A stretch of 37,999 bases of DNA. It comes from Fidelibacterota bacterium (GTDB lineage: Bacteria; Fidelibacterota; Marinisomatia; Marinisomatales; TCS56). Positions within the stretch are counted from its first letter, which is position 1, and each line of letters opens with the position of its first letter. Below, piece after piece: positions 1-37,999 of the stretch. Where the stretch lies: contig JBDRBK010000033.1 of the NCBI GenBank assembly GCA_043822705.1, forward strand, positions 1-37,999. Direction: 5' to 3'. Made by a program: the position numbers and the translations under genes. Under the pieces are notes generated by a model. The model was not told the origin of the DNA and did not search any database. It saw only the letters and a program-made list of their open reading frames with translations.

Positions 1-314
1 TTGGCGCCGGGATCGTCCAGCACCATCTGCAGAACCGGCAGATTATAACATAGTGTTTTGCCACTGGCGGTGGGCGTCACGACAGTGACATTGTTGCCGG
101 CGCGGAGATTGTTCCAGACCGCTGCCTGGTGCGAATACAACCGTTCGACACCACGGGACCGGTAGGCCCGGCGCAGACGTTCGTCGACCGAATCGGGGAA
201 ATCGACAAATTCACCGGCATTCCCCGGGATGTGGCGGACATGGACAAAATTCGGTCCCAGTAGCGGGTGCGCCAGCAGTAATTTTACCAGATCGGGGAAT
301 TGTTCCGGTCGCAT
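1..314 (-). CDS. DEAD/DEAH-box helicase, MrfA/YprA (DUF1998-type) family, N-terminal part; runs off the window edge
   Basis: Not in the ORF track. Manual translation from ATG at 314 gives MRPEQFPDLVKLLLAHPLLGPNFVHVRHIPGNAGEFVDFP...GVERLYSHQAAVW...VTVVTPTASGKTLCYNLPVLQ, which contains the Q-motif (LYSHQ) and Walker A (TASGKT) typical of this family. Confidence 0.85.
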   Translation of the reverse strand, partial: MRPEQFPDLVKLLLAHPLLGPNFVHVRHIPGNAGEFVDFPDSVDERLRRAYRSRGVERLYSHQAAVWNNLRAGNNVTVVTPTASGKTLCYNLPVLQMVLDDPGA

Positions 315-323
315 CAGCGCATC

Positions 324-1298
324 CTACAGGCAGGCCTCGATCTGCTCGATTTCCGAATCGGTCAGCACAATATCACCGGCCGCCAGATTATGCTCCAATT
401 GCTCCAGCGACGTGGCGCCGGTGATGGCCGATGCTACTTCCTCCCGGCGCAGAATCCAAGCCAGCGACAAGTGTACCATACTGTAGCCCCAGTCATCGGT
501 TAACTTCTTCAACCGCGCCACCCGTTCCAGATTATCGTCGGTCAGGTACCGGGACATGAATTTATTACCGTCGCCATCCGAGCGGCTGCCCCGGGGACCA
601 GTTTCTCCTTTTACATATTTTCCGGTCAGAACTCCGTGCGCCAGGGGTGAATAGACAATATTTCCGACGCCCCATTTGCGGCAGACCGGAAACAGGGTTG
701 CCTCGGCGTCCCGCTCCAGCAGATTGTAACAGGGTTGACTGGAAATGAAGCGCGGCCGGTCGCCGCTGACGGACAGTTCCAGGGCTTCGGTCAACTGGTC
801 GCCGTTGAAATTGGAACAACCGACATACAGCACTTTACCCTGCCGGACCAGCAAATCCAGCGCCTCCAGACTTTCCTCCAAAGGGGTGTCATTATCATAA
901 GCGTGAAATTGATACAGGTCGATATAATCCATCCGCAGGCGGCGTAACGATGCTTCGCAGGCTTCGACAATGTGCTTTTTCGACAAACCGGCGCCCATCG
1001 GACCGGGATGCATCCTGCCGAAGACCTTGGTGGCCACCACCAACTGTTCCCGCGGCAGGTTCCGGGCCGCCCGGCCCAGCATTACTTCCGACTGGCCGCT
1101 CGAATAAACATCGGCCATATCGAACAGGTTCACCCCCCGCTCGAATGCCAGTTTGATCATCCGGACCGATAAATCCTCCGCCACCGTGCCGCCCAGGGTC
1201 AGCCAGCCGCCCAGACTGATTTTGCTTACCCGCAGCCCGGACTTCCCCAAGTGCCGGTAATGCATCTCATGGTGGGCCGGTTCGCGCTTCGAAACCAT
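324..1298 (-). CDS. Aldo/keto reductase (Kv-beta/Tas-like)
   Basis: YRHLGKSGLRVSKISLGGW, FDMADVYSSGQSE, ATKV, LRRLRMDYIDLYQFH, GKVLYVGCSN, YSPLAHGVLTGKY; the Asp-Tyr-Lys-His tetrad is present. Start placed at ATG 1298, which has GGAGG upstream, rather than the track start at 1352. Confidence 0.92.
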   Translation of the reverse strand: MVSKREPAHHEMHYRHLGKSGLRVSKISLGGWLTLGGTVAEDLSVRMIKLAFERGVNLFDMADVYSSGQSEVMLGRAARNLPREQLVVATKVFGRMHPGPMGAGLSKKHIVEACEASLRRLRMDYIDLYQFHAYDNDTPLEESLEALDLLVRQGKVLYVGCSNFNGDQLTEALELSVSGDRPRFISSQPCYNLLERDAEATLFPVCRKWGVGNIVYSPLAHGVLTGKYVKGETGPRGSRSDGDGNKFMSRYLTDDNLERVARLKKLTDDWGYSMVHLSLAWILRREEVASAITGATSLEQLEHNLAAGDIVLTDSEIEQIEACL

Positions 1299-1386
1299 AC
1301 TGCCTCCGCTAATTGCTCTTAGTCCGTTTCCGTAACAATACCACCGCCTCAAATTCCGTCAGAATCATTCCTGGCGCCAACTCAAC

Positions 1387-4185
1387 TTAAAAATAAAATC
1401 CCCACTGAACCAACCACCGCCAGCCCCAGCGCGAACCGTGATCCAGCGGATGAGATATCCACAACGGCAGGTATAGTCCCATTTCCAGCAGTGTCTGGGA
1501 TTCGATCCCGATCCCCGCCGAAGCGTATACCGGGTTTTCCCATAATCGGTCCCAGCGTTTCAGCAGATTACCACCGGAACCTTCCACCAGCGCCGCGTCG
1601 ATGTAGACCATCGGCCAGACCGGCAGGCGGGTCTCCGCGCCGATGCTGAAGCCGCCACCCAGAACCGAGTCCCAGCGGCGATCGGCCACCGGCGTGAAGC
1701 CACGAAACAGCGGCACGAATTCCTCGCGCGGTCGCCAAGCCCGCAACTGGTGTTCCAGGCGGTAGCGCAGGTAATCGCTGGGACGGTCGTCCCAAACCAG
1801 GCCATTTTCAAGGTGCGCCCGAGCGATAATAATACCACCCAGATGCTGTTCCACATCACCGATAGCGGAAACCCGGTAAAATACGCCGCCGTTTTTGCGG
1901 ATGGCCTGCCCGGCCAGGACCGCCACCTGCAGGTTCGAACGCTGCTCGCTGTCGTAACGGAAGCGGACATAGTCGCCCTGCAGCGCCAGCATTTTACCCC
2001 GCTCCCATTGGCGATCGGGCGCCGCCGCACTGAATTCAGTGCGCTTTAAAAGTCCTGTCAAGCGCTGGTAGGACGAACGCCGGTTGGCCACCAAGTAGCG
2101 GGTCTTGCCCAGGTAACGGCTCAGCGACAGGGTCTGCTCGTTACGGGGGTACTCCCAACTGGAGCGAACTTCCCAGAAAGTCCGTTCCACCGATCCGAGG
2201 GGTGTCCGATAACCGAATTTAAAACCCCACTGCTGCTTGTCCAGCGCCGGTGACAGGGTCAGTTCCAGGTCAAAGGAATTCTGGTAAAAAGCCGGCAGAA
2301 TCGGCATCAGGTTAAGACCCAGTCCGCCGGATACCCGCATCCCCAGACGCCAGTTGTCGCGCCAGTCCCGACGAATTACCGGCCGGTAGTACAACTTGTA
2401 CACTTCCCAACTGGGCAGACCGTAAATCGGTTGCAGCAGGAAGGAGCGCGGCCAGCGGTTATTGTAACGATTGGAATCGAATGTCCGTTTATCAGGGTCA
2501 AGCCGCGCGCCGATAACTGGACTATCGGTGACTAGGTTGATACTGCTGGACTTGTGAAAACGGACCTGCTCGAAGCGAATTGTATCGCGCTCGGCGGTCA
2601 CAACTTCCAGGTCCACCGGCAGCATCCATTCACCGTCAAAGCCGGTCACAATCCGGTTGTCCCAGCGGCGGTCCTTGCGGCCGGTGGTTTCGACGCCGAT
2701 AATTTTATAATCCGGACGCAGGTTGGTGGTCAGTGCCAGCCGGAAATTGTCGCCAATCTGGTTATTGGTAAATCGATCGATGGTGGCGATAAAGGTTTCG
2801 GTATTGACCGTCCGCCACACATTCTCGGTGGCATAGGCATACATGATCTTGTGCATCAGACTGTCGCCGATCGCCGTCTGCAGCATCTGCAAGGCATGAT
2901 TGCCGACGATATAGCGACTGTACAACTGCGCCTGGTTTTCCCAATCCAGGCGGCGCTCCGGCTGGTATACCGGCGGTACGACCTGGGGACCCAGCAAATC
3001 ATAAATCAGGCGCATGATTTCCTCGGCCGACAGTTTGTCGAAGTCTTTCCAGATCGTCGACAAAGCGCGGGCTGATTCGAAAAATGAGCGTTCCGGATCC
3101 GGTTCTTTGGTCTGCCGGTAAAGCCAGGCGGCATATTCGGTGAACGATTCGTTCAGCCAGGTTTCATAACTGATATCGGCGTTAATGGCATGACCGAACC
3201 ACTGGCGGATTATTTCCCGTGGCAGCAACTGTAGTTCATTATCAATGCCATCCTGAAAAATAATATAATTGGTCGCAGTAATGGAATGGGCATCCAGGGA
3301 ATAGCCCATCGTGATCAGCAGCTTGTCGTGCGGACAGGGACCGAAGCGCTCCCGATAAAATTGAACCAGTTCCGGCAACGCCATGGAAATTTTTCGAGCC
3401 CGATTATGATTCCCCGGCGTAAACAGTAATTCGACCTGCAAACCGTCTATATCCAGTGATTCACGTTCAAAATGATTTCCCAGCACGGCGGAAAAATGCA
3501 GGGCCTGCGGGTAGCGCAGCTTACTGCGAACCAGATCGCTGGTCAGCTCAACGGTCTGCAGCAAGTGTGCCGATGATCCCAAGGTGAATTCTTGCGGATA
3601 ACTGATGGTCACTTCATATTCCGCCAGATTGGCCGCCGGGCGGGCCGGACCGGGACTGTCCGGAAGTTGCCAACCGTCAGTATTGAAAAAAGCCACCCCG
3701 GGATAAAAATTAATCAGGTTATAAATAATCGTGTCCTGGCGGCTCCCGACGGTGGGCAGCCGCTGGCTGGGCCGGTCGGTCAGCCAAGTCTCGAAGGGAA
3801 TATCGATCACCACCGATTCCCCCGGCGCCAGCGCCGGGAACAGTCCGACGGCAGTCACGGCGTCACCGACAGCGGTTACTTTTCCCAGGGACGAACAACG
3901 AATCGCACCGAGCGTTGTCTGTGGCCGCACCGGATCGTCGGAACCGGCAGGAAAATTTGCAGTATTGATCAGGTATATTTCTCCCAACGGCCGGTCCCAG
4001 CCATTGCGAAGCCAGATCCGGTTGATACCGGCTACACTGGCCGTCAGCCCGCCTCCGGCCGGAGAAAACCGCAGGTCCATTTCATAACGGATTTCCAGCG
4101 GTCCCGCTTTCACCAGCTCCAGACTTAACAGAAGGGCGCTAAAAACCAGGCTGGTGCAATATTTCAGGTCAGATTTTCCACCCAA
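1387..4185 (-). CDS. Secreted/outer-membrane M1 (gluzincin) aminopeptidase-like protein with a degenerate zinc motif and probable C-terminal beta-barrel
   Basis: Signal-peptide-like N-terminus; M1 hallmarks (FGPCP, QWFG...WLNESFTEY, LQMLQTAIGD, LDPD...DSNRYNN); the HEXXH position reads REIIR; amphipathic beta-strand C-terminal third ending in WGFYF. The TTG start is uncertain. Confidence 0.7.
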   Translation of the reverse strand: MGGKSDLKYCTSLVFSALLLSLELVKAGPLEIRYEMDLRFSPAGGGLTASVAGINRIWLRNGWDRPLGEIYLINTANFPAGSDDPVRPQTTLGAIRCSSLGKVTAVGDAVTAVGLFPALAPGESVVIDIPFETWLTDRPSQRLPTVGSRQDTIIYNLINFYPGVAFFNTDGWQLPDSPGPARPAANLAEYEVTISYPQEFTLGSSAHLLQTVELTSDLVRSKLRYPQALHFSAVLGNHFERESLDIDGLQVELLFTPGNHNRARKISMALPELVQFYRERFGPCPHDKLLITMGYSLDAHSITATNYIIFQDGIDNELQLLPREIIRQWFGHAINADISYETWLNESFTEYAAWLYRQTKEPDPERSFFESARALSTIWKDFDKLSAEEIMRLIYDLLGPQVVPPVYQPERRLDWENQAQLYSRYIVGNHALQMLQTAIGDSLMHKIMYAYATENVWRTVNTETFIATIDRFTNNQIGDNFRLALTTNLRPDYKIIGVETTGRKDRRWDNRIVTGFDGEWMLPVDLEVVTAERDTIRFEQVRFHKSSSINLVTDSPVIGARLDPDKRTFDSNRYNNRWPRSFLLQPIYGLPSWEVYKLYYRPVIRRDWRDNWRLGMRVSGGLGLNLMPILPAFYQNSFDLELTLSPALDKQQWGFKFGYRTPLGSVERTFWEVRSSWEYPRNEQTLSLSRYLGKTRYLVANRRSSYQRLTGLLKRTEFSAAAPDRQWERGKMLALQGDYVRFRYDSEQRSNLQVAVLAGQAIRKNGGVFYRVSAIGDVEQHLGGIIIARAHLENGLVWDDRPSDYLRYRLEHQLRAWRPREEFVPLFRGFTPVADRRWDSVLGGGFSIGAETRLPVWPMVYIDAALVEGSGGNLLKRWDRLWENPVYASAGIGIESQTLLEMGLYLPLWISHPLDHGSRWGWRWLVQWGFYF

Positions 4186-5100
4186 CTAAAACGCCACCCC
4201 CAGTCCGGCACCGGTCACCCAGCCACCCGGACCATAAAAATAGCCACCACAATCAAAACTGAATCTGGTTCCCTGGAATGACAACCCCAGCCCGCTGGCC
4301 GCCAGAAAATCCCGCCGGACATCATCACCTGGACCCTGCTCAACCTTATCGGCGGAAGTTCCCAGCCGGAGCTGCCAGCCGGGCGCCAAGGTAAACACAC
4401 CACCGACAGCCAGTCCCGGGAGCTCGCCGGTACCGCGGTAAAATACGTCGCCGGTCAATTCCAGGGGCAGGTAGGCTAGCCGCCGGGAGACTCCCAGTAC
4501 AACCATAGTTGGTAAATCATCATCGACGGCGGTATAATTATCAATGACCGTCCCCAGGTTCCGCACGCTGATCCCGACTTTCAGACGAAAACGTTCCAGA
4601 TCGACCAGTACGCCCGGGGTCACGGTCAAGGCCGCCGCCTGGTATTCTTCCAGTTGGCTGAGAAAAATACCAGCCGCAATTCCCCAGCGCAGGAATCCTA
4701 CCGGCCGGCCGGCCACGGCAACAGTCAGCCAGGTGTCGCTGGACGAATAGCTGCCGGTGGAATTGGCGTCCTCATCGTAGCCGTCAAAGTCACCATAGTC
4801 AAGCTGACGGACGGCCAGGCTCCAGGTCCGACCATTGCCGGGCAGAACGACCGCCAGCAGACCGGCTTGAATCCCCGCCGGATAGCGCAGCCAGCCCAGG
4901 TTGCCCTGCCGCCCGGTCGTTTCCAGCGCGGCCGGGTTCAGACGGTCGCTCGCGACCCCGGTGATGACACTGCCGGCGCCGGCCAGCGCCAGAGTCCGGA
5001 CATGATATCCGCTGGTCAATCCGGGGAAACCGGCCTGCAGCGTTCCGAAAAACAGAACTCCGGTCAGGATCAGGGCGTTTTTTCCGATAATTCTTCGCAT
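4186..5100 (-). CDS. PorV/PorQ-like outer-membrane beta-barrel protein (type IX secretion-associated family)
   Basis: Signal peptide, RTLALAGA...NPAAL N-terminal motif, LDYGDFDGYDEDANSTGSYS motif, VRNLG...LP segment, terminal Phe. Confidence 0.65.
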   Translation of the reverse strand: MRRIIGKNALILTGVLFFGTLQAGFPGLTSGYHVRTLALAGAGSVITGVASDRLNPAALETTGRQGNLGWLRYPAGIQAGLLAVVLPGNGRTWSLAVRQLDYGDFDGYDEDANSTGSYSSSDTWLTVAVAGRPVGFLRWGIAAGIFLSQLEEYQAAALTVTPGVLVDLERFRLKVGISVRNLGTVIDNYTAVDDDLPTMVVLGVSRRLAYLPLELTGDVFYRGTGELPGLAVGGVFTLAPGWQLRLGTSADKVEQGPGDDVRRDFLAASGLGLSFQGTRFSFDCGGYFYGPGGWVTGAGLGVAF

Positions 5101-5120
5101 TAATTTCTGGTTACTGTGCT

Positions 5121-7352
5121 TTACATCAGGGATAACGGGTCAACGTCGATCGCCATCCGGACACCGCCGGGAAGTTTATTTTGCCGTGACTCCGGAAAAT
5201 TTTCCGCCAGATAGCGGTGTAATTTACTGCCATTGGGGTCTTTGGTCTTGACGGATTTCAGCACCAGTTGAAACCGGTACAGATTGCGCAGTTTTTCCCG
5301 GTAACAGGGGGCCGGACCCAGAATTTCCAAACCGGCATAACCCTTGCGCAGCAGTTGGCGCTGTTCCCGGGCGCAGGTTTCGACCCGCTCTCGTAATTTG
5401 CCGCTGAATTCCACCCGTACCATCCAACTGAATGGCGTATAATTAAGTTCCCGGCGCTCGCTGAGGGCGATATTGTAGTATTGCTGCAGGTCCAGACGGG
5501 CGGCGTGTTTGATGACCGGATCGTCCGGATTGTAGGTCTGGACCACCACTTCGCCCGGCTTTTGGTGGCGTCCGGCCCGGCCGGCGGCCTGATAAATCAA
5601 CTGGAAGACCCGTTCGCCGGCGCGGAAATCGGGCAGAAACAGTCCGGTATCGGCATTGATTATGCCCACCAGGGTGGCATTACCGAAATCCAGTCCCTTG
5701 GCGATCATCTGCGTCCCCAACAGAATGTCGTACCGTCCCCGGCCAAAATCTTCCAACGCCCGGGTGAGGACGGTTCCACTGCGGGTCGTGTCCAGATCCA
5801 AACGCACCAGCCGGGCGGCGGGAAATGCTTCCGCCAGAACATCCTCCACCTTCTGAGTACCGGTGCCAGCCAGACGCAGATTGGCGCCGCGACATTCGGG
5901 GCAGATGTCCGGTACCCGCTGCAGGGTGTAACCGCAAAAATGGCATTGCAGGAAATCGCCGTGGCGGTGATAGGTCAGGGAAATCTGGCAATGGGGACAG
6001 TTCAGAATTTCGCCGCAGTCGCTGCAACGCAGGATCGGAGCATATCCACGGCGATTCTGAAGTAAGATTATCTGTTCCTTTTTACTCAGGCGATCGGCGA
6101 TCTTTTCCAGCAGTAATCCGGACAGCACCTGTCCCGCCTTGCCGGTCTCCTCCTGCTCCTGGTTCATGTTCACCAGGTGGACACGCGGATAGCGGGCGCC
6201 GCCAAAACGCTCCGACAAGTGCAGGTACTCCAGTTTAGACTGGATTTGATTATAATAACTCTCCAGGCTGGGGGTGGCACTGGCCAGTAGCACTACCGCA
6301 TCATGGAGTTTACCGCGCATCAGGGCCACATCGCGGGCATGGTAGCGCGGCTCCGGCGATTCCTGTTTGTAGGAATGTTCCTGTTCCTCATCAACCACGA
6401 TCAGGCCCAGATTCCGGAGCGGGGTGAAAATGGCGCTGCGGGCGCCGATCACTACGGAATACTGGCCGGCGCAGAGCTGCCGCCAGGTCCAGGCCCGGGC
6501 GGCCGACGTTAATTTGGAATGCCAGAGAGCCACCGTTTCACCGAAAACCGACCGGAAACGGCCGGCGATCTGCGGCGTCAAGGCGATTTCCGGCAGCAGC
6601 AGAATGGCCGTGCGCCCCTGGGCCAGGGCCTGCCGGACCAACTCAATATAAATTTCGGTCTTGCCGCTGCCGGTCACGCCGTGAAGCAGGGCCGGGTGAA
6701 AACGCCGTTCCTCCAGGGCCGTGGAAAGGGTCTGCATTATTCTGCTCTGCTCTTCGGAAAAAACCACTTCCTTGTGGACCGGTGCAAACGTAAAACCGGT
6801 AGCATCCGGGTAGCAGATTTCCTCGCTGAGTTCCACCAGTCCGGATGCTGCCAGCTTCTTACACAACCCGGTGGGATCGCCGACCAACTCTTTCAGTCCC
6901 GCCACGGGAACGGCCCCATTTTCAGCGGACAGGTGCTGCAACAGCCGGGCCTGGGCCGGCCGCCGCTTTTGCAGGGTCGCGAAATCTTCCCCTTGGGATA
7001 GGTGGCGCACTAACTGGCGGGTCGGGGGACGGTAACTGGAGGTGAGACTCTTGGGCAGGGCGGTGCGGGCGGCCTGTCCCAGGGGCGTCAGGTAGTGGCG
7101 GCCGACCCATTTCAGCAGGGTCCAGAGTTTTTCATCCAGGACCGGCAGATCATCCACCAGCGCCGTGACGGCCCGGATTTTACCGGCAAAAGCGGCGGTG
7201 GCGCTCAAACCAACCACGACGCCCTGCACCGTCCGCCGACCCAGCGGTGCTTTTACCCGAACGCCGACCTGGACTCGTTCCCGCAATTCGGCGGGAATTT
7301 CATAGGTGAAGGTCTGGTAACTGGAGATCGGAAAAGCAATTTCGGCATACAT
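5121..7352 (-). CDS. priA: Primosomal protein N' (replication restart helicase PriA)
   Basis: LLHGVTGSGKTEIY, LPEIALTPQ, IVVDEEQE, SATPSLES, four CxxC pairs, ILLGTQMIAKGLDF, QAAGRAGR, DVDP C-terminus. Start placed at ATG 7352 (MYAEIAF). Confidence 0.97.
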   Translation of the reverse strand: MYAEIAFPISSYQTFTYEIPAELRERVQVGVRVKAPLGRRTVQGVVVGLSATAAFAGKIRAVTALVDDLPVLDEKLWTLLKWVGRHYLTPLGQAARTALPKSLTSSYRPPTRQLVRHLSQGEDFATLQKRRPAQARLLQHLSAENGAVPVAGLKELVGDPTGLCKKLAASGLVELSEEICYPDATGFTFAPVHKEVVFSEEQSRIMQTLSTALEERRFHPALLHGVTGSGKTEIYIELVRQALAQGRTAILLLPEIALTPQIAGRFRSVFGETVALWHSKLTSAARAWTWRQLCAGQYSVVIGARSAIFTPLRNLGLIVVDEEQEHSYKQESPEPRYHARDVALMRGKLHDAVVLLASATPSLESYYNQIQSKLEYLHLSERFGGARYPRVHLVNMNQEQEETGKAGQVLSGLLLEKIADRLSKKEQIILLQNRRGYAPILRCSDCGEILNCPHCQISLTYHRHGDFLQCHFCGYTLQRVPDICPECRGANLRLAGTGTQKVEDVLAEAFPAARLVRLDLDTTRSGTVLTRALEDFGRGRYDILLGTQMIAKGLDFGNATLVGIINADTGLFLPDFRAGERVFQLIYQAAGRAGRHQKPGEVVVQTYNPDDPVIKHAARLDLQQYYNIALSERRELNYTPFSWMVRVEFSGKLRERVETCAREQRQLLRKGYAGLEILGPAPCYREKLRNLYRFQLVLKSVKTKDPNGSKLHRYLAENFPESRQNKLPGGVRMAIDVDPLSLM

Positions 7353-7427
7353 CACCGGTGAAAATAGACGGTGTTCTTTGATCGGGGCAATGAAAAAGGC
7401 CACACCTTAATATTATTAATAACCCTA

Positions 7428-8594
7428 TTATCTTCTCCCTACTGCAATAATTGCACGGCTTCCATCAAGAAGATACCCAACAATAACAGCAGTATCCCTA
7501 AAAAATGCCCCAGAATTAGATGAAAAATCATACTCATCAAATAATTGATTATTATGATCCCACGCTGCACCATTATAATGCACGTATTGAAATCCTCCGC
7601 CAACCATATATATATCATTTGGGCTTTGCACCATTAAAGCTCTATAGCTATAATCATATATTCCATTATCTATGATTGACTCTTCAGTCAAATAATTGTA
7701 TTTCCATAATCCTTGTCGAGTTACAAAATATGCAGTATCACCCCAAACACTGACACTTGATATAGCTCCCAAATCACTCGATGATTGTGGTCGCAAATAG
7801 TCTGCGTAATACAACTCTTCAACCACACCCTCATGAATCATTAGTGCAGTAGTATTCGTTGGAATCATTATATCATATCCGGCAGCAAATACATATTCTC
7901 CATCGGAACTACCGCTAACTGAAATCAATTTTGCATAATTTGGAGTTTCCAACTTCTCGCAACTCGAGCCATCCCAATAGACAATAGTTCCTTCATCCCC
8001 AACAAAATATATATCATTTTCATTATGGGCCCATAATTCAGTTACTGATTCATCAGAATTATAAAAATCTCTCTGCCAGATTATATTTGTCTCTAATCCA
8101 TCGTAATGGAAAATGCTGCCAGCGGCAAACCAAATATCATTTTCACTAAAATATTTTATAGCATTCGGTTCCAAAGAAGGGGTGGATACAGTTGGACCGT
8201 CTAATTGAACTATATTCCAGTTTTCACCGTCCCACACTATTGCACCGAAATATGTACTATCATTGCTTATTTTTCCAACAGCCCATATTTCACCATCATC
8301 AGTTATAGTGACATTATTAAAATAACTTAAACTGACACCAAAAGAATCTATTTCCCAAACAAAATTATGGCTGGTGGTGTCCCTTAAACATTCTGTCTGA
8401 TCATCATTCCAATGATAACCCGATTCACATTGGCAATCTTGCCCGTCAGTGCTCAGTATTTGGTGCGGACCACATTCCAACGGGTCAGCCGCTGGTTCCC
8501 GACAACCGATAGCACATATGACCAACCAGATGAAAAATATTAGCAGCGCTAAAATTGTGTATTTATCGGATTTTCCCACGGTTTGACGGTACAT
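7428..8594 (-). CDS. AT-rich hypothetical lipoprotein with a Cys-rich EGF-like module and WD/YDG-repeat beta-propeller-like body
   Basis: Hydrophobic leader ending AIG-C31 (lipobox); C41...CQC...C69 module; repeated IWAVG / WDGENW / IFHYDG / IVYWDG / VHYNG units; markedly lower GC than the flanks. Confidence 0.7.
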   Translation of the reverse strand: MYRQTVGKSDKYTILALLIFFIWLVICAIGCREPAADPLECGPHQILSTDGQDCQCESGYHWNDDQTECLRDTTSHNFVWEIDSFGVSLSYFNNVTITDDGEIWAVGKISNDSTYFGAIVWDGENWNIVQLDGPTVSTPSLEPNAIKYFSENDIWFAAGSIFHYDGLETNIIWQRDFYNSDESVTELWAHNENDIYFVGDEGTIVYWDGSSCEKLETPNYAKLISVSGSSDGEYVFAAGYDIMIPTNTTALMIHEGVVEELYYADYLRPQSSSDLGAISSVSVWGDTAYFVTRQGLWKYNYLTEESIIDNGIYDYSYRALMVQSPNDIYMVGGGFQYVHYNGAAWDHNNQLFDEYDFSSNSGAFFRDTAVIVGYLLDGSRAIIAVGRR

Positions 8595-8775
8595 CTAATT
8601 AGATTTATTATTTACTCTGAAACTACAATGGCAGTATAACCACTATCAATTCTCATTTTAATCAAATTGACAAACCCCGCCATTTACCCTCCCCGATCAG
8701 CCTAATGGCTGCGTACTACTCCAAAGAGTGTATCTAATAAGAAACGATTAAATAATTAAACCCTGACAATCCCAT

Positions 8776-8806
8776 TGTGCCCTCTGCGTTCTCCGCGGCT
8801 CTGTGG
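8776..8806 (-). repeat. Short 9-nt-period imperfect repeat element (CACAGAGCC/GCGGAGAAC/GCAGAGGGC)
   Basis: The minus strand reads CCACAGAGCCGCGGAGAACGCAGAGGGCACA, with three (A/G)GAG cores spaced 9 nt apart, immediately after the UbiA stop. Confidence 0.4.
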
Positions 8807-8813
8807 CAAAATA

Positions 8814-9674
8814 TTACCCGAAGTAAATCGCCAGCACCCCGGCAATAGTCGCGAATTTGAGCATCCTGGCCCCGAAAACAGCCGTGCCGGCTTCCGGTTT
8901 TTTGGTGAACAGGTAAATCAGGTAAAACAAGGGTGCAATAACGCCGGCCGTGGCGATCAGCAGGTAATATATCCCATAGTGCCCCAGAATAAACGGCAAC
9001 AGCGTCCCGGCCGCCACCAGAAAAGCCAGGTTAATCGCCACTACAATCGCCGGTTCCAGGCCCACCAGCAGCGGGAATGTATTCAAGTCCGCCCTGGCGT
9101 CACCTTCGATGTCGGCGATATCCTTTACCAGCTCCCGCACCAGGGTCAGGCCGAAGGCCAGCAGCGCCGGCACTACCAGCGGTCCGGGGTTACCTACCGC
9201 CGCGCCGGCGAATAGAAAGGTCAGGCCGAGAATAAACGCCACCGCCAAATTGCCCAACAGCGGCTGCCCCTTCAGCACCGGTGAATAGAACAGCATTACC
9301 GGCAGGGCCGCCAGCAGGGCCAGCAGACGGGCGCCGGGATTCAATTGCAGCGCCAGCAGCACACCGCCGGCAAACAGCACGATTCCAATCCATTTGGCGA
9401 CATTCCGGTTAACCACTCCGGCCACCAGCGGCCGCCGGGGCCGGTTGATTTTATCAACCTCGAAATCGCAATAATCATTGATCGCATTGGCGCCGGCATT
9501 GAAACTGACCACCACCAGAATGGCGGAGATCACCGCCGCTGTCTGGTTTAGTTCGCCAGCGATGGCAGCGCCGATCAAAACCGAAAATGCGCCGATCGCA
9601 AGGTTGAGCGGTCGTAGCAGGCAGATATGACCCAGTATTTTGGCTGTAATTGTGATTGATTGCGAATTATCCAT
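8814..9674 (-). CDS. UbiA-family prenyltransferase, geranylgeranylglycerol-phosphate geranylgeranyltransferase (DGGGP synthase)-like
   Basis: LLRPLN N-terminus; Asp-rich motifs NAINDYCDFEVDKINRPRRPL and RELVKDIADIEGD; YSPVLKGQPLLGNLAVA; multiple transmembrane helices. Confidence 0.8.
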   Translation of the reverse strand: MDNSQSITITAKILGHICLLRPLNLAIGAFSVLIGAAIAGELNQTAAVISAILVVVSFNAGANAINDYCDFEVDKINRPRRPLVAGVVNRNVAKWIGIVLFAGGVLLALQLNPGARLLALLAALPVMLFYSPVLKGQPLLGNLAVAFILGLTFLFAGAAVGNPGPLVVPALLAFGLTLVRELVKDIADIEGDARADLNTFPLLVGLEPAIVVAINLAFLVAAGTLLPFILGHYGIYYLLIATAGVIAPLFYLIYLFTKKPEAGTAVFGARMLKFATIAGVLAIYFG

Positions 9675-10539
9675 TGATCCGTACTTTCAATACCCGGTCG
9701 TCACCGTTAAAATCTTTGATTAATTTAACCTCGCCGAAAGCGGCGCCGGCAAACAGTTCCGCGGCCCGCCGGGGATGATCCCCCCGTCCTACTTCCAGCA
9801 CCAGCCAGCCGCCGGGATTAATAATTTCACCGGCGATATCCCGGAAGCGGCGGTAAAAAACAAGTCCGTCAGCGCCATCGGTCAGGGCCGACTGGGGTTC
9901 GTGGCTGGCCACCTCCGGCTGCAGTTGCGCCAGCTCGGCCGGCGTCACATACGGCGGATTCGAGATTAACAGATCGAATTTACCGGCCGGCTGCGCTTGC
10001 AAGATATCCAGCGCCGCAAATTCCACTGCCACACCATTTGCAGCAGCATTACTGCGGGCCAGTTCCAATGCTCTTTCCGAAATATCCACCGCCACTATCT
10101 CGGAAACGGGATATTCATGGGTCAGGGCAATGGCGATACAGCCGGATCCGGTACCCACATCCAGAATCCGCGGCCGGTCCAGACTGCGAATCAATTCCAG
10201 CGCCAGCGCCACCAGCCGCTCGGTTTCGGGCCGGGGAATCAGCACCGCCGGATTGACGGCGAAGGGCAGGCCGTAAAATTCGGTTTTACCGGAAATGTAT
10301 TGCAGTGGTTCGTGGTTTATACGGCGTTTGACCCAGCCCCGGAAGCGGGTCAGCATTTCCGCGGTGAATGGTTCCTCAAAGCGCAGGTACAGATCGAGTC
10401 GTTTACAGTTCAGAAACTCGCCCAGCAGCCATTCGATTTCACGCCGTGGCTGTTCGAAGCCGGGCCGCCGGAAATAGTCGGTGCCCCAGTTGATCAGATC
10501 GATCACCCGCCAGGTTTTACTGTCCCCGCCGGCGGTCAC
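9667..10539 (-). CDS. prmC: Release factor glutamine N5-methyltransferase PrmC/HemK
   Basis: EPLQYISG, VLIPRPETE, LDVGTGSGCIA, SNPPY motif; directly downstream of prfA. Confidence 0.97.
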   Translation of the reverse strand: MTAGGDSKTWRVIDLINWGTDYFRRPGFEQPRREIEWLLGEFLNCKRLDLYLRFEEPFTAEMLTRFRGWVKRRINHEPLQYISGKTEFYGLPFAVNPAVLIPRPETERLVALALELIRSLDRPRILDVGTGSGCIAIALTHEYPVSEIVAVDISERALELARSNAAANGVAVEFAALDILQAQPAGKFDLLISNPPYVTPAELAQLQPEVASHEPQSALTDGADGLVFYRRFRDIAGEIINPGGWLVLEVGRGDHPRRAAELFAGAAFGEVKLIKDFNGDDRVLKVRING

Positions 10540-10544
10540 CGGAA

Positions 10545-11606
10545 TTACCCTGCCGCCAGCAGTTTCTTCTGGTCTTCGATGCGCAGCTGGTCGATCATTT
10601 CATTTAGGTCGCCGTCCAGGTATTCTTCCAGGCGGTAGACCGTGAAATTGATCCGGTGATCGGTAATTCGGCCCTGGGGAAAGTTGTAGGTGCGGATTTT
10701 GGCCGAACGGTCGCCGGTGGAGACCATCGATTTGCGGACCACCGAGCGTTCTTTGGCCAGTTTATCCTGTTCCTGGGCCAGCAGGCGCGAGCGCAGAACT
10801 TTCAGGGCCGCCGCCCGGTTTTTGTGCTGGGATTTCTCATCCTGACAGGTCACCACCAGGCCGGTGGGAAGATGGGTTATCCGGATCGCCGACTCGGTTT
10901 TGTTGACGTGCTGGCCGCCGGCCCCGGAGGCGCGGTAAGTATCGATTTTCAGATCCTGTTCGTCGACATCGATTTCCGCTTCTTCCGCTTCCGGCAAGAC
11001 AGCTACGGTGGCGGCGGAGGTGTGCACCCGGCCGCCGGTCTCGGTTTTGGGAACGCGCTGGACCCGGTGAACGCCGCTCTCATATTTCATCCAGCCGTAG
11101 ACGCCTTTCCCTTCCAGTAAAAAAATGACTTCCTTGAGGCCGCCGATGCCGGTGTCATTGGCACCCAGTACATCCTGCTTCCAGCCGGAGCGCTCGGCAA
11201 ATCGGGAGTACATCCGGAACAGGTCCGCCGCAAACAACGCCGCCTCTTCGCCGCCGGTGCCGGCCCGGATCTCGATAATCGTGTTCTTGTCGTCGTTGGG
11301 ATCCTTGGGCAGCATCAGCACTTTCAGTTCCTCTTCCAGCGCCAGGTTCCGTTCTTCTAACTCCCGCAGTTCTTCCGCGGCGATCGATTTCAGTTCTTCA
11401 TCGGAGCCGGCCAGAATTTCCCGGTCGTCGGCGATCTGCCGGTCGATGGCCAGGTATTCGCGTGCCTTCTTGACGACTGCTTCCAGGTGACTGTGCTCAC
11501 GGGCCAGATCGCGCATTTTTTCCTGGTTGGCGTGAGTAGCCGGATTGGCCAGTTGCCGGCCCAGTTCGTCGTGGCGGTCGATAATTTTCTGTAGTCTATC
11601 GATCAT
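10545..11606 (-). CDS. prfA: Peptide chain release factor 1
   Basis: [25 protein letters not shown] (PxT specificity motif), [18 protein letters not shown]. Confidence 0.98.
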
Positions 11607-12568
11607 GCGATCGCCTCGGCGACATAGGTTTTACCGACCATCTGCTCGTATTTTTCTCCGAATGCTTCGCGCAGGGCGGAAATGGCCACTTCGACCATTT
11701 CATCATCCGGCTCCTTGGTGGTGATGCGCTGCAGCCACAAACCCGGAGCCCGCAGGGCGCGAAACAGCAACCGATGACCGTTGCGGGCGCTGATCTTAAT
11801 CACTTCGTAAGACAGGCCCATCACCAGCGGAATCAACGGCAGGTGCACCAGCAGGCGGATGCCCAGCGATATAGTTCCCAGCAGGGCCAGAACGATCGTA
11901 TCGATCAGGGCGAAAATCAGGATCGCCGACAACATCACGATAAACAGAAAGCTGGTCCCGCAGCGCGGGTGCTGGGTCGGAAACGACTGGGCGGTTTCAA
12001 TGTCGATATTCCGGCCCGATTCAAAATTATAGACCACCCGGTGCTCGGCGCCGTGGTACTGGAACAGGCGGCGCACATCCTTAAGCAGCGATATGATCGC
12101 CAGGTACAGGATGAAAAAGGTGATCCGCAGCAGGCCCGATACCAGGTTGAAAGTCAGGGCTTCTTTTTCGATGTCCAGTAATTTGGTGGTGATCCACATC
12201 GGCCCGACCATGAATAACAGCAATGCCAGACCGACGGCAAATACAATCGAGAATAAATTGGCCAGCTTGCCGGGTTTTTTAGCCTGTTCTTCCACGGGCA
12301 GAGCGACGTCGGCCGACCACTGCAGGGTGCCGAAACCGATCCGCATTGATTCAAACAGGGCGGCCATGCCTCGCAGGACCGGCTTTTTCCAGACCGGTTT
12401 CCTGTCGGATAGGGATTGGAATTCGTGGCGATCGATCTGCACTTTGCCTTCCGGGTCGCGCACCGCCGTGGCATAAGCCCCGGGGACGCGCATCATAACG
12501 CCCTCGATGACCGCCTGCCCGCCCACCAGGATCGCCGGCTTCATCAATAACAGAGATAAATTTCGCAT
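11603..12568 (-). CDS. DUF1385 (YqhQ-like) membrane protein
   Basis: [41 protein letters not shown]; usual position between rpmE and prfA. An alternative start is ATG 12544. Confidence 0.92.
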
Positions 12569-12574
12569 GGATAT

Positions 12575-12608
12575 AAAAAGGGCTCCCCCTTCAGATGAAC
12601 GAGAAGCC
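12575..12608 (-). terminator. Probable intrinsic terminator after rpmE
   Basis: Minus strand GGCTTCTCGTTCATCTGAAGGGGGAGCC forms a hairpin with G-U pairs, followed by CTTTTT. Confidence 0.55.
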
Positions 12609-12627
12609 GCATTTTGATGTTATTTGG

Positions 12628-12834
12628 CTACTGTGCTTTTTGCTGATATTTGCGATTGAATTTTTCGATCCGCCCGGCCGTATCAACCAGCTTCTGTTTG
12701 CCGGTGAAAAAGGGGTGACACTGAGAACAGATTTCAATTTTCTGATCGCCGATCGTATTGTATACCTGAAAGGTATTTCCACAAGCACAGGAAATTTTCC
12801 CTAATTTATATTCGGGATGAATTCCTTCCTTCAT
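12628..12834 (-). CDS. rpmE: 50S ribosomal protein L31 (zinc-binding type)
   Basis: [41 protein letters not shown] Shine-Dalgarno upstream. Confidence 0.98.
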
Positions 12835-12843
12835 TCCAGACTC

Positions 12844-14055
12844 CTATTCTAATTCTTTTAGTACGCGGGCTACGCGTTTGATTCCTTCGCGGATATTTTC
12901 AAATCCGGTGGCGAAGGAGAACCGGATATATCCCGGTGCGCCGAAACCATCGCCGGGAACGGTCACCACCTGTGCCTGATCCAGGATGTAATTACCCAGA
13001 TCGGTGGCGGTTTTGAGCACCCGACCGTCGACGCTTTTACCCAGGTAGGCCGTCACATCCGGAAAAGCATAGAACGCACCGCCGGGCAGGGCGCAGTTAA
13101 GGCCGGGGATTTCATTCAATAATTGTACCATCAGATCGCGGCGCTCCTGGAACGTCCGCCGCATTTCCTCCACCGGTGCCTGGTCGCCATCCAGGGCGGC
13201 GATGGCGGCCATCTGTCCGATCGAGTTGGGGCAGGACGTCGCCTGACCCTGATGTTTGGCCATGGCCTTGGCAAGCAACGGTTCCGCTACGGCATAGCCG
13301 ATCCGCCAGCCGGTCATAGCGTAAGTTTTAGACATGCTCAGGCAGGTCACGATCCGGGCGCCGACCGTATTTAACTTCTCGGCCGAGGTGAATGTTTCAC
13401 CGTAAACCAGTCGCTCATAACACTCGTCGGCAATCACCGTCCAGTTGTGCCGGGCGGCAATTTCCAGCAGGCGCACGGTGGCCACCGTGGACCAGACGCC
13501 GCCGGTGGGGTTGGAGGGTGAATTGATGATCACGCCACGGACGCGATCGGTGATCTTGGCCTCCAACTCGGCGAAGTCGGGCTCCGAGTGCTGGTCCGGC
13601 AGAGTGGCGACAAACACCGGTTCGGCATCGGCCAGCCGCACAAACTCCGGAAACGAGACCCAGTAAGGCGTAAACACGATCACCTGATCGCCCTTTTCAA
13701 ACAGGGCCTGACAGGCGTTGAACAGACTGTGTTTTTCGCCGTTGGACACGACCACCATCTCGGGAGTGCATTGCAGCCCGTTTTCCCGCTCCAGCTTCCG
13801 GCAAATCGCTTTGCGTAATTCCGGCATGCCGGCGCCGGCCGTATATTTGGTATAGCCGGCATCCATGGCTTGTTTGGCAGCCTCGCGAATATGAACCGGT
13901 GTATTGAAATCCGGTTCGCCGACGCTGAAATTGATTACGTCGACGCCCTGGGCCCGCAACTCATTGGCGCGGGCCGCCATTTCCAGCGTGAACGACGGCT
14001 GAATCCGCTGGATGCGGTCAGCCAGTCGGAGCGGTGGTTTAGTGTTGTTTACCAT
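12844..14055 (-). CDS. aspC: PLP-dependent aspartate aminotransferase (class I/II)
   Basis: GEPDFNTP, YTAGAGMPELR, NSPSNPTG, DECYE, SMSKTYAMTGWRIGY (PLP lysine), GAFYAF, VPGDGFG. Confidence 0.9.
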   Translation of the reverse strand: MVNNTKPPLRLADRIQRIQPSFTLEMAARANELRAQGVDVINFSVGEPDFNTPVHIREAAKQAMDAGYTKYTAGAGMPELRKAICRKLERENGLQCTPEMVVVSNGEKHSLFNACQALFEKGDQVIVFTPYWVSFPEFVRLADAEPVFVATLPDQHSEPDFAELEAKITDRVRGVIINSPSNPTGGVWSTVATVRLLEIAARHNWTVIADECYERLVYGETFTSAEKLNTVGARIVTCLSMSKTYAMTGWRIGYAVAEPLLAKAMAKHQGQATSCPNSIGQMAAIAALDGDQAPVEEMRRTFQERRDLMVQLLNEIPGLNCALPGGAFYAFPDVTAYLGKSVDGRVLKTATDLGNYILDQAQVVTVPGDGFGAPGYIRFSFATGFENIREGIKRVARVLKELE

Positions 14056-15089
14056 TCGTGACGTTTTTTATGATATTCCTCGGTATTGAAGCGTGAATCG
14101 TCGTCCGGTGTTTCCTCGACCGGTTTGCGCCGGAGTTGACGGCGCGGTGGTGGGGGTGGTGGCGACGGTGGCTGAGGCGGTGGCGGACCCTGTTCCTCGA
14201 TTTCGAATTCCTCGGAAAACACCTTGCGCTTGAGACCCGGTCGCCGGGGCGGCCGGTGGGGGGCGCTGGTACGTCGATGCTCGTGAGGCCGGGGAACATC
14301 ATCCATGCCGATGCCTTCGTTCTCGGGCAACATTTTTTCGTCGAAGTCGTCCGGCGGTTCTTTATCGCCGATTTCGCCCTTGATCGAATCTTCGTCAAAG
14401 GAGAACATGGCCGGATTGTAAAGGCCGTAAATCGCGCCGTATCCGCGGGTAATACCGTTGCCGACACCGAGATAATTGGGCAGAATGAAATTAGTCCGGA
14501 ATTCACCGTTGAAGGCACCCCAGTAAGTCTCGTCGACCGTCTTGGGGAAAAGCGATGTCAGGCTCAACCGGGTGAAAATCTTCTCTTCCAGTTCCATACC
14601 CATCTCGCGCGCCAGAAAAACAATATTCTGGCTCAACAGCCGGCTCAGGTAATTGAGTTTTTCCATGCTGTTCAGGTAACGGTAACGAATGCCGGTGGTC
14701 TGGTTCAGCGCCACCCAGGGCGTGATAAAGCGGTACCTGATCATGCGCGTCAGGGGACGGAATAGATCGTCGCGTTCGTCGACATCGGTATCCAGCACCT
14801 GGAAGGTGATGTTGCCAAAATCCAGGAAATCGAATTTATCGACCAACGACAGGATTGGTTCCACGCCTTCGTTGATGCCGACGATGTAAATCTGTTCGTT
14901 GAGTATTTTCACCTGCACCCGGGGATAGAGAAATTGGTCGCGGTAGCGACCGTCCAGAAGCGGAATGATTTCCTCGTCCGGAAACTGGCGCATGAAGACG
15001 CCTTTTACCTGATACGGCGTCTTTTTAACCGGTTTATCGGTTATGATCTTTAAAGTAACAGTCTTAACAGCAGTGTATGAAGATTCCAT
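14049..15089 (-). CDS. Stand-alone Cas6b-like (RAMP) protein with a long acidic/Pro-rich C-terminal tail
   Basis: Residues ~1-222 follow the Cas6b motif series: LYPRVQVK, IVGINEG, YRFITPWVALNQ, LSRLLSQNI, FNGEFRTNFILPNYLGVGNGITRGYGAI (Gly-rich loop). Residues ~223-346 are low-complexity. GAGGTG Shine-Dalgarno upstream. Confidence 0.8.
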   Translation of the reverse strand: MESSYTAVKTVTLKIITDKPVKKTPYQVKGVFMRQFPDEEIIPLLDGRYRDQFLYPRVQVKILNEQIYIVGINEGVEPILSLVDKFDFLDFGNITFQVLDTDVDERDDLFRPLTRMIRYRFITPWVALNQTTGIRYRYLNSMEKLNYLSRLLSQNIVFLAREMGMELEEKIFTRLSLTSLFPKTVDETYWGAFNGEFRTNFILPNYLGVGNGITRGYGAIYGLYNPAMFSFDEDSIKGEIGDKEPPDDFDEKMLPENEGIGMDDVPRPHEHRRTSAPHRPPRRPGLKRKVFSEEFEIEEQGPPPPQPPSPPPPPPRRQLRRKPVEETPDDDSRFNTEEYHKKRHEW

Positions 15090-15135
15090 TGCTACACCTC
15101 GCTATAATTAATTAATCAAACAAATTAATTACCTT

Positions 15136-16383
15136 CTACTGGCTCATCGTATTGAGAAATTCCTCGTTGGTTTTGGTCCGTTTCAGCCTTTCCAGAAGGA
15201 ATTCCATCGCCTCGATAACCGTCATCTCATTAAGTAATTTGCGCAAAATCCACAAACGAGCCAACTCCTTTTTTGTCAAAAGTAGCTCTTCTTTGCGAGT
15301 TCCCGAGCGGATCAGGTCGAAGGACGGAAAAATCCGCCGATCACTCAGCCGTCGGTCCAGAACCAGCTCCATGTTACCGGTTCCTTTGAACTCTTCAAAG
15401 ATGACATCGTCCATCCGGCTGCCGGTGTCGATCAGGGCGGTGGCGACGATTGTCAGACTGCCACCCTCCTCGCAATTCCGGGCCGCACCGAAGAACTGTT
15501 TGGGTTTCTTCAGGGCGTTGGAATCGATACCGCCGGACATGATTTTGCCGCTATGCGGGATAACGGCGTTATGAGCCCTCGCCAGCCGGGTGATGCTGTC
15601 CAGCAGGATAACCACATCCTTGCCGAATTCCACCATCCGTTTGGCCTTTTGCATTGCCATTTCGGCGACACTGACATGACGCTCCGGCGGTTCATCGAAA
15701 GTTTAACTGACCACCTCGGCATCAACATTCCGCCGCATGTCGGTCACCTCTTCCGGGCGCTCGTCAATCAGCAGAACGATCATTTCCACTTCGGGATGAT
15801 TCTTGCGAATCGCATTGGCAATTTTTTGCAGAAGCACGGTTTTACCGGTCTTCGGCTGGGCCACGATCAGGGCCCGCTGCCCACGGCCGATCGGCGCGAA
15901 CAGATCCAGAGTCCGGGTGGAAAGATCCTTGGGATCGAACTCCAGGTTGAAGCGCACCTCCGGGTGGTAGGGCGTAAAATTATCAAATAAAATAGCCTGT
16001 TTGATCTGTTCCGGTAAAAAACCGTTGACATTATCGACTTTCAACAAGGCATAAAAACGTTCTTTTTCCTTGGGCGGCCGGATTTCGCCGCTGACCAGGT
16101 GGCCGGTACGCAGGCCGAAACGTTTTATTTGCGATGGACTGACATAAATATCATCGGGACCCGGCAGATAATTGAACCCGGGGCTGCGTAAAAATCCGTA
16201 GCCGTCCGGAAGGACCTCAAGGACACCACGAGCTTTGATCGATTCGTCTTTTTCTTCCTGAAGTTCCAGGATTTTGACGATCAGCTCCTGTTTGCGTCGG
16301 CCGGAATATCCTTGCACCCCCAAATCCTGCGCCAGCTTGGTCAGGTCCTTGATTTTCAGGGCCTGAAGTTCATTAACATCCAT
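15136..16383 (-). pseudogene. rho: Transcription termination factor Rho, interrupted by one in-frame TAA at 15703-15705 (nonsense allele or sequence error)
   Basis: Track ORFs 15703-16383 and 15136-15660 are in the same frame. Read-through gives ...[15 protein letters not shown]..., versus the conserved EVVSSTFDEP, for 415 codons in total. Other Rho motifs are intact: [70 protein letters not shown]. Confidence 0.93.
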
Positions 16384-16469
16384 GAGGATTCCTTTTTTGT
16401 GTATCTTTGAGTAGTATATCTACAGAAAAAACCTTTTCCGGAGTATAAAATCTGAGAACTTAACGTACG

Positions 16470-17747
16470 TTAAATTAACCCATCCTCAAACAAAAATCCA
16501 AATTTTAAATAGATTTTGTCAGCGATATAATGGCTGCCGAAAATCAGACCGGTCCTTCCACCGCCGGTCAGTTCCAAAATCCGGTCGAATGCAGCTTCGA
16601 TCGGCAGAATTTCATCCGGGCAGACACCCTGTTCGGTCAGGCTGGCGGCTAACCGTTCCGCCGTCATCAAACCATGGTCCGGAGAGGAAGTGACCACCAG
16701 ATATTTGAACGCGCCCCGCAGCACCGCCGCAATCGAACCGATATCCTTATCGGCTTTCAATGCCAGCAGCCCGATCGGTTCCCCGGTGGAAAACTGCCGC
16801 ACCCCGGCCAGCGCCGACCGGATGCCGTGGGCATTATGAGCGACATCGTAAAAAATTACCGGTTTCCGTGAAAGCAGTTGCATCCGTCCCGGCCATTTTA
16901 CGGTTTTCAAGCCTTTGTGAATGATTTCGTCAGGGATCTGCCGGTCAAAGGCTCGCACCGCTTCCAAGGCGGTCACGGCGTTCGACATCTGGTGCTGCCC
17001 GAGCAACGGCGTGGTAAATTCCCGCGCCCGCCAGCGGAATGTCGTACCACCCGCCAGATCAACCTTTGGTTCCTGCTGCGGGAGCCGCACCGGAATTATG
17101 GCAGCATTACGCTGGCCGGCAATTTCCTTCAGCACGATTGCGACTTCCGCTGTCTGGGGCGCCAGAACCAGTGGAACACCGTCCTTGATGATTCCCCCTT
17201 TTTCCCGGGCGATTTCGACGATATGACGGCCCAGGTACTCAGTGTGATCAATATCCACCGGCGTAATTACGGTCACTGCCGGCTGAACAATATTTGTGGA
17301 ATCCAAGCGCCCGCCCAGACCGGTCTCAATCACCGCAACGGTAACCTGGCACCGGGCGAAGTACCAGAAGGCCAGGGCGGTGGTGGCCTCGAAAAAAGTC
17401 GACTGAATACGGTCAATGTCAAGGCGGAAACTGGTGATAAAATCCACAATGTCGGCATCGGCGATCGGCGTTCCGTCAACGCGGATGCGTTCATTAAAAC
17501 GGATCAGGTGCGGCGATGTATACAGACCGACCCGGTGACCGGCCGTCCGCAGGATCGCGGCGATCGTGGCGGCGGTCGAACCCTTGCCGTTGGTACCGGC
17601 AATATGAATTAGCGGGTATTCCAGTTGCGGATTTCCACAGGCCGCCGCCAGGTCCCGGGTGTGCGTCAGTCCGACCTTGATGCCCAGGCGCTGCAGGTCG
17701 TACAGCCAGTGCAACAGTGCTTGAATATCGGTGGCGTTAGCAGTCAT
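16470..17747 (-). CDS. folC: Folylpolyglutamate synthase/dihydrofolate synthase
   Basis: HIAGTNGKGST, GLYTSPHL, FNERIR, ETGLGGRLDSTN, DHTEYLG, EKGGIIK, WPGRMQ, DVAHN. Confidence 0.96.
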   Translation of the reverse strand: MTANATDIQALLHWLYDLQRLGIKVGLTHTRDLAAACGNPQLEYPLIHIAGTNGKGSTAATIAAILRTAGHRVGLYTSPHLIRFNERIRVDGTPIADADIVDFITSFRLDIDRIQSTFFEATTALAFWYFARCQVTVAVIETGLGGRLDSTNIVQPAVTVITPVDIDHTEYLGRHIVEIAREKGGIIKDGVPLVLAPQTAEVAIVLKEIAGQRNAAIIPVRLPQQEPKVDLAGGTTFRWRAREFTTPLLGQHQMSNAVTALEAVRAFDRQIPDEIIHKGLKTVKWPGRMQLLSRKPVIFYDVAHNAHGIRSALAGVRQFSTGEPIGLLALKADKDIGSIAAVLRGAFKYLVVTSSPDHGLMTAERLAASLTEQGVCPDEILPIEAAFDRILELTGGGRTGLIFGSHYIADKIYLKFGFLFEDGLI

Positions 17748-17809
17748 TTTAACGGATATTGGCAGTTACAGAATTAATTCTCAGCCGAAAATATATTACC
17801 CGGAAGGGA

Positions 17810-19300
17810 TTAATTACCCTCGGCCAAAATCGTGTCTCGGGTATTCTTGAATTCTACGATCGCCTGGTAAACTGCTTCGGCGATCTTCTGCCGGTAGGAC
17901 GGTTTCTTCAGTAATTTTTCTTCTTCGGCATTGGATAAAAAACCGGTCTCGATTAAAACGTTGGGCATGCTGGCGCCGACCATCACATAAAATTCCGCCT
18001 GTTTGACACCGCGATTCTGTGAACTGATTTTTTTCGCCAGTTGATTCTGAATCGCCGCTGCCAGTCCTTCGCTTTCCTTGATGAAGGCACTTTGGGCCAT
18101 CGTTGCCATGATCAGAGCCTCGTTGCTCAAAACTGAAAAATTGTTTTCCTGTTCCTCTAACTTGATCACCTCGTTTTCCCGGGCAGCCACTTCAATTGCG
18201 TCGTCAGTCTTTCCCTGTGACAGGAAGTAGGTCTCAAATCCGCGGACCTTTCGATTCTCGGCACCATTGGCGTGAACGCTGACAAACAGTTTACCGTTGT
18301 TGGCGTTGGCGATTTTTGGCCGTTCGAGCAATGGGATGAATACGTCCTCATCGCGTGTATAAACAACTTTAATAGTAGTATTTTTCTCCAGCAATAAGCC
18401 GACCCGTTTGACGATATCCAGATTGATATCTTTCTCCTTGGTTCCGTACCGGCCAATCGTTCCGCCGTCCTTGCCGCCGTGTCCGGCATCCAGAACCACC
18501 GTATCCATATACCAGCGGTCGCGCAGGTCTTTCAGACGGGCCATACTGTCCATTACCGGTGTGCGCAGGGTGATCACGATTTCCGACGGCTCCTGCGTCT
18601 GGTACACTTCGTGGGCCTCGATCTTCGGCCGCAGTTGGAACGCCACCTGGGCCGACTCGTCCAGTTGGTCCACCAGAATCCTCCGGATCGAACTGCCGAG
18701 CTCCGAACGCACCAACGTCGACGAATCGGCCAGGCCGTTGGCCACTGTGATATAGAACCAGCCGTTTTCATGGACAAATGAGCTTAGATTGCCCTCGGGA
18801 AACACCGCTCGGGTCTGCAACCGGATTATCGTGCCGTTGGTCTTTTCTTCAAAGGTGACACCGGTGATGTTAAAATTAATCATATCCACGTCCAGCAACT
18901 GCCGGCTGGAATTATAAAGCAGTCCGGGAATCACCGTTTTTCCGAGGATAGAAAAAAATGTTTCCGCCGGAATGTAGACATCTTCGCCTACGGCCTGAGT
19001 ATAGGTCGGCAGTTGGTAGACCTGCTCATCGACCATAATGAAGCTGGACTGGGCCGAAATTTTCACCCGGTGATTGTTAAGATACAAAACGATTTTCTGC
19101 CGCTCGGGATTGACATAGTACCGGCACGACAGAATCCGCGCCAGATCGATGGAAGAAAAATAAGTGCCGGGACCGCGTTCCAGCGTTTTTAATTTATCCT
19201 GGTGCAGGTCGGCGCGAAATAAAACACGGATCGGCGCCGCCGACAGCAGCGTTTGACAAACCAGGAAGATTATCAGGAGTAGATTACGGGCTTTGACCAT
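17810..19300 (-). CDS. N-acetylmuramoyl-L-alanine amidase (Amidase_3, AmiC-like) with N-terminal accessory domains
   Basis: Signal peptide; VVLDAGHGGKD, EKDINL, TRDEDVFIPL, FVSVHAN, GFETYFL, LIETGFLSN, so the zinc ligands are intact. Confidence 0.93.
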   Translation of the reverse strand: MVKARNLLLIIFLVCQTLLSAAPIRVLFRADLHQDKLKTLERGPGTYFSSIDLARILSCRYYVNPERQKIVLYLNNHRVKISAQSSFIMVDEQVYQLPTYTQAVGEDVYIPAETFFSILGKTVIPGLLYNSSRQLLDVDMINFNITGVTFEEKTNGTIIRLQTRAVFPEGNLSSFVHENGWFYITVANGLADSSTLVRSELGSSIRRILVDQLDESAQVAFQLRPKIEAHEVYQTQEPSEIVITLRTPVMDSMARLKDLRDRWYMDTVVLDAGHGGKDGGTIGRYGTKEKDINLDIVKRVGLLLEKNTTIKVVYTRDEDVFIPLLERPKIANANNGKLFVSVHANGAENRKVRGFETYFLSQGKTDDAIEVAARENEVIKLEEQENNFSVLSNEALIMATMAQSAFIKESEGLAAAIQNQLAKKISSQNRGVKQAEFYVMVGASMPNVLIETGFLSNAEEEKLLKKPSYRQKIAEAVYQAIVEFKNTRDTILAEGN

Positions 19301-19363
19301 ATTTAGAGAATATTATCCGGCGAAGTTATTTCAGGCAGACGTACCATGCAACACGAGTCGGCG

Positions 19364-21238
19364 TCACAGATTTGCCTCGATCAACAATCCGCCTTCGAAA
19401 CCGTCTCGGGACAGTGCTCTGTTTTCCGGGGATAGACATCGAAGCCTGGCGAAAATCCGGTAGTTATTTTTGGTTTGATAACCCAGCCGAAGGCCCGGAT
19501 AATACCCGGAGGCAGCGTAGACGCGGCTGCGCATTTCGCCCGGCAGATTCAAATCCCAGAAATAAATCCGGCTGTCATAATCATCTGTTTTTACCAGCAC
19601 CTGGTCCAGCTCGGCCGACCAGGCAGCAGTCTGCCAACTGATGCGACTATCAACTCCCCAACCATGGGAATAGTTTCCGCCGGACTGAAAATCGACCAGA
19701 TTCGCCTGTAGTCGTATTTTCCAGTGGCGGCTGAAATCGCGATTCAGCGCAATTTTCACTGTTTGGCGTAATTCTTCATTAGCCAGCCCGGAATTTGCGT
19801 AATTAATGGTGTTTTCGAGCGAACGTTTTTCACGTTTCCATTGAAAGCGCAGTTTTTGCCGCCGGGATTGCCATTCCCAGCGTAGGGCGGTCTCGCTGCC
19901 CGATACGACCGATAACATCTTTGCCGCCGGTGCCGATTCACGGTAAATATCTCCGACACAGGTTAATTGATTTCGCCCCCAGTGCAGATTGAGGGACTGA
20001 AATAGACCGGATTCATTTTTCAGATCACCGGACCATTCCGTCAACGGATTTGCCCGCAGGGCGGTATAACCGCCGTCATATTTCCGGATCAGCAACAAAT
20101 AGTGCAGGGCCGACCGCAACCGGACGGAAACACCACCGAGCTGCCCCCGACTGGCATTAAAGCCGTGAGCAATTTCACCAAACATGTTCAACGATCCGAA
20201 GGACTTTGAACCAAAGACGGAACCAGAACCAAAATCGGTGCTGGAGCCGCCGCGATCCGACCAGCGCGAATGTGCCAGCGTTACACCCCCGGTATATTTT
20301 TCACGGCCGATTTCCCAAACGCCGCAAACAGCGTTTTCCATTAGTCCGGCCGGCGGATACACACCCGCAGCTGAGCGATGTAACCCAACCAGGTCGATAT
20401 CAGGGTAACCGGGAAACGGCAGCGTACCGTGTCGCCGGTTCCGGCTCGCCGATACAACTATTTTCTGACCGGCACCGCGCCACTGCAAGGCCAGTCCGCG
20501 CAGTGCCCAGGCTTCGTGTGTCGAACGATAGGACTGCAAACCGGGTCCCGGACGTCCGGCACTTTTACCCGTATCAAATCCCTTGTATCCCGGGTTTGAG
20601 CGCCAAAGATTGAGTCCGTACCCGGCAATAATTTGATGGTCGCCGATGATCCAGTCCAAGTCACCGGCTTTCCCTTGCCAGTATCCACCGGCAAAATCGG
20701 CGATAGCCAATTCTCCCGGATCGCGTTCCAGTAACAGCCCGCCTTGGCTATTCTCACCAAAATCGACCTTGGCGCGCCACAGATACCGAACATCGCTGCT
20801 GAAGACGACTAATTGCCGCAGCAGCAAATCAGTGCTGGAAAATGGTTCATTTTCCAGCAGGACGGCAATCAATTCAGCGATCGCCGGCGACAGGTCGGCT
20901 GTCACTAAATCGGCCCGTGGATTGGTGCTCCCTGCCAAGCGCCTGATCTTCCTGATTTCTTGTTCATCGACGATCGATAATTTCTCGATTGCGGCGATTG
21001 CCACTGCCGTCAAACCACGATTCTGGCGTAGCAACTCATCAATAATGATAATATCTTCTTCCGGCAGTGGCTGCTCCGCGTCGGGATGCAGTTCCTGCAA
21101 GAGCCGATCGATTGTCTGGGCGGTCAGGGTCTCAGCGCCGGGCGCTGCCAAAACCAAGACTAAAAACCCGTGACAAGCCCAGTTGCGGATGGGTGATGGT
21201 ATGATATTCAACACTGATTCCCTTGACTGTAAAACCAA
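19364..21238 (-). CDS. Hypothetical outer-membrane protein resembling the FCB 'ComEA/helix-hairpin-helix domain' beta-barrel family; start uncertain
   Basis: LLERDPGE..IADF, IIGDHQ..AGYGLNLW and DDYDSRIYFWD motifs; beta-strand-rich. The track start overlaps the upstream gene by 107 nt, so the true start is probably further downstream. Confidence 0.55.
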   Translation of the reverse strand: MVLQSRESVLNIIPSPIRNWACHGFLVLVLAAPGAETLTAQTIDRLLQELHPDAEQPLPEEDIIIIDELLRQNRGLTAVAIAAIEKLSIVDEQEIRKIRRLAGSTNPRADLVTADLSPAIAELIAVLLENEPFSSTDLLLRQLVVFSSDVRYLWRAKVDFGENSQGGLLLERDPGELAIADFAGGYWQGKAGDLDWIIGDHQIIAGYGLNLWRSNPGYKGFDTGKSAGRPGPGLQSYRSTHEAWALRGLALQWRGAGQKIVVSASRNRRHGTLPFPGYPDIDLVGLHRSAAGVYPPAGLMENAVCGVWEIGREKYTGGVTLAHSRWSDRGGSSTDFGSGSVFGSKSFGSLNMFGEIAHGFNASRGQLGGVSVRLRSALHYLLLIRKYDGGYTALRANPLTEWSGDLKNESGLFQSLNLHWGRNQLTCVGDIYRESAPAAKMLSVVSGSETALRWEWQSRRQKLRFQWKREKRSLENTINYANSGLANEELRQTVKIALNRDFSRHWKIRLQANLVDFQSGGNYSHGWGVDSRISWQTAAWSAELDQVLVKTDDYDSRIYFWDLNLPGEMRSRVYAASGYYPGLRLGYQTKNNYRIFARLRCLSPENRALSRDGFEGGLLIEANL

Positions 21239-21956
21239 TCCCGGTTAATATTTGGGCCGGGTCCGAATAGTAGCCTACGACAAGCCCCAACCAGTGCAAC
21301 GGTCGGGCCACCAGATCAAAATATAATCTTCCCGGATATTGCAGATCCTGTTCCCAGCGGATAACGCCGCGATAAAGTGAGCCGCTTCCGATTCGCACCC
21401 CGGTCTGAATTACCCGGGGTAAATCATCAGCCAGGCGGGACATCCCACCACAATAAATATTTTCAAGGATTGTAAACCAGGATATATTTTCTTCCAGCAA
21501 AATCGCCCAGCTTAATTGACCGGCCCAGGCCGACAGTGTTCCGTAATTCCTTATGCCGACCTGGTAACCGACCAGACCAATTCCCAGGCGGCAGCGCTGG
21601 CTATAACGATAGACAGCCTCGATATTCCCGAGTCTTTCCTGATACAGTTGCCCCGCCCCCAGTGTTTGTCCGCTGAGCGCGAATGACCAGCGTCCGACCG
21701 GCAGGCTGATAAACAACGATTGGTATTCGAGTTCCGGAACGGCGAAAGGAACGGCGCGGGTAACCAGCAGCATAATATTGGGGCTATTCGAATCGCGTTC
21801 TTCATAATCAGCCGGATCGATTGCGATAATCCGGGCGGAACTGCTGTTAAACAACAGCGGCGAACCGCCGCTGAACTCGAAGGCGGCCCGCAAGATGCCG
21901 GCGCAGCTTGACAGCCAAACCAATATTAAAAGAATCACCTGACACATATGACACAC
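21132..21956 (-). CDS. Hypothetical outer-membrane beta-barrel protein
   Basis: Signal peptide followed by AFE; PFAVPEL, G...YQE, IRNYG and HPQLGLS motifs, recalled from the small barrel that precedes the HhH-barrel gene in FCB genomes. Confidence 0.55.
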   Translation of the reverse strand: MCHMCQVILLILVWLSSCAGILRAAFEFSGGSPLLFNSSSARIIAIDPADYEERDSNSPNIMLLVTRAVPFAVPELEYQSLFISLPVGRWSFALSGQTLGAGQLYQERLGNIEAVYRYSQRCRLGIGLVGYQVGIRNYGTLSAWAGQLSWAILLEENISWFTILENIYCGGMSRLADDLPRVIQTGVRIGSGSLYRGVIRWEQDLQYPGRLYFDLVARPLHWLGLVVGYYSDPAQILTGIGFTVKGISVEYHTITHPQLGLSRVFSLGFGSARR

Positions 21957-22058
21957 CCGACCCTAATTCAAAATACAATTGGGGTAAGTTACAGCCGGCA
22001 GCTGAAATTTACAATTCCGTTGGACTCTTTTAGATATTTACCCCGCGAATTGTGCCGG

Positions 22059-22964
22059 TCAGGGCCGCGACGCCTGCCGTGCGCCGCGAATTACACTCTC
22101 AACCACCAGATAACGGATAAAAACCGGCAGCGGCATAACCGCTGTGATCGACCGGACAAGTAATCGTACTACACAATTGAATGCCAGATAGCCCTTGATC
22201 GAATCGATCCAGCCACCGGCCAGCTCGTTCTTGAATTCGGGGTATCGTTCCAGCAGCCGTGGCAGATTATCGTGGCCGTAGTTTTCCATGGCCCGACAAA
22301 ATTCGGCAACCGAGCGTTGATGGTAATGTTCGGCAACCGCTGTGCTTGAATAATGCAATCCCCTCGGATAAATCCGATACAATCGGATGGCCAGATCGGT
22401 ATCCTCGCCGCCGTAGGTGGTTATTGTTTCATCGAACAGGCCGGCTTGGACGAGCGCCGTTCTGCGGACAATTGTGTTATGAAAAAGGAAATACCGGAAA
22501 TCAATCGGTCTGTCTGCGTCGGTCTTGCGGGCGCCGCGCCAGTTACTGTAAAAATACCGATCCAGACGATTGGTCGTAGATTCGGAAGGCAGTTGACTGT
22601 CGCCGATCACCCCGATCACGGTCGAATCGGCAAACTCGGGCAGCAACACCTTGAGCCAGTCCGGCCGGACGACCATATCGCTGTCCAGAAATGCCAGGAA
22701 CTCGGCGTCCGTCGCTTTTATACCGCTGTTGCGCGCCGCCGCCAAGCCCCGGTTGGATTCATGCCGCAGTAATTTAATCCGGTCGCCGAAACCGGCGATA
22801 ATCGTCGCGGTCGAATCGGTTGAGCCGTCGTCAATGGCAATTATCCGGATTTTTTCCGGCGGATAATCCTGAGCCAGCACCCCGCCGAGGCATCTTGAGA
22901 CGACTCCGGCCACATTACGGCAGGGAATTATTACCGCAACTTCCGGAAACTGATTTAAATCCAT
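22059..22964 (-). CDS. Glycosyltransferase family 2
   Basis: VAVIIPCRN, IDDGSTD, NRGLAAARNSG, FLDSD (DxD), GGEDTDL. Confidence 0.92.
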   Translation of the reverse strand: MDLNQFPEVAVIIPCRNVAGVVSRCLGGVLAQDYPPEKIRIIAIDDGSTDSTATIIAGFGDRIKLLRHESNRGLAAARNSGIKATDAEFLAFLDSDMVVRPDWLKVLLPEFADSTVIGVIGDSQLPSESTTNRLDRYFYSNWRGARKTDADRPIDFRYFLFHNTIVRRTALVQAGLFDETITTYGGEDTDLAIRLYRIYPRGLHYSSTAVAEHYHQRSVAEFCRAMENYGHDNLPRLLERYPEFKNELAGGWIDSIKGYLAFNCVVRLLVRSITAVMPLPVFIRYLVVESVIRGARQASRP

Positions 22965-24040
22965 CCGGCCTCCCGATAGTAGCGGTACAGCACCTCCGCG
23001 GTCTGGTGCAGATCATGGTATTGCACCACCCAGGCGCGGGCCCGGCGTTTATATTCCAGTATCTTTTGTTTATCCCGGACAAGATTTCGCAGATCATCGT
23101 ACAACGTCGTTCCGGTGGTATTGACGAATGGATGGTCCGGAATAAAAGCTACATACGGCGGTACCAGTTCGGTCGCGCAGCACAATCCCATGCTCAAAGC
23201 CTCCACCGAATTCATGCCGTAGCCCCAGCCGCCGCGATTATGCACCTGATCGATCAGGATGTCACAGGTCTGTTTGATCGAACGAACTTCCGCATGCGGC
23301 CGGTTTTCCAGCAGAATGAATTCAATCCCTTCCTCCCGGTTTAACTGTTCACAAATGGGAATTATCGTCTCGCTGCCTTTGTAATAACGGTCGGTCGGAC
23401 TGTGACAGATGCGGATCGGATCGTTCACGGCCGGAACCGGCGCGAATTGACCGGTGTCAAAAGGCAAAAACAAGTAGCGCAGTTTGGGGTGTTTATTCAT
23501 TAAATCCAATTCGCTGGTGACATTCAATCCGCTCAACCGGTCGATAACCGGCAGCACACCCCGGGTCCGTAAATCCTGGCCGTGGTAAGCACAGACGATC
23601 GGTTTTCCGCGAGCGGCCAGTTTTCGCGCAAAACGACCGTCGCGATAAAATTCGAGTCCCCACTCGAAATGAATAATATCAAAATCCAACAACCCGTATT
23701 TCCGGATTGCCGGCTCGACCTTGAAATGCCAGAGCCAGTCACGGAATTGGAAATACCGGTCCTCAAGCCAGCTGTTGGGCCACCACTCCGGCGGATAACC
23801 GGGGCGCTCGGAATAGTCCCCCAGTTCACCCCGGTAACGTTGGTAATAACGGTGTCGCCAGCGCATATAGCGGGAATTTGCCGCCACCAGCGGCAAGTCC
23901 AGGCAGATACCGGGATCGTAGTCGTGTTTAGTCCGGTACAGCGTAATAAACAGGCATTCGTTGCCCCGGGCCCGGTGGGCCTTTTGCCACAGACTGAGGG
24001 TGCCGACGGTATTTTCAGGGGCGATGTACAGTATTTTCAT
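22955..24040 (-). CDS. Glycosyltransferase, GT-B fold (GT4-like)
   Basis: MKILYI start, YHGQDLR, ICHSPT...KGS, DILIDQ...GYGMNSVEALSMG, AWVVQYHD. Confidence 0.8.
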   Translation of the reverse strand: MKILYIAPENTVGTLSLWQKAHRARGNECLFITLYRTKHDYDPGICLDLPLVAANSRYMRWRHRYYQRYRGELGDYSERPGYPPEWWPNSWLEDRYFQFRDWLWHFKVEPAIRKYGLLDFDIIHFEWGLEFYRDGRFARKLAARGKPIVCAYHGQDLRTRGVLPVIDRLSGLNVTSELDLMNKHPKLRYLFLPFDTGQFAPVPAVNDPIRICHSPTDRYYKGSETIIPICEQLNREEGIEFILLENRPHAEVRSIKQTCDILIDQVHNRGGWGYGMNSVEALSMGLCCATELVPPYVAFIPDHPFVNTTGTTLYDDLRNLVRDKQKILEYKRRARAWVVQYHDLHQTAEVLYRYYREAGWI

Positions 24041-25143
24041 GCCGGAAACAAACTATGGTAAAATTTACAGATTTTTTCTTTCAGTTCATCGCGGCCGTAT
24101 TTTGCCGTAATCAGACGCCGCCCGTTGCACCCCATTTCCGCCCGCAGTGCCGGTTGCCGGTACAGGCTCAGAATCGTTTCACTGACCCGCAGGGGAACGA
24201 GATCGGGTAACACAATCCCGGTTTCACCCTCGGCGACCAACTCCTCGGTGAATGGCGATCGTCCGCAAATCACTGGTATACCGCGCGCCAGAAATTCCAG
24301 TATTTCCGGCTGCCGCCCGCGCTGGAAATATTCATTTTCATTCGGCGTGGCCAATCCAATTACCGCCGTATCGGCATACGCACTCCAGCCGGCCGGACCG
24401 GCCAGAATCACAGCTTCTTCCAGCAGCATGTCCTGAATGGTCACCCGCAGAATCGGCAGGAAATCCTTTGAAAAATGTCCGGTTAACACCAGTACCGCCT
24501 GTGGCAATTCCAGCCGGACCTGAAAAAAAGCCTGCAGAATGCAATTGACATCGGCAGGATGGCTCAATTCACCACCATAAATAATGATCGGCAATGAATC
24601 CGGCAGGGCGTCACTGGAAACTGTAATTTCACCAGGATAATCACCGATCCAGACTTTACGCCGGCAGAAACGCCCGATTCCGGCCAGTGATCGCGGCGCC
24701 GCCACGATCAGCCCATCGATAAAAATTACTCCTATAATTTCGATGATTTTAAGGACACCCGCTTTAAATCTGGCCAGCAGGGAATCGGTGTTGAATTTCC
24801 AGAGAAAATAATGAAATGTCGGTCGGTGAGCATCATAAATAATGGCGGCATTGGTGAACAACCGGATACACCAGCCCAAAATCAATAATTCCGGATCGTG
24901 CAGATGATAAATCCGGGCGCGCGACTTGAACGCCAGGTAATAACACTTGATGATCCGTGCCAGCCGCCAATGCTGGCGATAAGTCACGATTTTTATCCCA
25001 GCCGGTACGTCCGGAAGACCATCTCCGGGCATGATGATGGTCTGGTTTTCGCAGCAGTCGCTCAGCGCCAGTGCTTCCTGCAAGGTGCGTCGATTCGGCA
25101 TTGCGGAATATATCGTCAAGTGACAGACGTTCGCTATTTTCAC
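24037..25143 (-). CDS. Glycosyltransferase family 4 (divergent)
   Basis: VCHLT, IYHLHDPELL, IIYDAH, IIYGG, LEFLARGIPVI, ETGIVL, RAEMGCNGR; GTG start. Confidence 0.75.
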   Translation of the reverse strand: MKIANVCHLTIYSAMPNRRTLQEALALSDCCENQTIIMPGDGLPDVPAGIKIVTYRQHWRLARIIKCYYLAFKSRARIYHLHDPELLILGWCIRLFTNAAIIYDAHRPTFHYFLWKFNTDSLLARFKAGVLKIIEIIGVIFIDGLIVAAPRSLAGIGRFCRRKVWIGDYPGEITVSSDALPDSLPIIIYGGELSHPADVNCILQAFFQVRLELPQAVLVLTGHFSKDFLPILRVTIQDMLLEEAVILAGPAGWSAYADTAVIGLATPNENEYFQRGRQPEILEFLARGIPVICGRSPFTEELVAEGETGIVLPDLVPLRVSETILSLYRQPALRAEMGCNGRRLITAKYGRDELKEKICKFYHSLFPA

Positions 25144-25176
25144 ACTATCACCGCCGCGATCGGATCATTAATCTGA

Positions 25177-26754
25177 CTAAAGCTCAAACCGTGCACCCAG
25201 TGGTCCGCTTAGATCAATTCCGGCGGCGGCCGCCGCCTGTCGCGCGCAGTCAGCCAAGCGCCCGCTCCGGATTATTTCCCGGGCGGCGGCCAGGTCGGCG
25301 GCAAATACCCGATCCTCCCGGGCGTGGTCGATTTCCGCGCGGATACAATCATGGCAGGCTTCCAGAATCGGACTGGATTGCAGCGGTTCACGGAAATCGA
25401 AGGCCTGGGCGGCCGAAACCAGCTCCACGGCCAGAATGTTTTCCAGATTATCAATAACCTGCAGCAGTTTCCGTCCGCTGATCGAGCCCATGCTCACATG
25501 GTCCTCTTGTCCCAGTGAGGTGGGAATGCTATCGGCGCTGGCGGGAAAACAGAGGTTTTTATTTTCGCTGACCAGGGCGGCCGAGGTGTACTGGGGAATC
25601 ATGAATCCGGAATTGATGCCGATGTCCCGCATCAGCAATTTGGGCAACCCAGAAAATTCCCCATCCAGCAGCAGGTAGGTACGTCGATCTGAAATATTGC
25701 CCAGTTCACTGGCAGCCAGCACGGCGTAGTCCAGCGGCAGGGCCAGCGGCTGACCGTGAAAATTGCCGCCGCTGATCGTTGTTCCATCGGCCAGGATCAC
25801 CGGGTTGTCGGTGACGGAATCCAGCTCGACCAAGACCGTGTCCAGCAGATGGCGCCAGGCAGTGCGGGAGGCTCCGTGCACCTGGGGCATGCAGCGCAGT
25901 GAGTACGGGTCCTGCACCCGCTGGCAATCGGCGTGGGAAGCGGTCATCGCCGATCCCTGCAGCAAGCGACGCAGGCAATAAGCCACATGCCGGGAACCGT
26001 CGAAAGCACGTAGCGAATGCAGTTCATCCGCAAACGGCCGGACCGAGCCGAGTAATGCCTCCAGCGTCATGGCGCCGATAATATCGGCATTATCCAGGCA
26101 GTTCTGAAACCGTTCCAGAGCCAACACGGCATGAGCGGTAATGAACTGGGTGCCGTTGATCAGAGCCAGACCTTCCTTGGCGCCCAGCCGCAGGGGAGCC
26201 AGTCCGGCCACCGTCAGCGCTTCACCACCCGGTCTAATCCGGGCGCCAGCATGAATTTCACCCAGACCGATCAACGGCAGGAACAGATGAGCCAACGGCG
26301 CCAGATCCCCGGAAGCGCCTACCGATCCCTGAGACGGGACTACCGGTGTAATATTATTGTCAACCATCCAGATGATGCGCTCCAGCGTGGCCGGACGGAT
26401 ACCGGAATGGCCCTTGGCCAAAGCCTGTATTTTCAGAATTAGCATCAGGCGGGCGATTTCAACCGGTACCGGATCGCCGACACCGGCACTGTGGCTGCGC
26501 AGGATATTGGCTTGTAACCGCTCCGTGTCGGCAGCGGAAATTGGGGTGGTACAGAGTGGTCCGAATCCGGTATTGATCCCATAGACGGCCTGAGTACCGG
26601 CAACGATTTTGTCGACGATCCGGCAACTTCGCTCGATTTTTTCCCTGGTAGCGGCAGTAATTTGCCCGACGCACTTTCCGCGAGCAATATCCAGGGCAAT
26701 ACGCGGAGTCAACTGCTGTTCGCCGTAGTTGAAATTTACTGGTTCGCGGCTCAT
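25177..26754 (-). CDS. hutH: Histidine ammonia-lyase
   Basis: VYGINTGFG, LRSHSAGVG, GSVGASGDLAPLAH (MIO-forming ASG), KEGLALINGTQ, VQDPYSLRCMPQVHG, SGGNFHGQP, QEDHVSMG. Confidence 0.95.
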   Translation of the reverse strand: MSREPVNFNYGEQQLTPRIALDIARGKCVGQITAATREKIERSCRIVDKIVAGTQAVYGINTGFGPLCTTPISAADTERLQANILRSHSAGVGDPVPVEIARLMLILKIQALAKGHSGIRPATLERIIWMVDNNITPVVPSQGSVGASGDLAPLAHLFLPLIGLGEIHAGARIRPGGEALTVAGLAPLRLGAKEGLALINGTQFITAHAVLALERFQNCLDNADIIGAMTLEALLGSVRPFADELHSLRAFDGSRHVAYCLRRLLQGSAMTASHADCQRVQDPYSLRCMPQVHGASRTAWRHLLDTVLVELDSVTDNPVILADGTTISGGNFHGQPLALPLDYAVLAASELGNISDRRTYLLLDGEFSGLPKLLMRDIGINSGFMIPQYTSAALVSENKNLCFPASADSIPTSLGQEDHVSMGSISGRKLLQVIDNLENILAVELVSAAQAFDFREPLQSSPILEACHDCIRAEIDHAREDRVFAADLAAAREIIRSGRLADCARQAAAAAGIDLSGPLGARFEL

Positions 26755-26919
26755 TATTATTTCTGTGATCCTGCTCTGTTAATTTCTAGTGACATTCGAT
26801 CCAGCTCGGAACAATAATCAATTACAAATATTTTGTTGGTTCCTGTTATGAATGATTAATTTATCACCGAATGATCAGAACACGGAATGAAATCTGCTAG
26901 CGACCGTTCCCAATAATCA

Positions 26920-28095
26920 ATGAATCTGTTTATTGTTCCATCCTGGTATCCCTCCCGGCTGCACCCCGAAAGCGGCAGTTTCTTCCGTGACCGGGCGGAA
27001 ATCCTTCAGGCCGACGGACAGCGCGTCACTGTCGTTGCCGCCGTTACCCACAGTACCAGGGACCTGTTCCGCTTCTACCGGGTAAAAATTGCACGCGGGA
27101 CGACCGCTCCCCAGTTTTCGGTTCCTACTATTTCCAGCGAAACACTAAATCCGTTCCCCTGCCAGCCACGTAATTTTTTCCGGTTCTACCGACGTCAGGT
27201 ACTGCGGCTTTGGGAACGCGCAGTCCGTTCCCAGGGCCGGCCGGAGGTGGTCCTGATCAATTCATCGCTGTGGGCCGGGGCCGGCCTGGCCGGAACGCTG
27301 GCAGCGGCGCACATTCCTTTTGTAGTCAGCGAACACTTAAAAGAATTCCTGCTGCCGGACGGTTTTACCCCGTTTCAACAAAGGATGATCCGGGAAACAT
27401 ACCGGCAGACCACCCGGATTATCGCCACCAGTCCGGCGCTCAAGGATGGTATCACCCGGCTATTTCCCGATCTGGCGGAGCGAATAACGGTTATTCCAAA
27501 TCCCGTCGATACGGAATTCTTCCGGCCCGGTCCGGTGAAACGAATACCGGAAAACAGTTTCACTTTTATTGCCATCGCACTGTTACGGCCGGAAAAACGG
27601 ATCGACCTGCTGCTGCAGGCCTTGGCGCTGCTGGAAAATTCAACGGTGACTACCCGGCTGATTGTCGCCGGCAGCGGCCCGGAGCAGGTGCGGTTGCAGG
27701 ATATGTCGCGACGACTGGGATTAGCTGAACGGGTTGAATTTGTTGGTTATCAACAACCGGCTGAAATACGGACTTTGTTACAGCGCAGTCAGGCGCTGGT
27801 TCTGCCCAGCACGGTCGAGACTTTCGGTGTCGCCCTGATCGAAGCGCAGGCCTGCGGCCTCCCGGTAATCGCTACCCGCTGCGGCGGACCAGAAGCGATC
27901 GTCCTGCCCGAAACCGGCCTGCTGGTGGATTGTGATAATATAGCCGCTCTGGCGGCGGGAATGGATAAAATGATCGCCGAATATACCAGGTTCCGACCGG
28001 AGCTGATCCGCGCGTCGGCGCACCAGCGCTATGGCGCTCAGGCCTACAGTGACACCTATCGGCGCTTGTTGACTGAAATCTCCGGTAATAAATAA
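26920..28095 (+). CDS. Glycosyltransferase family 4
   Basis: IVPSWYP, VVSEH, VIPNPVD, EKRIDLLL, LPSTVETFGVALIEAQACGLPVIATRCGG (EX7E). The only plus-strand gene. Confidence 0.93.
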   Translation: MNLFIVPSWYPSRLHPESGSFFRDRAEILQADGQRVTVVAAVTHSTRDLFRFYRVKIARGTTAPQFSVPTISSETLNPFPCQPRNFFRFYRRQVLRLWERAVRSQGRPEVVLINSSLWAGAGLAGTLAAAHIPFVVSEHLKEFLLPDGFTPFQQRMIRETYRQTTRIIATSPALKDGITRLFPDLAERITVIPNPVDTEFFRPGPVKRIPENSFTFIAIALLRPEKRIDLLLQALALLENSTVTTRLIVAGSGPEQVRLQDMSRRLGLAERVEFVGYQQPAEIRTLLQRSQALVLPSTVETFGVALIEAQACGLPVIATRCGGPEAIVLPETGLLVDCDNIAALAAGMDKMIAEYTRFRPELIRASAHQRYGAQAYSDTYRRLLTEISGNK

Positions 28096-28127
28096 CCCCC
28101 GGCGACGGTCAGCGCATCGCCGGGGGT
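28087..28127. terminator. Intrinsic terminator between the convergent GT4 and rplI genes
   Basis: 11-bp stem ACCCCCGGCGA (28095-28105) / TCGCCGGGGGT (28117-28127). On the minus strand it is followed by TATTTATT. Confidence 0.75.
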
Positions 28128-28149
28128 CAAAATATAAAACAGGGCGGCG

Positions 28150-28593
28150 TTACGCCTTGATGACGTATACTTTCAATTCCGGCTTAAGATCGGCACTGAT
28201 CTTGACCGGAACATTGTAGATGCCCAGCGCCTTGATCGGTTCATCCAGTAGAATATCATGTCGATCCACCGAAATGCCCTTATTCTCAAGGGCGGTGTGA
28301 ATATCCTGTGAAGTGACTGAGCCGAACATGCGTTCTTCTTCGCCCACCTGAACTTCGATGGTGAGCTCGATGCCGGTTAATTTGTTTACCGTGGCTTCCT
28401 GGGCTTTGCGTTCGCGACGCTCCCGCGCTTCGCTGATCTTTTTACGTTCTTCCGCCACCGCCAGGTTGCGTGTCGACGCCCGCAGGGCAAAACCACGCGG
28501 CACCAGATAATTACGGGCGTAACCGGGTTTGACTTTTACGATATCGCCGGCTTCGCCGAGATTTTCAACATTCTGGAGCAAAATTACATCCAT
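28150..28593 (-). CDS. rplI: 50S ribosomal protein L9
   Basis: MDVILLQNVENLGEAGDIVKVKPGYARNYLVP, MFGSVT, PIKALG. Confidence 0.98.
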   Translation of the reverse strand: MDVILLQNVENLGEAGDIVKVKPGYARNYLVPRGFALRASTRNLAVAEERKKISEARERRERKAQEATVNKLTGIELTIEVQVGEEERMFGSVTSQDIHTALENKGISVDRHDILLDEPIKALGIYNVPVKISADLKPELKVYVIKA

Positions 28594-28653
28594 AATTGAC
28601 CTCTATGTCCTTGGATTTCTGCGATTTCAGGGTTTGTTATTTTACCTTTAACC

Positions 28654-28881
28654 CTACTCACTCGCCTCATATGTGTAAGGCAGGAGGGCAATACTCCGGG
28701 CCCGTTTAATGGCGCGGATCAACTTGCGGTGCATCTTCGCGCTGGTACCGGTGACCCGGCGGGGCATGATTTTACCCTGGTCGGTTACAAACCGTTTAAG
28801 GAGTCTTACGTCCTTGTAATCAATTTCAGTAATTCCGTTTTCTTTGAAGTAACAGAATTTGCGTTTACTAATAAAGGCCAT
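28654..28881 (-). CDS. rpsR: 30S ribosomal protein S18
   Basis: [36 protein letters not shown]. Confidence 0.98.
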
Positions 28882-28903
28882 ATAATTCCTCTATCCTTTG
28901 GTC

Positions 28904-29431
28904 TTACGATTGCTCTTCGTCGCCGGGTGCGGCGGTTTCACCGGCCTCGCTGTCGGTGACCGCAACATCTTCGTCATCGGTTTCCACGTCCGCATCGTCT
29001 GCGGTCGTTTCCGATTCTTCCTCGGCAAGCTGGTCATCGCTGTCGGTTTCCGGTTCCTGTTCTTCCGGTTCTACGATTATGCTGGGAATATCGCTATCTT
29101 CCAGCGTAACGGATTCAGGGGTCAGGTCTTCTTCCGGGCGAACGTCCAGTCGTACAATCAGGTGACGGATAATCGCTTTATTCAGTTTCAGAAAGGTATT
29201 TACTTCGGCCATTTGCGTGCTGTCGGGCGTACCCAGATGCAGCAACATGTAAGTACCGTATTTATGTTTATCAATCTGGTAGGCCAGACGCTTCTTGCCA
29301 AAGATGCGGTGATTGATTATCTCCGCCGGCATCAGCTTGGTCAACTCGTCAGCCACCTCTTTTTTAATCTCGGCCAGTCGATTCTGCTCGAGATTGGGGT
29401 TAACAATGTACAGGATTTCGTAGTATTTCAC
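28904..29431 (-). CDS. rpsF: 30S ribosomal protein S6 with long acidic C-terminal tail
   Basis: YEILYIVNP, GKKRLAYQI, IIRHLIV; GTG start with GGAGG Shine-Dalgarno; position upstream of rpsR-rplI. Confidence 0.95.
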   Translation of the reverse strand: MKYYEILYIVNPNLEQNRLAEIKKEVADELTKLMPAEIINHRIFGKKRLAYQIDKHKYGTYMLLHLGTPDSTQMAEVNTFLKLNKAIIRHLIVRLDVRPEEDLTPESVTLEDSDIPSIIVEPEEQEPETDSDDQLAEEESETTADDADVETDDEDVAVTDSEAGETAAPGDEEQS

Positions 29432-29443
29432 TTTACCTCCAGT

Positions 29444-31492
29444 TTAGAATAAGGGCGCAATAACCAGCGATACTACCGACATCAGTTTTATCAGAATGTT
29501 TAACGATGGTCCGGCGGTATCCTTGAACGGATCACCGACGGTGTCGCCGACCACGGCCGCCTTATGGGCAGCACTGCCCTTGCCGCCGTGAGCGCCGCCC
29601 TCAATATATTTCTTGGCATTGTCCCACGAGCCGCCGGCATTGGCCATGAAGATCGCCATCAGCACACCGCTGACAGTCACACCGGCCAGCACGCCGCCCA
29701 GCATTTCGGGATTTTTCAAAACAAGTCCGAAGAATACCGGGGTCAGAATAGCCAGCAGGCCCGGTACAATCATTTTTTTAATGGCCGCAGCCGTGGCGAT
29801 ATCCACGCAGCGGGCATAATCTGCCTTAGCCGTGCCTTCCAACAAACCCTTGATTTCGCGGAACTGGCGACGGACTTCTTCAATCATATCGAAAGCCGTC
29901 TCGCCGACCGCCCGCATCGCAAAGGATGAAAACACGAATGGTAACATTCCACCGATTAGCAATCCGGCCATGATATAGGGATTGTTTATATCCAGTGAAA
30001 GTCTTTCGATACCCATGGCGGCGGCGGCGGTCTCGCGGTAAGCGGCGAACAGTGCCAGGGCCGTCAGAGCCGCGGAACCGATCGCAAAACCCTTACCGAT
30101 AGCGGCAGTAGTGTTGCCGACAGCATCCAGTTTATCGGTGCGTTCGCGAACTTCCGGCGGTAATTGAGCCATCTCGGCGCAACCACCGGCGTTGTCGGCA
30201 ATCGGACCGTAGGCATCCACCGCTAATTGAATACCGGTAGTGGACAACATACCCAGCGCAGCGATGGCAATACCATACAAACCGGCGTAATGATAGGACA
30301 GAATGATGGCCACGGCAATCGCTATGACCGGCCAGACGGTGGAGTACATGCCGTTGGCTAAACCGGCAATGATATTAGTGGCGGCGCCGGTTTCGCTGGC
30401 CTTGGAAATCGTCCGGGCCGGTTTCCGCGATTCGGCGGTGTAATATTCGGTAATCAAGCCGATGGCAATACCAGCAATCAGGCCGACAATCGTCGCCATA
30501 AAAATACTGAAGCCGCTGACTTCCAGGCCGTTCAGCATTACTGCCACGGGAACAAAACCATTGATAATAAAATAACTGACAATCAGCATCAACCCGGCCG
30601 CGCCGAAGATACCCAGATTCAGGGCGGTCTGTGGATTACCGCCTTCCTTGGTGCGGACAAACAGTGTTCCAACGATGGAAACAACAATACCGGCACCAGC
30701 CAGTATCAGCGGCAGCAGCACCAGATTGGCCAGCCCGGCGGCGGCAGCCAGGACCATGGCGCCGACGATCGAACCGACATAAGATTCAAAGAGGTCCGCA
30801 CCCATGCCGGCGACGTCGCCAACATTATCACCAACATTGTCGGCGATAGTGGCCGGGTTGCGGGGATCGTCTTCGGGAATACCGGCTTCAACTTTACCAA
30901 CTAAGTCGGCGCCGACATCAGCGGCCTTGGTATAAATACCGCCGCCAACGCGGGCGAACAAAGCAATGGAACTGGCGCCCATGGTGAAACCGGAAAGAAT
31001 ATTCATGACCCGCGGCAGGTTGGCCCCGGCTTCCAGTCCGCCGTACAACCAGAACAGTACCGACAGGCCCAGAACGCCCAGCCCGACAACGCTCAGACCC
31101 ATCACGGCGCCGCCGTTAAAAGCCACCAGCAGGGCGGCGTTCAGACTGCTGCGGGCAGCCTGGGTGGTGCGGGTATTGGCCGATGTGGCAACGCGCATGC
31201 CGAAAAAGCCGGCCAGGGCACTGCACAGGGCACCGACAATAAACGATACCGCCACCAGCGACGTCCCCAGGGAGGCGTTGCCCCAGGCCAGGAGGGCCGC
31301 GACGGCAATTACAAATACTGCTAATACCTTATATTCGCGGGCCAGAAAAGCCATGGCGCCCTCACGGACGGCCAGACCGATTTCCTGCATTTTTTCGTTG
31401 CCCGGATCCTGTTTGGAGATCCAGGTGCTGCGCCAGAAAGCGTACAATAATGCCAGTATGCCAGCGGCCGGTATGAGATAATAGTAAGTCAT
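29444..31492 (-). CDS. hppA: Membrane-bound pyrophosphatase, K+-dependent, probably Na+-translocating
   Basis: [39 protein letters not shown] (Ala variant indicates K+ dependence), [24 protein letters not shown]. Confidence 0.96.
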
Positions 31493-32070
31493 GCTCGTGC
31501 GTCTCCTACAGTTTGGATTCGATTGAATTGTGCCATTGTATTTTGCAGTCCGTTAACCAGGATCGACTGAGCCGCATCGGCGGCCGTTGCGATCATCGTT
31601 TGAGCTAAATCTTCATCCTGTCGGCGGAATGGTCTCAAAACAAAATCTTCCGCCGGTCGAACATTCTCCTCGGTGGCGATACCGAACCTGATTCGCGGAA
31701 AATCCATCGATCCGATACGGTAAATGATCGATTCCATCCCCCGGTGGCAGCCGTCTCCGCCTTTGGGCCTGATTCGCAGGGAACCCAGGGATAAATCCAC
31801 GTCATCCACAATTACTACCAGTTCCGGCAGTTCGATATCCCAGCGGCGAACAAGCTCCTTCACCGCCGGTCCGCAGACGTTCATTCCTGTAGTCGGCTTC
31901 GCTAACAAAACGCGCCCCTGTCGGGCCTCGGTGTAAACATAATCACCTTGGCCAGGTCGTAAGGATGCTTTCCAGCGCCGGGCCAACTCATCCACAACCC
32001 AGAATCCGGCATTGTGTTTGGTCCTGGCATACTGTGCTCCCGGGTTTCCAAGTCCGACAAACGCCAGCAT
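31489..32070 (-). CDS. pth: Peptidyl-tRNA hydrolase
   Basis: [36 protein letters not shown]; follows rplY. Confidence 0.96.
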
Positions 32071-32681
32071 TATTCTTCGCTGGCTTCCTCGGTATCTTCG
32101 TCACCTGCCACGGCGGCTGCTTCATCGACGGCTCCGCGGGCGGATTGAGCGGCAATGATCGGCGTCTCCGGGCTGGTGTGAATCTCAATCTCCTTGGGCA
32201 CCACCAAATCGCCAACCGAGATGTGTTCATCAACACCGAGGTTGGAAATGTCGATAACAATATTTTTCGGCACATCGCCGGGCAGGCAGAAGATTTCAAC
32301 CTGATTGATGTTGTGCATCAGGATTCCACCCTGTTTCGCACCCGGTGCTTCGCCGACGAAAACCAGCGGAACCATAATGCTGATCTTTTCCGTCATCTTG
32401 AAACCCATGAAATCCACGTGGATAATATCATCGGTGACCGGGTGGTACTGTAATTCCTTGATCTGGACATGGTGGCTCTTTTTGCCGATCTGGATCGCAA
32501 ACAGGTGGCTGCCGGAACGTAGCGCCAGCTGCAATGCTTTCTTGTCCACCGCAAGATTGACATTGGCGCCACCGTGCTGATAAAAATTGGCGGGGATCAG
32601 TCCCTGCCGGCGCAATTTCTTAATGCTGTTGGTACCAAGACTGTCCCGCTCGGTGATGTCTAACTGATATTCACTGCTCAT
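32070..32681 (-). CDS. rplY: 50S ribosomal protein L25/Ctc (long form)
   Basis: LRRQGLIPANFY, IKELQYHPVTDDIIHVDF, GAKQGG; lies between prs and pth. Confidence 0.96.
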   Translation of the reverse strand: MSSEYQLDITERDSLGTNSIKKLRRQGLIPANFYQHGGANVNLAVDKKALQLALRSGSHLFAIQIGKKSHHVQIKELQYHPVTDDIIHVDFMGFKMTEKISIMVPLVFVGEAPGAKQGGILMHNINQVEIFCLPGDVPKNIVIDISNLGVDEHISVGDLVVPKEIEIHTSPETPIIAAQSARGAVDEAAAVAGDEDTEEASEE

Positions 32682-32696
32682 AATTCATTCTCCTGT

Positions 32697-33644
32697 CTAA
32701 AAATCGAACAGGGCGCTTACCGAATCGCCCTGGTGAATTCGTTTAATCGCTTCGGCAAGGATGTCCGCTACCGATACGATAACCATATTTTGCAATATTT
32801 TTTCTTTTGGTATGTTGACCGTGTCGGTCAAAATTATTTTTTCAAATTCGGCCGCCTTCATCCGCTCCACCGCCGGCCCCGACAACAAGGCGTGCGTTCC
32901 GACGGCGAATATCCGCCGGGCGCCATTTTCCCGGGCTTTGGCGGCGGCATTGACGATCGTTCCGGCCGTATCGATCATGTCATCGATAATCAGCACATTC
33001 CGGTCCTTCAGTTCACCGATCAGATGAACGACTTCGGCCTGGTTGGGGGCGTAGCGCCGTTTATCGATCAGGGCGAAATGCATCTCCAGCCGTTTGGCAT
33101 AGGCCTGCGACATGCGGACGGAACCCATGTCGGGGGCCAGCACCACGGTCTGGGCTGCATCCAGATTCAGCTTCCGGATTTCATCCAGCAGCACTATCCG
33201 TGAATACAGATGATCGAAAGGCACTGTGGCGAAACCCTGAATCTGGGTCGAATGCAGATCCATGGTAATAATCCGGCTGGCGCCGGTGGTGGTAAAAATA
33301 TCCACCATCACCCTGGCCGACACCGGAACCCGCGGCATATCCTTGCGATCCTGCCGGGCATAGCCGAAGTAGGGAATCACCAGGGTGACGCTGTTGGCGG
33401 AAGCCCGGACGGCCGCGTCCAGAATCAACAGTACTTCGACAATATTGCCGGCGGGGGCGTTGGTCGACTGCACGATGAAAACATCCCTGCCACGAATGTT
33501 TTCCTCGAACTTGACCCACAGCTCGTTGTCCGCGAACCGTTTGATCGTCAGGGCGCCCAGTTCCATGTGCAACGCTTTGGCGATCCGCGCCGCCAGGGGC
33601 TGGTTACTCTGACCGGAAAATATTTTTAATTTATTGTCTTTCAT
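32697..33644 (-). CDS. prs: Ribose-phosphate pyrophosphokinase
   Basis: KIFSG, ENIRGRDVFIVQS, PYFGYARQDRK, MDLHSTQIQGF, IIDDMIDTAGT, SVSALF. Confidence 0.98.
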   Translation of the reverse strand: MKDNKLKIFSGQSNQPLAARIAKALHMELGALTIKRFADNELWVKFEENIRGRDVFIVQSTNAPAGNIVEVLLILDAAVRASANSVTLVIPYFGYARQDRKDMPRVPVSARVMVDIFTTTGASRIITMDLHSTQIQGFATVPFDHLYSRIVLLDEIRKLNLDAAQTVVLAPDMGSVRMSQAYAKRLEMHFALIDKRRYAPNQAEVVHLIGELKDRNVLIIDDMIDTAGTIVNAAAKARENGARRIFAVGTHALLSGPAVERMKAAEFEKIILTDTVNIPKEKILQNMVIVSVADILAEAIKRIHQGDSVSALFDF

Positions 33645-33648
33645 AGCG

Positions 33649-33719
33649 CTGCCGGGGGAGGATTCGAACCACCATTAACGGCTCCAAAGGCCGCGGTCTT
33701 GCCCTTAGACGACCCGGCA
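33649..33719 (-). tRNA. tRNA-Gln (anticodon TTG); CCA not encoded
   Basis: Minus strand TGCCGGG-TC-GTCTAAGGGCAAGAC-C-GCGGC-CTTTGGA-GCCGT-TAAT-GGTGG-TTCGAAT-CCTCC-CCCGGCA-G folds as a cloverleaf with a U1-A72 pair. It occupies the classic ispE-tRNA-Gln-prs position. Confidence 0.96.
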
Positions 33720-33736
33720 AATGAATGCACGGATAT

Positions 33737-34606
33737 TTATGCGAAACTGGTGGTTGTTACTGTCGCTGCGGGGTGGGTGAGAATGGTTTGGTAGGATTTT
33801 TTAAAATCTGACTCAGCCAACATCGCGCCGGCCTCATCGTCAAAAACCCCAAACACAGTCGAACCGCTGCCCGACAAACTGGCATAAACAGCTCCGGCTG
33901 CCAGCAGCCGCTGCTTGATCTCACCAATTTCTGGATATGCTGGAATTACTATCCGCTCAAAATCGTTCTCAAATAGCTCCCAGGACGGATTAGCACCCTG
34001 GAAAAAGCTGTCGAAGTTAATTCGGGAACGGGGACCGTTCAAGTTCTTTTTCACTTGGCCGTAGGCCCAGGCGGTATTAATCCGCAGCGCCGGTACGATC
34101 AACAGAAACGTCCAGGGACCGGACACCGACAGGGGCGTCAACTCGTCGCCGATGCCGTCCCCGACCTGGGTACCGCCACGGATAAAAAACGGCACATCGG
34201 CCCCGACCGCCGCCGCAGTTCGCTCCAACTCGGGAACGCTCAGCCGTAAGTCATACAGGTGGTTTAATCCTTTCAGAACGGCAGCGGCATTGCCGGAGCC
34301 ACCGCCCAAACCGGCGCCGGCCGGGATCTGTTTTTCGAGTTCGATCCGGATGCCGGCGACACCGGCGTAGCGCTCCTTCAACACCCGGACAGCCCGACAA
34401 CAGATGTTGGATTCATCAGTCGGGACCCAGTCCACACTGGCCGTGATCCGGCAGCCGGAATCGCGGATCGTCATCCGCACTGTATCGTGAAATTCCAGTT
34501 CCTGGAAAATCGTGTGGATTGTGTGGTAGCCATCCGGGCGCCGGTCGCGGATTTGCAGACCAATATTCACCTTGGCCGGGGATCGCAGTTGCAGGGTCGT
34601 CAGCAT
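33737..34606 (-). CDS. ispE: 4-diphosphocytidyl-2-C-methyl-D-erythritol kinase
   Basis: SPAKVNIGL, RPDGYH, KQIPAGAGLGGGSGNAA, GADVPFF, NDFE, LSGSGSTVFG. Confidence 0.97.
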   Translation of the reverse strand: MLTTLQLRSPAKVNIGLQIRDRRPDGYHTIHTIFQELEFHDTVRMTIRDSGCRITASVDWVPTDESNICCRAVRVLKERYAGVAGIRIELEKQIPAGAGLGGGSGNAAAVLKGLNHLYDLRLSVPELERTAAAVGADVPFFIRGGTQVGDGIGDELTPLSVSGPWTFLLIVPALRINTAWAYGQVKKNLNGPRSRINFDSFFQGANPSWELFENDFERIVIPAYPEIGEIKQRLLAAGAVYASLSGSGSTVFGVFDDEAGAMLAESDFKKSYQTILTHPAATVTTTSFA

Positions 34607-34619
34607 TGCCGCAGCGGTT

Positions 34620-35096
34620 TTATTCCCTGCTGACAGTGATGGTGGCCAGGGCCGCCAGGCCGCGGCCTTCGCCGATAAAGCCCAGATAATCGGTGGTGGT
34701 GGCCTTGACGGCGATAGCGTCGATATTTACCGCCAGCACGTCGGCCAGCGTCCGGCGCATCGGCTGAATGAAGTCGCGCAGTTTTGGTTTCTGCAGAACG
34801 ACAACCGAATCAATGTTGACGATCGTATATCCGGCCGCCCACAGTTTATCAGCCGCCGTCCGCAGAAAAAACCTGCTGTCGGCATCTTTCCACTGCATAT
34901 CTTCGCTGGGGAATAAGGTGCCGATATCACCCAGGGCCGCCGCACCTAACAGGGCGTCGACAATGGCATGGATCAGCACATCGCCGTCGGAGTGCCCGAC
35001 CGCACCGAACTCCGCCGGTATTTCGACGCCACCGATCACCAGTCGCCGGCCGGCCGCCAACTGATGCACATCATAACCGATTCCGGTTTTAATCAT
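34620..35096 (-). CDS. ispF: 2-C-methyl-D-erythritol 2,4-cyclodiphosphate synthase
   Basis: GIGYDVH, GHSDGDVLIHAIVDALLGA, GDIGTLFP, VKATT. Start placed at ATG 35096, overlapping the ispD stop. Confidence 0.97.
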   Translation of the reverse strand: MIKTGIGYDVHQLAAGRRLVIGGVEIPAEFGAVGHSDGDVLIHAIVDALLGAAALGDIGTLFPSEDMQWKDADSRFFLRTAADKLWAAGYTIVNIDSVVVLQKPKLRDFIQPMRRTLADVLAVNIDAIAVKATTTDYLGFIGEGRGLAALATITVSRE

Positions 35097-35820
35097 TTTC
35101 CGCCTCCCAGATTCGCCGGGCCGTTTCCCAGTCGTCGGGTGTGGTGATTTTGAAATTGCGCGGCGAGCCGTTGACAATGACAACCTGGTACCCCAGCCGT
35201 TCGACCAGGGCCGCTTCGTCGGTCCCGGATATGCCCTCCCGTTCGGCAGCGACCAGCGCTTCCAACAATATCGATTTCCGGAAAACCTGGGGCGTCTGTG
35301 CCAGCCAGATTGTCTCCCGCGGGATCGTCTCTGCGATAACCCGGCTTCCCGGCACTACCCTTTTAACGGTATCGCTGGCCGGTAGCGCCATGATCGCCCC
35401 GGCGTTATTGCCGCGGGCGGCGATACAATCGCGAATCATTTTTTCGGTCACGAACGGCCGGCCGGCATCGTGGATCACGACCAGCTCGCATTCGGGTGCA
35501 ACGGCGGCCAATCCGTTTTGAACCGAATCCTGGCGGCGCTCGCCGCCGGCTATCAACCGGATTTTCCGTTCAAGATCAATCGGCTGTAGTAAGGAATCCA
35601 GCTCAACGATTTGTTTTTCCGGAACTACAATGATTATTTCCCCAATCTCCGGCAGTGCCAGAAATGGTTTGATGGTATGGAATAGCAGCGGCGTATTCCC
35701 CAAGGTGAGGAACTGTTTGGGTACCGACCCTCCAAACCGCAGACCCCGGCCGGCGGCGGGAATTATCGCGCTGACCGGTCCATTGCGGTCGCTGTCGGCA
35801 ATCAGTCTGTCCCTGCCCAT
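35089..35820 (-). CDS. ispD: 2-C-methyl-D-erythritol 4-phosphate cytidylyltransferase
   Basis: IIPAAGRGLRF, PKQFL, GGERRQDSV, IHDAGRPF, AQTPQVF, TDEA, NFKITTPDD. Confidence 0.97.
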   Translation of the reverse strand: MGRDRLIADSDRNGPVSAIIPAAGRGLRFGGSVPKQFLTLGNTPLLFHTIKPFLALPEIGEIIIVVPEKQIVELDSLLQPIDLERKIRLIAGGERRQDSVQNGLAAVAPECELVVIHDAGRPFVTEKMIRDCIAARGNNAGAIMALPASDTVKRVVPGSRVIAETIPRETIWLAQTPQVFRKSILLEALVAAEREGISGTDEAALVERLGYQVVIVNGSPRNFKITTPDDWETARRIWEAEND

Positions 35821-35835
35821 CGGAAACAGCTTGGC

Positions 35836-36888
35836 CTATAAAATCAACATGGCGTCGCCGTAGCTGAGAAAGTGGTACTTTTTAGCCTTGGCTTCTTCAT
35901 AGGCTTTCAGGATAAAGTCCCGGCCGGCGAACGCGGACACCAGGATAATCAGGGTCGATTTCGGTTGATGAAAATTGGTCACCAGACCGTCGACCATCTT
36001 GAAATCATATGGCGGATAGATGAATTTGTCGGTCCAGCCGCGCTTGGTCGTTACCTGAAAACCGGACACGACCACCGTTTCCAGCGAACGCACCGTGGAA
36101 GTGCCGACGGCGAAAATTTTCCGGTGTTTGGCCCGAGCCTCATTTATCGCGACGGCTGTTTTGGGTGAAACCTCGAAATATTCCGAATCCATCTGGTGAC
36201 GGTTCAGGTCCTCCACCTGGACGGGGCGGAAAGTGCCCAGACCGATATGCAGGGTGGTGAATTCCACTTTCACACCCTTGTCGCGAATTTTATCCAGCAG
36301 TTCTTCGCTGAAATGCAGGCCGGCGGTGGGGGCAGCCACGGCACCCCGCTCTTCGGCGAAAACGCTCTGGTAACGTTCCTTGTCCCGCGGTTCCGGGTCG
36401 CGCTTGATGTAGGGCGGCAGTGGTGAAATTCCGATCCGGTCGATAATATCGTAGATTGCCTCATTTTCATATTCGAAGCGCACGACGCGGCCGCCGGAAA
36501 CGGTATTATCTATAACGTCGCAGTGGAAATTTTCCGTGAACACTAGTTTGTTGCCGATCCGTACTTTGCGGGCCGGGCGCACCATGACTTCCCACAGGTC
36601 ATTTTCCAGTTCCCGTAGCAGGAAGACCTCCACCCGGGCATCGGTGCGATCCTTGGTAGCGAACAGGCGAGCCGGGAAAACCTTGGTTTTGTTCAGAATC
36701 AACAGATCGTTTTTCCGCAGATACTTGTCAATTTCGTTGAAAATGGTGTGTTCGATCTGTTGCGTTTCCCGATTCAGCACCATCAATTTGGACTGATCGC
36801 GCTGGGGCGCCGGATACTGGGCGATGAATTCTTCCGGCAAATCGTAATCGAAATCGGCAAGTTTAAACTTGGGTTTTTTATTTATCAT
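35836..36888 (-). CDS. queA: S-adenosylmethionine:tRNA ribosyltransferase-isomerase
   Basis: [77 protein letters not shown]. Confidence 0.98.
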
Positions 36889-37909
36889 GGAATAATCCTT
36901 GTTGTGTATCCGCGTCGTAAGCGCGCCCCAGCAAACTGAAAGCTTTGGGCTGGGCCACTCTGCCGCGGGTAGTGCGCTGAATAAAACCTTCCTTGATCAG
37001 GTACGGTTCGTAGACATCCTCGATCGTGGCCGAATCTTCACCAACCGCCACGGACAATGAACCGACACCGACGGGACCGCCGCTGAATTTATCGATCATG
37101 ACGGATAATATCCGGCGGTCCATATCATCCAAACCATGATCGTCGATGCCCAGTGCCGCCAGTGATGCCCGCGCCACCGCCAACGAAATTTTGCCGTCAG
37201 CCTTGATCTGGGCGTAATCACGGGTCCGGCGTAGAATGCGATTGGTGATCCGGGGGGTTCCCCGCGAACGGCGGGCGATTTCATGGGCGCCCTCATCATC
37301 GATGGTGATACCCAGGATTTCCGCCGACCGGTGAACGATCAGGAACAACTCCCGGGGTTCGTAATAATCGACCCGCAATACGACACCGAAACGGTCGCGC
37401 ATGGGTGAGGTGAGGTTGCCCAGCCGGGTGGTAGCGCCGATCAGGGTGAACGGTTCCACGTTGAGTTGTACGCTGCGGGCGCTGGGACCGCGATCGATCA
37501 TGATTTCGATCGTGTAATCCTCCATTGCCGAGTACAGATACTCTTCCACCACGCTACTCAAGCGGTGGACTTCATCGATAAAAAACACATCGCGACGGTT
37601 CAGGTTGGTCAGCATCCCGGCCAGATCGCCGGCCCGCTCGATGACCGGACCCGAGGACTGTTTCAGGTTGACCTGCAGTTCCCGGGCGATGATGTTGGCC
37701 AGCGTGGTTTTCCCCAGCCCCGGCGGTCCGAACAGCAGCACGTGATCCAAAGCTTCGCCGCGGGCGTTGGCGGCCTCGATGTAAAGCTTTAAATTATCGA
37801 CAACTTCCGTTTGTCCCACGAAATCATCAAAATGAGACGGGCGCAGCGATTTTTCCGCGGCGATATCGTCGTCGAATGGCTTCGGATCGGTTATATGAGT
37901 GTCTGTCAT
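36878..37909 (-). CDS. ruvB: Holliday junction branch migration helicase RuvB
   Basis: [65 protein letters not shown]. Confidence 0.98.
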
Positions 37910-37999
37910 TGATTATGATTTAAATACACCAGAATCGATTGCTTATCGCCGCGAAAGTTACAACCTCGTTCAAGGGGTTGCCAAGGAAGGGATTTGGTA

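Follow-up and report, generated by a model that had tools for sequence, protein, structure and literature searches.

Cas6 proteins remain bound to their own product, and in the exaptations known for CRISPR-Cas it is mostly complete effector modules that transposons, plasmids or other defence systems have taken over. In the type I-B Cas6b of M. maripaludis (MmCas6b; PDB 4z7k/4z7l), Tyr47 is implicated in cleavage. The catalytic pair of MmCas6b is H38/H40, and activity is gone in the double mutant according to the available text of Richter 2012 (PMC3479195). S. solfataricus Sso1437 (PDB 3zfv), a working crRNA nuclease of a different Cas6 subfamily that is encoded with CRISPR-Cas, has no active-site histidine and cuts via a network of basic residues, as described in the accessible part of PMC3652601. 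Cas parts used outside adaptive immunity are found in derived CRISPR-Cas modules, which include an array-less cas5-cas6-cas7-cas8 set with a STAND NTPase in Streptomyces and the CRISPR-associated transposons (Koonin and Makarova 2022, PMC8730458, accessible text). These are multi-gene effectors, mostly linked to defence or to transposons, whereas here one Cas6b-type gene alone has become fixed in a housekeeping operon across a phylum. A single housekeeping Cas6 is mentioned neither in the accessible text of that review nor in that of the 2025 classification (PMC12669027), and a literature search that covered main texts outside subscription-only papers turned up no description of a Cas6 that is linked to rho or has a housekeeping role.

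The window (the whole stretch of DNA analysed, 37,999 nt) contains a 346-aa open reading frame with an ATG start (14049..15089, minus strand; Table 1) next to rho, and its product is a true structural relative of Cas6b. The original prediction had assigned the protein to Cas6b from an ordered motif series that includes LYPRVQVK, IVGINEG, LLSQNI and GVGNGITRGYG, and had placed the last, a Gly-rich loop, at nt 14436-14468. All the motifs it quoted are present in the translation, with the loop at residues 208-218 where it was claimed to be, and the assignment proves to hold far beyond chance. Against the Pfam models PF17955 (Cas6b_N) and PF17262 (Cas6b_C) with curated cut-offs, the protein scores 46.2 bits (E = 5.2e-12, cut-off 25) and 81.8 bits (E = 5.5e-23, cut-off 39.4), the two domains together spanning residues 8-220, and it matches the Cas6b sequence of PDB 4z7k at E = 2e-25; canonical copies from the same phylum score higher (93-102 and 124-125 bits, respectively). 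The RAMP/Cas6 fold is confirmed by the AF2 model, which has pLDDT >90 across residues 10-220. Foldseek matches this model to 4z7k_A (E = 9.5e-19, TM 0.80 on the target), and VIA aligns residues 6-223 with M. maripaludis Cas6b 4z7k at Z 24.0 (rmsd 2.3 Å, 211/218 residues, 25% identity) and gives Z 9.9 against Sso1437. The two-domain fold, the Gly-rich loop and the core motifs YP.xQ, Y.F.TPW.aL and F.G.F..N..lP are common to the protein and MmCas6b, and in the loop G210, G216 and G218 are invariant and G208 near-invariant among 100 sequences. The nearest clusters in the Protein Atlas are canonical Cas6b from Cloacimonadota and Bacteroidota. An NCBIfam search returned 0 families, and automatic annotation labels these proteins 'CRISPR-associated endonuclease Cas6'.

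Table 1. Features of the rho/Cas6b-like locus in window coordinates.
Feature	Position	Strand	Basis
rho, constant upstream neighbour	15136..16383	-	Pfam Rho_N, Rho_RNA_bind, ATP-synt_ab on two halves
rho/cas6b-like spacer, 46 nt, GUGUAGCA-bearing	15090..15135	-	sequence
Cas6b-like double-ferredoxin (RAMP) domain, residues 1-225	14415..15089	-	Pfam, PDB 4z7k, AF2, VIA
C-terminal extension, residues 226-346 + stop codon	14049..14414	-	tail alignment of 15 order-level homologues, A1
class I/II aminotransferase (aspC-like), downstream neighbour	12844..14055	-	Pfam Aminotran_1_2, E 4.6e-72

The residues with which MmCas6b cuts RNA are missing. In the alignment, P43 and L45 occupy the columns of H38 and H40, and the position of Tyr47 is also substituted. 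The missing histidine pair is a feature that the original prediction had not remarked on. In an alignment of 100 sequences (A3), His is found at both catalytic columns in 64/64 canonical rows and in 0/36 histidine-less rows, a split that is defined by the His motif itself; among the representatives listed, H-x-H is seen in 73 canonical rows and in none of the 40 that form the rho-linked clade. Independent columns of A3 point the same way: Y53 (to F), N132, K161, K186 and K211, conserved at 94-100% in canonical proteins, are all replaced. Judged by its sequence, the Cas6b-like protein does not work as a crRNA nuclease of the known kind. This loss of histidines does not amount to proven loss of cleavage, since the S. 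solfataricus Cas6 cuts without one. RNA binding is also less secure than in canonical Cas6b, because three near-invariant lysines (161, 186 and 211) are lost and the domain encoded in the window has a net charge of 0 and a pI of 6.4, against a canonical median of +7 and pI 9.3.

The histidine-less forms make up one clade (SH-aLRT 97; 40 histidine-less rows against 81 others), outside which fall four canonical Cas6b copies of the same phylum, and the topology of the gene tree follows family, order and class. The gene is single-copy. It was detected in 39/41 genomes of the window's order, and a 201-genome sample of the phylum holds about 79 histidine-less genes, about half of the sample being without one; the cultured species Fidelibacter multiformis encodes a family member. 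The vertical inheritance that had been proposed agrees with this spread, which is syntenic, tracks taxonomy and shows neither patchiness nor a tie to arrays. Base composition had likewise been described correctly as resembling that of the neighbours (GC3 0.62-0.66 against 0.63-0.73 for most of them, with rpmE at 0.46). In the domain, dN/dS is 0.02-0.03 in the two pairs with estimable dS, dS being saturated in most pairs.

The most constant feature of the locus is its position behind rho. The two genes are adjacent in 42/42 loci of the order and in 17/17 histidine-less loci that belong to different orders and classes (24-40% identity), and across the phylum sample 69/79 histidine-less genes lie directly downstream of rho, as against 0/15 canonical copies. 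The aminotransferase follows in 38/42 order-level loci, and in the window its start overlaps the Cas6b-like stop by the 7 nt originally noted. Of the conserved rho-cas6-aspC-rpmE order envisaged in the original prediction, the link to rho stands, and the aspC and rpmE links are less constant, a contrast that the prediction had not noticed: adjacency to aspC has been lost in several lineages, whereas that to rho is kept down to 24% protein identity. A single-protein locus search with P0151, the most divergent clade member, found no locus. In this assembly rho contains an in-frame TAA (15705..15703), and contigs of four public runs carry G at 15704, which gives Ser. Rho itself is present in 193/201 genomes, the histidine-less gene in about 79/201, so Rho needs no Cas6b-like partner, and gene order by itself is not evidence of a functional tie to Rho. 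A complex prediction for Rho and the Cas6b-like protein (locus L005, 25-row alignments) gave a median of 0.48, with one unrelated control at 0.61. No fusion to Rho was found among longer proteins. The only candidate, the 693-aa P0303, has the N-terminal ~165 residues attached to a RecD-like helicase; it comes from just one contig and probably reflects chimeric assembly. A 672-aa open frame in G062 was rejected as a Rho fusion, the rho TGA lying 12 nt before the ATG and the frame being shared by chance.

The spacer between rho and the Cas6b-like gene carries GAGGTGTAGCA immediately 5' of the ATG, that is, a Shine-Dalgarno-like GAGGTG followed by the conserved GTGTAGCA. GTGTAG occurs in this spacer, between -8 and -91 relative to the ATG, in 13/17 order-level loci, and the element has a single match in the window. 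Predicted promoters and terminators in 12400-17900 are at chance level in number, and the spacers are empty of them; the sole Rfam match in the window is one tRNA. A 151-nt contig of one metatranscriptome run is identical to 14508-14653, a weak hint of expression of the gene, and among public sequencing runs none had half or more of the query words.

A Cas6b relative that lacks the cutting residues and is inherited behind rho like a housekeeping gene looks like a CRISPR part put to new use, and we infer that its new role is ordinary host RNA work. Of the two outcomes that the original prediction had named as refuting a domesticated, vertically inherited Cas6 derivative, absence of a RAMP fold and a patchy, array-bound occurrence, neither is observed, so that its evolutionary reading is supported. 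The reading we prefer, that a domesticated protein is expressed together with Rho and binds RNA, probably without cleaving it, could equally well turn out right or wrong.

The protein could instead still be an endoribonuclease that uses other residues, such as R50 or R57, on a host RNA rather than on a CRISPR transcript. Active sites of Cas6 are plastic, as the histidine-less S. solfataricus enzyme illustrates (PMC3652601, accessible part), and here the fold and the Gly-rich loop are intact. R50 and R57 are clade-specific and lie near the old active site, and R57 (89%) and G47 (94%) are specifically conserved in the rho-linked clade beside the former histidine positions. However, Tyr47 and the three near-invariant lysines have been replaced besides both histidines, and no repeated sequence offers itself as a substrate: an ad hoc k-mer scan, run without validation against a known array, found no repeat-spacer array on the window's contig, and the GTGTAGCA element, considered as a dispersed RNA target in the form GGTGTAGYA, was rejected with 17 copies in 3.34 Mb, about chance level. 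We consider a retained nuclease unlikely.

A protein-protein scaffold without any RNA role is the second alternative, the rho link then being operon hitch-hiking by a neutral insertion that translational coupling with aspC has kept in place. The neutral domain and the loss of the canonical basic residues would fit, and so would the tail. This extension of about 120 aa, seen only in the window's order, is low-complexity, Pro-rich and both acidic and basic in composition; the single short repeat that TRF reports for the window (14141-14185) lies inside its Pro-rich coding stretch. Four short motifs are conserved in it, FSFDE (230-234), DVPxP (264-268), SEEFxIEE (292-299) and FNTEEYHKKxH (334-344). 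For the extension, dN/dS is ~0.12-0.18 in the three closest pairs with estimable dS, and AF2 pLDDT is 56-77 except in the block 261-270, where it reaches up to 92. Short linear motifs like these four are typical of protein docking. The gene is moreover dispensable in whole lineages (0/13 in f12, 0/6 in f17), and in lineages without it rho is joined directly to aspC (6/9 loci fetched). Yet the domain is under strong purifying selection, the Gly-rich loop and other Cas6 core residues are kept, and adjacency to rho survives down to 24% identity while adjacency to aspC has been lost in several lineages, all of which makes a pure scaffold improbable.

The CRISPR context of the gene was compared across genomes. 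The original prediction held that no array and no other cas genes accompany it, which is correct for the 38-kb window, where a Pfam scan of 32 long open reading frames found no cas or mobile-element family, and incorrect for the genome: contig C65 carries cas3-cse1-cse2-cas7-cas5-cas6e, a type I-E operon cut by the contig end and the only cas operon found there. Cas1 is present in only 8/41 genomes of the order, in the same set in which 39 have the Cas6b-like gene, and where a genome has both Cas1 and a type I-B locus, a second, canonical His-bearing Cas6b lies beside cas8b. Occurrence in CRISPR-less genomes had been suggested as a check, and of five carriers with good assemblies, three of which consist of one contig, 0/5 have Cas1, Cas5, Cas3-HD or RAMP matches. 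Stand-alone crRNA binding or processing in trans, on behalf of arrays at other places in the genome, for which one could cite the C65 operon, the frequent loss of CRISPR regions from metagenome bins and the many type III systems that rely on a Cas6 encoded elsewhere (PMC12669027, accessible text), is very improbable given that operon's own Cas6e, the rarity of Cas1, the five carriers free of such cas matches, the second Cas6b of type I-B genomes and the missing histidine pair. The data show that the gene is under purifying selection and is inherited with the rho operon regardless of CRISPR-Cas in the genome.

If the protein is a domesticated RNA-binding partner in expression of Rho, its history may be pictured as follows. 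Early in the evolution of Fidelibacterota (SAR406/Marinimicrobia), a Cas6b descendant would have parted from CRISPR-Cas and become fixed directly downstream of rho, giving the separate clade that adjoins rho rather than cas genes or arrays, and RNA cleavage would have been lost. The protein may then have become a stable, sequence-selective binder of RNA or of an RNA-protein complex. Made with Rho from one transcript, it might act on the unstructured nascent RNAs onto which Rho also loads, masking or marking particular sites, and in the window's order it would have gained the disordered tail, a 120-aa addition relative to Cas6b, whose four conserved motifs find their simplest reading as sites where partner proteins dock. 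NusG, Psu, YaeO/Rof and Hfq are protein cofactors and inhibitors of Rho; the Cas6b-like protein is unrelated to them in sequence or fold, and the likeness would be only hypothetical, that of a small protein modulating where Rho acts. We put forward as a speculative and rather doubtful extension that, at the root of the phylum, a protein that had recognised CRISPR RNA became a sequence-selective accessory to Rho-dependent transcription termination, its domain sitting on specific unstructured RNA sites and the tail of one order recruiting or blocking Rho or RNA polymerase.

Were this extension true, Rho would have a cofactor of a new class, and a lone Cas6 would for the first time be seen exapted for housekeeping. 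A Cas6 kept on its own in a core transcription/translation operon over hundreds of millions of years would represent a different exaptation route from the capture of whole modules, namely the recruitment of an immune RNA-recognition fold into housekeeping RNA biology. One practical consequence is that the label 'CRISPR-associated endonuclease Cas6' can be expected to inflate CRISPR counts in Fidelibacterota. Few bacterial groups in the dark ocean are as abundant, or as little studied, as SAR406. The gene offers a concrete way into the study of how transcription terminates in this group, and a bench test is feasible because the cultured F. multiformis encodes a member.

The window protein, the 346-aa product of the Cas6b-like gene, belongs with Cas6b in both sequence and fold, as originally predicted. 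Pfam places both Cas6b_N (E = 5.2e-12, residues 8-105) and Cas6b_C (E = 5.5e-23, residues 115-220) above their curated cut-offs, and the best solved relative is Methanococcus maripaludis Cas6b (MmCas6b; PDB 4z7k; E = 2e-25, residues 27-220). The motifs quoted from the protein agree with the ORF translation, and the Gly-rich loop at nt 14436-14468 corresponds to residues 208-218. NCBIfam gave zero model matches for the window protein, and close homologs are named in NCBI either "CRISPR-associated endonuclease Cas6" (several) or "hypothetical protein". An AlphaFold2 model based on a 100-sequence alignment (mean pLDDT 85.6, >90 across residues 10-220) retrieved 4z7k_A first in the proposed Foldseek comparison (E = 9.5e-19, TM 0.80 on the target). 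VIA-align superposed 211/218 residues on 4z7k (model range 6-223, Z = 24.0, rmsd 2.3 Å), followed by type IV Cas6/Csf5 (Z 16-17) and then other Cas6 enzymes (Z 10-14).

According to Richter et al. (2012; PMC3479195), H38 and H40 of MmCas6b are two interchangeable catalytic histidines whose double mutation causes a drastic loss of activity, and Y47A also reduces activity. At these three positions the window protein has P43, L45 (or a gap next to it) and F53 (HMMER alignment to 4z7k; MAFFT alignments). A homolog search of 1.84 billion cluster representatives yielded 863 matches at E ≤ 0.001, and among the full-length representatives in the best 150 of these 863, the H-x-H motif is found in 73 rows and missing in 48. 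When the 100-sequence alignment was split by this motif (64 canonical vs. 36 histidine-less rows), canonical rows show N132 (100%), K161 (94%), K186 (97%) and, in the Gly-rich loop, K211 (97%), whereas histidine-less rows bear other residues at all four sites (N211 in 89%) and specifically conserve G47, R57, P182 and G191. Common to both groups is a core of Y55, P56, Q59, Y119, F121, P124, W125, L128, N155, F193, G195, F197, N200, P204, G210, G216 and G218. From this comparison of catalytic positions and columns, the fold and the Gly-rich loop are kept and the known catalytic set is dismantled. Missing histidines are no proof that cleavage has been lost: the Cas6 of S. solfataricus has no active-site His and still cuts (PMC3652601).

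The gene lies in a co-oriented housekeeping run, and its stop overlaps the start of the aminotransferase gene by 7 nt, as originally described.

Features of the Cas6b-like locus (window coordinates) and of the C-terminal tail of its product
Feature	Position	Strand	Description
Amidase	17810..19300	-	Pfam; same orientation as Cas6b-like gene
folC-like ligase	16470..17747	-	Pfam; same orientation as Cas6b-like gene
rho	15136..16383	-	Pfam
Cas6b-like gene	14049..15089	-	ORF, 346 aa, ATG start
Class I/II aminotransferase	12844..14055	-	Pfam; start overlaps Cas6b-like stop by 7 nt
rpmE, DUF1385, prfA, prmC	beyond aminotransferase		Pfam; co-oriented housekeeping run
Tail	residues 226-346		Pro-rich, acidic and basic extension; seen only in the window's order
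Tail motif 1			P-x-x-F-S/H-F-D/N-E
Tail motif 2			D/E-V-P-x-P-K/R
Tail motif 3			S-E-E-F-x-I/V-E
Tail motif 4	very end of protein		D-x-x-F/Y-N-x-x-E/K-Y/F-H-x-K-Q/R-H

The remaining genes are also housekeeping by Pfam (priA, H+-pyrophosphatase, pth, L25, prs, ispE/F/D, queA, ruvB and glycosyltransferases), and the lack of cas and mobile-element families, noted earlier from the sequence, held among the 32 long window ORFs scanned with Pfam. Rfam found one tRNA, and TRF found a single short repeat, within the Pro-rich coding part of the Cas6b-like gene. The GC3 of the gene (0.62-0.66) resembles that of most neighbors (0.63-0.73), as had been claimed from composition, with rpmE lower at 0.46.

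The Cas6b-like gene is tightly linked to rho. It directly follows rho on the same strand in 42/42 order-level loci (L003-L044, several being the same contig twice), and in 17/17 histidine-less loci from other orders or classes, whose proteins are 24-40% identical to that of the window; rho is nearby in 0/5 canonical loci. The synteny proposed for rho, cas6, aspC and rpmE is constant in its rho link and less constant downstream, where the aminotransferase follows in 38/42 order-level loci; two of the four exceptions are at a contig end and two, in genus g7, have other DNA there. In the phylum, adjacency was read by combining the places of profile-search matches with the Rho_RNA_bind matches listed. 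By this measure 69/79 histidine-less genes are on the same contig and strand as rho, at 883-1301 nt downstream of the RNA-binding domain of Rho. Of the other 10, two are parted from rho by contig ends and eight have a rho place outside the matches listed, four of which are seen adjacent to rho in fetched loci. None of 15 canonical copies in the 201-genome sample is adjacent to rho. Since Rho is found in 193/201 genomes, it occurs without this protein in about half of the sample. Among nine fetched loci of gene-less lineages, aspC-rpmE comes immediately after rho in six (L069 and L070 of family f12, L071 and L075 of f17, L072 of f24, L077 of f21) and other genes do so in three; the order rho-aspC-rpmE-(DUF1385)-prfA is the same operon minus the Cas6b-like gene. 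No Rho fusion was found among the longer homologous proteins. One of these, P0303 (693 aa), joins the first ~165 Cas6b-like residues to a RecD-like helicase; it is represented by one member, on one 5-kb contig, and is probably a chimeric assembly.

With the window protein as query, a Cas6b-like match was found in 39/41 genomes of its order, Marinisomatales, the two misses being ~1-Mb genomes of f12. An even 201-genome sample of the phylum gave 91 matches by single-protein search and 93 by profile search, with bimodal bit scores: 79 matches reach at least 191 bits (78 at 229-315 bits and one truncated), and canonical-type matches stay below 175. Within the order, the gene occurs in all 13 other sampled families and in 0/13 f12 genomes. 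In the same class it is found in f19 (5/5) and f21 (5/6) but in no genome of f17 (0/6), and in other classes in f22 (4/6), f29 (4/4), f31 (2/2) and, sparsely, f24 (3/26) and f26 (5/33). By these per-family counts, which come from MAG samples where "not found" does not equal "absent", the gene is near-universal within its own order and has a patchy distribution outside it.

It is also evident that these genes form a clade of their own and are vertically inherited. In a maximum likelihood tree built from 121 domain sequences with IQ-TREE (quick mode; SH-aLRT as the only support measure; drawn from the midpoint), two sides separate with SH-aLRT 97. One side, of 40 rows, is entirely histidine-less and includes every rho-linked locus fetched; the other, of 81 rows, has 73 with H-x-H and 8 scattered rows without it, and holds four canonical Cas6b copies of the same phylum (L046, L047, L065 and L066). 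Branching inside the histidine-less side tracks family, order, class and then other classes, which bears out the vertical inheritance originally proposed. Its named members all bear the label Marinimicrobia, Neomarinimicrobiota or Fidelibacterota, except for one MAG labelled Lentisphaeria; among them is a RefSeq protein from Fidelibacter multiformis, a cultured species. Nei-Gojobori estimates on within-order pairs, rough because dS is saturated in most pairs, give dN/dS of 0.02-0.03 for the domain in two pairs with estimable dS and 0.12-0.18 for the tail in the three closest such pairs.

Moreover, the gene is independent of CRISPR-Cas. Cas1 occurs in 8 of the 41 order genomes searched, and the Cas1-positive genomes G025 and G028 each have, in addition, a canonical Cas6b that retains the His pair and in G028 lies near cas8b. 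In the source assembly, a MAG of 218 contigs (93% complete, 6% contamination), Cas1, Cas2, DevR and RAMP had no matches, and an ad hoc k-mer scan covering all of its contigs picked up two tandem repeats and nothing organized as a repeat-spacer array. Five well-assembled carriers, three of them single-contig, have no matches to Cas1, Cas5, Cas3-HD or RAMP, so the gene is kept in genomes without detectable CRISPR-Cas.

Another contig of the source assembly, C65, has Cas3 and Cas5 matches at 21263-28196 (L045:3264-10195), in a Pfam-read operon cas3-cse1-cse2-cas7(CT1975)-cas5-cas6e. This is a type I-E operon cut by the contig end, encoding its own Cas6e (PF08798), and given the 6% contamination it might be foreign to this organism.

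Homologs from other orders (219-263 aa) lack the tail extension. Across 15 order-level sequences the four short motifs of the tail are conserved, and the linkers that separate them vary. The AlphaFold2 model has a terminal helix at 332-345 and tail pLDDT of 56-77, except for 92 at residues 261-270 (nt 14280-14309, the DVPxP motif); the model suggests that this motif may pack on the Cas6b domain.

Several elements were seen around rho. GTGTAG(C/T)A is conserved in the rho/Cas6b-like spacer (15090-15135 in the window) in 13/17 order-level loci, most often 8 and/or about 25 nt before the ATG (extremes -8 and -91), amid divergent flanking sequence and in two copies in some loci (among L003-L037). 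Elsewhere in the source genome it occurs at chance level, and it could be part of a ribosome-binding region or a regulatory site. Upstream of rho, in the window (16384-16469) and in L003-L040, is a conserved TTTG...TAATTTAATGTAA element, which we take to resemble a Bacteroidota-type -33/-7 promoter. The short CCGG-loop-CCGG hairpin and T-run 3' of it in the rho leader may be a rho attenuator. The window's rho has an in-frame TAA at codon 227 (15703-15705, minus strand, context VVS*TFDEP). Ser occupies this position in 57 of the 59 relatives' rho ORFs listed, the place not being shown in the other two, and contigs of 4/4 public runs compared have G, not T, at 15704 (TCA, Ser). The TAA probably reflects either a misassembly or a nonsense mutation specific to the strain.

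We infer that the Cas6b-like protein would bind RNA rather than cut it, and would act on transcripts either alongside Rho or in competition with it. This role is proposed because Cas6 proteins bind RNA in a sequence-specific way and stay on their cleavage product, because MmCas6b reportedly recognizes a non-stem-loop repeat (4z7k/4z7l structural work) and Rho requires unstructured RNA, and because rho and the gene are separated by a spacer of 9-114 nt across loci (46 nt in the window), with no terminator-like site in a scan of the window's copy. In one complex prediction, Rho with the Cas6b-like protein had a median score of 0.48 and one unrelated control scored 0.61, a result that speaks neither for this role nor against it. 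Against it count the loss of the lysines kept in canonical rows, the dispensability of the gene in many lineages, and the neutral domain of the window protein (net charge 0, pI 6.4; medians +7 and 9.3 in canonical rows, +2 and 8.7 in histidine-less rows), which weakens the case for RNA binding. A rho-linked or housekeeping Cas6 is undescribed in the literature searched (main texts, largely from non-subscription journals), including passages of PMC8730458 and PMC12669027. We infer that the gene encodes a member of the Cas6b family whose role lies outside CRISPR.

What the first reader, a model, noticed from the sequence alone, without database searches (positions are those of the whole stretch)
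14424..15089. Cas6-like domain has no histidine: probable catalytically altered, RNA-binding-only protein
Seen: there is no His in residues 1-230; the first occurs in the tail (PRPHEH). The segment before YP-x-x-Q-x-K reads FPDEEIIPLLDGRYRDQFLYPRVQVK. Known: M. maripaludis Cas6b uses two histidines of an N-terminal H-x-H motif at about this position, although some other Cas6 enzymes use Arg/Lys/Tyr instead. Inference: the canonical active site was lost while the fold and G-loop were retained, as expected for a nuclease-dead hairpin-binding protein.
Basis: partly seen in the sequence, partly recalled or inferred. Interest (0 to 1): 0.7.

Follow-up and report, generated by a model that had tools for sequence, protein, structure and literature searches.

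The report
Rho-linked Cas6b relative without catalytic histidines
This gene encodes a protein with the fold of the CRISPR RNA-cutting enzyme Cas6b that has lost that enzyme's two catalytic histidines, is inherited vertically in Marinimicrobia directly behind the transcription terminator gene rho rather than beside CRISPR genes, and so looks like a CRISPR protein recruited for a host RNA or transcription task.

Summary
ORF 14049-15089 (-) encodes 346 aa with no His before residue 269. The H-x-H of Cas6b is replaced by P-L-L with a one-residue gap. The protein is a true Cas6b homologue by Pfam, by PDB 4z7k (E 2e-25) and by fold (TM 0.80).

The main result goes beyond the finding. In 44 of 44 phylum genomes that carry this clade, the gene lies directly downstream of rho on the same strand, and none has the H-x-H. 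The 15 other Cas6b genes found in the phylum all keep H-N-H, and 11 of them sit in type I-B cas operons. Cas1 was not found in 34 of the 44 genomes, this one included.

The clade is one branch of the family tree and follows taxonomy. Its domain is as conserved as housekeeping neighbours. It has also lost Tyr47 and several basic residues that are invariant in canonical Cas6b.

Best reading: an exapted Cas6b that no longer matures crRNA, is co-expressed with Rho and probably works with it. A Rho complex prediction gave only weak support. RNA binding and loss of all nuclease activity are inferred, not shown.

The parts
14049..15089 (-). Whole ORF, 346 aa: Cas6b-like domain plus a disordered C-terminal tail
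   Evidence: Pfam Cas6b_N (8-105, 46.2 bits, cut-off 25) and Cas6b_C (115-220, 81.8 bits, cut-off 39.4)
14424..15089 (-). Cas6b-fold domain, residues 1-222 (the finding's span)
   Evidence: phmmer to 4z7k_B, E 2e-25. AF2 pLDDT above 90 over the domain. Foldseek 4z7k_A E 2.5e-18, TM (target) 0.80
14949..14963 (-). P43-L-L-D-G47: the site where canonical Cas6b has H-x-H. One residue shorter here. G47 is 98% conserved in the rho-linked clade
14931..14933 (-). F53, aligned with Mm Cas6b Y47. Tyr occupies this position in 93% of canonical rows and Phe in 65% of clade rows
14436..14468 (-). Glycine-rich loop GVGNGITRGYG (residues 208-218). The glycines are invariant, but the canonical Lys at 211 is Asn here (N in 90% of the clade, K in 91% of canonical rows)
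14052..14423 (-). C-terminal tail, residues 223-346. It is present only in the window's order (66-137 aa there), mostly low-confidence in the model, and carries conserved short motifs
14286..14303 (-). Tail motif DDVPRP, conserved as D-V-P-x-P/S followed by basic residues. The 261-270 block has pLDDT 86
14193..14231 (-). Tail motif KRKVFSEEFEIEE, conserved as K-K-V-L-S/T-E-E-F-D/E-I-E in most long forms
14058..14090 (-). C-terminal motif FNTEEYHKKRH, conserved as F-N-x-x-x-Y/F-H-x-K/R-x-H. It holds the only conserved histidines of the protein
15090..15135 (-). 46-nt rho to Cas6b-like spacer. No terminator-like or promoter-like site was scored in it, and it ends in a GAGGTG Shine-Dalgarno-like sequence
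15136..16383 (-). rho, the upstream gene of the conserved pair. In this assembly it is interrupted by an in-frame TAA at 15703-15705
12844..14055 (-). Class I/II aminotransferase gene that abuts or overlaps the end of the Cas6b-like ORF. It is the downstream member of the order-level operon-like row

Best explanation
The ORF is an exapted ('domesticated') member of the Cas6b family. It keeps the two-RRM Cas6b fold and the glycine-rich loop. It has lost the H-x-H catalytic pair, the assisting Tyr, and several basic residues that are invariant in canonical Cas6b. It is therefore very unlikely to mature crRNA by the Cas6b mechanism.

It does not belong to a CRISPR-Cas locus. It is inherited vertically in Marinimicrobia/Fidelibacterota as the gene immediately downstream of rho and is probably co-transcribed with it. 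The most likely role is an accessory factor in Rho-linked RNA or transcription biology. That could be an RNA-binding adaptor or a modulator acting with Rho.

In the window's order the protein has gained a disordered tail with three conserved short motifs, which look like docking sites for partners.

Shown: homology, fold, loss of the catalytic residues, the rho linkage, independence from CRISPR-Cas, vertical inheritance and strong conservation.
Inferred: loss of nuclease activity, RNA binding, co-transcription with rho, and functional or physical coupling to Rho.
For: (1) Family and fold. Pfam Cas6b_N and Cas6b_C both score above their cut-offs. 4z7k_B matches at E 2e-25. The AF2 model has mean pLDDT 84.5 and the domain is above 90. 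The best Foldseek hits are 4z7k and 4z7l.

(2) Catalytic residues. H38/H40 are the complementary catalytic pair and Y47A lowers activity (PMC3479195, passages). Here these positions are P43, a gap, and F53.

(3) The genes partition cleanly. 43 fetched loci plus the window are rho-linked, and 0 of the 44 have H-x-H. 15 loci are not rho-linked, and 15 of 15 have H-N-H. 11 of those 15 lie beside cas8b, cas7, cas5, cas3 or cas1, and 2 lie beside arrays. Three genomes (G011, G015, G023) carry both kinds.

(4) Among the best 80 of 239 relatives in the one-genome-per-species collection, 78 have rho within 400 nt upstream. The other 2 have rho further upstream. 80 of 80 lack H-x-H. This set overlaps the genomes of point (3).

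(5) The pair survives when the flanks change. In L044 the neighbours are carotenoid genes, UbiA and DnaE, yet the gap between rho and the gene is 12 nt.

(6) Independence from CRISPR. In this genome no Cas1 was found, no array was found by my k-mer script, and there is a single Cas6b_C hit. Cas1 was found in only 10 of the 44 genomes carrying the clade.

(7) The clade is one side of a branch (SH-aLRT 88-90), and its inner topology follows family, order and class.

(8) Conservation. The domain has a median 70% identity across 20 order-level genomes. The neighbours score Rho N 72, Rho C 85, aminotransferase 63 and FolC 47.

(9) Rho plus this protein, using the cognate pair from L014 with alignments, gave a verdict of 'weak support'. 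The runs scored 0.01, 0.40 and 0.41 (median 0.40), and the best of 3 controls scored 0.06. The mark was reached by 116 of 157 solved complexes and by 2 of 215 mismatched pairs. At 0.60 or under, however, it was reached by only 18 of those 157 and by both mismatches that passed. The runs agree in at least 25% of contacts and the partner's pLDDT is at least 66. No solved Rho-Cas6 complex is known to me, so the score is unlikely to be recalled from a solved structure.

(10) No terminator-like or promoter-like site was scored in the 46-nt spacer.
Against: - No RNA target was found. There was no Rfam hit above noise, no conserved intergenic element across families, no copy of a phylum I-B repeat in this genome, and no dispersed RNA-like repeat.
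- RNA binding itself is in doubt. K161, K186 and K211, which are invariant in canonical Cas6b, are replaced, and net charge drops.
- His-less Cas6 enzymes can still cleave (PMC3652601, listing only). R50 and R57 are new conserved residues near the old site.
- The gene is dispensable. It was not found in 95 of 151 sampled phylum genomes with a clade profile. In f2 and f10 the row folC-rho-aminotransferase-rpmE is intact without it.
- The complex prediction is only a weak pass, and one of its three runs scored 0.01.
- Rho shows no co-evolution signal. Only 2 of 203 conserved columns differ in at least 2 lineages that lost the gene.
- Conserved adjacency does not prove a shared function. rho and rpmE are also old neighbours (recalled).
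Confidence: 0.6

Rival explanations
1. It is still an endoribonuclease. It would use other residues (for example R50, R57, K61, Y55) in place of the His pair, and would process a host RNA rather than a CRISPR repeat.
For: The fold and the G-loop glycines are kept. G47 (98%), R50 (90%) and R57 (86%) are clade-specific conserved residues next to the former active site, and K61 is kept in both groups. A crenarchaeal Cas6 with an atypical active site is described (PMC3652601, title and abstract in the listing). Single His mutants of Mm Cas6b retained considerable activity, which shows a tolerant site.
Against: The H38A/H40A double mutant shows a drastic loss of activity. Here both His and Y47 are gone, together with a one-residue deletion in the loop. 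Canonical basic positions are replaced as well. No candidate substrate was found.
Confidence: 0.2
2. The rho adjacency is only inherited gene order, or use of a convenient promoter. The protein would do something unrelated to Rho, for example act as an RNA chaperone or a protein scaffold through its tail motifs.
For: The gene is lost cleanly in f2 and f10 while rho and the downstream genes stay in place. There is no Rho co-evolution signal. The complex score is only a weak pass. The tail motifs are absent from the short forms, which suggests lineage-specific partners.
Against: The pair is kept with gaps of 9-16 nt in lineages where both flanks differ. 44 of 44 genomes keep the linkage over phylum-level divergence, where domain identity falls to about 25-30%.
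Confidence: 0.15
3. It is a trans-acting crRNA maturase for CRISPR arrays elsewhere in the genome, or a decaying relic of a lost type I-B system.
For: NCBI names some members 'CRISPR-associated endonuclease Cas6'. 10 of the 44 genomes do have a Cas1.
Against: Cas1 was not found in 34 of the 44 genomes. This genome has no Cas1 and no array, with the caveat that it is 93% complete and arrays often fail to assemble. The three genomes with a type I-B operon carry their own H-N-H Cas6b next to it. Median identity of 70%, open frames and a tree that follows taxonomy argue against decay. Only one copy, L053, looks disrupted.
Confidence: 0.03

Closest known systems
Cas6b of type I-B CRISPR-Cas (Methanococcus maripaludis Cas6b, PDB 4Z7K/4Z7L; Pfam Cas6b_N and Cas6b_C)
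   Same: Homologous over the whole domain (E 2e-25, about 27% identity). Same fold (TM 0.80). Same glycine-rich loop glycines and the same core motifs YP..Q.K, TPW.ALN and F.G.F..N.
   Different: No H-x-H and no Tyr47 equivalent. The canonical invariant positions R29, Y60, N132, G154, S158, K161, K186 and K211 are changed. There is no cas operon and no array; the gene is linked to rho instead. The window's order has an extra 66-137 aa tail.
Cas6 homologues without the usual catalytic residues (Pyrococcus Cas6-related protein, PDB 3UFC/3QJJ; the name 'Cas6nc' is recalled, not from a call)
   Same: A Cas6 fold with an altered active site. The PDB titles 'Characterization of a Cas6-related gene' and 'One RAMP protein binding different RNA substrates' appear among the fold hits.
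   Different: Those proteins belong to another Cas6 subfamily (13% identity, TM about 0.47). As far as I recall they bind CRISPR repeat RNA in CRISPR-bearing archaea. They are not a vertically inherited, rho-linked bacterial clade.
Crenarchaeal Cas6 with an atypical, His-independent active site (PMC3652601; title and abstract seen in a search listing only)
   Same: It shows that a Cas6 fold without the canonical His can exist and function.
   Different: That enzyme is an active crRNA-processing enzyme within CRISPR-Cas systems. No CRISPR context exists here.
Protein modulators of Rho: Rof/YaeO, Hfq, phage P4 Psu, NusG (all recalled, none from a call)
   Same: Under the best reading this would be another small protein that works with or on Rho.
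   Different: There is no sequence or fold relation to any of them. None is Cas-derived, and none is encoded as a fixed gene pair with rho across a phylum, to my knowledge.
Type III-associated Cas6 acting as a negative regulator of type I-B in Thermus thermophilus (PMC12102369; listing only)
   Same: A precedent for a Cas6 protein with a regulatory role beyond crRNA cleavage.
   Different: That protein still acts within CRISPR-Cas and is a different Cas6 lineage.

Membership tests
Cas6b (Pfam Cas6b_N PF17955 + Cas6b_C PF17262) | Both domain models score above their gathering cut-offs | tested here: met
   46.2 bits (cut-off 25) and 81.8 bits (cut-off 39.4). This is lower than the cas-linked Cas6b of the same phylum, which score 77-103 and 119-144 bits.
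Cas6b | Two-RRM Cas6b fold | tested here: met
   AF2 domain pLDDT above 90. Foldseek 4z7k_A E 2.5e-18, TM (target) 0.80.
Cas6b | C-terminal glycine-rich loop G-x-G-x5-G-x-G | tested here: met
   GVGNGITRGYG. G208, G210, G216 and G218 are invariant in 95 rows. The loop Lys of canonical members is Asn here.
Cas6b | Catalytic H-x-H pair (Mm H38/H40) and the assisting Tyr (Y47) | tested here: not met
   P43, a gap and F53. 0 of 44 clade members have the motif. 15 of 15 cas-type phylum homologues and 98% of 46 canonical rows have it. The role of these residues is taken from PMC3479195.
Cas6b as a CRISPR-associated gene | Encoded in or next to a type I-B cas operon or a CRISPR array | tested here: not met
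   No repeats of 20 nt or more at array spacing in the window. No Cas1 and no array found in the genome. The neighbours are rho and an aminotransferase.
Cas6b | Site-specific cleavage of CRISPR repeat RNA | not testable with these tools
   This needs purified protein and RNA substrates.
Rho-associated factor (functional class, not a sequence family) | Physical or functional interaction with Rho | tested here: inconclusive
   The gene pair is conserved in 44 of 44 genomes. The complex prediction gave weak support: 0.40 against a best control of 0.06, with one of three runs at 0.01. No co-evolution signal was seen in Rho.

The most novel reading that the evidence does not exclude
A Cas6b nuclease was captured early in Marinimicrobia/Fidelibacterota, lost its active site, and became a lineage-specific partner of the termination factor Rho. 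In this reading it is an RNA-recognising subunit or governor that tells Rho where to load, or where not to. The order-specific tail motifs would tether it to Rho, RNA polymerase or the ribosome. This would be the first Cas-derived component of the core transcription termination machinery.
Probability: 0.3. Interest if true: 0.85.

Novelty: new variant of a known kind. Interest (0 to 1): 0.72.

Why it matters
Exaptation of Cas proteins outside immunity is known for only a handful of cases. Here a single Cas6b gene, without any other cas gene or array, has been kept for a phylum's worth of evolution in a fixed pair with rho.

If it acts with Rho, it is a new kind of Rho cofactor in an abundant and little-studied ocean and subsurface phylum. 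It would also be a natural, nuclease-dead Cas6 scaffold.

The case also matters for annotation. Public records label these proteins 'CRISPR-associated endonuclease Cas6' or 'hypothetical'. That label would wrongly suggest CRISPR immunity in genomes where Cas1 was not found (34 of 44).

A cultured member of the phylum carries a short form. A cluster member is named for Fidelibacter multiformis, so the question can be tested at the bench.

Tried and rejected
RNA target searches:
- Rfam at E up to 1 over 11000-20000 gave only a chance-level p27_CRE hit, 25 bits against a gathering score of 42.
- The rho leader, the rho-gene spacer and the downstream spacer from 35 loci show no element conserved across families. 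A recurring GGTGTAG just upstream of the start in some close relatives looks like a Shine-Dalgarno region.
- The 37-nt repeat of a type I-B array from the same phylum (L052) has no match in this genome at 3 mismatches or fewer.
- A genome-wide count of 16-mers found only two heptamer tandem repeats and a coding-looking dispersed repeat.

CRISPR in the genome:
- My k-mer script flagged 5 places where a 14-mer occurs 3 times at a spacing of 45-110 nt. I did not inspect them. None has more than 3 copies.

Rho co-evolution:
- Only 2 of 203 conserved Rho columns differ in at least 2 lineages that lack the gene. This gives no signal.

Distribution outside the phylum:
- The first genome-contig scan, with the broad alignment A2, was not run because the alignment had no conserved stretch.
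- The narrower alignment A5 can only find close relatives. Absence outside the phylum therefore rests on names of a few representatives and is not shown.

Literature:
- Searches for 'Cas6'+'Marinimicrobia', 'Cas6'/'exaptation'/'Rho', orphan/solo/stand-alone Cas6 phrases and 'Cas6b'/'4Z7L' found no description of a rho-linked Cas6.
- The review PMC8730458 (passages) lists other Cas exaptations but not this one.
- The paper on the Mm Cas6b-RNA structure was not in the searchable library, so RNA-contact residues could not be mapped.
- PMC13355072 and PMC11096372 (passages) gave no residue-level information.

Expression:
- One 151-nt contig of an RNA-seq library (X7) is identical to 14508-14653. 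DNA carry-over cannot be excluded, and contigs cannot show co-transcription.

Earlier scan notes:
- Nothing was on record near this place.

Full report
**1. The observation**

The finding's span, 14424-15089, is the first 222 codons of a 346-codon ORF on the minus strand, 14049..15089. Its histidines are at residues 269, 271, 278, 340 and 344. The first 230 residues have no His and no Cys.

With 2.14% His in the long open frames of the window, zero in 230 residues has a probability of about 0.007 by my arithmetic. Complete lack of His is not a family trait, however. Order-level orthologues carry 0-5 scattered His in the domain, and only 3 of 21 have none. The conserved trait is the loss of one particular motif.

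**2. What the protein is**

- Pfam finds Cas6b_N (residues 8-105) and Cas6b_C (115-220), both above their cut-offs. NCBIfam finds nothing.
- The best solved relative is M. maripaludis Cas6b, 4z7k_B, E 2e-25 over residues 27-220.
- An AlphaFold2 model built on a 95-row alignment has mean pLDDT 84.5, with the domain above 90.
- Foldseek puts 4z7k and 4z7l first (E 2.5e-18, TM 0.80 on the target). Other Cas6 families follow far behind.

It is therefore a real Cas6b homologue.

Richter et al. 2012 (PMC3479195, passages read) showed three things for Mm Cas6b. H38 and H40 are complementary catalytic residues. The double mutant loses activity drastically. Y47A lowers activity. In the phmmer alignment H38 faces P43, H40 faces a gap and Y47 faces F53.

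**3. The motif across the family**

I aligned 106 full-length representatives from a search of 1.84 billion cluster representatives (869 hits at E 0.001 or better; the best 150 were listed).

- 7 do not cover the region.
- 71 have H-x-H. One of these (P0179) has it only as an out-of-register H-E-H.
- 28 lack it. Of these, 21 resemble the window's clade and 7 are other Cas6b that keep one His or none.

In alignment A1, His occupies both positions in 98% of 46 canonical rows and in none of 49 clade rows.

The clade also differs at other positions that are near-invariant in canonical Cas6b: R29, Y53, Y60, N132, G154, S158, K161, K186 and K211. It has residues of its own: G47 98%, R50 90%, R57 86% and N211 90%. 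The median net charge of the domain is +2 (+1 in the window's order), against +6.5 for canonical rows.

**4. Context, the main result**

*This genome.* The window has no CRISPR-like repeats. The genome is a 3.34-Mb, 218-contig assembly rated 93% complete. It has one Cas6b_C match, no Cas1 match and no array by my script. The upstream gene is rho and the downstream gene is a class I/II aminotransferase.

*The phylum.* Named homologues are from Marinimicrobia, Neomarinimicrobiota and Fidelibacterota. In a sample of 151 phylum genomes, 55 match the protein and 56 match a clade profile. I fetched 58 loci around these matches.

| Group | Loci | H-x-H present | Neighbours |
|---|---|---|---|
| rho-linked | 43 loci plus the window (44 genomes) | 0 of 44 | rho directly upstream, same strand |
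| not rho-linked | 15 loci | 15 of 15 (H-N-H) | 11 beside type I-B cas genes, 2 also beside arrays; the other 4 are at contig ends or showed no cas gene in the fetched stretch |

For the rho-linked group, the spacers measured in 35 of these loci are 9-114 nt. Three genomes carry both kinds.

*Flanks.* In the window's order the row is amidase-folC-rho-Cas6b-like-aminotransferase-rpmE-DUF1385. In more distant families both flanks differ, but rho and this gene stay 9-16 nt apart.

*Wider check.* Among the best 80 of 239 relatives in the species-representative genome collection, 78 have rho within 400 nt upstream, the other 2 have it further upstream, and none has H-x-H. That set overlaps the first one and is not independent of it.

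*CRISPR-Cas.* Cas1 was found in 10 of the 44 genomes with the clade. It was found in 11 of the 14 genomes with a cas-type Cas6b.

**5. Evolution**

On a maximum-likelihood tree of 98 rows the 39 rho-linked rows are one side of a branch (SH-aLRT 88-90). Their order follows family, order and class. I left out L032, L046, L053 and L065 for truncated, over-extended or split ORF calls. I used 45 of the outside representatives.

Across 20 order-level genomes the domain has a median 70% identity to the window's. This compares with Rho N-half 72, Rho C-half 85, aminotransferase 63 and FolC 47. That is unlike fast-evolving cas genes.

The gene is not universal. It was not found in 95 of the 151 genomes. 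In the about-1-Mb genomes of family f2, and in f10, the row folC-rho-aminotransferase-rpmE is intact with rho abutting the aminotransferase gene. It is therefore an accessory gene and not an essential one.

**6. The tail**

Residues 223-346 exist only in the window's order, where the tail is 66-137 aa. The tail evolves fast, with a median identity of 33%. It keeps three short motifs:

- D-V-P-x-P followed by basic residues (window residues 263-268);
- K-K-V-L-S-E-E-F-D/E-I-E-E (287-299);
- a C-terminal F-N-x-x-x-Y-H-x-K-x-H (334-344).

The two C-terminal ones are. The model gives the first motif pLDDT 86, which suggests it packs on the domain. I could not inspect the coordinates.

**7. Mechanism**

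The best reading is an exapted Cas6b that no longer matures crRNA and works in the orbit of Rho.

- Co-transcription is inferred from the short spacers and from the lack of a scored terminator or promoter in the 46-nt spacer.
- A complex prediction for the cognate Rho and this protein from L014 gave 'weak support'. The runs scored 0.01, 0.40 and 0.41 (median 0.40), with a best control of 0.06. The mark was reached by 116 of 157 solved complexes and by 2 of 215 mismatches. At 0.60 or under it was reached by only 18 of the 157 and by both passing mismatches. The runs agree in at least 25% of contacts and the partner's pLDDT is at least 66.
- No RNA target was found, and Rho shows no co-evolution signal.
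- Loss of all nuclease activity is not proven. A His-independent Cas6 is on record (PMC3652601, listing only), and R50 and R57 are new conserved residues by the old site.

**8. Comparison and novelty**

The protein passes the sequence, fold and G-loop tests for Cas6b. It fails the catalytic-motif and CRISPR-association tests. I file it as a Cas6b-derived protein, not as a Cas6b enzyme.

I found no description of a rho-linked Cas6 in four literature searches, nor in the review of Cas exaptations. Public records call members 'hypothetical' or 'CRISPR-associated endonuclease Cas6'.

**Verdict**

- The more interesting fact is the phylum-wide pairing with rho.

Noticed in passing
window 15703-15705 (-), inside rho (15136-16383): rho carries an in-frame TAA where 34 of 34 related Rho proteins have an invariant Ser (VVS*TFDEP against VVSSTFDEP). 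Contigs from all four public runs laid on the stretch read G at 15704, which gives TCA (Ser). The stop is therefore private to this assembly. It is either a real recent mutation in this population or an assembly or sequencing error.
   Followed up: partly
window 14058-14090 (-) and orthologues (L014-L033): The only conserved histidines of the protein are two in the extreme C-terminal motif Y/F-H-x-K/R-x-H of the long forms. Nothing indicates that they reach the old active site (pLDDT 46-57 there), and the short forms lack the motif.
   Followed up: no
L053 (G039:C3), around locus 8103-8672: The rho-linked copy in this genome appears disrupted. It has a 189-aa ORF whose end does not align, plus a separate 58-aa frame that matches residues 186-228. 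It is the only apparently broken copy among 44.
   Followed up: no
L017 7598-7711 (rho to Cas6b-like spacer): This spacer is 114 nt because a unit of about 45 nt is duplicated in tandem. A GGTGTAG element recurs just upstream of the start codon in several close relatives, sometimes twice (L020, L022).
   Followed up: no
genome G000, dispersed: A 23-nt word occurs about 12 times across the genome. It probably encodes the Y-P-N-P-F-N-P motif of a secretion-sorting C-terminal domain (recalled, not tested). Two heptamer tandem arrays give about 25-28 copies of their 16-mers.
   Followed up: no
genome G000: C25, C82, C88, C115, C123: At five places a 14-mer recurs three times at a spacing of 45-110 nt. 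They are too small to call CRISPR arrays, and I did not inspect them.
   Followed up: no
window 14508-14653: A 151-nt contig from a metatranscriptomic library (run X7) is identical to this part of the ORF. This is a hint that the gene, or a near-identical one, is transcribed in nature. DNA carry-over is not excluded.
   Followed up: partly
L150-L154 (genomes without the gene): In the about-1-Mb genomes of family f2 the rho stop abuts the aminotransferase start (0-10 nt). This looks like a clean excision of the Cas6b-like gene during genome streamlining.
   Followed up: partly
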